NCBI RefSeq assembly: GCF_009914755.1
Contig: NC_060929.1
Reading direction: 5' to 3' (one strand)
DNA from: the human T2T-CHM13v2.0 reference genome, Homo sapiens
DNA length: 64,000 nt
The translations under genes were made by a program, and so were the position numbers. The first letter of the stretch is position 1. Each line of letters opens with the position of its first letter. Below, in pieces: positions 1 through 64,000 of the stretch. The notes under the pieces were generated by a model. The model saw only the letters and a program-made list of their open reading frames with translations, had not been told where the DNA came from and did not search any database.

Positions 1-1666
1 AAATAAATGGAAACACATTCAGTGTTCATGGATGGGAAGACTTAATACTGTTAAGATGATAATGCTGCCCCAATGTGGTATATCTGTTCAAAGTGACACA
101 CAGATTCAATGCGATCCCTATCAAAATCCTAATGGTGTTTCTTGAAGAAATGTGAAAACTGATTCTAAAATTCATATGGAATTTCAGAGGACCAAGAATA
201 CAAGAATAGTCAATTCATCTTGAAAAAGAATAAAGTTGGAGAACTCACATTTCCTAATTTCAAAACTTACTTACTGCAAAGCTATATTAATCAAAATGAT
301 GTGGTACAGGGATAACAACGGTTTTATATAACAATATAGAATTGAGAGCCCAGAAATAAACCATCATCTCTATGGTCAAATGATTTTCTACAAGGGTGTC
401 AAGACCATTCATTGAGGAAAGAATACTCTCCTCAACAAATGGTGCTAGGAAAAAACCAGACATCCACATTCAAAAGAATGAAGTTGGGCCCTACCCAAAT
501 ATGAACAAGAAATTAACTCAAAATAAACTACAAACTTCAATTTAAGAGCTGAAACTATAAAACTGTTGCAAGAAAATATAATGGCAAATGTGTATTATGT
601 CAGACTTGGCAATAGTTTTAATATGACACCAAAAGCACAGGTAACAATAACAAAAATATATAAAATTGGACTTCACCGAAATAAAAATTTCTGTATATCA
701 AAAGACACTATCAAGAGAGTGAAAATACAACCCACAGAATAGGAAAAAAATTTGCAAATCATACATTTGGTAAGGTTTTAATATCCAGAGTAAAAAAATA
801 ACTCTTATAACTCAGCAACAAAAAGACAAACAACCCAAATAAAAAATGGGCAAAGGAATTGAATACATGTTTTCTTATAAAAGATATACAAATGGCCAAT
901 ATGTACATGAAAAGATGCTCAACATTATTAATTATTAGGAAAATGCAAAAAATACCACACTAAGATACTACTTCACATCTACTAAGATGGCTATAATTTT
1001 TAAAAAGGAAAATAAGTATTGTCAAGGATGTGGAAAAATTGGAATCCCCACACATTGCTGGAGGAATGTAAAATAATGCAGCTTCCATCCTCAAAAAGTT
1101 ATACACAGAGTTAGGATATGGCCCAGCAATTCCACTCCTAGGCATGCACCCCAAATAATTGAAAACAGTGACTCAAATAGATACTTATATACCAATGTTC
1201 ATGCAGCATTATTCACAATAACCAAAAGGTAGAAACACCTAAGTGCTCATCAACAGAAGAACGAATAAATAAAATGTGGCGCATATGTAAATGAAATATT
1301 ATCCAGCCATAAAAAGGAATGAAGTTCTAATACATGGTAAACATGGATGAACCTCAAAAACATTCTAAGTGAATGAAGTTACACACAAAAAGACAATTAT
1401 TGTATGATTCTACTTGAATGAAATATCTAGAATAGGCAAACTCATAGAGATAGAATATATAGTAGAGGTTACCAGAGACTACGGAAAGGGAGAAATGAGA
1501 AGTTATCACTTAATGGGTGCAGTTTCTGTTTGGGGTAATGAGTATTTTTGGAAATAATAGTGATAATTGCACAACACTGTGAATGTAATTAACGCCACTA
1601 AATATGCACTTAAAAGTGGTTAAAATGGTAAATTTTATGTTATATATATTTTACCACAGTAAAAAG
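1..1666 (+). mobile_element. L1M (L1MB-like) LINE fragment: decayed ORF2 3' part plus 3' UTR, runs off window start
   Basis: Opens with ORF2-like DNA (aaatggaaacacattcagtgttcatggatgggaagacttaata, KWKDIPCSWIGRLN-like) and ends with L1MB-type terminus aaaatggtaaattttatgttatatatattttaccacagtaaaaa; many stops and frameshifts. Confidence 0.9.
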
Positions 1667-2648
1667 GTAAATTAAGAAGTCTATTATAAACATCATTGTT
1701 GGTATTTGTAATGGCACCATACTATGACATATACAAAACCATTCAGTTTTTCTATGCACAATTGAGAAAAGGAAAAGTGGCCCTTATAAACTGGAACTTA
1801 AACATATTTTTGGCCAGATAGCTGGAACAGGCAAAATGTAATTGGTTAAATTGTTTGTATCAGTTCTACCTAAACATATTAATCCATGTCTATAAATGTT
1901 TAAAAAGATGAATGCACTGTTACGAGGGAGTAAAATTCCCAGCACTGAAGATACTAATAAAAAATTGTATGGTAGCCCAGCAGGGAAATTGTAGAAGGAA
2001 TTTATACACATGGCAGGATGTTAGACAAGATGAGGGTCTCAAAGGCCTTCCACTTTTTAAGAGTTTAAAGTTCTATGAGAATTGTGTACAACTAGAAACT
2101 TTCCCAAGGTTAAATAATTTTCCTTTTTCCAGAGGCAATGGAAAATGGCAATTTGGGTTCCGGCATTCCTGATAAAAATTTACTGTTTTTGTCTGGTGAT
2201 GTCTCTACTGAAAATATTCTTTGCTATAAATCTCTTGCCTGAAATTTCCATAGAGCTTATCAGGTTTCATAAAGCAGATCACCTTAAAATGGCTTTTAAA
2301 AATTCAGAGTGGAACAGATTCCTCTATGAAATTGTAATATGGAAAATAAAGTTCTCCTAACCCTAATTGTCTTCACAAAAGTGTTTCCAAGGAGAACACC
2401 CAGGGATATGACATAAGTAGCAAGGCCATAATAAAGATGTGAGTGTAATTTCCACACATGCTGTCAACCTCAAATATGCAGCCTACTCAGAGGCAATTTG
2501 GGTAAAAATTGTCATAGCTATTGCCAGTGTTGTCACTTCTTGATTTTTTCATCCTAGGGACTGTGTCTTATTCATTCTTGGTCTCACTGATGGTGCCACA
2601 GTACCATCTTTCAGGCATTCAGTCAAAGTCTCCTGAGTTGAATTTTCA

Positions 2649-2707
2649 CTCTTCCTAGATTTCCTTTGTTATCATGAGTTTTTGATAACAAAGGGGATTG
2701 TGAAGAG
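2649..2707. other. Inverted repeat / hairpin, 59 nt
   Basis: cctttgttatca (2663-2674) pairs perfectly with tgataacaaagg (2683-2694), 8-nt loop; outer ctcttc/gaagag also pair. Confidence 0.8.
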
Positions 2708-2899
2708 AGGAGATGGGTCAGTGACTCAAATTTATAAAGCAGGGGTAAATGACACAGTCATCAGAATACATAACTGGGCCACAGAAGGCACATTTAAGTA
2801 ACAATTTGGAAAACTCAGAATCTAATCAACACATCTGTGCTTTATATTCTCTACCTGCTGTCTTGCCTAAAATGAAGATGCTTAAATCCCCATTAGTGG

Positions 2900-3830
2900 G
2901 GCAGGGCTGCCCATCTATGGAAAAACAGAGCCGGACTCCAATCTGCTTTGTGTGTCTTCAGAACAGCTGCCAGCTGATCAGAAAACATTTAATGTGGGGG
3001 ATCCAGTGTGGGGCAGGACGAACACAGCTGGTTGACACAGCAAGCAGTTAGAAACAACAACAACAAAAATGCCATTTGATTCGTGGGCTGAGCCAATCCA
3101 TCTGGGAAATCTCTCAAAGAAAGTAGCTGGAAATGACATTTCAGCTCTGATTTTCCTAGTCAAGTCTGCACCTTAAGCCAAAGACTCAAAAATAGCACTC
3201 CATCTAGATGGTGTAAATACAGTGACACTTGAGTCTCTTCACTTTGGTCTTTTAAGAGTGATTTTAACTCTTTCAGAGATAACATGGGAGACTGAAGGGG
3301 CTGGATGCTGGAAACGAGACTGTCCACATCTTGTTTCCAGAAAACGGATTACTCTGCTGGCGGTTGATTCTTGGATTTCCTATCATAAGATCTGAACCCT
3401 GGGCCTGATGTACAGTGAGGCGTGCGATTGGCATTTGCAGAAGCCTTGACATCCCACACTGCAGTTCATGATTGGTGTCAGACAAAGAAGCATATTAAAT
3501 GACTGCCGGCCCGGTGATAAGGCCGGTTATTACCGAGGTGTAGTTTCCCCAGGTCTAAAGACTCATAGTGGTACCACTGAAGCATGCTGGGGAGAAGATA
3601 AAATTTAATTAATAATTTCCTTAGAGGCCAACAGTCTATTACAACTATGTTCCTTGCTGTTCTCTGCAATGACCTTATAGCTCATAAACATTATAGATGC
3701 ATGCTTGGTCATAGTCTCATCCCCGGGTTTAATTTATGGCTCAGGTTGCACTGTATAATTAGCTAGTCTGAAATGAAGGTTTTCAGATGCTGAAAACATT
3801 TAAAATAGACTCTGCATAAGGTAGGGTGTG
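2900..3830. promoter_or_regulatory. Candidate enhancer block (repeat-free, motif-dense)
   Basis: CAGCTG E-boxes at 2964, 2971 and 3025; CpG cluster with TGATAA at 3506-3535; TTTAATTTATGG homeodomain site near 3728; function inferred. Confidence 0.4.
3692..3830 (+). repeat. Local dispersed duplication, copy A (likely donor)
   Basis: Hand alignment to 7223-7357 gives about 116/135 identities and one 4-nt gap. Confidence 0.9.
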
Positions 3831-4221
3831 CCTCCCTCCCTTCTGTTCAGTTTAATGCCTGTAATACATAGTATAATTTCCTGGATTAATAATACACATA
3901 TGATGAAGCTGGGGATGAAGGTGAAGTCTGCTTTTGAGTTACATATAGGGGACGAATTTTGGTTTATGTTAGATTTGGAGATTCTGGACACTAAATTAGG
4001 TAGCTTTTTCTGTATTCCATAGAGTAGCTCAAACTAAGTGTTTTTAGAAACACAAAATTGCAAAACAATGATGTAACGTGGGGTTAAATTTTTCTCCACT
4101 ACAGTAAAACACTTGTCTCTTTGTATGTGACTACAATTTATTTTGGACCTATTATGTGGCCAACACTTTGTAGAGCTGTGGTAGAAACAAACAAACAAAA
4201 AGCCTCAATTATCTCTGGGAT

Positions 4222-4294
4222 TAGTGCCTCAAAATCAGAGAAGTAGTACATGTTTAATAAATATCTGTTGACTGCATGAGTCAATGAATTGATT
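4222..4294 (+). mobile_element. L2 3' tail fragment
   Basis: tttaataaatatctgttgactgcatgagtcaatgaattgatt resembles L2 end caataaatatttgttgaatgaatgaa. Confidence 0.5.
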
Positions 4295-5054
4295 GTGGGA
4301 TATTTTATACATTAAATTATTTTTTAAAATGGGCAATGTTTATATGGTCAGAAAAGTAATAATAAAGTAGATTAAAAATGATAGTTGCTATCTTCCTAAA
4401 ATTGAGAACCAATGTTTGCTGAATGCCTCCATCCAGGCCCTGCGGTACGAGGAATACAGAGAATACAGCAGTGAATACTGATTCAGACTTTAAAGGCTGA
4501 CTGTCCGATAGCAAAAATGACTCCCTCAACTTGCCAGAGTCAAGCCCAAACTCTAAGTATTACATTTTCTACAATTATCTTTGGCATATTCCCCTTTCCA
4601 GCCTATGCTATATCCAAATTAGATGGCCTTTGTTCTAGTGCCTGGCTAGAATAGAGTCTGAAATACCTGTTGAATATATAACATAAAAAGAAAACTAATC
4701 ACTAGGAATCCCTGTGCTGTTTGCTGTTGGTGACCCCTCTAGTTAGATATTCTTCCTCAGTTGCTAGTCCATGAGTCCATGACAATTCTCTCTGCCTGTT
4801 CTTCAAGATCTACTTCAAACACCATCTAGAATATAGAAGTGCATTGTTGGTATTTGTGTCATTTGATCACTCAGTCACTCATTTGTATATATCTCACACC
4901 TCTTTCTAAAATGGCTAAGGCATCACATGATAGAACTGCATAGAAGTAGAAGAATATCTATGCTTTGTAAAGATACAGTTTTCAGTGCCAAAGCAAGCCA
5001 CTTTATTCCAATTCTCATCCACATTTCAGATGATGATGATGATATTAGTTAATA

Positions 5055-5148
5055 CAGTTAACACTATTGACAGAGCATTTATTATTTGCTCTGGACTATG
5101 TTAACTTCTTCCTATATAATTATTTCACTTACATACATAATGCCACCA

Positions 5149-5198
<50 letters not shown>

Positions 5199-5338
5199 TC
5201 TCATGATATAAGTGAAGAAACTAAAACAGACACACTAAGTAAACCTGCCCCAAATCACATCATAACAGTAGTGTGAGTATATCAACCCAGGTCTAAGTCT
5301 AAATCTTTGCTCTTAGCCACTACATTATCCTGCCTCTC
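5055..5338 (-). mobile_element. MIR SINE with internal (AT)n
   Basis: Antisense MIR core (gtgaagaaactaaaaca...aagtaaacctgccccaaatcaca...aacccaggtct). Confidence 0.7.
5151..5190. repeat. (AT)20 microsatellite
   Basis: Direct reading. Confidence 0.97.
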
Positions 5339-5874
5339 TCATAATTCTCAGCTAATGACAAACAGATGTGAAAGTGTGTATATTGAACTGTATCCTTGAA
5401 GAAGGCAACTTGAATATTCCATTTGCCTGTCTGATGCCAACTACCCAAATTTGTGTAGTCACTCGACCACCTGGATATTTAGTTTACGTTAACACAAAAA
5501 TCTGGATATTTGAAAAACTGTGGTGCTCAAGCAAGCATTTCAAATCTCATCTAAATTCCTAGCTTCATATAATACTCAGGCAAGGCATTTTTCATGAAAA
5601 CAGAACATAAGAGATCTGAGCCAAGAAAAAAAAAAAAGAGACAAAATTTTAGACAAAAAGTATGTATTGCTTAATCAATACCAGTTAAAAAAATGAATTT
5701 TCCTGTAGCCCACCACCACATTTCACAGAATCATAGTTGTCCCAATGTGATACTTTATGAAAACAGTATATTTCAGGATATTACAACCAGACTAAATCCA
5801 ACTGAAAGTCAAATAAAGGAAGAAAGACGCTAGGAATGAAATAAATTTTGGATCAATCCAGATTCATCACCAAC

Positions 5875-6283
5875 TGATATGATTGGGATCTGTGTCACCA
5901 CCAAATCTCATGTTGAATTGCAATCCGTAAAGTTGGAGGTGGGGCCTGGTGAGAGGTGATAGGATCATGGGGGCAGTTTCTGTTGAATGGTTTAACACCA
6001 TTTCCCTTGGTACTGTTGTCACGATAATAAGCTCTTTTGAGATCTGGTTGTTTGAAAGTGTGTAGCACCTCCCCCACCCATGCTCCAGCGATTTGAATAC
6101 TGGCTCCCCCTTTGCCCTCCACCATGACTGCAAGTTTCCTGAGGCCTCCCCAGGAGCTGAGGAGATGCTAGCATCACGCTTCCTGTACAGGCTGCAGAAC
6201 TGTGAGCCAGTTAAACCTCATTTGTTTATAAATTACCCAGTCTCAGGTATTTATTTATAGCAATGCAGGAACGATCTATTACA
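5875..6283 (+). mobile_element. MaLR solo LTR (MSTA-like)
   Basis: tgatatgattgggatctgtgtcaccaccaaatctcatgttgaattg ... aattacccagtctcaggtatttatttatagcaatgcaggaacgatctattaca; TG...CA ends. Confidence 0.9.
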
Positions 6284-6807
6284 TTATCCATTGTCATAAT
6301 TGAACCAGAACTCTCCTATAGCTATTGAGGATCTTAACATGTTGTTTCAAATAAAAATAAAGACACCATTCTGAACCAACTTTACATTTAGAATATGCCA
6401 GTTTCTATATTAATCCAGGAAACTCAGCATCTAAGTTTCCCCTAAAGCATCTGTTCCTGGGGTGTACCCACAAATTTATAAAGTTATAAAGCCCAAAGAG
6501 ATGGCCCACATGAATTCACTTCAGCCTGAGTGATGACTACCTGATTCCTCCAGTTATTAGCAAATTTTTCTGTTTGCTCTCTCTTGATTTTTAATTCTTG
6601 CACAAGTCACATCATACATTGCAAAAGATATAATATTCTTCAAACCTAATACCTCAGTACTCAATAGTTGTTTTTTTCCTTGCCCATTTTTTTTTAAAGA
6701 GTTGATCCATAGTTTTTCAAGCTATGCTTCATGTATGGTGACCACCTTGGTTTCTGTACTTTTCTTGGTTATTTCAATATGTAAAATGCTTGAACTTAAT
6801 TGAAGGG

Positions 6808-6926
6808 TGAGAGAGAGAAGGGAGAGGAAACAGAAGAAAGAAGGAAAAAGAAAGAAGAGAGGAGAGACAGAGAGAAACAGAGGGGGAAGGAAGGGAGGCA
6901 GAAAAGGAGAGAGAGAAAGAAAGGGG
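6808..6926. repeat. GA-rich low-complexity tract
   Basis: Near-pure purine run. Confidence 0.9.
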
Positions 6927-6929
6927 AAT

Positions 6930-7455
6930 GTGGCTAGAAATGTGGATACAAAAGTGTCATAGAATCGATATGGAAAAAAAATCCTTTAACCTGCTATCAC
7001 ATATACTGGCTCAAATTCTGCTTTTAGTGAATTTCCCCCAAATATGAAAAAGTAAGTAGGTATAGGAAGAGTTTTTAAGAATATTGAAAAACTAAAAACC
7101 ATAAAATGTCTGAGAATAAAGGATAGGTTAAACAAATTAAGATTAATGTCATGGGCTTTATAAACTACTGAAAATCACATGATATAAGAGTATTTGATGA
7201 CATATTTGTGATCTATTCCTAATACAGAAGCATGCATGGTCATAGTCTCATCCCCAGGTTTAATTTATGGCCCAGGTTACACTGCATAATCAGCTGGACT
7301 AAAATGAAGATTTTCAGATGCTGTGAACATTACAAATTCTGCATAAGTTACAGTGTGGTATAGCATAAGCCCTGATTTCATTTAAAAGATATATGCATTG
7401 AATAAAGAGATAATAATTTCCACAAAAATGCTCATAAAACCTACCTTTGGGTGCT
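6930..7455 (+). mobile_element. Old L1ME-like 3' fragment, interrupted by the 7223-7357 insert
   Basis: aattctgcttttagtgaattt, aaaatgtctgagaataaaggataggttaaacaaatta and later atatatgcattgaa...cacaaaaatg...acctttgggtg follow the order of the L1ME 3' end. Confidence 0.6.
7223..7357 (+). repeat. Local dispersed duplication, copy B (inside L1ME)
   Basis: About 86% identical to 3692-3830. Confidence 0.9.
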
Positions 7456-9279
7456 TTAAGCATCTGTCTGGACCCGTCATTTTCTCTTTAGTTGATTAAA
7501 TAGCATAAGCAATTTAAAATTTTTCTACTTATGCTTTTTCCATTTTCCAAAGTCCATACAACTTTTATAATCAGTTAAACATCATGCTATTTTAAAAAAT
7601 AATTAATGTCAGAGGCTGTAAATTTTTTTAAGACACTCCTCTAACACAAAGCACCCAAAAGGAACTTCTTGGAGGTGGATGCTTGTCTTTGCAATGGTCA
7701 ACAGATACAAGATTGCAGACAACGCATTTGTAAGTCTCTGGCAGATGTTATGAGAATTTCCCATGAACCAGAAATGAAGCCTCTGAGGAACAAGGACCTG
7801 AATCACTAAATATCAATTCCATCCCAGAGCACTGCAGAAATTTTGCTACTGTCTGATCGGGGGATAGGAAGAGCAAGAAGGCTGTGCTTCTGCCTCGGAG
7901 AATGATGTTATTAACTTATCACATTAGAATATCAAGGAAGATCAGAGTATGTATATATCTTTGTGTGTGTACCTGTCTATATGAGCTTAGCACGTAATTC
8001 CCAGACCTACAAAACTTGGCACACAAAGGAAGCAGAAGCACCGAAATAGTGAAGGATTGACTGGAGTACCCCAAAATCTTATGCAATAAAAAGAACCTCA
8101 GCTGGTTAACATTTTACCCTTTCTCTCTTTAATTGTGAATAATAACATTGAATGTTTCAGCCTATTTTTCCCCAAAATGGTCTCCAACTTCTAGTTTTTT
8201 CTGTAAATAGCATGCATGATATGCAGAAGTTTTCTCAATAAACAGCTATAGAAACAAAACAAAACAAAAATTTAGTCACAACTAAAAGTGTGAGAAGAGG
8301 ACAGCCTCAGTCCTCTAAATGACTGGATTGGATTCTTACATATTTAAAAAATAAATGTAGCCATTATTTTAAAGTCAAGGATGTTTCCATATTACCTACA
8401 AAATAGATGTGATGAAGAAATATATTGGCACTTATAACACTGATGGGAAAATTGATTCAACACAACATTCCTTGGGATTATTAGATATTTTTACCCCACT
8501 ACAATCTTATTTATCCTATTCACACCTTCAGTAAATATCATACCTTCTCGTAATAGTAAATCAGAATGAATATCAATTAGAACTGGAATTCTAAATATAT
8601 ACAATCTGTAATGTATATAATATATACAGTCTGTAGGTTGCTCTTAAATATACTATTAAAAGTGCTAGTTCAAGTTGGTAAACATATCAATACAATTTCT
8701 TTTTGTGTGGCTCTCAGCTCTTCAGAAGGATGACTGCCGTGTTGATTTTAAAACATTGTCCATTTTTCTAGTTAAATAAATATTTCCACATCAGAAAAGA
8801 AGGTTCTATTATGTTAACTTTACAGAATATCAGTTTCCTGGTGAGTTCAGAATCAGACATACTTGACTTGTCAGAATCATGAAATTGTAGGATTAGACAT
8901 ACGTAAGTTAGATACCAATTTACAAAGGAATAAAATAGATGGAGTATCAACTTTTGGAATATATGATTGCGAAGAAAAAAGCAAACAGAAAATAAGAGTC
9001 ACCCAAGAGTGCATCACACCCATGGAGAATAAAGTACAATCGTAGCACTCCATTTTACTTAGCAATAAATAAAAAGTAAATTGTTTAAATATTATTTATT
9101 GCTTTTCAACTTTATGAGATAACTCATTGAATAAACCCTCAACCTTAATAGTGGTTACAAAAGAGAATATAAACACAATCAACCCTGATGATATAAAAGG
9201 AGAAGAGTATAGAAAAGGAGGAAGGAAGTGGGAGCTAACTTTCTCATCTGACACAGTGGGAAGTCAAGATAAAATAGCT

Positions 9280-9600
<321 letters not shown>

Positions 9601-9807
9601 TTAAGTTGGTGAAACAAGAAATAGAAGTTTCATGGTGACATTTAAACTTACAAAGGCAAGCAACGGAACTAAAATAATAACTAGCAAAAATCAGAATGGA
9701 GTAATTTTTAAAAAGTCAGATAAGTTTTGGAAGTAAATCCTTATTTTTCACAGTTGAGGAGTTAATAGAAATATATTAAATGTATATATCAAGAAATAGT
9801 GATATAT

Positions 9808-10194
9808 GCATGTTCTCACTGATACATGGGAGCTAAAAAAGTTGATCTCATGGAGGTAGATAGTAGAGTGGCAGTTGCCAGTGGTTGGGAAGGGCATAGG
9901 GGAGGGGAGAATAAAGAGAAGTAGATTAATGAGTACAAAAATATAGTCAGATAGAAGAAATAAGTTCTAGTGTTCGATAGCACAGTAGGGTGACTACAGT
10001 TATCAATAATTTGTTATATATTTAAAAATAGCTAAGAGAGAAGATTTGGTATCTTCTCAACATGAAGGAATAATAAAATCTTTGAGGTGATGGATATCCC
10101 AAGTTACCCTGATATGACGATTACACATTGTATGCATGTATCAAAATATCACATGTACCCCATAAATATGAACAATTACTATATATCAATAAAA
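9808..10194 (+). mobile_element. L1MA 3' end
   Basis: gcatgttctcactgatacatgggagctaaaaaagttgatctcatggagg ... atcacatgtaccccataaatatg...tcaataaaa. Confidence 0.9.
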
Positions 10195-10944
10195 CTATAA
10201 TAAATGGAAGGAAAAAAAGAATCACTCAAGATATGTAGAATACTATTGAGAAGGACTCATTTCAAAGGTCATTTCTGAGCTTTAGGATAACTCTAGACAC
10301 TGTCCCCCACCCCACTTTTCTGTGATACACACATCAGGAAACACTACTTTAAATGCATTATCATGGTTCACCCAGGTTGCCAAGTGAAGCGCTCCTGGAG
10401 ACAGTCAGCCAGGTGCCAATTATGAAGTTGGCACCTTCCTGATTATCCCACATCCTGATAAGGAAGACAGATGCTGCCACTTCCTGAAACCCCTGGCTGT
10501 ACCCACCTGGGCCTCCTGACAACCACCAACTATCACTGAAGTGCTGTTCATGGGGGCCAGGTTACTTCCAGACAATTTAAGATATTTACATTGCCCTCTG
10601 CTTTCTCCGAGCTCTTAATTTATAACTCCTTTCTGTTTGTGTATAAACCCTTTTAGTCCTTTGCCCATATTAATCCTTCTTGGTATCATTTGGAAAGAGA
10701 TGATATTGGTTTGATTCTCTCTGGCTCTCCCCACCTCCCAAACTGGTAGGGAAAAAAATGAAGACACATTTGGGTATGATGTAATCTAGCAAGTTCCTTT
10801 TTATTACAGATCAATCTTTAGAGAAAGATGAAGTTGCCTGAAAGCAATAAAAAGGTGAGGCCTGTAAAATTTTCTTTAATTCAATCATCTCAGGAAGCTT
10901 TTCTTTATAACGAAGCTAACAACAACTCTTGTTATCTATGCTTA

Positions 10945-11140
10945 TAATAATTCCAGTCAAATGCATAAGGCTTTAGGGTTTATCTTGTTCATTTTTCATA
11001 ATAAATCCCTATTTTACAGATAAAAAACTGAAGCATAGAGAGGTTAAGGATTTTCCTATGGCCATGTGGATCTTTAGTAGCAGATGTGGGATTTTAACTT
11101 TAGATTTGTCAAAAATCAAACACACACACAAAAATAGTGC
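10945..11140 (-). mobile_element. MIR
   Basis: ccctattttacagataaaaaactgaagcatagagaggttaag antisense core. Confidence 0.75.
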
Positions 11141-11496
11141 TTACAACTGCCCTATTATTTTCCTTGCCATGGCCTTTGTTGAGGGTTGCAAACTCAGATG
11201 CCAGGCAGATAATCTCCATGAGGGGAGCAGGCTGGAAGGGAAATATGGCAACCTGGAATACTCCTACATGATCTACAGGGTGATCACTATTGGCCAACTC
11301 CAGCTAACTGTGGTCATGAAGGTTGTATGTACACACTGTGGCCACAGGATCAGATTTGTCAAGGGAAGATAGACGCATAGATTTTTTTAACATTTAAAAA
11401 TTGTATGTTTTTCAAATGTTGGCAGCTCATTTAAAATATTTTAACTGGCTGAACAAAAGCCTTCTGTAGGGAGAGTTCAGATCTTGGGCCACCAGA

Positions 11497-11599
11497 GCTC
11501 TTCCTTCCTTTCCTCTCTTTTCTCTTCTCTCCTCTCCTCTCTTTTCTCCTCCCCTCTCGCCTCTCCCCTCTCCCTTCTCTCTTGTCTTCTCTTTCTTCT
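11497..11599. repeat. CT-rich tract, probably a degenerate Alu tail
   Basis: Pyrimidine run abutting the 3' end of the antisense Alu. Confidence 0.85.
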
Positions 11600-11910
<311 letters not shown>

Positions 11911-12467
11911 TAACAGGTGTGATAATAACATGCTGCTTCAATGAAACACTGCATCTTTGGCTTTTAAATTTCTCTGTCTCTCTACTATAGTTAAGGAGTT
12001 GAGTGACAAACTGTCTTTCTCATGTCTGCTTTCGGAGGCAAAGTCAAAACTGAGCAGGCTTGGTGGAAGCCTGATTTTCCAGCTGGAAATGAGAATCCCT
12101 CCCTCTGCCTCCTCCATGCCGTTGTGTGAGCATTTGCGCAAGTTGCCTCCAGTTTTCTCATGTGGTTCGGATATATAGTGTCTTCTACTGAGTCTAGCTA
12201 TATTTTGTCTTGGAGGAGGAAGAAAAATAAATCCATATTAGACTCCAAAAAATATAGCTTGGCTTCAATCTCCTCTGCCCAAATTTTGGGGATAATGGTA
12301 AATTCCACACTCACCAGCCACATTTTTTTTTTCTTTAGCACACCCTGGTTTAAAGAAAAAAAAAAAGGGAACAGTAACCTCCAAAGTAGGGAGGTTTAGG
12401 TTGGACAGAGCAACCTACAATCTTAACATTAAGTAATTTGGAAAATTACTTTAAAAATCTACGGTGG

Positions 12468-12765
12468 GGCTGGGCACAGTGGCTCACGCCTCCCAGCACG
12501 TTTGGGAGGCCGAGGTGGGCAGACCACCTGAGGCCAGGAGTTCAAGACCAGCCCAGCCAACAAGACGAAACCCCGTCGCTACTGAAAATACAAATATTAG
12601 CCAGGCGTGGTGGCACATGCCTGTAATCCCAGCTACTTGGGAGGCTGAGGCAAGAGAATCCCTTGAACCCAGGAGGCAGATGTTGCAGTGGTCCGAGATC
12701 GTGCATCATTGCATTTCAGCCTGGGTGACAGAGAAAGGCTCTATCTCAACAACACAACAACAAAA
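12468..12765 (+). mobile_element. Alu (AluS)
   Basis: Full Alu; degenerate TSD aaaaatctacggtg / aaaaattatggtg. Confidence 0.97.
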
Positions 12766-12929
12766 ATTATGGTGAAGGGTACTCTTTAAATATAATCCTT
12801 TGGGTTACACTTAAACACTCTGCAACAACAGAAACAAAACTCTCTGCCTTGGGGTTTTGACTCACACAGACCTCTAAATTCATTCATCCCTCTCAGTTTC
12901 TTCCAGAGACCTTAGCATCAGCAAATCAA

Positions 12930-13003
12930 TCTTGCTCACTGTTGTACCCCAGCACCTGGCACAAACATTGGTAAATATTTGTTGAATAAATGAATAAAAT
13001 GAA
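12930..13003 (+). mobile_element. L2 3' tail
   Basis: ctcactgttgtaccccagcacctggcaca...taaatatttgttgaataaatgaa. Confidence 0.75.
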
Positions 13004-13574
13004 AAAAGGGCTCAGATCAGTTGGGACCAAGATAACATCTATGCAGTGATTTATTCATTCAAATATGTTGGAATGAACTCAGGTCCCTAAGGAGCGTGCT
13101 CCAGGAACAAAAGGTGGCCACTGTTGAGATCACTGTGAGGCTTTTGTTTTGCTCTGTAGGGTGGAATCCGAGGGCAACAGCTGATTGTGTCTTGACAAAA
13201 GAGTAGGAAGGAGGATTTCTGAGTGAATATGTGGGTGGAAAGGCAAGAGAAAATAGCCAAAAACTTGGGGGGCAAATGGGTAAGACTTGGAAAAGAAAAA
13301 AGATGTTGGGTATGTGACATAACCCTTTCAGTCTCTCCATAAAACTTTCAGTAACATGTTCACTATCATCAATGATTTTAGAATCGAGTAACATGGTCAG
13401 TATTAATAATATAGCTATCACACATGCTTAACATAGAGAAGCAAATATAAATACAAAAATACAACAAAATCTCTGGAGCAGTCTCAGGTGAAACAGCCAA
13501 AGAAATAAAACCTTATACTTCAACATGAAAATCACTCAAAGGTACTTGGAAAACACTGTTGATTTACGCAAAGA

Positions 13575-13960
13575 CATTTACTGAGCATTTACTATGGGCC
13601 TGGTGATGTTATGGCAAACGAGACAGTCACGGGCATGGTCCCTGCCCTCAAGGAGAGAGAGGCAATACATCTAAGAAATAGGACTGTATCAGTGATGGGG
13701 GCTCTGAAGGGAATAAAGAGGAGGTGGTATAAGATAATGATAATGGATTGGATTTAATATTAAATAGGTGGTCAGGGCTGACCTCTCTGAGGAGTGACAA
13801 CTGAGCCTAAATGTGAAGGATAAAAAGAGGCCAGACATAAGAATGTCTGTGGATAAACCTTTCCAAGAAGAAAAAAGAGAGATGTGCAAATGGCCGGATG
13901 TAGCAGATGGTCAGGCAGGCAGGGGCCAGATCAGGGAGACAGAGAACATAACTAGGTCTG
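13575..13960 (-). mobile_element. L2 fragment
   Basis: catttactgagcatttactatg...gtccctgccctcaaggag...gtggtcagggctgacctctctgaggagtgaca. Confidence 0.8.
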
Positions 13961-15407
13961 CAAGGATAATGGGTAGAGGGGCAAAGTCTCAGGGAAGTTG
14001 ACTGAAATGCAGAGGTAAAATGTAATCACAACACAAGGGCCTTGACATGCCCCATCTCTGGGGGAAATGTTCTCAAACACTAGCCCTCCAGGGGGCAGGA
14101 AATAATGTAGTCTAGTTAATTGCCCTTCGGGACTGCTCTGTGTATGAATGTAAAACTAGGGATTATCCAGCCCCAGATGCAAATGAAAAGGGCACAGTGG
14201 GTCACTGGTTTTCCTGAAGACTCTTCTCACTTGAGATAGAAGTGAAAATGCCAATTACCCTCATTTCTGTGGAAGGGAACTGGGAGAGGAGAAACACCAG
14301 AGAATTGTGCTTCCGATTGGCTTGAAAATCATAACAACCACCCCAAAATTAAGAGAACAGGAAAAAAGCCCTTTGCTCTTGGGACCTTAAGTGATTAGAA
14401 AGAGTTGTTATTTGGCTGATTTTCACACTTCATTAGCATATGCATGATTTAATGAGGGAACATGCTGGGGGGTTGGCACGGGTGAGGGCAGCTCTTTCTA
14501 CCCACAGACTAGAAACTGGGGCAGTAGCATTGGGAGCGCTTAATTACGCCAGCAAGGCAACAGAGATCAGTGCACAAAGGGGGATGAGCATATGATGGGG
14601 ACTTGGAACAAGTACAGAAAGATACCCCAATGTCTGTCTTCACCTCTGAGCACACCTGCACTGAGCCATAAGGCAGCATTGCCTAATATCCCTCCCAAGG
14701 ATAAATCCACCTGTGATAAACCTCACACTCTCCTTCTCTTGCCTCAGACACCTAGATTTTCTTCTCTGAAAATCCTACAATGGCAGGAAGAGTGAAGCAT
14801 TATATTATGATTGTCCACATTCCATTTAGCATTGAAGAGAGGAGGAAGAAAGTGGGACAGTGTTTTGGGGACAGAATAAAATGAACTCTTGAGGAACAGT
14901 CAGACCTTCACATTTTGATTCTGAACTATACTAGAGTAGATACACAAGTGGAGCAGAAAGGACAAAAGTCACAACGAATGCTGCAAATCGGTCAATGTTT
15001 AGGCTTTCTTTTTCTCCATTCAAAACACCCCAAAGGAAGATGAAAAAGAAGAAAAGGCAAAGAGAGACTACCTGCAAAGGAAGGACTCAACTATGCCCAG
15101 TCACCTATCTTTTAGGACCTGTTTCTCTTCTTGTGTCCTTTGGAAGGACATATATATAACACAAAAAGTAAGGAGTAGAATGGTGCGGGTCTTTTTGAAA
15201 AGTGGCAGGGAATTTTACAACTGTCACACCATATCTTACATTAGCACCACGTTCAATGTCATGTAACTATCATACTGCTATATCTTAGTCCATTGGTCTA
15301 TTCTGAGATATTTTGCCAATCTTTTTCTGCTTCTTATAACTCTTCAGTGTCGATCCCCCCTTTTTCTATTAAGAAAATATTATTTTTCATTTTTCAGCCC
15401 AATCTGC

Positions 15408-15450
15408 TGTGTGTATGTGTGTGTGGTGTGTGCACGTGTGCGTGTGCGTC
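15408..15450. repeat. Imperfect (TG)n
   Basis: Direct reading. Confidence 0.85.
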
Positions 15451-15469
15451 TGTACAGCTTACAGGTCTG

Positions 15470-16330
15470 AGCTAATCGGCATATTCCCTGCCCCTGGCAA
15501 CAGTGATTGGTTCAGGCATTAAAAAAAAATCCAACTTGGACCAATGAGAGTTAGGTCCAGATTTTCACTGCTACATTGAGAAGATTCCAACATATTACTT
15601 TTACTCTCTTCACACTCACTCCTCAAAGCTCTCCAAACATGTCAAACATTTTCATACCTCTGTGCTTTTGCAGATGCTATTCCACTTCTTGAATGAATGA
15701 AGAAATCCATCAGTTCTTCCATATGTTATTTTGGCTTGAATCCCCAAACCTTATGCTACCATATTTAATTTAATAAGCACACACTCACTACTATTTATTA
15801 TACCAGACCACTGGCTGTCTCCCAGCAACCCATTCTTTTCTTCTTCTGCCAATAATCCCCTGACTTTCCCTTTTCTTATCCTCAAGTAAAATTTGAGAGG
15901 TGCTGATTCCTCCCGCCACATGAGAGTGAGGCCCTAATTGGCCTAATTCATCAGGTATTCCATCTTACTGAATATAGGGAATAGATTTAGGGATAAGCAC
16001 AGAATCCAAACAGAGCTAATGAGATGTTAGGAGATGTTTCCTAAGGATTTAAGGAGATGTGGAACCCTGCACTATGGCAGACAATTTTCTACCACAAAGA
16101 GGCTGGAACAGCTGCTGGGTCTACATAGAAAGCAGAGGACAGAGACTATTGAACCCGGGTAACATAGCTAGGCTCTAGATCAAGCCTTACTCAAAACTAG
16201 TGTTCTTTAGATCTTTTAAGGTGTGTGTGCCTAATTTTTGATTAAGCAAACTTTTAGTAGGATTTTTTAGCCTGTTTAACCAAAAAATTACTGGCCAATA
16301 CAGTGACAAAATGTTAAATAGTTCAAGAGC
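15470..16330. mobile_element. Old MaLR (MLT1-like) LTR fragments with a small L2 piece
   Basis: cccctggcaacagtgattggttcagg...ggaccaatgagag and ctcccagcaacccattcttttcttc motifs typical of MLT1J/K. Confidence 0.45.
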
Positions 16331-16384
16331 CCAGCCAAAAACCTGTGGGAAATTATAAACTATCTTCTGAGTCAATGCCACATT

Positions 16385-17470
16385 GTTCATGCATTCATCC
16401 ATTCAACATGTAGTTGACCACCACTTACTATATGCCAAGTACTGTCCTAGGATGTTGGGGGTATAACAATGAACAAAACAAACAAGTGTCCTTTTGGAAC
16501 ACAGATTCTGGTGGAGGGAGATATGTAACAAACAATAAATAAGTAAGGTATGTAGTATGTTAGAAGGTGACTATGGGAAAGCAGAATAGGTTAATGCAGA
16601 TCAGAAAGACTAAAGGTGCAAGGGGACTTCAATTTCAAATAGGTACTCAAGAAAGGCTTCATTGAAAAGGCAACACTTAAAGCCTTGAAGAAGTAAGGAA
16701 ATTGGCTATGCAGATGTCTGGAAGAAGAGCAGCCCAGGTAGAAGAAACTGCCAATGTTAAGGCCTTCCAGACTGGGGAGTTCAAGCAGCAGCAAGAAGGC
16801 TACGGGACAGGCAGAAAGCAGTAGGAAGTGAGGTTAGAGAATAAACCGAAGGACAGATGATGTAGGGTCTTGCAGGCCATCATAAGGGCCCTTTTTTACA
16901 CTGGGTGAGGTGGGGAGTCATTGAAAGATTTTGAACAGAAGAGTGACATGATCTGACCTAATTTTTTATAGGAATCAATATGGCTACTGTGTGGAGAAGA
17001 GATTTGGGGGTCAGTGGTAAAAGTGGAAGCAGGGAACTGCTACAACAAAGTATGTTAGATACTTGCTTGCATCAGCACGGTAGCAGTGGAAGTGATGAAA
17101 AAAGATTAGATTCTGGGTAGATTTTAAAAATAGAGCCAATATGATTTTCTGATGCATTGCATGTGGAGTGTGAATAAAGAATGACTGCAAGGTTTTTGGC
17201 CTGAAGAACTAGAAGGATGAAGTTGTTATCAACTGAGGAAGGGACAGTTGTAGGTGAAAAAGGTTTGTTCAGGAGATGATCAGAAGTTCAGTCGGAAATA
17301 TTAAGTCTGCGATATTTTATTAGACATCCAAATAGAAATTTTGAAGCAGCAGTTGCATAAGAAAATATGGAATTCAGGACTGGACTAAAAACATGAATTT
17401 GGGAGTTGCTGACATATAGATACTATTTCAAGTCACAAGAGTAGATGAAATAATAAAGGGAGAATTGTAC
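16385..17470 (-). mobile_element. L2 (L2a-like), about 1.1 kb
   Basis: cattcatccattcaaca...tatgccaagtactgtcctaggatgttggggg...ttttgaacagaagagtgacatgatctgac...tagacatccaaatagaaat. Confidence 0.92.
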
Positions 17471-17494
17471 ATAACAGTGGATCCAAGTACTAAT

Positions 17495-17720
17495 TCATTT
17501 AAGTCACTTATTTAATCCCTATAACCTTGTTAAGTCAGTTATTTTTATCCTAATTTTATAATTAAGGAAATCGAGGCTCATGGATATTAAGATCACACAA
17601 CAGCTTGGCCAAGAGCATATATGCTCACCTGTGTATAAAGACATAAATAGCTGAGCTGGGACTGAAACCCAGGCAGTCTGACTCTAGAGTCTGTGTTCCT
17701 GTCACCCAATATTGCTGCCT
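17495..17720 (-). mobile_element. MIR
   Basis: aaggaaatcgaggctca...ctgagctgggactgaaacccaggcagtctgactctagagtc. Confidence 0.8.
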
Positions 17721-17904
17721 ATTCCCAAGTGGAATTTTTAAATCAGCTGATACATGTTTAGGGTTAGAAATAACGAGAATATAAAGGACCTAAGTGTGGG
17801 CAACAGAGCCAAAAGAATTCAGTTCCCTGTCTCTAGGGTTATACTGAGCTGCAACTACAATGCTGAGACAAAGGTAAGGGCTGAGGTATCTAAACACAGG
17901 GAGA

Positions 17905-18065
17905 CCAGTTTGCTCAGTGGTCCCCACACTTAGTCAAATTCACTAGATGCAGCTTTCTAGGTGACCATGCCTAGACATTGATTCAGTAGATATTGAGTAG
18001 AGCTCAGAAATTTCATTTTGACACATATCTCAGGAAATTCTGAACACTTTTTGAGAAATGCTATT
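17905..18065. mobile_element. MER5-like hAT-Charlie fossil
   Basis: tgattcagtagatattgagtagagctcagaaatttcattttgacaca...tttgagaaatgct. Confidence 0.65.
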
Positions 18066-18299
18066 ATAGAAAATAGACTTAGTTTGACTCTGTCCAATAA
18101 CTCTCCATTCCCAAAGACCAATAAAACTGGCCTTTATCTTAACTTCACAAGTAGGATTGTGACTGAAGAAAGATATCTGTACATGGCTAATGACTACAGC
18201 TTAGCTTGAAAAAATAGTTTGATACTCTTTATGAAGGTCTTCAGTCTTCTTTTGTCAATCATAATCAATTTCCTACTTGAACTGAAATTGATCTTTTAT

Positions 18300-18900
18300 T
18301 TAGTCATGTTAGTAAATAAAATAACCTTGAACTTTGCAGAGCAAATGGTAGGTTTGCACTAATTACTCATTAAAAGTGTGTGAGAAATTTACATCTTTCA
18401 TTTGTCAGTGGAGACCCAAGCTTATTCAGATAACTTTACCTAATGATAGTTGCAATCAAAGTGTAATAGCTTTTAACTTATGCTAACAAGTGACTGTACT
18501 TACAATAAACTGCCACAGCAGAGCTATAAATAAAATGGGTTGCTATGAATGCCCACTTCCTTTTTAGTTCTGACTAAATAGACAAGTACAGAGCTTCTCA
18601 GAAATGCGCATATAACTCCAATAATTCTACAGTTGAGTAAGCCCAGAAAAACATGGAAAAAAGAGCTGATATTTGCTTGAATCAAAGGTAACTGCACAAA
18701 TGATTTCCTTCAATACCAAATGCCATTACCAACTGTTTGCACATCCTATTGCTTTATGTTTTTACTTAGGGTTTTGAAAACAGCCCTTATGAATTGTCTC
18801 TATTTTAGTGATATGACTAATCATATTAATATGGTGCAGTTTTATTTTAAGAATTTTTCCAGAACCACTGACTCATCCAATTTATTGGTTCCACTGGGAG
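18300..18900. promoter_or_regulatory. Candidate conserved enhancer block
   Basis: Repeat-free; exact MEF2 consensus CTATAAATAA at 18524-18533; several TAAT cores; TGACTCA near 18868. Confidence 0.35.
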
Positions 18901-19054
18901 GCAATCAAATGGGACTGGACTAATTTCTAAAACAGGAAAATCAAGACAATGAATAGTGGTGTCTTCCTCCTGCCCCCTATTTTTTTTGTGCAAAATGAAA
19001 ATATGGGGGCAAAGGAGAAATAATTTCTTAATCACATTATATTAAATACTTACA

Positions 19055-19940
19055 TAGTAATTTAGTGTAGTGATTAAGAAAATGGGTTCTTAGTTGCAAT
19101 GGTCATAAGCAGGTTATCAGTTTCTTTATCTATAAAATGGGGCTGGTGAAAGTACCCACCTCATAAGGACTGTTAAGGAGATTAGATAGGCTCCCACTTC
19201 TGACTATATATCCAAAGGAAATAAAATCACTATCTTGAAGAGACATGTAAACTTCCATATTAATTGCAGCATTATTCACAATAGATAAGATATAGAAACA
19301 ACTTAAGTGTCTATCAACAGATTAATTAATAAAGAAAATGTGGTATACATGCAAAACAAATATTATTCAGCCTTAAAAAAGGAAACCCTCCCATTTGTGA
19401 CCACATGGAAGAACCTAATACATTACGCCAAATGAAATGAACCACACACAGAAAGACAATACTGCATGATCTCACTTATATGGGAAATCTAAAAAAGTTG
19501 AACTCATAGAAACAGAGTAGAAGGGTGATTACCAGGGGTTGAGGAGTGAGGTATTGGGGAGCTGTTGGCCTAATAAATTCCAGAGACCTAATATACAACA
19601 TGGTGACTACAGTTAGTAATGTGTTATATACTTGAAATTTGCTAAGAGTAGATGTTATTCTCATCACATATGCATAAAACAAAACAGAAAAAACCACAAA
19701 ACATAAGCATGTGAGGTGATAGATAATTAGCTTGATTGTGGACTCATTTCACTAGGTATAGTATATCAAAACGTCAGGTTGTGCAACTTAAATACAAACT
19801 GTTTTGTCAATTACATCTCAAAGCTGAAAAAGTCAATTTGCATGACTAAAAAACAGAAGATTCGATGGAATAACGCACATAAAATGACCAGCGTAGTATC
19901 TGGCACATGATAAAAATTCTTTGTCATCATTAGTGACTAT
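19055..19940 (+). mobile_element. MIR split by L1MA
   Basis: cagtttctttatctataaaatgggg...cacctcataaggactgttaaggagattaga, resuming ataacgcacataaaatgaccagcgtagtatctggcaca. Confidence 0.7.
19191..19835 (+). mobile_element. L1MA (L1MA8/9-like) 3' end
   Basis: cccacttctgactatatatccaaaggaaataaaatc...gaaatttgctaagagtagat...; degenerate TSD aggagattagatagg / agaagattcgatgga. Confidence 0.9.
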
Positions 19941-21793
19941 CATTTTTATCTATGCACATTTTTATCTATGCTCAACTGGGTATAAACATGCCTGCATATA
20001 GACTATCCCTACGTTTTGTCACTATTGAACTCAGCTGCCTAGTTACTGCCTAATAAGCATCTCTGTTTCACCTCTTCCACTGTAGGCATTCAGTGTGTTT
20101 TGCTGCTGACTCAAACAATGGTACACCAACAGAAAACACCCATATAAAAATGTCATTGCAATGATATGACATCTGAGGAGGATTTTAAAATGCAGAAGCA
20201 TCTTGTTCTTATCCAATTGGGCAATGAAAAAAACCAATGAGAATCTTCATGATAGGTCCACGTATGCTCCCATACGTCCAAGTGTATACATATCTGTTCC
20301 TCGAGTCATCACAAACAGAAGTCATCACAAAGGACAGAGTGAGCAGAACTTAAAACCACCCACCTGGCCTATGTGCAATGCACTTTTTACCAAGTGATAA
20401 GTTTAAGTTATTATGAGATAGAACACCACTTCCGTGGCATCTGACTGCTCTAGTAGCTACAAATGGCAAACATTCTTCTTCTTTTAATTTACACTCAGAG
20501 TGCCCACAATGTGCCATATACTGTGCCAAGGGCCCTGGGGAAAGGTAAGGCAAATAAGGCAAAATCTCTGAGCTAAAGATAAGCCACAGAATATACTATT
20601 TCTCCAACAAATACCTAGCAGAGGACCTGGCTCATAATTGATGATTAATAAGGATTTGCTGAATGAACAAATGTACAATTTGGGAAGTCCTATTTACAAA
20701 CCTAGGGTAGAAAAGGAAACTAATCAAGCCAAATTTAGGAAGTCTCTGTTCCCAGTTACCACTGCCAAAAACCATTATTTGTTTTGTAGCTTCTAAGTCT
20801 GGCCAGGAAGCACATGTTTTTTCTTAGTTAGGCCATTGATTCTTAGTGAGTACCATCACCTTGTGATTATTGCTACTAATTAAGGTCCACTCTGAACTTT
20901 TATAGTAGTGAGAGTGACTTAATATACCACCATTGGCAATGAGAAGAATCAGCTTGATTTCACCAGCCTGTAACTCCATCCCATAAGTTCTCCACCTTTT
21001 AAGGTGGAAGTAGTAAATCAGCTAAACTCTTCCAAAAGTTTTGGGAGTTGACCCTTTGTTAGCTCTCAACGTTCCCACTGTGTTCTCACAGCATGAAAGT
21101 GCTCCACCATGATCCATACAATAACAGGCACTGTTCCACTGAAATCAACAGAATAAAGGGCTCTTACATACCCCTTTTCAGCTATTATTTGTAGTGTGAC
21201 TACAATCATGCTTTAGCTTTCAAGACACTCAAGAACTTAAGGATGCACCATCTGTGGATTCTTGTCATCACATAAAGCAAATAATTGCTTTTTAAAAAAT
21301 CCATGCCACTATTGCTAATTTTTTCATTTCCACAAGCTACCCTGCTAAACAACCTCTGGGTATTTACATAGCATATTTGATTATGCAGTGGTTTTGTGTG
21401 TACTGAACATTATACAGTGAGTCCATGTATCCTGAACTCACCATCTGGATTTTTCAAACCAACTTGCCTGCTTTCTTTTATTTTTAGCAGGAGGATGATA
21501 ACACCCATCTTTCTGGCCTCTGGAGGGATTAATACTCACAAAAGCTGTAAAGCTGAAAGACTCTGCATCTGTGCTGAATATGATATAACAAGGTATATTT
21601 GTAACCTCGTGCTTAAAGAGACCTATCTACTGGGCATCTCCGACTACCAGCAGCTAAGCACATTATTGTCATCAAATGGTATTTATTGAACATGCAGTAA
21701 CTGTCTGGTGAGCTCCAAATTAATGGGGGACTCCTGAGAACCTAATTTTAAAACATTATCTCCCTCTTTGTTATCTGTATTTGTTTGTTTCAG

Positions 21794-21937
21794 AGCCTGA
21801 CATGTTAATTGGGGCTCAGGACTCCAACGCACAACTGCAATTTTCCTTTTGAAAGCAAGAAAGCGGCTGCCTAAAGACAGCTGGCTTAGCTCCTGGAGTT
21901 CAGAGGTTGGCAGGGAGCTGTGCAGCCACAAGTGCCA
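21794..21937 (+). other. Candidate non-coding exon, 144 nt
   Basis: Acceptor ctttgttatctgtatttgtttgtttcag| and donor cca|gtaagt; stops in all three frames. Confidence 0.3.
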
Positions 21938-22669
21938 GTAAGTGCCATGAATACGGCAGAAAACTGGAGCTTGTCTCAGGTACAGGCTGAGAAATAGACA
22001 AACAAACCGTCAATCTCCTTTCAGAGTCTCCCTTCCCATAACTACTCCATCCGAGACAGGCATTTGTCTTATTTTTAGTCTCCTCCTCAGGAGCTTTCCA
22101 TTTTTATCCCTAGTATCTTTGGGGACTTGGTGAGTCTGGTTTTGAGCCTCTAATTGGCTTTTACCCTCTAATTCTTTTTCATTCACCCAGAAGGCAAATT
22201 GGCCCTTTCCTTGTCTACTTTATCCCAATTTCTTTCACTCGGTTGCCTCATTTTGTTTTTCATCTTCCAAGGAGACTTACCCTCTTCTCTCCTCTCACGT
22301 ATCACTGGAGATCTGTCAAGCCTGCCTTAACCCTGACTTCCTTAACCTTCCCCTGATGAAGGCTTCCCCAGCTGGTAATTTATTTCTCTAATCCACAGCT
22401 TCCACAGTACTTGGTTTGGATTTTCTCTGTAATACATTCTAAGATGATTTATACCCATTGATAGGCATATGCAGAAGATAAATCTTCACACACCATACAG
22501 CACTCACCAGCATACTGAGCCTAGAGCAGGAGCTTAAATTATTCTTAGACAAATGAATGCTATCATTTAAATATTATAAGTACTTTACAAAAAGAATGTT
22601 TTACCAATGATAAAATCAACACCTAACATAATCTAACAGTGCATTAACACTGAGAACAAACAAAATTAT

Positions 22670-22915
22670 CAACAGTAGCAACTAATATTGACTCAGCACT
22701 TAAGAATGCTCTAGGCACATAGCGAGATGCTTTGCTTGGATTATCTCTTTGAATCCTATCAATAACTTGATGAGGTAGGCACTAATATTATAGAAGGGAA
22801 TTGTAGCTTCAGGAATTAACTTTCTCCAGGGTATACAGCTAACAAATAGTAGATCTGGGAATCAGGTCCATGTCTGTCTGACCTCAGAATTTGCTATCTT
22901 AGCCACTTCACTTCT
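22670..22915 (-). mobile_element. MIR
   Basis: taatattgactcagcactt...gaatcctatcaataacttgatgaggtagg...ctgtctgacctcag. Confidence 0.75.
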
Positions 22916-23799
22916 GTCTTCTTTTTCCTTGTGAGCCTGTTTAAAGGGATCTAGTCAGGCTCAACCAGAGTGACTTTGAGAATTTATAAAACCATATATA
23001 TAAAAATAGGTGACAGATACACTGAATACTCCGAGGTGACTTTTTAATTTCTGTAGAAAATATCCTCTGATTCCCATTCCGGGGCAGCCAGAACAAAGCA
23101 ATGGCCAAAGAAAGTTTACTTACTCCCCAGTTCTTAGATGGAGTTATGATTTCTTCACTAAACAATGAGGAGGCCAACCTAGGTTCTTAGAGCAAATCTT
23201 GTTTTCTAGCGATGAACATATTTCTCCTTGTCTTTGACTTAGATGTTATTTGCACTAGCCTAATTTAAATTGTTAACACAGTACAAATTTTAACAGAAAG
23301 ACAGAAAGAGAATGAATATGAAAGATTTGGGCTGCTGCTGGTGATAGTGGGGAGCTCTATTTACTTTTGGTTAAATGCCAGTGCTGTAAGAGTCCAAGGT
23401 CAGTAAAAGAGGTGTGAAACCAATTAGGGTTTCTCAGCTTCTGGCTGCTGGAAGATATGCATATTGCACACCCAAAATATACAGTTTTGTAAGGAGGTAT
23501 CGACAGGCTACAGTCACTCTGCCATGCTGCACAATGGCATGGTGCCAATCTAGCCTGAGACAACACATGTCCACTCATGAGTTTTGGGTTAAAAGTGCTG
23601 CAACCCAAAAGAACAGAGGTGAACAAAAGAGATTCAGCAAGACTGGGAATGAAGCATGAATCACAGATAGAGGAGATCACCATCAAAAGCTTAGGAAAAA
23701 ATCTGCCAAAGCTATATAGCTCTCTGCTAATGACTATGATTGTAATTTCTGCATATTTTAACAGATGTTCTGTTTATAAAACTGCAAACGAATTTAGGG

Positions 23800-24200
23800 G
23801 TTATGAGTAAAGCCAGGAGGCCCTGGAGATGTTTCTTTGTATGATTAACTGACCACAGGCCATTTGTTTTACAACAAAGATGCACAATGATCCATAGTCC
23901 ATGATTTATACCAGCCCATGTATACTAACGGCTGATGTCTCCATGGTACTTCTCATTAGCATCAGAAGAGGGATTGCAGGGAAACAGATTATGGGAATTG
24001 CTCTCCCATTGCTCAACACGATAGTTCATTAGTGGGTGTGGAATCGATCTGAAAAAAAACCTAAGACGATAATCATAAGCTGAAATTTGAATTATTATAA
24101 CAATTAAGGAAGTCAATTCAATCATGAAAGAAATAATATGGATTTTTATAGCTCTAGGTCCATGCATCTTGATAATTGGAAATGAGAGGATTTTCTGTAA
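23800..24200. promoter_or_regulatory. Candidate conserved enhancer block
   Basis: Repeat-free; tandem SOX sites AACAAAG/ACAATG (23874-23889); PBX-HOX-like TGATTTAT; many TAAT cores. Confidence 0.35.
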
Positions 24201-24804
24201 TTTCCAAATAAAAGATAAATATAAATAAAAGATAATAATAATAAACATAATATTACTGACTTGTACTGATTACCTATCTATGGATCAAGCATTCTGGTGG
24301 GTAATTTATATAAATTATCTCACTTCATCCTCACAACTGTGTATTGTAAGGATCCCCGGGTACTGGTACCAGAATGGCATCAAGGTTAGGGGCATCCCAG
24401 GCTGCTGGCTATTTCTTTTCCTCCTCAAGACCCTTCTTCTTGGAGGGCACTCTCTAATGCTGTCTCTACCAAATTAATTTTCTCTGCTTCCTCATAGCCA
24501 CTGCTGCCTCATTACTTCACAGCTCAGACTTGCTCTCATAGTCTCATTTCACCTTAAGTTCTCAGAGCTAAATACCCTGATGGTATTTTTTTCTGGTCTC
24601 AACTCCCAAGAGAAGAAATCTGATAGACTCAGCTAATTTTTTTTGGGGGGTGGGGGGGTGGACTAGGTCACATAAAAAGTCATAAGCCCATCTATCGATT
24701 GGTTACCTTTCTGTACTCCTGCCCTTCGGTCTAATCAGCTGTGCTTGGATGGGGTAGGAATGACTAGGGGTTCAAAATAGGGGGGCTCTCCAAGGAAGTG
24801 AAAT

Positions 24805-24928
24805 CAGGATCTCCAAGAGAGATCCACATTCTCATGCTCATTGCAACACCATTCCCAATAGCCAGATATGGAAGCAACCTAAATGTCTGTCAACAGATGA
24901 ATGGATGAAGAAAATGTGGGGTATGTGT

Positions 24929-24971
<43 letters not shown>

Positions 24972-25497
24972 TGTATATATATGTGTGTATACACTGGGAT
25001 ATCATTCAGCCTTTAAAAGGAAGGAAATCCTGGCATTTACAACAACATGGATGAACCTGGAGGACATTATGCAAAGTGAAATAAGTCAGATGCAGAATGA
25101 CAAATATTGCATGATCTCACTTATATGTGGAATCTAAAATAGCTAAACATAAAAACAGAGTAGGATAGCAGTTACCAGGGCCTGAGGGGGTGGGGAAGGA
25201 GAACATGTTGGTTAAGGGGTACAAAGCTTCAGTTATACAAAATGAATAATTTCTGAAGATCTGATGTACAGCAATGTGACTATAGTTAACATTATTGTAT
25301 TGTAGACTTGAAATTTGCTAAAAGGGCAGATATTAAGTGTTCTTGCCATATATACACAGAAAAAGAGGCAACTATGTGAGGTGATATATATGTTAATTTG
25401 ACTGTGGCTAATATTTTATGACACATACATCAAATCAAGTTGTATACCTTAAATATACACAATTTTAACTGTCAAATATACAATAAAACTAGAAAAA
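24805..25497 (+). mobile_element. L1MA (L1MA9-like) 3' end with internal (CA)n
   Basis: aatagccagatatggaagcaacctaaatgtc...atggatgaacctggaggacattatg...gaaatttgctaaaagggcagat; (CA)n near 24933-24961. Confidence 0.9.
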
Positions 25498-25599
25498 GAA
25501 TAGGGCCCCTTTATAACCTTTTAAGTGGAGACTGGAGCACAGAAGATGCCCTTGGATGGGGAAATCACCATCAGTAAATACAGTTCATGCTGAGGGTGA

Positions 25600-25825
25600 T
25601 GGGAAGATACAGGCTGTGGGGTCAGGCCGCCTGCCTCTGCCTCTTATTGGCTGTAGGACCTTAGGCACTTATGTTAAAAGACTGAGCTTTATTCACTCAC
25701 CCATAAAATGGAAATATTACAATTACCTACTTAATAAGGGTGCTATGAGAGTGAAAGGGATGTACAAATGCTTAGCACAGTGCCTGGTGCAGAATCCCCA
25801 CTTAATAAATGCTGGCTATTATCAT
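25600..25825 (+). mobile_element. MIR
   Basis: ggctgtaggaccttaggcactt...cttagcacagtgcctggtgcag...ttaataaatgctggctatt. Confidence 0.8.
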
Positions 25826-27734
25826 AATCCCGTTAATACATTTTATTAATAACAAATTATAATTGCAATAACAACTTCTCCAGAGCTAAGCCCAAATTCG
25901 AAGATGAGTTAGTGCTCCAAGTGGCCCCACTTAACCATGCTGGAATGAAAGGGAGGAGCAGCTGCATGTGTCTGTCATTCAAATCAATGGGGTAATTCTG
26001 TTTTTATTGTGAACAGACAAAAGCTGTGTCCTCGGCTGGGTCCAAATGATGAGATTCTTTATGACTAACTGAGGCAGAGGTGATATTCTCAGACCTTCCT
26101 GAATGACCCACACAAACACCCAATGGTTCTTGGAGCTTAAGGAGTAACAATCTGACTGAGGAAGTCACCACAAATTTCATGCTCTAGTCCCAGTTTCACG
26201 CCCCCTTTTCTCGCATCCAGAGTCTTATTTCCCAAATTTGCTTTCCCTGCTCTCTCTAGAATGCATTGGATACTTCCATTGGAAATGTCTAGGTCAGTAC
26301 CTAACATCTGGCATAGCTATCTCCAAATTTGTTGGATAATTAAATTCTACCCAAGAACTCAACAGGGGGGTGGCAAATGAATACCTGAGGGCACTGCCTG
26401 GCTTTGGAAATTTGAGTGCATATTATCACTATTTGTGTGTATTTGTGAGCACAAAAGAATTAGTAAGTGCTCCTGAAGCATCATCTCATTCCATCTGTTG
26501 TCAAAGTTCACATTAAGCACCAAATCCAAGGGAGCATAATGAGTTATGTGAAAATGAACTTGTGCTTGGAATTTCAGTATCCCCAGGTGATGCAAATAGG
26601 CACATTTCAGCTTGTTCTGAAGAATCCCAGGCTCTGGGACCTGAACATATGGTCTAAGTTATTTAGCCAGATAAGACATGGGATTTCCTACAAGTAGGGT
26701 TTTGTCAGCAGGTTGGTAAACAGTTTTTCCTCAGCTTGGACACTCCATATCATGGTGGGGATGGGATAAGTATATAGTGAGGTCTTTCCATAAAGGACAT
26801 GTTTACAAAAAAGGAGATCAAGCCTTTAACTTGTGCCCCAAGGCTCAGAAGCCAGCACTAGTTAGTTATGCAAGTATTTTGAACCCACAGGACTTCTGGG
26901 GAATTGGAAGGAGTCCAACCTGGCTATTAGAACTAAGCTTCGGATAAATTTTACTCCTGTCCTCACTATCAACATTAATAAAATGTTCAAGGAGCTGGAA
27001 CCAGAGCCATAAAGAATGTTCATGTCAGAGAAAGCAGGATACACAGGGACAAGAGGAGTGAAATTCAGCTTATGAATTGTTCCCTTCATATGCTCCAAAT
27101 GCTACTTCTCTCTCCAAAACATGTTTATTCCATAGAGCGCATGCCTAATGCCATCCACACCTAAATGCTTTACAGCTACTATTATTTAGCTGAAATTAGA
27201 ACACTTTTTAAGTATTAGGAGATCAAATCCCCAGGCAATTTGTAATGCAAAATTTCCCCACATTTTGTATTTCTCAGTGCTGCCTGAAACCCGACATTAG
27301 AACTATGTAAGCCCCAGCAAATGCCTCATGTCAGGGAATGTTCTAAGAGAGTGCTGGGGATTATCAGCCACATTTGTTAACTTTAGTACAATTTAGACAC
27401 TTTTAAAGATAAAGGTCATTAATATTTTAACATAACATTAAGTTTAAATTCAGAACTGAGAACTGTTATGAGAATCTAACCAGTTTTAATTCGGCATTTA
27501 ATAAAATTTATTTATGTTAAAAGAAATACTGGGTATCAGGAGAAAAAAACACAATAGAATGAATATTTGAAAATATTATATTCTAGCTAAGTCATGCAGC
27601 TTTATTTAAGTCATCATTAGCAGGCCTAGCAAGTTAAATTTTTCAAAGCCCTATGACATGTGCAGCTCCTAAAAATATAAGGAAAGCTTAGCCCAGTCAC
27701 CCTGGGGTAATGGTAAGGAATACAAGACCAAGTT

Positions 27735-27895
27735 AGGCATCCCTGGGTTAAAGCCTGCCATTTATAAACTATGTGGTTTTTGGCAAATTATTTTGCATCT
27801 CTAGACCTTGGTTTTTCTATCTGCAAAGTAGGGAGAAATAACAGTGCTTGCTTCATGTAGTTGTTGTGAGGAAATCAGGTAATAATTATATAGTT
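27735..27895 (+). mobile_element. MIR
   Basis: cctgggttaaagcctgccatttataaactatgtgg...gttgttgtgagg. Confidence 0.75.
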
Positions 27896-27900
27896 AAGCT

Positions 27901-28198
<298 letters not shown>

Positions 28199-28214
28199 TT
28201 ATATAATTATAATT

Positions 28215-28460
28215 ATTGCTAACATTTATTGAGCACTACTTCCTATGCACTAGGCATTGTTATAGGCATTTTAAGATACATTATTTAATCCTCACAATAA
28301 CCCAATGAAGTAGGTACTTTCATCTCTGTTTTTAAAGATGAGAGGAATCCGATGCTTAGAGAAGACCAGTGACTTGCTCCAGGTGTCACTACTAGCATCT
28401 GGCAGACCCGGGACTGGAACCCAAGGCCATCTGTGTACAAAGTTTGTAGTTCTGTTGCCT
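28215..28460 (-). mobile_element. MIR
   Basis: gctaacatttattgagcact...ttaatcctcacaataacccaatgaagtaggtac. Confidence 0.85.
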
Positions 28461-31034
28461 GCCCTCTCCCCTCCATCCCCTCTAACCCTGCTCTGATCCA
28501 TTGCCTTTTAAATTGACTATATTTTCAATAACAACATAAACACCTTGAGAGCCAGGGTTGTGACTTGTCACTCAATAAATATTCGCCGGATGGATTACTG
28601 ACTCTTCTGATGTTGTTTAGAAAGACAAAATCAGAATCTGTTTAGAAGCAATGAGGAGTCCCTTAGAAAGCTTAAACTGAAGTGAGGATGGAGACTGTGG
28701 ATTTTCTGATATTATTATATATTAGACATGAATCTCTTCAAACTGGAACAAAAACTGGTAAACAGAATAATTGCAAAATATGTGCCAATGGCCTTGAAAT
28801 CAAAGAGGAGCAGGTCGCCTGAGGAGAAGCATATGTTTAATGCTTCACACTCCATGATGAGTCCTGGAGAAGAAATGAGGCTGGGCAGAAACAAGGCAGC
28901 CTATGTGGGGTTCACATCCAGAAATGAAGAAAAGCATTCTAATAATTTAATTTGAGGGGAATATAATTTCTCAAACTCCAAGAGTTGCTTCAGCCTTCAG
29001 AAAAAAGCTGTTGGGTCCCAAGATGGCACCATAAACAACGGCAATTCTCCTCCTCAAGCTGTGAGGTCAGATTTTATGTGCTGGGAAGAGATTAACTTTA
29101 TTGCAAGGAGAAGGATTTAATTGCAGAGAGTGATTAGCCAAATGCTTAGATCAATAGAATGCAGGTCAAACTGTGCTCAGAAATATCCATGGCTCTTATT
29201 ACATAGAAAGTTGAGGACACAGAAACCATTTGGGGACCCTGAGCCATTTGTGCATGAAGTCATCTGCAAACCTTTCCCTAGACCGCAGAAGCATCCTTCT
29301 CTTTACCCAGCAATGATGGCATGCTGACTCAAGGAACATTCACCCCTCCCCCCAACTCTTGGCATTAGAGAAAGTCAATAAAACAGCTGGGATCCTTGAA
29401 TGCTGTTTTCAAAAGTAGAGAAAGGATCCTGCCTGGTCTAGCTCTTTGTTGTCTAATTGCAACAAAAATCAATGGTTTTGAAAATGGAAAGCAGATAGAT
29501 CATTCCTCATTTATCCAAGATATTTGAGCAGAAGATGGAGTGACATTGTCTAACATGCTTTAATTTTTGCTCTCACCAAAGCCCTCTTTATTCAATGAGT
29601 CTGTGTTTGCACTGTTCTTATGAAGAAATTCATTGATAGCAATGGAATATGGTAAAGCAGATGAGCCTGTAGTACAAATTGCACCCTAGGAAAAAAATGG
29701 AGTGGTTTAAAAGTGGTATTTTACGTAAATGATACCTTACTGGCTAACCAGGCATCCCAACAAGTTGAGACTATGCAGAGGGGATGTGGCTTAAGGGGAA
29801 GGCTGTGTTTGCCAACTGGGAGCTCTAAATATGTTGCTTCACCTGTGATCTACACCTGACAAGCAGAGGCCCCAAATTCCCTTAATTATCGGCAGCTCGA
29901 TGAGTCTGACTTCCTAGTTCTTATTTATTTCCTAGAATCCAAATCACATGATGGAAAAGACCTAGAAAAGTGTCAAATCCCTACCTTGGCGAATAAAGCC
30001 AATAAAGAAGTAACATCAAGAAAAAGGCCAACTCTTTCAGAATTTTCTGGGAGGCTTGCAGATAACATTTTACTCATCCTGAAAATACATTTGTGAATTT
30101 GGTGGATGACAAAATGAACTGAGTGTGCCACTGAACATATGAAGAAGCTAGGGAGACAGTGTGTGTGATGCGCACATACACACATGTGCACAAGCAGAAA
30201 CACGCCTTTATGCAAGGTCACCTAGAGTCAGTGATAGGGCTATGAATTGTGCTAAGTTTCAATCTCTCCCACCAAGTTGTTTTAAGAAACTGTGCATCTC
30301 AGGCCTACCAAGGAAATGTATTCTTCTCCCTGATAGTTTGATGCTTCATTTCCACCTTTCCTAATAAGAGCTGTCATTAATTTTAGGTTGCCTAGGACTA
30401 AAACATACCTCCAGGAAATAGCTTGTGTATAACCTTTAAGGTATTGCTCAGCTTGTAAAATGCCTCTAGAATCTTGCTTGTAATATAAAAAAAAGAAAAA
30501 AAAGAGGTACCTGACTCTTTCCATTCCTTCATGCTTTTGCTGCATGGTCTGCTATGCAGACTGACCCCAAAGTCCTTATAAAGTCTTATGTTGTTGGCCA
30601 TCATCATATCCAGCCTGGAGCTTTCCCAACATTAAAAATGAAGCAACAGAGGTGCTGTGATATAATGGAAGGTACTCTGGGAGAAGAGTCAGCATACTGG
30701 AATTTTTGCTGCAGCTTAACTAGCAGTCACCAACCAGGATAGTATGAATGAGTGGAGTAATCTCTGCCCTTTTTTATCCTTGGCTGACAAATGGAAAAAG
30801 GACATGACAGAATGTCGTTTTGCAAACTGCTGAGTGTCATGTAATGCAAGACACTGCCGCCACCTGAGGAAGTATAAAAGTGCCCCCGACAGGGGAGCAG
30901 GCAATAGGGGACCTTAGTTTTAGCCTTGGCTCTACTTCTCATTGTCCCATGACCTTAGGTCTACCCCTGTGGGTCTCCATTTCCCTATCTGAAAAAGAGG
31001 GTATTGGTCTTATGACCTAGGTGCTCTGAAACCT

Positions 31035-31200
31035 TGTTACCCTAAGTATGGATCCTAGACTAGGAGCCTTTGGGAGACCTGGGGGCCTGGCAGAAATGCA
31101 GAATCTTGGCCTCCACCCAGACCAACTGAATCTGAACTTGCATTTTAACAAGCTCCTCAGATGATTTGTTTGTACATGAAAGCTTAAGAATCACTGGTCT
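31035..31200. mobile_element. MER5A
   Basis: agaaatgcagaatcttggcctccacccagaccaactgaatctgaacttgcattttaacaagctcctcagatgatt. Confidence 0.85.
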
Positions 31201-31524
31201 TCAAGATCTCTTCCAGATTTTTCATTCTATAATTATACTATAAGTGGTCCAGTGTAGTGCACTGTCACAGAACATCTATTTCATGAGACAGTGGCATAAC
31301 TTGCTATTCATGGCTAAGGAGGCATGGCAGTATGTTTTTGCTTATAGGTGTACTTCAGCACAGTCACATGAGACCAGTCAGTTCTGGCAGAGGAAAAGTT
31401 TGTCTTGGTTCTTCCCTATCTTTTTCTCTCTGATCACAAAGCTCACCAACACTGCTATCCAGTTGTGGGTTTAGATATACAAGATGATCATATTTCATAT
31501 TAAAAGATAATGTCAAAGTTGCTA

Positions 31525-32113
<589 letters not shown>

Positions 32114-32195
32114 TATCTTCTCTTAAATATTCTCACTCCACCTTTGTGTCCTCACATCATTCTTGCTATTTCAAACCCAGTCATACAATATTTTA

Positions 32196-32388
32196 GGTTT
32201 GTGCCGTCCAATGGGTTAATCAGTAGCCACATACAGTGATTCAAATTTAAATTAAAAACTCAGTTTCTTATTTGCACTAGATGACATTTCAAGGGCTCAA
32301 CAGTCACATGTGCCTAGCGGCTACCATGTTGAATAGCACAGATATAGAATATTTCCATCGTCAGAGCAAGTTCTATTGCATAGTGTTG
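32196..32388. mobile_element. MER3-like hAT-Charlie fossil
   Basis: tagccacatacagtg...catttcaagggctcaacagtcacatgtgcctagcggctacca...gatatagaatatttccatc. Confidence 0.8.
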
Positions 32389-32971
32389 TTTTAGAGAATC
32401 CAATTGCTGAAAATCATCACTCTATCACTGGCCTTGTTCTGTGTTTCACTGCTTCTCAGTATTGAAAGCTCTACTGTTAAATGCACACATTTAGAAAAGA
32501 TACCTCAGAGCCCCATTCACTAAGAGGTAAGAGGCTGTCTGGAAAGGAAGAACTGACCAATCCTGAATAGCCAACAAACTGGGAGTCCTAAAACTTGACC
32601 CTGACTTCAAGTTCAAAGACAGCATCCTAGAAGCCGGGGCTCTGGCGTGTGTTGCCAGCCTTGCCAGCCTTGGCTCTCATGGTTCACTGTGACAACTCCT
32701 CATTTCTATCAGGGGAAAGAAAGTCCAATCAGGCAAGTTTTATTTCCTCTCTGAAATAAAACAGAATTGACTTGCCAAGGTATCTGCAGGGACATCAACT
32801 GTTGGGCCTTAAATTACCTGGTAACTCTTCTAGTCAATTCTACTTTCATGTTGGAGTTTGCAATCAACATTTATCTCTATAGGACAGACCGTCTGCAGGT
32901 TTCTAATACCATTTTTATTATTACCTTGTAAATGTAAAATCCTCGAGGCAGAAATGCCAGCTGCTAACACT

Positions 32972-32972
<1 letters not shown>

Positions 32973-33015
<43 letters not shown>

Positions 33016-33017
33016 CA
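32973..33017. repeat. (TG)n(CG)n alternating purine-pyrimidine tract
   Basis: About 18 TG units running directly into gcgcgcgc. Confidence 0.95.
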
Positions 33018-33394
33018 CCCACTTCTCCAGTGATGAATGTCCTTGGGTCCTGGAGTTTCCAACAGCAACAAAAAGACATACCAAGGACTTGCCTAGAAAT
33101 TATGTATTGTATGGATCCAATGTCAGGGGCTTTGGGGGCAGCTTTCTCTAGTAGACCTGCTGAGACAGAATGACCTTCCCTTTCTCCGCCAGGGTAAAGC
33201 CTTCTATGTGGCCGTCAGGCTTTCTGCTTTGGAAATTAAGGCAAATAATGGAGACAGAAATTCTTGGCAAATGCTCACAAGCAGACACTTCACAACTGTC
33301 TCTCTGACAGGTATTAATAAATAATAGTTATCATTTATTGAAGCCCAACTTTAATTTCTCTGCTAATTTAGAAATTCATCAAGTCTCTACTAGA

Positions 33395-34085
33395 ATAGTT
33401 CTGGGTCTCAAAGAGCAGCCAACCCAATGAGGAAGGTAGGTATTTAATCTAGTAAGCACCCAAATAAATGTATATTGACTAATTATAATAATGGCTGGGA
33501 ATGAAAAAAATAAGGCACTATGGTAGCAATGAAGAAAGGAGGCCTTATTTAGAGGGAGTGGTCAGAGAAGACCCTCTCTGAGGAAATGACGTATCAGCTA
33601 AAACTGGAAGGACGAAGCAGCTAGCCTGCAGCCAGAGCTTAGTAAGCAAGGAGTGGGCCACGAGGCTGTGGGCACACAGAGACCAGATCTTGCGAGGTGA
33701 GTCTTGGTAAGGCGTTTGCTACTAAGAACAACGGGAAATGATTGGAGGGTTTGAGGCAGCAGGCTGACAAGTGCTTCATGTTTTTAGAAGATCACTCTAG
33801 CTAAAGTGTGAAGAATGGATTGGAGGTTACATGGAGCAGAGAGTGGAAGCAGGGAGACCCGGTAGGGGCTCTGTCTGTAGTGCAGGTGGGAAATGGCAGT
33901 GGCTTAGACTCACATGGTAGTACTGGGGATAGAGATAAGTGAAGAAATCTGTGAGATATCTTGGGGGAGTACAAAAAAGGACTTGCTAGCCAATCTGTTG
34001 TGTGGGGGTAGAGTAAGGAAAATCAGAAATCAAAGATGACTCTCAAGTTTCAGGCTTGAGAAGCTGGTGGGTAGTGGTGCTGTGT
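33395..34085 (-). mobile_element. L2 fragment
   Basis: gtggtcagagaagaccctctctgagg...tttagaagatcactctagct...atcaaagatgactctcaagtttcaggcttg. Confidence 0.85.
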
Positions 34086-34099
34086 GCCAGAACTGGTTT

Positions 34100-34670
34100 T
34101 GCATTCATAATTTGCAAGCCTGACAAATAGCCTTGTGAAAGTCAGGTATTGTTACTAACATCTCCCTTTACAGATTGTGTATTAGTTCGTTTTCACACTG
34201 CTGATAAAGATATACCTGAGACTGGGCAATTTACAAAACAAAGAGGCTTAATGGACTCACAGTTCCATGTGGCTGGGGAGGCCTCACAATCATGGTGGAA
34301 GGTGAAAGTCACGTCTCATATGGTGGCGGGCAAGAGAAGACAATGAGAGCCGAGTGAAAGGAGTTTCCCGTTATAAAACCATCAGATTGCGTGAGACTTA
34401 CTCACTACCATGAAAACAGTATGGAGAAAACCACCCCCATGATTCAGTTATATTCCGCTGGGTCCATCTCACAACAGGAGGCAATTATGGGAGCTACAAT
34501 TCAAGATGAGATTTGGGTAGGGACACAGCCAAACCATACCAGATGCGGAAACTCAGATAGAGCAAGTAATTTGCCCAAAGTCACACAGCTGGTGAATCGT
34601 CCAGCCAGGATTTGAACGCTTGTCTATGAGCAAAGTTCATGTATGCTCTTTCCTTCACCTTCACTGCCTC
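34100..34670 (-). mobile_element. MIR split by THE1 LTR
   Basis: ccctttacagat|LTR|gatgcggaaactcagatagagcaagtaatttgcccaaagtcacacagct. Confidence 0.8.
34178..34541 (-). mobile_element. THE1 solo LTR (MaLR)
   Basis: tgtattagttcgttttcacactgctgataaaga...gagatttgggtagggacacagccaaaccatacca; degenerate 5-bp TSD gattg/gatgc. Confidence 0.95.
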
Positions 34671-34720
34671 ATGACTGTGTTTTCTCATTCACTGACTTCC
34701 AGTCTCTATGGCTCCTGTCT

Positions 34721-35311
<591 letters not shown>

Positions 35312-35389
35312 ATATGGCTCCTATCTCTATTAGTCTATAGTAAGTGTTTTCCTTGGCTCATCACTCCGCTGAAAGTGTTTCTTTTTTGG

Positions 35390-35980
<591 letters not shown>

Positions 35981-36084
35981 ACTCCTACTCACTGGGGAAG
36001 TTGAGATACAGACTTGCCCAGTTTAATCTAAGAGATCAGGAGCCTGGATTAGTGGTCTTATTGGCATGCTACAGGGAACTGGGC

Positions 36085-36275
36085 CCAAGAGCTCTGAGTT
36101 AACTTTGGACTTTTGTCACTAACTAGTTCTGTGACGTGTGGAAGTTTCCATTACCTCTCTGAACCTTAGTTTCCCTCTTAGCTCAAAACAGAGGAAAGTG
36201 AAACCTGGCACTCTGACCTCATGGGGTGAGAATAAAATCCAAATATATGTGAAACAGCTTGCAAAGGTATAAGAA
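36085..36275 (+). mobile_element. MIR
   Basis: ttgtcactaactagttctgtgac...ttacctctctgaaccttagtttcc. Confidence 0.7.
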
Positions 36276-36459
36276 CTATACACATGGATGGTATCTCATT
36301 TGCCTCAAAATAACAAAGTTTCTCTTCAGCATGAAGATTCTGGAGCCTAGTAGATCTAAGGAGGCTTCGTTGTAGTACTTATCTGTTTGTTTATGTTTGG
36401 GCAAGTTGTCTTCTCTGAACTGAACTAATGAGGATAATAGCACTACTACTTTCCCAGGC

Positions 36460-36573
36460 CTCTTCTGAGGACTAAGTAACTCTAGTGATAGCAGTATATA
36501 TATATATACTGTATATATATACAGTATATATATATATACTGCTATCACTAGAGTTACTTAGTCCTCAGAAGAG
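36460..36573. repeat. Perfect 114-bp palindrome without spacer
   Basis: Checked base by base: all 57 pairs complementary, centre 36516/36517. Confidence 0.97.
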
Positions 36574-36604
<31 letters not shown>

Positions 36605-36676
36605 TGCTATCACTAGAGTTACTTTATATATATATATATATACTGCTATCACTAGAGTTACTTAGTCCTCAGAAGA

Positions 36677-36712
<36 letters not shown>

Positions 36713-36777
36713 TGCTATCACTAGAGTTACTTTATATATATATATATATATATACTGCTATCACTAGAGTTACTTAA

Positions 36778-36846
<69 letters not shown>
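36574..36846. repeat. Compound array of (TA)n tracts and four more copies of the inverted arm
   Basis: actgctatcactagagttactt starts at 36603, 36642, 36711 and 36754, separated by (TA)n; (TG)/(TA)n follows. Confidence 0.95.
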
Positions 36847-36847
<1 letters not shown>

Positions 36848-36853
36848 TTTCCA

Positions 36854-37093
36854 TTATAAAACCATCAGATTGTGTGAGACTTACTCACTACCATGAGAAC
36901 AGTATGGGGAAAACCACCCCCATGATTCAGTTATATCCCGCTGGGTCCCTCTCACAACAGGAGGGAATTATGGGAGCTACAATTCAAGATGAGATTTGGG
37001 TGGGGACACAGCCAAACCATACCAGATGGGGAAACTCAGATAGAGCAAGTAATTTGCCCAAAGTCACACATCTGGTGAATCATCCAGCCAGGA
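36854..37093 (+). repeat. Direct copy of 34371-34610 (THE1 end plus flanking MIR)
   Basis: 240 bp, 10 substitutions, no indels by hand alignment; crosses the LTR boundary. Confidence 0.97.
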
Positions 37094-37415
37094 CATATAT
37101 ATATCTACATATACATATACTATGAATGAAGCTATATATATAGTGTGTGTGTGTATATATATGTATATATGCTATATGTAGAGTATGAAGCAGTGCCTAG
37201 TGCATAGGAAGCACCTAATAAATCTTAGCCTTTTAATAATCATTAAAAAAAACCCCTCTCTTTACACACAAACACACATACCTCACATACCAATTCAACT
37301 TCTACACCAACAATTTTGGAGTTACATTATTTGGATGCATATTTTTGAAAATGTCACTAAGAATAAATATTACCTCATGCCCAACCTCAGGAGCAGCTTC
37401 TTCAAGCACAGTTAC

Positions 37416-37800
37416 CTATAAACTTTGTACCAAATAGTATGCCCCTCCAAAACCAACAGACCCTTCTTTGTAGAAGTCAAGTGGAAGCAACGCTTAGAGG
37501 TATGAATCAGTGTGTCGCTCGGTTCCATGGAGACAAATCCAAGTAGGCACTGGCAGCTGTCCGGGTCCTCAGTGAGCTGAAGCAGGCCACATGGCAAGAT
37601 AATTTTTAAAGTTTCTTAGCATCAATAAAACACCTCCTTTTTAAGAGCTCCATCTCTTAATTCAAAGTCGAAACCTTCTATTTTCCACTGCTCTGCTCCG
37701 CTGCTATTTCAGTTATTAGAACACCTGCTGTCTGAACGAGTTTGCCTCCCAAATAGCCGAATAATCAAAAGATGAGGAGACTTGCTTAAGCAGCAGGAAG
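37416..37800 (-). promoter_or_regulatory. Candidate alternative promoter / first exon or muscle-type enhancer
   Basis: Unique sequence with retained CpGs; E-boxes AACACCTGCTG (37720-37730) and CAGCTG (37554); minus-strand donor TAG|GTAACT at 37416/37415. Confidence 0.4.
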
Positions 37801-38352
37801 GAAAACTGGTGAAAGAAAGAAAGGGTTGACAGGCAGCAAGAGGAGGAGAATCCAGGAATAAATGGGACAGAAACGGAGAGAGCAAGCAGGAGGAGTCCTG
37901 GCAAGATGGCAACAGTTTAGACCAGGACAGGAAGTGGCAAGAACAGAGAAGAGACAACACCACACTCAGGAGAAGGCAGGAGAAAAGGGAAGTAAAATTG
38001 CTAAACCCTCTCACTTGAAGAATATCAGTAAGGCAGTGGATTGTGGCAGTTAAAGCCATGACTTCGGACACATAGAACAGGGACTGAAAACTGTGCATAC
38101 AAAGTATGCACTCAGTAAATGCTTTATAATAGATTATGAGCATCAGAATGGGGGTAAAACACTCCCTCCCCAAATAAATACTGAAGGTAGAGAAAACAGC
38201 TAAAAAAAAAAAAAAACCCTCCATATCCTATGGTCTTTTTTTTTCTCTTTTTTGGGGAGACAATGTTAGTTTTCTAATTTGCCATCTTCTTCAAACGCTG
38301 CTTTCTTCCCTTGTAGCTCTTCTACATGAAATCCAAAGATGACAGGTCCTTA

Positions 38353-39060
38353 TGTTACAGTAGGTAGCTATTCAGAAATGAGCAGAGTAGGAGAGGCCTC
38401 CCCTGCAACACACACCAGGAATGTCAGGAGACCATCAGGTGATGGTCAGGCAGTGTTAACTGTCTCTCTAAAATAATAATTGGTCATGGCCAGTGCCAGG
38501 GAAAGGCACCCAATAGATGGGAAAGTCTCCCAACAGACAGAAACATCTGAAACTGGTGATCAGCAGCTTCCTGATAAGATCTCAGGAGTTGGGTGAATGG
38601 GCTCAAGCATGCGCACTAAGGCAAAATGGCAGATTACCTCCCTCTGGAACACTGGATTGGTAAGGGGAAAAGCACCTCAAGTGAGCATGTATACAACTTT
38701 AGTAAACACATTGCACATGTGGTCCCCCCCAAGTGCTGGCAGGCCACTGCTCATGCAGACAGCCCACCCCAAGGGAAGAATCAGGAAAGAACATAAGACC
38801 CCAGAGGTATGACAACATGGAAAAACCCCAAGTCAAAAGTCAAACTGCGCACTTGATCTCTCAAGTTGTCTGCTTGGCCCTCTTCCAAGTGCACTTTCCT
38901 TCCTTTCACCCCTGCCTTGGTCTCTCCTTCTGTCTTATGCCCCTCAGTTGAATTCTTTCTTCTGAGGAGGCAAGAATTGAGGTTGCTGTAGACCTGTACA
39001 GATTTGCCTCTGGTAACATACTTTGGTGCCACGTGACTCAGATACGTTCCGCTGCTAACA
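38353..39060 (+). mobile_element. ERV1 solo LTR (MER50-like)
   Basis: tgttacagtaggtagct...ccgctgctaaca, TG...CA ends, perfect 4-bp TSD ctta. Confidence 0.9.
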
Positions 39061-39789
39061 CTTACAGTAGAAGGAGACATGGAAGCCATCTATCCTACTT
39101 CTGCAGAGCTGGAATCTCCTTCATATCATCCCTGAAGGATGTGCATGCTGGCACTGCCTACACTAGTCTGCTGGGGGAAATCCAATGCTTCCAGCAAGGT
39201 CCATTCTCTTCCTTGTGAACTGGATTATGAAAGTTCCTCCTCTTAACAAGCCAAAGCACTCTCTGCTGTTAACATCATCACTGGTCTTAAGACCTTCTGG
39301 AGTTAATTACAAAACCCGGATTTCCTCTTCCAATGTATATTCATTCAACACTCCTGCACACACTTTCATTGTATGCTTATTGAGAGCAGAGAGGCCATCT
39401 GTCAGGTTAATTTTTATCTTAGCAGGTTGCACAATACTTGACACACAGTAGGTGCTCACTAAGCATCTGAATGAATAAATGATATTCACAGAATCAAAGG
39501 ATTTAGAGTACCTACTAGGGGTGGTAAACTAAATGCCTTCAGGAGTGCACGCAAGTGAAATACTTAAGAGGAAGGGCGTGGCTTGTGGCTAATTGAGGAG
39601 TGAATGTTCTGCCTAAAGGCATTTGAATTCAAATTGTTTAGAAGGGTTGATTAGCTGGACAGACCCTTTTACTGTTGGGTTGCAGCCTGCGGGCTCCTGG
39701 TTTGTGACTCCATTTTAACCTATCCCCACTTTTCCACACACACACACTTTAGGAATCTGAATAGTCTCAATTATATTCTTTACAAATGC

Positions 39790-40130
39790 TAACTCATGCT
39801 CAGAACATCCCTAAGGATAGGGAAAGCAAGATCATCAAAACTGTTCATTATTTAAAAATCTATTACTTTGAGCTGAAAGCTGCTTTGTTGAAATTTTTCC
39901 CAATTGCTCCTAGTCGTGCCCTTTGAGGGTGGCAAAACAAATTGACTTCTTTTCTGTTTGATTTCCCTGCAAATATTTGAAGATATTCACCACTCCTCCA
40001 ACCTAAGTCTGCTCCAGATTAAAGTTCTTTCAGCCGTTCCTAATATCAAGATTATGAAACCTCCACTATCTTGACCACTCCACTATATCAATATTCCCCT
40101 CCAAAGTGTAGTGGCACACACTTACAGTAT
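39790..40130 (-). mobile_element. L3/CR1 LINE fragment, probably continuing near 40970-41240
   Basis: ttgagctgaaagctgc...attgctcctagtcgtgccc...caaatatttgaagat...ctaagtctgctccagattaaa. Confidence 0.7.
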
Positions 40131-40140
40131 TATTAATAAT

Positions 40141-40415
40141 AGTGGGCTCATGCCTGTAATCCTAGCACTTTTGGATGCTGAGGCAGGAGGCTCGCTTGAG
40201 CCCAGGAGTTTGAGACCAGCCTGGGCAACAAAGCGAGACTCCATCTCTACAAAAAAATTAAAAAATTGGCTGGGCATGGCAGCACAAGCCTGTAATTTTA
40301 GCTACTAGGGAGGCTAGGAGGATGACTTGAGCCCAGGAGGCTGAGGCGGCAGTGAGCCATGATTGCACTACTGCACTCCACTCTGAACAACAGAGTGAGA
40401 CTATCTCCAAAAACA
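40141..40415 (+). mobile_element. Alu (AluJ)
   Basis: cttgagcccaggagtttgagaccagcctgggcaac; gcagtgagccatgattgcac. Confidence 0.95.
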
Positions 40416-40769
40416 ACAATACTGAAACATTTTGGAAAAGATCCAAATATATGACAATAGAAATTTAGTAAATTTTGGTCATCTTCTATAATAGAGTTTA
40501 TGCGCCTATTAAACATTATGCTAAAGAGCATAGAAAAATATCCATATCAGAATATTAAATGAAATCACATTACAAAATGATGCATTCAACATGATTTCAA
40601 TTTTATTTAAAACTGATTTGAGTAAGTAGAAAACTTAGCATGAAGACTGCATTGTCCAAAAATTACTTCAATAATCAAATAAAAACACAGGTTTTTTATT
40701 AAACATGATTTCAGAAATTAAAAATTTAAGATTGTAGCTCCTTTAACATTGAAGAGTCTTTTGTCAGTT

Positions 40770-40930
40770 TTTAAAGTCAGAGACCCATATGGAGGAGCTG
40801 ATTCCAAAATCCATGTTCTAATTCCTTATCCCTTCTCCCCAAGATTTGAATACAGTCAGTTTGGGTGGGGCCTGAGCATATTTTTAAAAAGACTGTCAGG
40901 TGATTTTGATGAATACCAGTGGTTAAGAAT
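40770..40930. mobile_element. MER5A-like
   Basis: cagtttgggtggggcctgagcatatttttaaaaagactgtcaggtgattttgatg...cagtggttaagaa. Confidence 0.7.
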
Positions 40931-41399
40931 TAAACTAGACAGATTTCTATCAATGCTGTCAAACAACATATACCTTTTCTTGGCAGCTGCATGACTTTTT
41001 GACTTCCTCTTGGAGTTAACCAAGACCCTGGAGGCTTGTTGTGATGAGCGTTGCTCTTGAGGGCTACTCCCCTCCCTGTATGCAGGCAGGTGGCTTTGTA
41101 AAACCTCAGGAAAGATACTGGCATTGATCCCCACACAATTCATGTTGCTACATTTGGCCCATCATCTAGAGTGTCAAGATCTTTCTTTTCTGCCTCCTCC
41201 TTCCAGCTGTGACTCATCCTAAAACTCAATCAGAATGACATTTAAGGTACTTATGCAAATCTCCTCTTTCCCAAGGTAAACATTCCCAATGTCATCAACC
41301 AGAAAGCCTAAGACATTTTTCTCTTCCCCACTGACTTGGACACCTGGCCTAGATGCTCACCACTTAGGACAGAGATGCTACCTCCATCCCACCACCACC

Positions 41400-41558
41400 A
41401 TTTTTAAAACTTTGATGATAAATGTATTTATATGCAAATAAATTTGCATATATTTATAGTGTACAGTGTGATCTTTTAATATATGTGTGCATTGTGAAAT
41501 GGTAAATCAGGCAAATTGATATTTCCGTCATCTCACACAATTTTTTTTTATTGTGAGC
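41400..41558 (-). mobile_element. L1MA terminal fragment
   Basis: ttgcatatatttatagtgtacagtgtgatcttttaatatatgtgtgcattgtgaaatgg. Confidence 0.7.
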
Positions 41559-41899
41559 CTTTTCCCTTTTAATGTAGATCCTGGAACAGGATTTGAAAAG
41601 GCTCCAATTTGTTGCATAAAAGTCTCTAACTAGGGTTTTTAATGACTAAAGTAACATAGGCTTGTTGTAAAATATTTTTCAAAAATTTATGGAAACTCGT
41701 AAAATAAAAGTCTCCCCCATTTCCAAGCTCATTTTCCCAAGGCAATCACTATTCACAACTTAGTGGTATGCGCCACTTTACATCTCTCATCTAGGCTCAG
41801 TTTCATTTCTTTGACCAACGGTCAAATATTTCTGCCACCCATTTCATAACAATTTATTCTGATGCCAATTTAAAATTATCAAATCAGTTCATGACTCTG

Positions 41900-42325
41900 G
41901 CTCCCATAAAACACCATCCTCCCATTTGCTCACACTGCTCTGCACCAATTCCTTTTCTCCAAAGTCATGGATCCCTTTCCACCTCATGGCCTTGCCTATG
42001 CTGTTTTGTCTGCCTGGCAGGGCTGCCCTATGCCCAAACCTTAACTTTAAGATCACTTCTTCAGGGCAGCCTTCCCTGATCTTGTAAGACTGGGTCAGGT
42101 TATCTCAGCACAGCCTATGATGACTCCATTACAGAGGAGCCATCCTGCTAGGAGTTTATATACTCCTTTTGTGACTATTTGATCAAAGTACGTCTTTCCC
42201 GCCAAATTTTAAACTCTACGAGGGCATGGAAAGCTGTCTTGATAGCTGCTGTGGCCATAGCACTTAGTACTGTGTCTGGCACATAAGACAGCCAAACGAT
42301 ATTTGTTGAATAATTAATGAAATAA
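41900..42325 (+). mobile_element. L2 3' fragment
   Basis: cctcatggccttgcctatgctgtt...tagcacttagtactgtgtctggcacata...atatttgttgaataattaatgaa. Confidence 0.8.
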
Positions 42326-42574
42326 ATTGCAAAGACATTCATCTATGCTAAAAAAAATTCACTGCAAAAAAAAAAAAATCACGAGGATTTTTATAATCCC
42401 TTCAACACAATCTCTGCTCCCTCTAACTTGGTGGTTGATGGGCATTTTCTCCTCACTCTTATTCCATATGATAAGATGTCCCCATCCCTGCCCCAAGATT
42501 TATAAGCCACTGAGCTCTTCTTGAAAACATATTGAAGAAACATCACCAACATTCACCCCATTGTTCCGAGGGAA

Positions 42575-42970
42575 CTCACATATTTTGAGCACCTTACCAT
42601 GTGCGGGTTCTATCCCCTTGCATCTTAAGTTATGTAATTTTCTCAGTGACCCATGATATAGTTTCATTTTTTCTACTTTACAGATGAGAAATCTGAGACC
42701 CAGAGAGACTAAGTAGCTTGGCTAAGATGATAGAGGAAGTAATGGTAGGGATTTGACATTAACAGGTTAATAGAAAGGATGCTGGCCTGGACATGAGGAG
42801 ATGTGAGTTTTAGTCTATCTTCTTCCATGAATTCCTTGGGTAACCTTGAGCCATTACTTTAACCTCCAAGTTTTGACTCCCCGATGTAAAGATAGTGTCT
42901 GAAGAATTGGCACAAGGCCTGCAAAAGTTTCTGACCAAGGATAAAGTACAGCATGCTGTAAAGATGATCA
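42575..42970. mobile_element. Two MIR fragments in opposite orientation (minus 42575-42760, plus 42770-42970)
   Basis: ctttacagatgagaaatctgagacccagagag and ccttgagccattactttaacctcc. Confidence 0.65.
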
Positions 42971-43724
42971 TTATGCCTCTTTCCCCTACCCTCAAGAACC
43001 AACAGATGGCCTTCTCTGCATTTGAAAATCAAACATTCCTACCAAGGTCAGTTATGCCTACAAATCAGTGCAGGCTTTCTTCTCGGGCACAAAATCTCCA
43101 GCTGAAAATCAGCTCTAATTCTTTCTCTTGCTCAGGCCTTGCTCTGAATAATATATTTTGAAAATGAACTATTTTGGGGCCAAGAATCTGTAAATCTGAG
43201 CTGATTCATCACTTTCACCACCAGGCTGCTGCTCTCCTGCATCTTCTGTGTTGTGAGATAAAGATGTTTTTTCTTCACTAACAGTTTCTCAGTGGGCTAC
43301 ATGGAGAGTTCTCCTTTTGTCATGAAAAGATTCTCTGCAAAATACTACAAAACCTAAGGATGAGCACATTCTCAAGAAATCATCTGGAGTAAATAGAACA
43401 CTGGGGTGGGATGGGAGTATGCAGAGAGAGACACAACCACAGAACAGAAGAGCTGAAATGGAATACAACATGGCACCTCTCTTTGAATGTGGAGATGGCA
43501 AAGTGTCAACTCCTGACCTTCCTAACAAAAGAATAAGGAAGTGAAAAAGGTAATTCCAGAAAATGTACTATTTAAAAACTAGCTCCATCTAGCTTTGGAA
43601 TAGTTATCGTTTCCTCCATAAGATTTAGCTTTCTATGTTTTTTTGTATGAATGTATATTAAAATGAATTTGCTTTTTTTAAAGAAATTACAGAGATACCC
43701 TTAAAAACATGCTAGGCAGATTTG

Positions 43725-44370
43725 TCAAAAATTAAAAATAGAACTACCACATGGTCCAGCAATCCCACTACTTGGTATATATCCCAAGGAAAAGAAATCA
43801 GTATGTCAAAGAGATATCTGCACTCCCATGTTTACTGCAACTCCATTCACAATAGCCAAGATAAGAATTGAATGTATAATACAATGGAGTACTATTCAGC
43901 CATAAAAAATGAAATTGTGTCATTTGCAGCAACATGGATGAGCCCAGAAAACATTATGATAAGTCAAAGCCAGGTACAGAAAGACAAATAGGCACACAAT
44001 CTCACTCATATGTGGAATCTAAAAATGTTGATCTCAGAGAAGTAGAGAGTAGAATTGTGGTTACCAGAAATAGGGGATTGGGAGAGGTTGGTCAATGGGT
44101 ACAAAGCCAGTTAGATGGGAGGAATAAGTTCTGGTGTTCTGTTGCACAGAAGGGTGACTATAGTTAACAATAAGATATTGTAATTTCAAAACATCTAGAA
44201 GCAGGAATTTTGAGTGTTCTCACCACAAAGAAATGATACATGTCTGAGGTGATATGTTAATTACCCTCATTTGATTATTATACATTGTATACATGTATCA
44301 AAACATCACATTGTACCCATATAGGTACAATAATTTTGTGTCAATTAAACATTAAAAAATTTTAAACACA
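43725..44370 (+). mobile_element. L1MA 3' end
   Basis: aaaatagaactaccacatggtccagcaatcccactac...catcacattgtaccc; TSD aaaaacatgctagg / aaaaccatgctagg. Confidence 0.92.
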
Positions 44371-44644
44371 CAAAACAAAACAAAAACCATGCTAGGTAAA
44401 ATGGAGCAGCCAGTTAAAGAATAAAAGCAATTGGCATGGATTCTCATTTGTGGATAATTGAGAATTGGCCAATAGTTTCCCAGGGGCAGAAAACACTCCT
44501 TCAGAAAACCTCCTGTGTTCAGTGGAATTTTAAAATGCAATATAAAAGAGCAATGTGATCACAAAAGCACACTACTGCAATATTATATATAAAAAACGCC
44601 ATGCTGTTTGGGGATATTTTCTTCCCATTACTATTCCTCTAGGC

Positions 44645-45030
44645 TATACCTCTACTGAGCTCTAGACCATATTTCCAAATCCACTTGCAACACTGATATC
44701 TCCATGTGGAACGTCAGGCTGCTCAAACTCACTGAGTCCTAAATTGACCTCCGTCTCCTCCCCTCTCCAAATCTTCCTCTGCTGCTACTTTCTTCATTTA
44801 AGTTCCTAGGACTCCATCCGTCAAATTGCCAACCTAGAGACACAGGATTCATTCTGAGCACTTCTCAGCTGCACCATTGACCTAGATAGAAGCCCTACTA
44901 ATTCTATCTCAAAATATCCCTCTCATAAATCTCCTTTTCCACGCCATGCCCTCTGCACTGCGCTAGTCCTGGGCCATACCATCTCTCACCAAGATTAGTG
45001 CATCGCCTTCTAATAGGCCTCCCTCCTTCC
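44645..45030 (+). mobile_element. L2 fragment
   Basis: tactgagctctagaccatatttccaa...tatctccatgtgga...ctcaaactcactgagtcc. Confidence 0.7.
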
Positions 45031-45559
45031 ATCATTCCGCCTCCTTGACAGTGGTACATTCAGCCACACCCTGGCTTCTCACCAGGTCACTCACCACACA
45101 TCACACACAACACAACCTTCTCACATACTAAAAAATATCCACAGAGAAACACACACAATACACAATCTCCAACACCTATATATATATCCACAGACAACAC
45201 GTGCACATGCATGTGCTTACACACATGTACAATTGCACAAATCCTCAAATACATCAACCCACCTGCCATCCCTTAATACCATACTCTTCTCTCCCATTTC
45301 TAGATGTCTCTTAAGGCTATTTTTATCTTCTGAGACCTCCTTTCTTCACTGTCATACCACCCATTAATGCCCCCTTGAAGCTCTGATTTATCCTTGTAGA
45401 TCAAGCTCAAAGCATGAGCCCACCCTCCCATGAAACAGCTAAGCATGGCTCTCCCTTCTCTGGTTGTCACAGCACTTTGTGGATGTATATCACAATGTAC
45501 TAAGGTTTGCTAGCCCTGCCTCTAGGCTTAGCCCTGGAGTCCTAAAAAGCAGCAGAACT

Positions 45560-45750
45560 TAACAGCACAGGCTTTGGGGGCAAACAGAGTTGGGGTGAAA
45601 CCTCAGTCATCTCTTACTAGCTTGGGAAAGTAAATTCCCTAAGCCCCCTTTTTTCTCACTTCAAAAAAAGATAATAGAGTTGAAATTAGAAATAAGTGAA
45701 AAAATTCTAACTAACACTCAGTTAAGACTCAATAAAATGGCAACTATTAT
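45560..45750 (+). mobile_element. MIR
   Basis: agcacaggctttgggggcaaacagagttgggg...tcttactagc...ctcaataaaatggcaactattatt. Confidence 0.65.
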
Positions 45751-46249
45751 TAAAACTATTTAGACCTCATGTGCCTAGTACTCTGCCAAAAAAAAAAAAG
45801 CTTAATTACATGAATGGATTTAACTTTCAGCTGGTTCAGTGTCATAAAAAGCATATTCAAGTATGATGCCACATTGTAAATTCCCATTTATGCAAAGTAA
45901 GCAAAGGAACTACTAATATTCATATTCACATTTTACCAATGGCAAAATACACACTGACAACGTAAGTAACTGTGTTCAGAACACACAGTGAATCCGTGGC
46001 CCAAGTAAGACTAGAACTCAGCCTTTGAGTGTTATTTCCGTGTAAAACATTGTCTCACATTTCAAAAATGAGTCCATCTAAAAATGATATAGCTGTCCAA
46101 TCCTTTGTACTATGCTGTGTAGTTTTCCTAAATATGCTTATTTTACAAGAAAAGAAAGTTCGTAAAATAACAAATTGGTAAGATGCCAGAAGAAGGACTG
46201 GCTCCTCAATTTAGAGCAGAGCCTTGCAAATGAGGATGAACATTTGAAA

Positions 46250-46820
46250 GAGCGATCTTCTGGAAAGCATAACTCAGATTACATCATTTTCTTGCTTCTA
46301 AGCCCTCCAGTGACTTCTCCTTGCTCTCCAAATAAAATCACCCATCTTTTCATGGCCTCCAAGCCTCCATATGGTCTGGATCCTGCCTAACTCTCATACC
46401 ACTGTTGTCTGTTTCAGTCATCATACTCAGGTTGCACTGGTCTTCTGTTTCTCATACTCTCCACATTCATTACTGCTCCAGGGCCTTTGCATTTACTATT
46501 TTCTCTCCAGGAAGTCCTCATTCCCTAAATTTTCTTCATTTTTGGTTTTTTTTTTTTTTTTGCTTTTTAGGTTGTCCTGTCAAGAATACTTCTCCATCTA
46601 ATATATTTGTTTACCACCCACTCTCTATATCCTTAACTTGTCCTAATCTCTCCATACCATTTATCAACATATAAAATTCTCATTTGCTTTGTGGGTTCTT
46701 CCTCCCACAGATTATTATTAGAAAAGAGAGAAATCTTGATCTTGCTCACTTCTTTATGACCAACACATGAAACAGTGATTGATACATAGTAGATATTCAG
46801 TAAACATTTGCTAAATGAAG
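46250..46820 (+). mobile_element. L2 3' fragment
   Basis: ctcagattacatc...cctccagtgacttctcc...cagggcctttgcat...catagtagatattcagtaaacatttgctaaatgaa. Confidence 0.8.
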
Positions 46821-47072
46821 AAATAAGCTTCTTTTATCACCACTAAAGCACCAAGATAAGTCTTTCCGTGCCTTTGTCATCTAGATTTATATAACCTCCT
46901 TAAAACTAAAAGCAATGCAGTCCCCAAATTTAGAACTTGTAGGAAGAAGTGAGCAAATTGCAAACATCATTCTTACATCCTTGAGAAAAAAAGACTTTTG
47001 TTTTTCTTTATATTTAAGGAAAGCTGAGTCTTTTGGCAAAAGGGACTGTTTGGAGACACTCCCTCCATGTGA

Positions 47073-47506
<434 letters not shown>

Positions 47507-48748
47507 CAGAGTTTACTTAGACGGCACACCACATAACGAGCAGAACGTGCACTGAGATGGGAAGAACAGATTTTCCAAGTAGTTTAATTTCGAGAATTAA
47601 CTTAAAAATTATCTGGTAACCTCATTCCTAATGTCATAGTGCCACGTCCACTTTAAAGTTTAAAATCTTGGAAATGGATTCAATCATCCATGACAAACAT
47701 ATGTTGTTCTTCTCAAGCAGAAGTATAAAATAATTCTTCTCCCTAACTTTCTGAATTTTCCTTTTAATAACTTGAAAAAATAACAGCCCTTAGTAGCCCA
47801 CCTGTGTGTTAACAGTGATTTTTGCAAAACATAGCCAAACAGAAGTCCCTGTTTGCCTCATTTCAAGTTAATTTGAAAAAGAAAAGTTGGCTCAACCAAA
47901 CTTATGCTGTAATGGTCCTTGCTTACAAGTCAGCAAGTACCATCTGAAAGCTTAGGGGTAGCACTCCATTTCCCTCCTGGATCCCTGGTAGTAGATGTGC
48001 ATGCAAAGTGAATGCAGGTACAAACACCAAGTGCTCTCCCAACAGGTTTCCACTGTCATCTTCTTCACTTATAAGCAGCTAAGCCACAAATTCCCCTCTA
48101 TCAGATGTCACAGGAAGCTACACAAAGTAGGATTTGAAATGTATATATGTAATTATGTCAAATCTGATGGCAACATAATTTACTGAAGAGCAGAAAGCTT
48201 ATTGAACATGAGGCTATTTCTATTCCAAAAGCCTAGAACATAGAGTCAGTCTCATCCTCCCAACCCAGCCTTAAAAATCAGATGGAGATTCATGACATGG
48301 AAAGAATCACAGGGAAGATGTTCACATTGGTAGTGAGTTTGCCTCAATTTGTGTTCCTCATGACCATCTCTAGTTTTCAGGCCAATAAGGGCAGATACTG
48401 CTGGTAGAGCAGCCATGTTATATGATTTCCAATTTGTGAGTTAGCTCTTTGGCTCCCTAGGGTACCTTCAATAGCTATAGAATTAGCATCTATTGCTTTT
48501 CATTTGGTTCTTATCATCACAGAAGAGGGTTGGCCATACATAGAATAGTTGAGTTTTGGGGGAAAGCATTGGGTAAGAGGAAGGGAGTATGCACTAGAAA
48601 AAGTAGACTCATGACACACACTGTGGTAGAGTGGTAATTTTTGAAACGGGCTTTAACAGAGATAGAAAGAAAACTGTATGAAAACTCTTCATAATAATTA
48701 ATTAAGCCTCTCTTAGTCCTAAATTGAGAAAAATGCAAGAATCAATAC

Positions 48749-49033
48749 TTTTTTTTTTTTTTTTGAGATGGGGCTGAAGTGCAGTGGTGCAATCTCGGCT
48801 CACTGTAACCTCTGCCTCCTGGGTTCAAATGATTCTTCCACCTCAGCCTCCTGAGTAGCTGGGATTACAGGTGCCCACCACCACACCTGGCTAATTTTTT
48901 GTGTGTGTTTTTAGTAGAGACAGGGCTTCACCATGTTGGCCAGGCTTGTCTTGAACTCCTGGCCTCAAGTGATCCACCCGCCTTAGCCTCCCCAAAGTTC
49001 TGGGATTACAGGCGTGAGCCACCGCACCCAGCC
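48749..49033 (-). mobile_element. Alu (AluS) with about 20-bp deletion near its 3' end
   Basis: gagatggggctgaagtgcagtgg lacks the tctcgctctgtcgccca segment; TSD aagaatcaata / aaaaatcaata. Confidence 0.95.
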
Positions 49034-49574
49034 AAAAATCAATAATTTTAAATGTTTCATACTTATTGACATTAATGAAACCTCCTGAAAAAGCATTTAA
49101 TGCAACTCCGCTGATATTTTAAATTTACGTTCCTCACATTACAAGGTCAGGTCAGTTCCCCTGGGTTTCACAGAGCCGACGTTATCACATAGACACGACT
49201 TTGTTCATGCTGTGTATGGAACAACCCTTCAGAGGGTTGCTGAGCTGTCCATGGTGCTGGGAAAGCAGCTGTTTCTCCTCTTTGGTTCAGCAGGAGACAC
49301 ACATTCAGAAATGATGTGTTATCTCACAGTGCAGTGGCCCACACTTCCATGTTTATTTGGAAAAAGAAAACACATAGTATCTCCTAGTATTCTGCTTTCC
49401 TAACAAGCTTTGATTTGTTTAGGCTACCTCAATAAAGTATCTCTTTTTACTCTTTTACCCTTCAGATATTAACAACCACATTGAGGTACATGAATTTGCA
49501 CTTGCTTGCATTTCTATCATTGCACTTGCTTGCATTTCTATTTGTATCATAAGTGTTTTTTCTTTCCAAACAGA

Positions 49575-49840
49575 CTATAAGTGTAAGGGTTAAAGAAATA
49601 CTTATGGATGGATTGAAATAACTGAATTCAAATTTAGGCTCCTCCACCTATTAGCTGATAACCTGGTTGAGTCAAGTTACTTTTTCTGCCTCAGTTTCTT
49701 TAACTGTAAAAAGAGGTGATTGAAAGCCACTAACTTTTTGGAAGTGCTGTAGTTTAAAGTATGCAGTGCTATATTTTAAAGTATTTTGCAAACTGTGACA
49801 TGCTATGACAGTGTGCTATGACATGCTATGAAAGCAAGCA
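49575..49840 (+). mobile_element. MIR
   Basis: ggctcctccacctattagctg...tctgcctcagtttctttaactgtaaaa. Confidence 0.7.
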
Positions 49841-50719
49841 TTTATCATGCCACTTTTTTTGTTGTTGGTATCACATGTAGTAAGATATTCTTGACAGAGC
49901 ATTAATAGCATTAATAATTGAAGTTTTTGTTGTCTCCTCCAATTCAGAACAGGCCTATGGGAATGAAGGATCCATCTCATGCCAGGGGAATCTTATGAGT
50001 TATAGATATAAGAAGAATTTCACTTGAAAGAAAGTAGAGAAGTGTAGAAGCTGTAAAATTTATATCCGGTAAATAATTCAAAGATTAATACCCAAAGTCT
50101 CAGTCATCTCTAGGCTCATCATCATTGCCACTTCCTCGGTACTTGGCATTTCTTTTTTAAAAATGCCCCAGTCATGATTTAATCTGAACACATTCTCTTT
50201 AAATGATCTAGGAATAATTAAATATCCTGCCCAACATAATAAAGGGTGGCAGAGACAAAACTTGACATCGGATTATTCTGAATTCAAATTCTCAACCATC
50301 ATGCCTACAGCCTTCTAAATCTAAATGAGTCTTCTAGGTATAGGTTAAATTAGGAGCTGGCCAAAACTTCTTGGATCCCTTATTCTGAAGTAGAACCTTA
50401 GAGAGCCTAAGTCTAGCATTTTAGAGACCACCCTGAAAATAAGCTTTTTTAGGAGGAGGGGGATAAGGGAAAATTTGCTTTGTGAATCTAACCCAAGATA
50501 ATCTTCAGTTTCCATGATGTAACAAACCAGAGGTTGCACAAGCTGCTGGAATCACAAGAACACTAACTTACCACCTACCAATTTACCAAGTCAGTATCCA
50601 TGAACCAACTAGAACTTACTTTTTGTGCAGCATAAAGAAATTCAATTAAAATGCATTCTGGTGGCGTTTTCAAAACTCAGCAACTTTAATAATTACACCA
50701 TTTAAAAATTGCATTTAGT

Positions 50720-51012
50720 GCCATTACTTCTCATCCATTTAAATCCTCCCCATTCTTAAAGATCCAGTTGATATTCCCCTCCCTCCAAGAACATTCACAG
50801 ATGGCTCCAACTTACAGTAATTTAATCTTTCTCTGCATACATATCACTTCTGCCTACACCATACATCTGTCAACAAATCATCTATTGCCCTGGAATATCT
50901 GTTTTTTACCTTGCTATCTAACTTATATTAATTGGCTTTTCGAATCTATACCTTATGTTTTCAACCTTACTGGAACACTAGCTCATCACAGGTGCTCAAT
51001 AAATATTTGAAC
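50720..51012 (+). mobile_element. L2 3' fragment
   Basis: cattcttaaagatccag...caggtgctcaataaatatttga. Confidence 0.55.
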
Positions 51013-52009
51013 TAAAGTTAGCACTTACATTTTATTGAAACTGCTTAAGTTTCTGCTTCTTCCCCATTCTTTTCCCCCATTTTAAGTCCACAAAGGTATG
51101 GCTACTTTTTCTGTCATAATCAATACCGTATCCTTGGGACCAAGGATATCATAGGGGCTTATGTGCATGCTTGGAATAACTACAGTAATAAAAATATGAC
51201 CTAGCTGAATTGCCAGGGAATTAGGAGAAATTTTCAAATCTCTAGTTCAAGGAGATAAGCTATGCTCCTAAGTGAATTTATTTTATTTCAGATGAGAATC
51301 ACTTTCAAAGTACCATTGGGAGATTTGTGTTTGTAAATTCTGTTCTCAGCTACAACAAAAAATGTAGCACAGACCATAGATCAAGGCATAGAGTAAGGTA
51401 AAATACAATACGAATAAAAGGGAAAGAGCACCCAGAACACATCGGTTATTTTCAAAATGTCTTATGTAAAGACTGAGGCATTATGCTTCAGCACAGAGCT
51501 GAGAAGAAATTTGCATGAACCCTTTCAAGAGCTTGCAAGCTGCCTTAACTCCATTTATTTATGTATTTTTCAGGAATGTTTATTGTGGTAGATGTTAGGG
51601 ATAGAGAAGTGAACAAAACCAATATAGTCTTGCCCTCATAGAATCCACATTCTAACAAAATGAGAAAATAAAGGAAATTTCTCCCATTCATTTATATAAT
51701 AAGTATTGATAAAGTATCGACTCCATGCACAGCATTGGGTTTCACTTTCCTGGCTTTGCTGCTCTGATATTACTGAGGGTAGAAGAGATGACACAAGCAG
51801 TTAATCTGATTTAATAAATCCTTTAATTCTGTCGGTAAATACTGGGAAGGAAAGGGGATCATGGAGAAAGAGGGCCCAGAAATAGACATTAAGCCCTTTT
51901 TCTGTCGTCTTCCTACACTTTAGTAATATTAAGACAGTTCCTTGAGAAAGAGAGCAATCTCTGCCTTGCTCAGGGGAAAAAGAATTGGGAGTCTCCATGG
52001 CCTAGTTGA

Positions 52010-52052
<43 letters not shown>

Positions 52053-52057
52053 CAGAC
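52010..52057. repeat. (GA)n / (GAGACA)n microsatellite
   Basis: Direct reading. Confidence 0.95.
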
Positions 52058-53864
52058 AATCATGTACGCTTTCTTTCATGGTGGCGTCCTGGCTGCTGCA
52101 ATAGTTGCAACTCAAGGAGGTTAGGAGCAGCCCCCTCCTGCATGATCATGCATTATCCCATGAATTCTACCATCCATAATGCACATTCTCTAGTTGAAGG
52201 TTTTATTTTCCCTTTTCTTTGTTGTAATGGAATTTTCTATTATACCCTAAAATATTACTTTTACTTTTTTTAAAAAAAAAAAAGACATTCTCTTGCTGTT
52301 TCACATATAGTTCTTAGATTAATACTCAGATCCATTTAACATCATAAAAGAGAAACTTCTGTATCAATGACCAAATCAGTGGGTGAGATCTACAAACTAG
52401 AATCAGGGCTGGTGCATTGCTTTCAGAATGTTCCTTATTTATAGACAGCTTAATTGCATTAAGTGCCAAAGAATGTACTGCTTTCTTTGTAATGAGTTTT
52501 TATGGTCTTAGTGTTCAGAAGCTCAGATTCCATCTGTGACAGCAGAATGTTGTAGAATTCAGCTATTAATAGCTGCTGGTACACACTTACTCAGAGCTAA
52601 GAGGCCCAAGGCTGTAGAGACAGCCAGATGGAGATAATACCAGAGAGTGACTGTATGGACAAAAAGGATGATCTTTTTCCCCCCAACACAAAACAGACAA
52701 CACTAAAAACATGACAATCCTGTTTTATTGCAAGCCAAACTCTCTGAAGAATTTTTTTCCCCCTCTTTGGAATTCTTAGGTCTGGTTCTAAATCACATTT
52801 GATTTATCACTGTTTCTGATGTTCAAATAACTCCTTACACAGGTTATAAAACCAAAAACATCCAGATGAGTTAACAACCATTATTTAGTAAAATGATACC
52901 AAGTAACCACACAGAAAATCAGGAATAATACAATTTGGCTATTATTCAAGGAAAAATAAACTTTGATACAGGACAGCCTTCCGAATCAGGAATATTTTCC
53001 TTAACATAGAGAAGAACGGGTAAGTGAGCTGAATAATACAGACCTTTTTATGGAAAGAAAAAATTTTTTAAAAAAACCTGCTTAATGTGATTTAGAGTGA
53101 TTATGGCTTTAGTTCATCTTTATTCTAATAAGAGTAAGAAAATTATACTGCAAGACAAGGGTGACATGACCACCATATTTAATGTCATTACATTAATGAA
53201 TGATTCTTATGGGCCAAAGAACACCAACTCTTGTTTTTTAAAAAATTATAATATCCTGCTAAGTAAATAAGAAAAAAACCTATTTTTTAATCTGTGACTC
53301 ATTGGTAAATTGAATGGCTAAATTATATTTTGGTGGGAGTACAATTGTAGGTTGCCAAAGAAATGTGGGTTATATGCTTAAGCATAGAAATATTAATGGG
53401 CATGCTTGTGTGCAATGAAAAATGATATTAAAAAATGGGTAAGTGTTCAGCATATTTTGTTTCATTTGCAACATGAGTAAAATCACATTGTTCTTCTGAA
53501 GCCAAGCACAGCTAAAGGCAAGAGGCACAGATAAGGTGGGGCTGTGATGGGGAGCACTCTGCTGTCATGCTTTAAGGAAGTTTCTGGCAAACAGAGAATG
53601 TATGTTAAGTACCTGCAGTGGCCTATTTCATAGAGACACCATATAAAGAGTCCTGCAAAGCAAAACTGACTTATGTAAAAGAGGCGCAGGTTAAGGTTTC
53701 ATACAGGTGGGTAAGAAAACCAGGATGTCTCAAACTATCCAAAGAATCTAAAGTCTATCCCTACAGACCTCCATTTTTTCACGTAACTACCCCTACTTTG
53801 TAGGAAGGACTTTTTTTTAAGTAAAAAACAGGCCTAAAATTTTGATAATCTATTTTCATTGCAG

Positions 53865-54470
53865 GCAAATTGGCTAGTAGTTTAGGTTCTAGAGTCACAC
53901 TCATTGTGTTTCATGTTTGCCTCTTACTAGTTGTGTAAACCTGGGCAAGCTTTTGAAGTTGGTAAGCCTGTATTTTCTCAGAGGTAAAATAGATATTGTG
54001 AGAATACCTACATCATAGGATTGTGAGGATTATGTAAGATATTCTATGCAAAACATATAGTACAATGGCTAGTATACAGTCAATGCTCAATAGATGTTTC
54101 TTTTTTATTCTTATTTTTGTTATTTATTTACATTTTACTTCATTACTGCTATATGTAAAGTGCTTCTAATATTAGAGACATCTGGGTTTGACTTCTGGCT
54201 GAGAAACCATGATGAATCTTCTTCAGTTTACTCATCTGTCAAATAAGGCTAATCATAGATATGCCATAGGAATGTGATAAGTAAACTAAATAATTTAAGC
54301 CACACGTTTAACACAGTATCTGACACAAGCTAATGCCTATAAAAAACTAGCTGTTAGGATTTCAATCGTAGTCATATCCACTCAATAAGGTTAATGTGAC
54401 ACTTAAATGTGATAATGTATATAAAGCCCAACCAACAGTACCCGAACCTTAAATGTTACCTCACTCTTCC
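53865..54470 (+). mobile_element. Three consecutive MIR fragments
   Basis: Near 53865-54100, 54150-54350 and 54370-54470, each with cataggattgtgaggatta-like or acagtatctgacaca-like segments. Confidence 0.65.
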
Positions 54471-54539
54471 TGCATCTTGGTTAGCCACCTGCATGTATCA
54501 CATAGTATTTTTAACCAATAGTATCTTCTGTATATTGGC

Positions 54540-54781
54540 TTTTTTTTTTTTTGAGATGGAGTCTCACTCTGTCGCCCAGGCTGGAGTATAGTGGCATGAT
54601 CTTGGCTCACTGCAATCCCCGACTCCCGGGTTCAAACATTCTTGGCTAATTTTTGTATTTTTAGTACAGATGGGATTCACCATGTTGGCTAGGCTGGTCT
54701 TGAGCTCCTGACCTCAAGTGATCCACCCACCTTGGCCTCCCAAAGTGCTAGGATTGCAGGTGTGAGCCATTGCATCCAACC
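54540..54781 (-). mobile_element. Alu (AluS) with about 55-bp internal deletion
   Basis: ttcaaacattct joins directly to tggctaatttttg; degenerate TSD ctgtatattggcttt / ctctatatcagcttt. Confidence 0.95.
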
Positions 54782-55166
54782 TCTATATCAGCTTTAATAT
54801 TTACCAGTCTCCAAGTTCATTAGGTGACTTGCTACCATACTATCATTTCACAAAGCGATTGTGGTACAATTATGTACTGCATAACAATGTTTCAGTTTAT
54901 GATGAACCAATGTGTGATGGTGGTCCCATGAGATTTTAACAGGGCTAAAAATATTCCTATTGCCTAGTGATGTTGCAGCCATCATAATGCCAGAGTGCAA
55001 TGCATTACTCAGGTGTTTGTGGTGATGGTGGTATAAACAAACCTACTCTGCTGTCAGTTGTATAAAAGTAGAGCACATACCGTTATGTACAGTATGTGAT
55101 ACTCAATCATGATAATAAATGACTATGTTACTCGTTATGTATACTATACTTTTTATCATTATTTCA

Positions 55167-55643
<477 letters not shown>

Positions 55644-55651
55644 GCATCAGG

Positions 55652-55815
55652 TTAGCCAGGCGTGGTGGCACATGCCTGTAATCCCAGCTACTCAGGAGGC
55701 TGAGGCAGGAGAATCCTTGAACCTGGGAGGCGGAGGCTGCAGTGAGCCGAGATTGTGCCAGCTTGGGTGACACTCCAGCTTGGGTGACAGAGTGAGACTT
55801 CGTCTTTGACAAAAG
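55652..55815 (+). mobile_element. Alu right arm only
   Basis: Starts ttagccaggcgtggtggc; internal tandem duplication of ccagcttgggtgaca. Confidence 0.92.
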
Positions 55816-56387
55816 AATAAGCCTCAGGCAAGTCCTTCAGGAGGTATTCCAGAGGAAGGCATTGTTATTTTAGGTGATGACAGCTCCATGCATCTTATTG
55901 CCTTTGAAGGCCTTCCAGTGGGACAACATGTGGAGGTGGAAGACAGTGACATTGATAATCCTGACCCTGTGTAGGCCTAAGGTAACATGTGTTCTTTTGT
56001 TTCTTAAGGTTTAACAAACAAGTTTAAAAAGTAAAACATTAATGGGAAAGAGCTTATAGAACAAGGATATACAGAAAGATAAAAATTTTGCATAGTTGTG
56101 TGTTTGTGTTTTAAGCTAAATGTTATTACAAAACAGTCAAAAAGTTAAAAAAATTAAAAAGTTTATAAAGTAAAAGTTATAGTCAGCTAAGCTTAACTTA
56201 TTATTGAAGAAAGACTTTTAAAAAATAAATTTAGCATAGCCTAGGTTTACAGTGTTTATAGCAGTGTACAATAATGTCCTTGGCCTTCACATTCACTCAC
56301 TAGTCAGTGACTCACCCAGAACAACTTTCAGTCCTGAAAGCTCCATTCATGGTAAGTGCCCTACACAAGTAAGTGTGCCATTTTTAA

Positions 56388-56800
<413 letters not shown>

Positions 56801-58159
56801 TAACATGCTGTACAGGTTTATAGTCCAGGAGCAATAGCCTATACCATATAGCCTAGGTGTGCAGTAGGCTATACCACCCCAGGTTTGTGTAAGTACACTC
56901 TGGTGTTCACACAAGGATGAAATTGCCTAATGGCACACTTCTCAGAACATATCCCTATCATTAACTGACGCATGACTGTGTGTATATTAATATCACAAGC
57001 CCTTTGCAAACTAGATAGGGAAGGTATTTCATTCTCATTTTCATGCTTTAGTTAATATCAGAGAGCCACCAACTTAAAATATTTCCACATACTTCCAGCT
57101 GAAACTTCACAGGCTGCTTTCATTTTTTACTTAGTTTCTAACATTATGATTTCTGAAATTTCCACATTAGCTCATCACTTCAAAATGCCTTTAATGCCAA
57201 TATATCAAGCCCATCATCAAACAGATCATCTTACATATTTGTGCAGTGTGTGAGGCTCTAAGTGAACACTTTCTACAAAGGGAATTTTTATCTACATCCC
57301 CAAGTAGAAGAGAGATTGTGCTGTGCTCCTTTCCTTCTCATGGAAGGTTTACTAATAATTTCATTGTCATCTTTAAGCCTTTCACTAGTCACAGCAAGAG
57401 TACATGCAAGGATCTAAGCAAACAAAGCTCTTAGGCTGCCTTGAAACAAAACCTGTCTGTACCATCATACTAAATTCCCCCAGCCTATTTCAACACTGGC
57501 AATGAAAACATGGCATTTTTCACCTTGACTTTACTTTCAATGTGACAAGGCAGTGTCTAACTTCAGGGCATTCCGTGGTTATGAAATCTTGACACCTCAC
57601 CTACTGTGGGAATGACATGTTGAAACAGTTTCTCCATTCTCTGAGGCATTTTCATATTAAGCTCTGGTGAATGGGTATTAATGAGATGGTCATTGGAGTG
57701 TCAGGCGGGCCGTGTCTCTTCTTTTTCTGTCTCTCTCCCCCTGCCCTTCCCCATCCCATCCTCCTCCCCCACCCCCAGCTGCACAGCTGACAACTTCAAA
57801 CATTTAATTACTGATCCCCTCATCCCCTAACAATCAATAGTTGGCATCCCCCAAAATCAAATAATATTCAATGTGCAGAGCTGTATTTGTTTTCACATAA
57901 CACTGCAGGGAAATTAAAGATAACTCATCATGTGAATCAGGTTCTCTCTTTATGATTAAGAAGTGACTGCCACTTCCATGCACATCCTAGGGGTTACCTA
58001 ACGTGGCTCTAAAATGTCCTTGGCAAATGTTCTTACTGCTTCTCCAATTACATTAAACTATGGATTGTCTAATGATTCTTTGGAAAAATATACTTTTATG
58101 ATACCTTGAATGCTAAAAAGGATTCTTGTTATTTATGATAAATTACTTATCTTTTAACA

Positions 58160-58430
58160 ATAGAAATAGTAACATGTATTGAGGGCATACACCATACTAG
58201 ACAAGGTCCTAGGTGCTTTATATACATAATCCATTTCATTCTCATAGTAAGTCCATGGAGGTAAGTACCATTATTATTTCTCATGTTTTATGTAGAGGAG
58301 AACAATGACATTCTGATAGAATGGGTGACTTGACTAAAGTTACAACTAGTTAGTGGCAGAACTGGAATTTAGAATTGTTCTGTCTGAACCAAGAATCAAA
58401 AGTCTTAAACACTCCTTTACACTGCCTTTC
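58160..58430 (-). mobile_element. MIR
   Basis: aacatgtattgaggg...ctaggtgctttatatacat...gtgacttgactaaagttacaactagttagtggcagaactgg. Confidence 0.85.
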
Positions 58431-58642
58431 TTGGCAAGTTGAATTATATCAAATGACTTTTGTTTTGGTTTAGCTATAAATATTTCACTTGTCTCAACTC
58501 ATCTAGCACCTTTGTCATTCAGGTTCAGTTATCAAGGATCACAACTCTGATTGGTGCTCTGAGTGATAATGACTACATTTCCCATATGAAAAGTCATACA
58601 TCTTTATTATTTTTATGAAAGTTCAGAGTCCTTGGATTGTGT

Positions 58643-59105
58643 TTTGTTGTTTTTTTCTTTAAGTTTAGGTTCTGGGAGTACACATGCAGGTTTGTTACAT
58701 GAGTAAATTGTGTGTGTTGAGACTTGTCACCCAAGTAGTGAGGATAGTACCCACTATGTAGCCTTCCAATCCATGCCCTCTTTCCATCCTTCCCCTTCAA
58801 GCAGTCCTCAGTGTCTATTTTTCCCCTCTTTTGTTTCCATGAGTATTCAATGTTTAGCTCCACTTATAAGTAAGAACATGCAGTATTTGGTTTTCTGTTC
58901 CTGCATTAGTTGGCTTAGGATAATGGCCTCTAGCTGCATCCACATTGCCACAAAGGACATGATTTCATTCTTTTTTTATGGCTGTATTATATTCCAGAGT
59001 ATAAATGTACCACATTTTGTTAGTCCAGTCCACCACTGATGGGCACCTAGATTGATTCTGGGTCTTTGCTATTATGAATAGTCCTGTGATGAACAAACAG
59101 GTGCA
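58643..59105 (-). mobile_element. Older L1PA (L1PA15/16-like) 3' end
   Basis: gtacacatgcaggtttgttacatg...tttagctccacttataagtaagaacatgcagtatttgg; TSD tggattgtgt. Confidence 0.92.
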
Positions 59106-59919
59106 TGGATTGTGTGTTAAAGGTGGATTTCAGAAATCATAATGAAAAATAATCTCGAAGATTTATGAGGATCTATTTTTTCACTTGTAGTTATACTGTA
59201 GCAGAAAAATTTTGATGACTTAATAATAATTCAATTTAATAATAAACAATGTATTATATTGTTTTTTCACTTATATTTTGAGGGAAAATATTAAAATATT
59301 TCCTCAAAAATACATCAAGAAACATACTGAAATTATGAAATATGGCCAAGTTAAATCAGAAATTTCAGGGAGTGTTTTGATTTCCCAATCCACCACTTTA
59401 TGAGGAAGCATAGAGCCCACTTCAGCAGGTCAGTTGACCTGGGCCCCACCCTCATGAAGCATGTTGAGTTCTAGCAAACATGTACATCTTTGGTTTGTCA
59501 CCTGTCCATACTGAACTTGGGGCGGAAAGATCACTGCTTCACACCCCTCCTTTTCCTCAGGTTTGCCAGTCTCAGAGAATTAGAACACTGCATAAAACCT
59601 TAGAACTCAGTGTATTCCAGCTCTCACAGTCTACTGATGAAGAAACTGAAGCCAAGAAAGGTAGCCACAGTGCCTGGGCCAGACAGACCCAGGTTCCAGA
59701 GCCAGCCCAACCATCTCCCACTATCCCACGCTTCCTCTCCAGCTTACACTGTACTGTACAGATATCGGTAAAGGAGTCATCATTTGTAAATAAGGCTGGC
59801 AATGTTCCCTCCTCCTAATGTTGTTAACCAGAAACTACTTTATTGTAAAGAAAACAGATGCTACTAATTCTGCATCAAAGACATCTTGGACATTATGCTA
59901 ATTAGAGCCTAATGAAGTG

Positions 59920-60110
59920 GGTTGGCATCCCAGTTCCACCGATTTAAGCTATGGGACCAATTATGAAACTTTCCAAAGCCTGAGTTCCATTATTTGTAAG
60001 AAGGTGATGATAACACCACCAACCGCATTGGGTTGTTGGTGATATATATATGTAATAATTCATATATCTGACACATAATAAATATTCAATAAATATTACT
60101 TTATCTTATC
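59920..60110 (+). mobile_element. MIR
   Basis: atcccagttccacc...gggttgttgg...tctgacacataataaatattcaataaat. Confidence 0.6.
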
Positions 60111-61080
60111 ATTTTGCTAAATTGTAACAGAAAATTCCCTATAAGGTCTTCAGAGTAATTCTGCCTACTATGCCCTCCCCATGCAGCTGCCAACAAATTT
60201 ATTATAGTTGGTATGTCACTGGTTACGTTTTCCAATGTTTGAAAAAAATTCTACCTCACTCCCCATCCTTACCACACATATATCCCCCACCTACTTGGAG
60301 TATAAACTCCTGGGAAACCACTTACAATGTACAGTTTGGCTGTGGCTCACCACACTCTTCTCAAGGCTCTTCAGTATTGGGATGGATGGCAAGAATTGCA
60401 TTTATTTTCTCACTTCTTTTGTTTAAGGTGCTGAGTCAGATTAAGAGATGGCACTGTCCCAAATTGCAACGAACTGGACTCCACTTGTATTTTGTAAAGT
60501 TGAGCTGACCCGGCTCAGCTCCTAAAAGAGTGCTGTTTGCCTGCTTTTCCGGGATGAATACTTTAGCAACTGCTGCTCTCTGTGTCTGGACTCACCTTTC
60601 AGAGAGACAGAGACTTTGAGGTTCTGTGGCTTTGCCTAATGAATAACCTGGTCTCTGTCATTTTCAAAATGCAAACATTTGTGGGACTCTGAGAACTGTT
60701 CTTTGTAGAAACAAGTCATTGCCAAAGTTCAGAGAGATAGCTACAGACACAGATGTAGTCTTAGGACATATTGATTAGCTTTCTGGCTAGATCTTTTTTA
60801 ATGTAATGGGCATACTATCTTGGTGAAAGAAGTTGACTTTTTGACAATTTGCAGCCATGGAACTTGCCTTCTGCATCAAAATCATTGGAAGATTATGTTC
60901 CTCTGAAGTTCCTAATACCTCAGAAAACAGCTCCTGTCCATCCATTCATTTCTTCATTCAACAAATATGTATTGAACACTTGGTTTTAGGTGCTACGCCA
61001 ACAACTAGCAGCACCAATAATAGTGATAAATAGTATCCTGGAAGAGTTTAAAATTTAGAAGGAAAAATAATCCACAAGTA

Positions 61081-61448
61081 CAGACAGTTATGACTTAGGG
61101 TGATTTGATTTAGGATTTTTCAACTTTACGATGATGCAAAAGTGATACACATTCAGTAGAAAATGTACTTCGAGTATCCACACGATCATTGTTTTTTCAC
61201 TTTCAGTACAGTATTCAATAAGTTACATGAGCTATTCGAACTTTAAAAATAGGCTTTGCATGAGATGATTTTGTAGTAGATGAGTTGTAGTTTAATGTAA
61301 GTTGTTCTGAGCCCATTTAAAGTAGGCTAGGCTTAGTTATGATTTTCAGAAGATTACGTGTATTAAATGCATTTTTTGACTTAAGATATTTTCAACTTAA
61401 TGATGGGTTTATCAGGATACAAACCTGTGGTAAGTTGAAGAGCATCTG
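61081..61448. mobile_element. MER47A-like (TcMar-Tigger) MITE
   Basis: ta|cagacagttatgactta ... taagttgaagagcatctg|ta, TA target duplications. Confidence 0.88.
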
Positions 61449-61522
61449 TATAGTATGTTAGTTGTATGGGGGTGGGAGAAGAAAGTGATGTGGCTATAAG
61501 GTGGCACAGTGAAGTGCTGGGA

Positions 61523-61840
61523 CAGCACTGTTCAATAGAAATAAAATGTGAGACACATATGTGGTTTAAAATTTTCTAGCAGCCACATTAAAAAGTAAAA
61601 AAAGGTAAAATTAATTTTAATAATACATTTTCTCAAACTCAAGATATCGAAAATACCATTTCCACATGTAATCAATATCAAAACATTATTGTTGAGATAT
61701 TTTATATATTTTTTTGTACTAAGTCTTCTAAATCTGGTGTGTATTTTACACTTGCAGCACATCTCAAATGAAATAGCAACATTTCACATGCACAAGACTC
61801 ACATATCTTCTGATGGCTATCTTGTCGAATAGCACAATTC
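61523..61840. mobile_element. MER33-like hAT-Charlie
   Basis: cagcactgttcaatagaaat...aaattttctagcagccacattaaaaag...aaatctggtgtgtattttacact. Confidence 0.88.
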
Positions 61841-62292
61841 TAGGAAGTTCAAAAGGGGGAACAATTGCTTCTCAAATTGATGAAGGTAGAGAAGAATGGT
61901 ATCAGAGAAACTGATTAAGCAGGGACCTGGGAATCTGAGTTGAGTTCCGGGGCATGTTTGTTCCCTAGCACCATGACCTACATGGCAGTGTCTCTTCTCA
62001 TACTATTTTAAGAGTCCCTGGTAAGTAGGTTCTGTGTTCATATTCCTAACAGTGAGCCCCCTATGCCCCTGTCCTATGGCGTTAAAGAAATCTTTATATG
62101 TTGAATGAATAAATGAAAGAAGAATTTAAAAAATAGTTATCTACAGCTTGGTAGACCCTGTGTTGGTATTTGCATATAGTCTCTAATACTTATATTGTGA
62201 CAAACTTTCAAGGAGCTACTAACATCACCATTTTATAAGAGAGAAATGTGAAATACAGGGTGGTTAGGGGATTTCCCAAGGTTACAGACTTA

Positions 62293-62678
<386 letters not shown>

Positions 62679-62884
62679 CTAGACAGAAGAGTGAGCTACA
62701 CAAGTGAGTTAAGAAAGTGATATGCTAACACATTAATGATTAATAGGTACGAATTTGTCCATCAAATCTTAAATAGTTCCTCATATATTATACCTTGGAC
62801 CTCTCTTCTGTTTCTTCTGACAAGGTTTTCTTGAAATAAGAAACAAAAACAAATGACTGCCTTCCCAAGGCAAAGGGTATTTTG

Positions 62885-63170
62885 GGAAATCTGAAGCAGC
62901 GTTAGAGGTTTAGCCCAGTCTTCCTCACTACAGCCTCTTCAACATTTCTGAAAAGTGAATGTCCATCCTCCCTGTGAGAAAACCATCTCCCAAGACAGTC
63001 CCTGCCACTCTTTGATAGGCTGAACACTAGAAAATTCGTCCACATACTGATTTCCAACCTTCCCTTCTTATAACTTCCAATTAGAAGCTTGTTCTAATTG
63101 TGCCTTCCTAAATACTCTTCTTCATTCAGATATCATGTGCCTACCTAGTCTATTCGATCTTGTGGGGGAG
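62885..63170 (-). mobile_element. L3/CR1 fragment
   Basis: ccatctcccaagacagtccc...tagaaaattcgtcc...tataacttccaatta...ttctaattgtgcc. Confidence 0.55.
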
Positions 63171-63248
63171 GCAGGAAGGCAAACATTACTTATGCAATAC
63201 TCAAGTCAAATACATATGGATTCAAACTGAGTCCTAAAATGTATATGT

Positions 63249-63585
<337 letters not shown>

Positions 63586-64000
63586 TCATCTGGGAGGTAA
63601 GTATAAGAACCAGGGCTTGGCCCTATAAAATTTAATATTATCTCATTTTTACTTAAGAAATGGACTTGCTAAATCTGCTGACCATCCCAAAAAATCATCA
63701 GCAACTTGGAGAGTCAGCTTTACATTACAAACAAGTCTGAAAACTGGAATGATAAAAACCATGATGAAGTTCTAACTTGCTGACTTCTTGGCTGTGTTTG
63801 GACAGCCACAACTTCCCTGCCTTTCTAAAGGGGCAGAGAATAGAATGCGAAATGTCACCATTTCTACAATTTTATTCATCCTTCTTTCCAAACATTTATT
63901 TTTACTTCCTTAGGGTATGAGGAAGAGCATGTTCTAACACAATTGTTCTGAGTTGTTGCCAGGAAGTCAAGTGTATCTTTAGCATCACCTCTGGGCAAAT

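What the first reader, a model, noticed from the sequence alone, without database searches (positions are those of the whole stretch)
36460..37180. MIR split by a compound fold-back, (TA)n and templated-capture insertion
Seen: the MIR stops near 36494 and resumes near 37175. The gap holds an inverted copy of the preceding 35 bp, four further inverted arm copies joined by (TA)n, a (TG)/(TA) tract, a 240-bp copy of DNA from 2.5 kb upstream and another TA/CA-rich tract. There is no poly-A tail, TSD or element terminus. Inference: this is a fossil of iterative repair synthesis (snap-back priming, repeated re-priming, then a template switch to a nearby locus), as described for polymerase-theta end joining and MMBIR/FoSTeS. 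TA tracts sit at every junction, so they may act as a self-complementary adaptor. If this grammar recurs genome-wide it would be a TA-anchored local copy-paste process worth describing.
Basis: partly seen in the sequence, partly recalled or inferred. Interest (0 to 1): 0.8.

Follow-up and report, generated by a model that had tools for sequence, protein, structure and literature searches.

The report
TA-repeat palindrome and local copy in MIR
An old repeat in a PPP2R2B intron is interrupted by an unstable TA microsatellite that has folded back on its own flank, multiplied that inverted flank and, much earlier, captured a 246-bp copy of nearby DNA; it is a clear example of known mutation processes rather than a new one.

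Summary
At 36460-36573 lies a perfect 114-bp palindrome: a 35-nt flank arm, a TA-rich centre, then the inverted arm. Four more inverted arms follow, joined by pure (TA)9-16 tracts in a tandem array of period 104-112 bp. Next come a (TG)n(TA)19(CA)n quasi-palindrome, a 246-bp 95%-identical copy of 34365-34610, and a TA/CA-rich tract before the old repeat resumes. The 246-bp copy spans a solo-LTR/MIR junction, so it is a true local copy.

The "one compound event" reading is disfavoured. The copy is 4.9% diverged, with changes on both lineages. The six arms show 0 substitutions in 169 nt (P about 0.016 if equally old). The array has the long-short-long-short pattern of stepwise tandem duplication.

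TA-centred palindromes with inverted unique flanks, and (GT)n/(AC)n pairs around (AT)n, are already printed as template-switch products (Loytynoja 2022, supplements). AT-rich arrays of TA tracts and short inverted spacers are common in this genome. In a small scan, 35 (TA)16 loci showed no excess over 30 (CA)16 loci.

Verdict: real, non-functional, a new member of a known kind. Orthologue and pangenome tests could not be run.

The parts
36380..36479 (-). Left half of the old dispersed repeat (MIR by recall), minus orientation
   Evidence: Collinear alignment to another repeat copy at 28199-28324 (weak, z about 2.4). The family name is recalled, not tested.
36460..36494 (+). Arm F: the 35-nt flank that served as template for all inverted arms
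   Evidence: It is continuous with the left flank.
36460..36573 (.). Perfect 114-bp palindrome, 57-nt arms, no spacer, 70% A+T
   Evidence: I1; (equals its own reverse complement; the neighbouring bases C and T do not pair); fold.
36495..36538 (.). Palindrome centre: (TA)7 ctg (TA)5 cag (TA)7, a nested 3-nt fold-back
   Evidence: parse.
36539..36777 (+). Tandem array of inverted arms. Unit 1 is 104 bp: R1, (TA)14, caR2, (TA)9. Unit 2 is 112 bp: R3, (TA)16, caR4, (TA)11. It ends in a truncated R5.
   Evidence: period 104, 2.4 copies; units identical apart from TA-run lengths; the 'ca' variant is shared by R2 and R4.
36778..36847 (.). (TG)7 tatatgtgtg (TA)19 (CA)4: compound microsatellite, quasi-palindromic
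   Evidence: I10 (41-nt arms, 83%).
36848..37093 (+). 246-bp templated copy of 34365-34610, direct orientation, 12 differences
   Evidence: D3.
34365..34610 (+). Source of the copy: the last 179 bp (window orientation) of a solo LTR plus 67 bp of the plus-strand MIR it was inserted into
   Evidence: The LTR has thousands of copies genome-wide. Only the two local copies cross the junction.
34176..34545 (-). Solo LTR (THE1/MaLR-like by recall) flanked by a CAGAT duplication inside a plus-strand MIR
   Evidence: six other copies, 81-84% identical over 362-381 nt; reading.
37094..37168 (.). TA/CA/TG-rich degenerate microsatellite tract
37169..37184 (+). R0: a 16-nt stretch at the start of the right flank that matches the first 16 nt of the inverted arm at 12 positions. 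It is an older decayed fold-back or a pre-existing quasi-palindrome.
   Evidence: 12 matches in one register, 1-7 in six others; background 4 of 125,968 positions in the window reach 12 of 16.
37170..37260 (-). Right half of the old dispersed repeat (MIR by recall)
   Evidence: 81% hit to 28218-28259, E = 4e-5; score 28.5 against shuffles at 10.4 +/- 1.7.

Best explanation
This is a non-functional mutational hotspot built in several steps around a hairpin-forming (TA)n microsatellite that arose inside an old MIR in an intron of PPP2R2B.

Step A (old, shown as a copy; mechanism inferred). A break or stalled fork in the TA/CA tract was repaired by a template jump 2.5 kb backwards. It copied 246 bp across an LTR/MIR junction and returned, as in MMBIR/FoSTeS-type or synthesis-dependent end-joining insertion. 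The 4.9% divergence places this before the African-ape radiation.

Step B (later, or kept identical by arm-to-arm correction). A nascent strand ending in (TA)n snapped back on itself, or switched to the complementary strand. It copied the 35-nt left flank in reverse complement and returned into the TA tract. Because (TA)n is its own complement, the result is a seamless spacer-less 114-bp palindrome. A weak pre-existing inverted match between the two flanks (R0) would have favoured the fold-back.

Step C. The inverted arm then lay between two TA tracts, which are direct repeats of each other. Slippage or unequal exchange duplicated arm plus tract. A 15-nt deletion with 'TA' microhomology and a T>C change made the short 'ca' arm. 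The two-arm unit was then duplicated again, and the TA runs drifted in length.

The product is a small AT-rich, cruciform-prone VNTR that is likely polymorphic.
For: - Structure and exactness of the arms.
- The arm core is unique to this locus genome-wide.
- The copy spans a junction of two different repeats: only the 2 local copies, of 40 scored hits, cover it; the other 38 end at query positions 172-187.
- Age discordance. The copy has 12 of 246 differences (95% CI 2.5-8.5%). P(12 or more) is 8e-4 at 1.6% divergence. Six arms totalling 169 nt have 0 substitutions, P = 0.016 on a star tree of the copy's age.
- The differences are not copying errors. In the LTR part, 6 of 9 differences are derived on the source lineage, judged against 6 other LTR copies. 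All 13 LTR copies that appear in both genome searches are 1-4 points closer to the insert than to the source.
- Stepwise pattern. Units 1 and 2 are identical apart from TA lengths, and the 'ca' variant is shared by R2 and R4.
- R0 quasi-palindrome.
- Strong hairpin potential.
- Published precedent. PMC9435742 supplement Fig S12B,C prints TA-rich palindromes with inverted unique flanks followed by TA, described as template-switch events involving VNTRs. Its Fig S2 legend attributes (GT)n/(AC)n pairs around (AT)n to a historical template switch. Its main text states that many VNTRs evolve by template switching but were filtered out of the analysis.
- (TA)n cruciforms cause breaks (abstracts of PMC9890227 and PMC12972899).
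Against: - No outgroup or population sequence could be examined, so the order of steps rests on divergence statistics with small counts. With the lower confidence bound of the copy's divergence, P(0 arm substitutions) rises to 0.12.
- Identical arms could reflect concerted evolution rather than youth.
- The outgroup LTR copies used were picked for similarity to the insert. That bias is only partly removed by the comparison.
- Junction microhomology is 0-2 nt and ambiguous, because the pre-insertion sequence is unknown.
- The enzymes involved are entirely inferred.
Confidence: 0.6

Rival explanations
1. One compound repair event (Pol theta-type snap-back, repeated re-priming, then a template switch to the locus 2.5 kb upstream) laid down the whole 680-bp insert at once.
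For: All parts are contiguous and joined by TA/CA tracts. Iterative templated synthesis is described for SD-MMEJ/TMEJ (PMC2943611 and PMC5728401, abstracts only).
Against: The copy is 4.9% diverged with changes on both lineages, yet 169 nt of arms are unchanged (P = 0.016). The periodic long/short units sharing the 'ca' variant fit tandem duplication. The pure TA runs look recent. A 246-bp insert copied from 2.5 kb away is long for Pol theta-templated inserts (recalled).
Confidence: 0.12
2. The steps are as in the best explanation, but the fold-back is as old as or older than the copy. The arms stay identical through concerted evolution: hairpin-templated correction and tandem-array turnover.
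For: R0 looks like an older, decayed inverted arm. Template switching is reported to maintain perfect hairpin stems (PMC8794818, abstract only).
Against: There is no direct evidence. The perfect symmetry of the TA run lengths in the palindrome centre (7/5/7) suggests a recent event.
Confidence: 0.15
3. The 246-bp piece was copied from RNA rather than DNA. Source and target lie in the same PPP2R2B intron, so it could be a reverse-transcribed piece of intronic pre-mRNA captured at a break.
For: Source and target are both within one intron (hub annotation). There is no poly-A or target-site duplication, which fits break capture rather than retrotransposition.
Against: Nothing in the sequence tells RNA from DNA templating. 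A nearby DNA template in cis is the simpler reading.
Confidence: 0.07
4. Assembly or polishing artefact in a TA-rich, hairpin-forming stretch of T2T-CHM13.
For: Palindromes and TA runs are hard for sequencing. Only one assembly was available.
Against: The structure has an orderly internal logic: nested arms, a shared variant, and a diverged copy with CpG decay. Comparable palindromes are reported from other human data.
Confidence: 0.03
5. A functional hairpin, either an intronic hairpin RNA or new miRNA precursor, or a regulatory cruciform.
For: Template switching can create miRNA hairpins (PMC10710096, abstract only). The hairpin is strong.
Against: No Rfam family reaches threshold in 34000-38000. 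No RefSeq functional element overlaps (hub table). The centre is pure TA and the stem is far longer than a miRNA precursor.
Confidence: 0.03

Closest known systems
Short-range template-switch mutations (TSM) at TA-rich VNTR palindromes (Loytynoja & Goldman 2017; Loytynoja 2022, Supplemental Figs S2 and S12B,C)
   Same: Unique flank / TA-rich centre / inverted flank / more TA. Reverse-complementary (GT)n and (AC)n runs around (AT)n. The proposed cause is a strand switch during replication.
   Different: Here the inverted arm was also amplified into a 104-112-bp tandem array, and a 246-bp templated insertion sits in the same tract. The published scans removed low-complexity loci, so such loci were shown only as examples.
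Palindromic AT-rich repeats (PATRR11, 17, 22, 8)
   Same: Near-perfect palindrome with an AT-rich centre, predicted to extrude a cruciform. Symmetry and length are polymorphic in PATRRs (PMC4940405 passages).
   Different: This one is 114 bp against about 190-600 bp (PMC1851657 abstract). It is only 70% A+T. No translocation breakpoint is known here.
AT-rich minisatellites of rare fragile sites (FRA16B, FRA10B) and the many TA-plus-short-spacer arrays in this genome
   Same: Tandem units made of TA runs and spacers that are often palindromic or mutually inverted. There are 1,538 pattern matches per strand genome-wide. Examples on chromosome 1 lie near 20.54, 118.33 and 146.89 Mb.
   Different: The arms here are 21-35 nt of unique flank rather than 6-15 nt, and there are only 2.4 copies. 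The unit sizes of FRA16B and FRA10B (about 33 and 42 bp) are recalled, not checked.
Synthesis-dependent MMEJ / Pol theta end joining with snap-back templated inserts
   Same: The snap-back geometry gives inverted copies of the adjacent flank (abstracts).
   Different: A single event is disfavoured here. The arm copies and the 246-bp insert are longer than typical (recalled).
MMBIR/FoSTeS templated insertions
   Same: A segment is copied from a nearby template in cis and inserted without transposon hallmarks (PMC8421209 abstract).
   Different: Junction microhomology cannot be established because the pre-insertion sequence is unknown.

Membership tests
Template-switch mutation (four-point model) | Inverted copy of immediately adjacent sequence in cis | tested here: met
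   57-nt perfect arms and five exact inverted arms.
Template-switch mutation (four-point model) | An ancestral or alternative allele lacking the inverted copy | not testable with these tools
   No primate or other human assemblies were available.
PATRR | Near-perfect palindrome with an AT-rich centre | tested here: met
PATRR | Length of several hundred bp (about 190-600) | tested here: not met
   114 bp against the sizes in the PMC1851657 abstract.
PATRR | Site of palindrome-mediated translocation | not tested
   No breakpoint data were searched for this locus.
AT-rich minisatellite / VNTR | Head-to-tail array of an AT-rich unit | tested here: met
   Period 104, 2.4 copies. 77% A+T over 36460-36847.
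AT-rich minisatellite / VNTR | Copy-number variation among individuals | not testable with these tools
   Only one genome is held.
Single-event Pol theta / SD-MMEJ templated insertion | All templated pieces are of one age | tested here: not met
   12 of 246 differences in the copy against 0 of 169 in the arms, P = 0.016.
Single-event Pol theta / SD-MMEJ templated insertion | Microhomology at each junction | tested here: inconclusive
   A 2-nt 'TA' is possible at the short-arm junction. It is 0-2 nt at the ends of the 246-bp copy. The ancestral target is unknown.
MMBIR/FoSTeS templated insertion | The inserted segment matches a nearby locus and is not bounded by element ends | tested here: met
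   It spans an LTR/MIR junction, with 2 of 40 genome hits full length.
Retrotransposon or DNA-transposon insertion | Poly-A tail, target-site duplication or terminal repeats of an element | tested here: not met
   Reading of the junctions. The arm is unique to this locus.
MIR (host repeat) | Both flanks align collinearly to other copies of one dispersed family | tested here: inconclusive
   One other copy in the window supports it: strongly on the right flank, weakly on the left. No repeat library is available.

The most novel reading that the evidence does not exclude
TA microsatellites act genome-wide as self-complementary 'adaptors'. They repeatedly turn flanks into seamless palindromes, seed AT-rich VNTRs from those inverted arms, and attract templated captures. 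Published template-switch scans removed low-complexity sequence, so this class may be largely uncounted. Long-armed loci such as this one would be early stages of PATRR-like or fragile AT-rich repeats.
Probability: 0.2. Interest if true: 0.55.

Novelty: new member of a known kind. Interest (0 to 1): 0.3.

Why it matters
The locus shows in one place how a TA microsatellite can grow into a cruciform-prone palindromic VNTR, and how breaks there are patched with nearby sequence. It may be useful as a teaching example. It is also a candidate polymorphic or unstable site in a very large gene, and a seed pattern for a proper T2T/pangenome scan of low-complexity template-switch products. It does not reveal a new mechanism, and no function is indicated.

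Tried and rejected
- Rfam scan of 34000-38000: no family reached threshold.
  - Exact non-simple inverted arms of 14 nt or more within 1 kb: TA 4 of 35 (two are Alu pairs, one a MITE-like diverged inverted repeat, one is L017); CA 4 of 30 (two Alu, one MITE-like, one other).
  - Mirror-repeat control: 3 of 35 and 2 of 30.
  - Smith-Waterman self-inverted scores had similar distributions. The finding's locus scored 34, which would rank third among the TA loci.
  - Arms abutting the tract: TA 2 of 35 (L017, L020), CA 0 of 30. This is not significant.
  - No sampled locus had multiplied arms of 20 nt or more. The scan is underpowered.
- Flanking bases of the 50 listed (TA)16 tracts, counted by hand: G...C 14 observed against 13 expected from the marginals. 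There is no palindromic extension signal.
Loci for could not be cut. I did not ask again.
- A pattern of three TA tracts separated by spacers showed many AT-rich arrays with short, often palindromic spacers. Judged by eye over the listed rows only, none had long unique arms. The reversed-pattern control is uninformative for TA repeats.
- BLAST of the flanks against 280 kb of held sequence was too insensitive for MIR: 1 significant hit.
- Two papers on the evolution of the NF1 palindrome (PMC1310899, PMC2818517) are not held.

Full report
**What is there**

Reading 36200-37500 and parsing it gives the following order.

| Window coordinates | Element |
|---|---|
| up to 36494 | left flank, ending in arm F (36460-36494, 35 nt) |
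| 36495-36538 | (TA)7 ctg (TA)5 cag (TA)7 |
| 36539-36573 | R1, the exact reverse complement of F |
| next | (TA)14 |
| 36604-36624 | 'ca' + R2 (21 nt) |
| next | (TA)9 |
| 36643-36677 | R3 (35 nt) |
| next | (TA)16 |
| 36712-36732 | 'ca' + R4 |
| next | (TA)11 |
| 36755-36776 | R5 |
| 36778-36847 | (TG)7 tatatgtgtg (TA)19 (CA)4 |
| 36848-37093 | 246-bp copy of upstream DNA |
| 37094-37168 | degenerate TA/CA/TG tract |
| from about 37169 | right flank |

- The repeat finder reports 36460-36573 as a palindrome with 57-nt arms, 100% complementary and no spacer (I1). A script confirms that it equals its own reverse complement.
- Tandem Repeats Finder sees the arm array as period 104, 2.4 copies, 92% matches.
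- The (TG)(TA)(CA) tract is itself an 83% palindrome (I10).

**Is it more than chance, and is it a repeat family?**

- The 21-nt arm core occurs six times exactly in the 3.1-Gb assembly, all at this locus: one forward and five inverted copies.
- The six other matches at up to two mismatches are scattered singletons. The reversed-pattern control gives none.
- As single-stranded DNA, 36440-36860 folds at -103.8 kcal/mol against -45.6 +/- 3.7 for shuffles (z = -16).
- No Rfam family reaches threshold in 34000-38000.

So the arms are local copies of the flank, not members of a dispersed family.

**The host repeat**

No repeat library is available, so the name MIR rests on recall of its consensus. 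As a partial test, another dispersed-repeat copy in the window (28199-28324, opposite strand) was aligned to both flanks.

- It aligns to the left flank at 36433-36479 with score 14, against shuffles at 10.2 +/- 1.6.
- It aligns to the right flank at 37191-37250 with score 28.5, against 10.4 +/- 1.7.
- The two blocks are collinear, with 21 nt between them.

This supports the view that the two flanks were once contiguous.

**The 246-bp piece**

- It matches 34365-34610, which lies 2,483 bp upstream in the same orientation, with 12 differences.
- The source consists of the last 179 bp of a solo LTR (34176-34545, reverse orientation) plus the next 67 bp of a plus-strand MIR into which that LTR was inserted. 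A CAGAT duplication is visible at both LTR ends.
- Six other copies of the LTR align over 362-381 nt at 81-84%. It is THE1/MaLR-like by recall.
- In a whole-genome search with the insert, 40 of 3,766 candidates were scored. Only the two local copies cover all 246 nt; the other 38 stop at query positions 172-187, which is the LTR end.

The piece is therefore a true segmental copy that crosses a junction between two unrelated repeats. It has no poly-A, target-site duplication or element terminus.

**Ages**

The copy:

- Twelve of 246 sites differ, which is 4.9% (95% CI 2.5-8.5%).
- Twelve or more differences would be very unlikely at 1.2% divergence (P = 6e-5) or 1.6% (P = 8e-4). They are compatible with 3.4-6.5%.
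- Using recalled primate divergence levels, this places the copy before the African-ape radiation, roughly between the orangutan and macaque splits.

The differences are not copying errors:

- Nine of the differences lie in the LTR part. Against six other LTR copies, six are derived on the source lineage and about three on the insert, two of those at CpG sites.
- Those outgroup copies had been picked for similarity to the insert, so I repeated the genome search with the source as query.
- Thirteen LTR copies appear in both lists. All 13 are 1-4 percentage points closer to the insert than to the source.
- The best non-local hits are 88-92% identical for the insert and 85-89% for the source.

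So both lineages have aged.

The arms:

- F, R1, R2, R3, R4 and R5 total 169 nt and show no substitution.
- If all were as old as the copy, 4.1 substitutions would be expected on a star tree, P(0) = 0.016.
- With the lower bound of the copy's divergence, P rises to 0.12.

The arm array is therefore either clearly younger than the copy or kept uniform by concerted evolution. Either way it is not a frozen record of a single event that also laid down the copy.

**Internal logic of the array**

- With the TA runs removed, unit 1 (104 bp) and unit 2 (112 bp) are identical: long arm, then 'ca' + short arm. A truncated arm follows.
- The 'ca' is a T>C change in the last TA unit. R2 and R4 share it, so it predates the duplication of the two-arm unit.
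- The short arm can be derived from the long one by a 15-nt deletion bounded by 'TA'.
- The palindrome centre, cag (TA)7 ctg (TA)5 cag (TA)7 ctg, is most simply explained as a fold-back about the middle of (TA)5 of a strand that already carried a 3-nt inverted 'ctg'.

Once an inverted arm lies between two TA tracts, those tracts are direct repeats of each other. Ordinary slippage or unequal exchange will then duplicate arm plus tract. This part is inference.

**An extra, decayed arm**

- The right flank begins (37169-37184) with 16 nt that match the start of the inverted arm at 12 positions in one register. Six neighbouring registers give 1-7 matches.
- In the rest of the window, only 4 of 125,968 positions on both strands reach 12 of 16.
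- So the whole 680-bp insert lies between a weak inverted pair. This is either an older decayed fold-back or a quasi-palindrome already present in the MIR. By recall, the MIR consensus has the palindromic hexamer ATGCAT at this point.
- A comparison with the one other repeat copy available does not settle which side is native.

Quasi-palindromes are the classical substrate for template-switch 'correction'. That model (Ripley 1982) I saw only as an entry in the reference list of PMC9435742.

**Is the 'grammar' general?**

(a) Matched sample.

| Measure | (TA)16 loci | (CA)16 loci |
|---|---|---|
| Loci examined | 35 (of 50 places listed, 256 in the genome) | 30 |
| Exact non-simple inverted arms of 14 nt or more within 1 kb | 4 of 35 | 4 of 30 |
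| Mirror-repeat control | 3 of 35 | 2 of 30 |
| Inverted arm abutting the tract | 2 of 35 (L017, 15-24 nt; L020, 12 nt) | 0 of 30 |

- In both sets most hits are Alu pairs or MITE-like inverted repeats.
- Local-alignment scores of each region against its own reverse complement are similarly distributed.
- None of the 35 TA loci shows multiplied unique arms of 20 nt or more.
- The sample is small.

(b) Flanking bases. Among the 50 listed (TA)16 tracts, G...C flanks number 14 against 13 expected from the marginals. This is a hand count.

(c) Pattern search. A pattern of three TA tracts separated by 16-42-nt spacers has 1,538 matches per strand. A stricter form has 593 and 634.

- By eye, over the listed rows only, most are AT-rich minisatellites whose 6-15-nt spacers are tandemly repeated and often palindromic or mutually inverted.
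- Examples lie on chromosome 1 near 20.54, 118.33, 146.89, 172.05 and 189.16 Mb, and on chromosome 2 near 39.99 Mb.
- None of the listed rows has long unique arms.

The short-arm version of the grammar is therefore common and corresponds to a known class. The finding sits at the long-arm end of that class.

**What is in print**

- Template-switch mutations that create inverted copies and hairpins are established: PMC5453318, PMC7954356, PMC8794818 and PMC10710096 (listings and abstract openings only).
- In PMC9435742 I read passages stating that there is strong evidence of many VNTRs evolving through template switching, but that low-complexity hits were removed from the analysis.
- I read all of its supplementary Fig S12. 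Panels B and C show two human loci with unique flank, TA-rich centre, inverted flank, then more TA.
- I read the legend of its Fig S2. It attributes reverse-complementary (GT)n and (AC)n runs around (AT)n to a historical template switch.
- PATRR properties come from passages of PMC4940405 and the abstract of PMC1851657.
- Snap-back SD-MMEJ and MMBIR insertions come from abstracts only.
- TA-repeat cruciforms and breakage come from abstracts only.
- Two papers on the evolution of the NF1 palindrome were not held.

I found no paper on this particular locus, but I ran no search aimed at it.

**Verdict**

The single-event story is disfavoured, and the claimed new process is largely a known one.

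The locus is a well-preserved, probably unstable, non-functional example: a new member of a known kind. The order of events and any polymorphism remain open, because no primate or other human assemblies could be consulted.

Noticed in passing
window 34176-34545: Solo LTR (THE1/MaLR-like by recall) in reverse orientation, inserted into a plus-strand MIR, with a CAGAT duplication at both ends. It has thousands of relatives genome-wide.
   Followed up: partly
window 34707-34730 and 35313-35336; 35557-35573 and 35881-35897: Two pairs of short direct repeats (D12 and D13) bracket the masked insertions at 34710-35307 and 35561-35887. They are probably target-site duplications of retroelement insertions lying between the source and the copy. 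If so, the template jump may have been shorter than 2.5 kb when it happened.
   Followed up: no
window 5152-5191: The only other long TA tract in the window, (TA)20. It has no inverted flank copy.
   Followed up: partly
L071 (G000 C3:89,686,009-89,689,042), locus positions about 1100-1545: A 26-bp-period quasi-palindromic TA/CA/TG minisatellite of about 400 bp directly abuts a (TG)n(TA)16(CA)n tract.
   Followed up: partly
L017 (G000 C1:161,894,081-161,897,114), around locus positions 1260-1500: A 15-24-nt unique flank next to a (TG)n tract reappears inverted next to (CA)n, abutting the (TA)16 tract. It is a small analogue of the finding.
   Followed up: partly
L009 (G000 C1:76,113,983-76,117,016): The (TA)16 tract sits at the centre of diverged inverted repeats of about 170 nt, probably a palindromic MITE-like element. 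This is a confounder for any scan for TA-centred palindromes.
   Followed up: no
window 37120-37132 versus 37183-37193: A short stretch ('tatgaatgaagc') inside the right-hand TA-rich tract resembles the right flank ('gtatgaagcag'). It may be a small direct duplication of the flank or a chance match.
   Followed up: no
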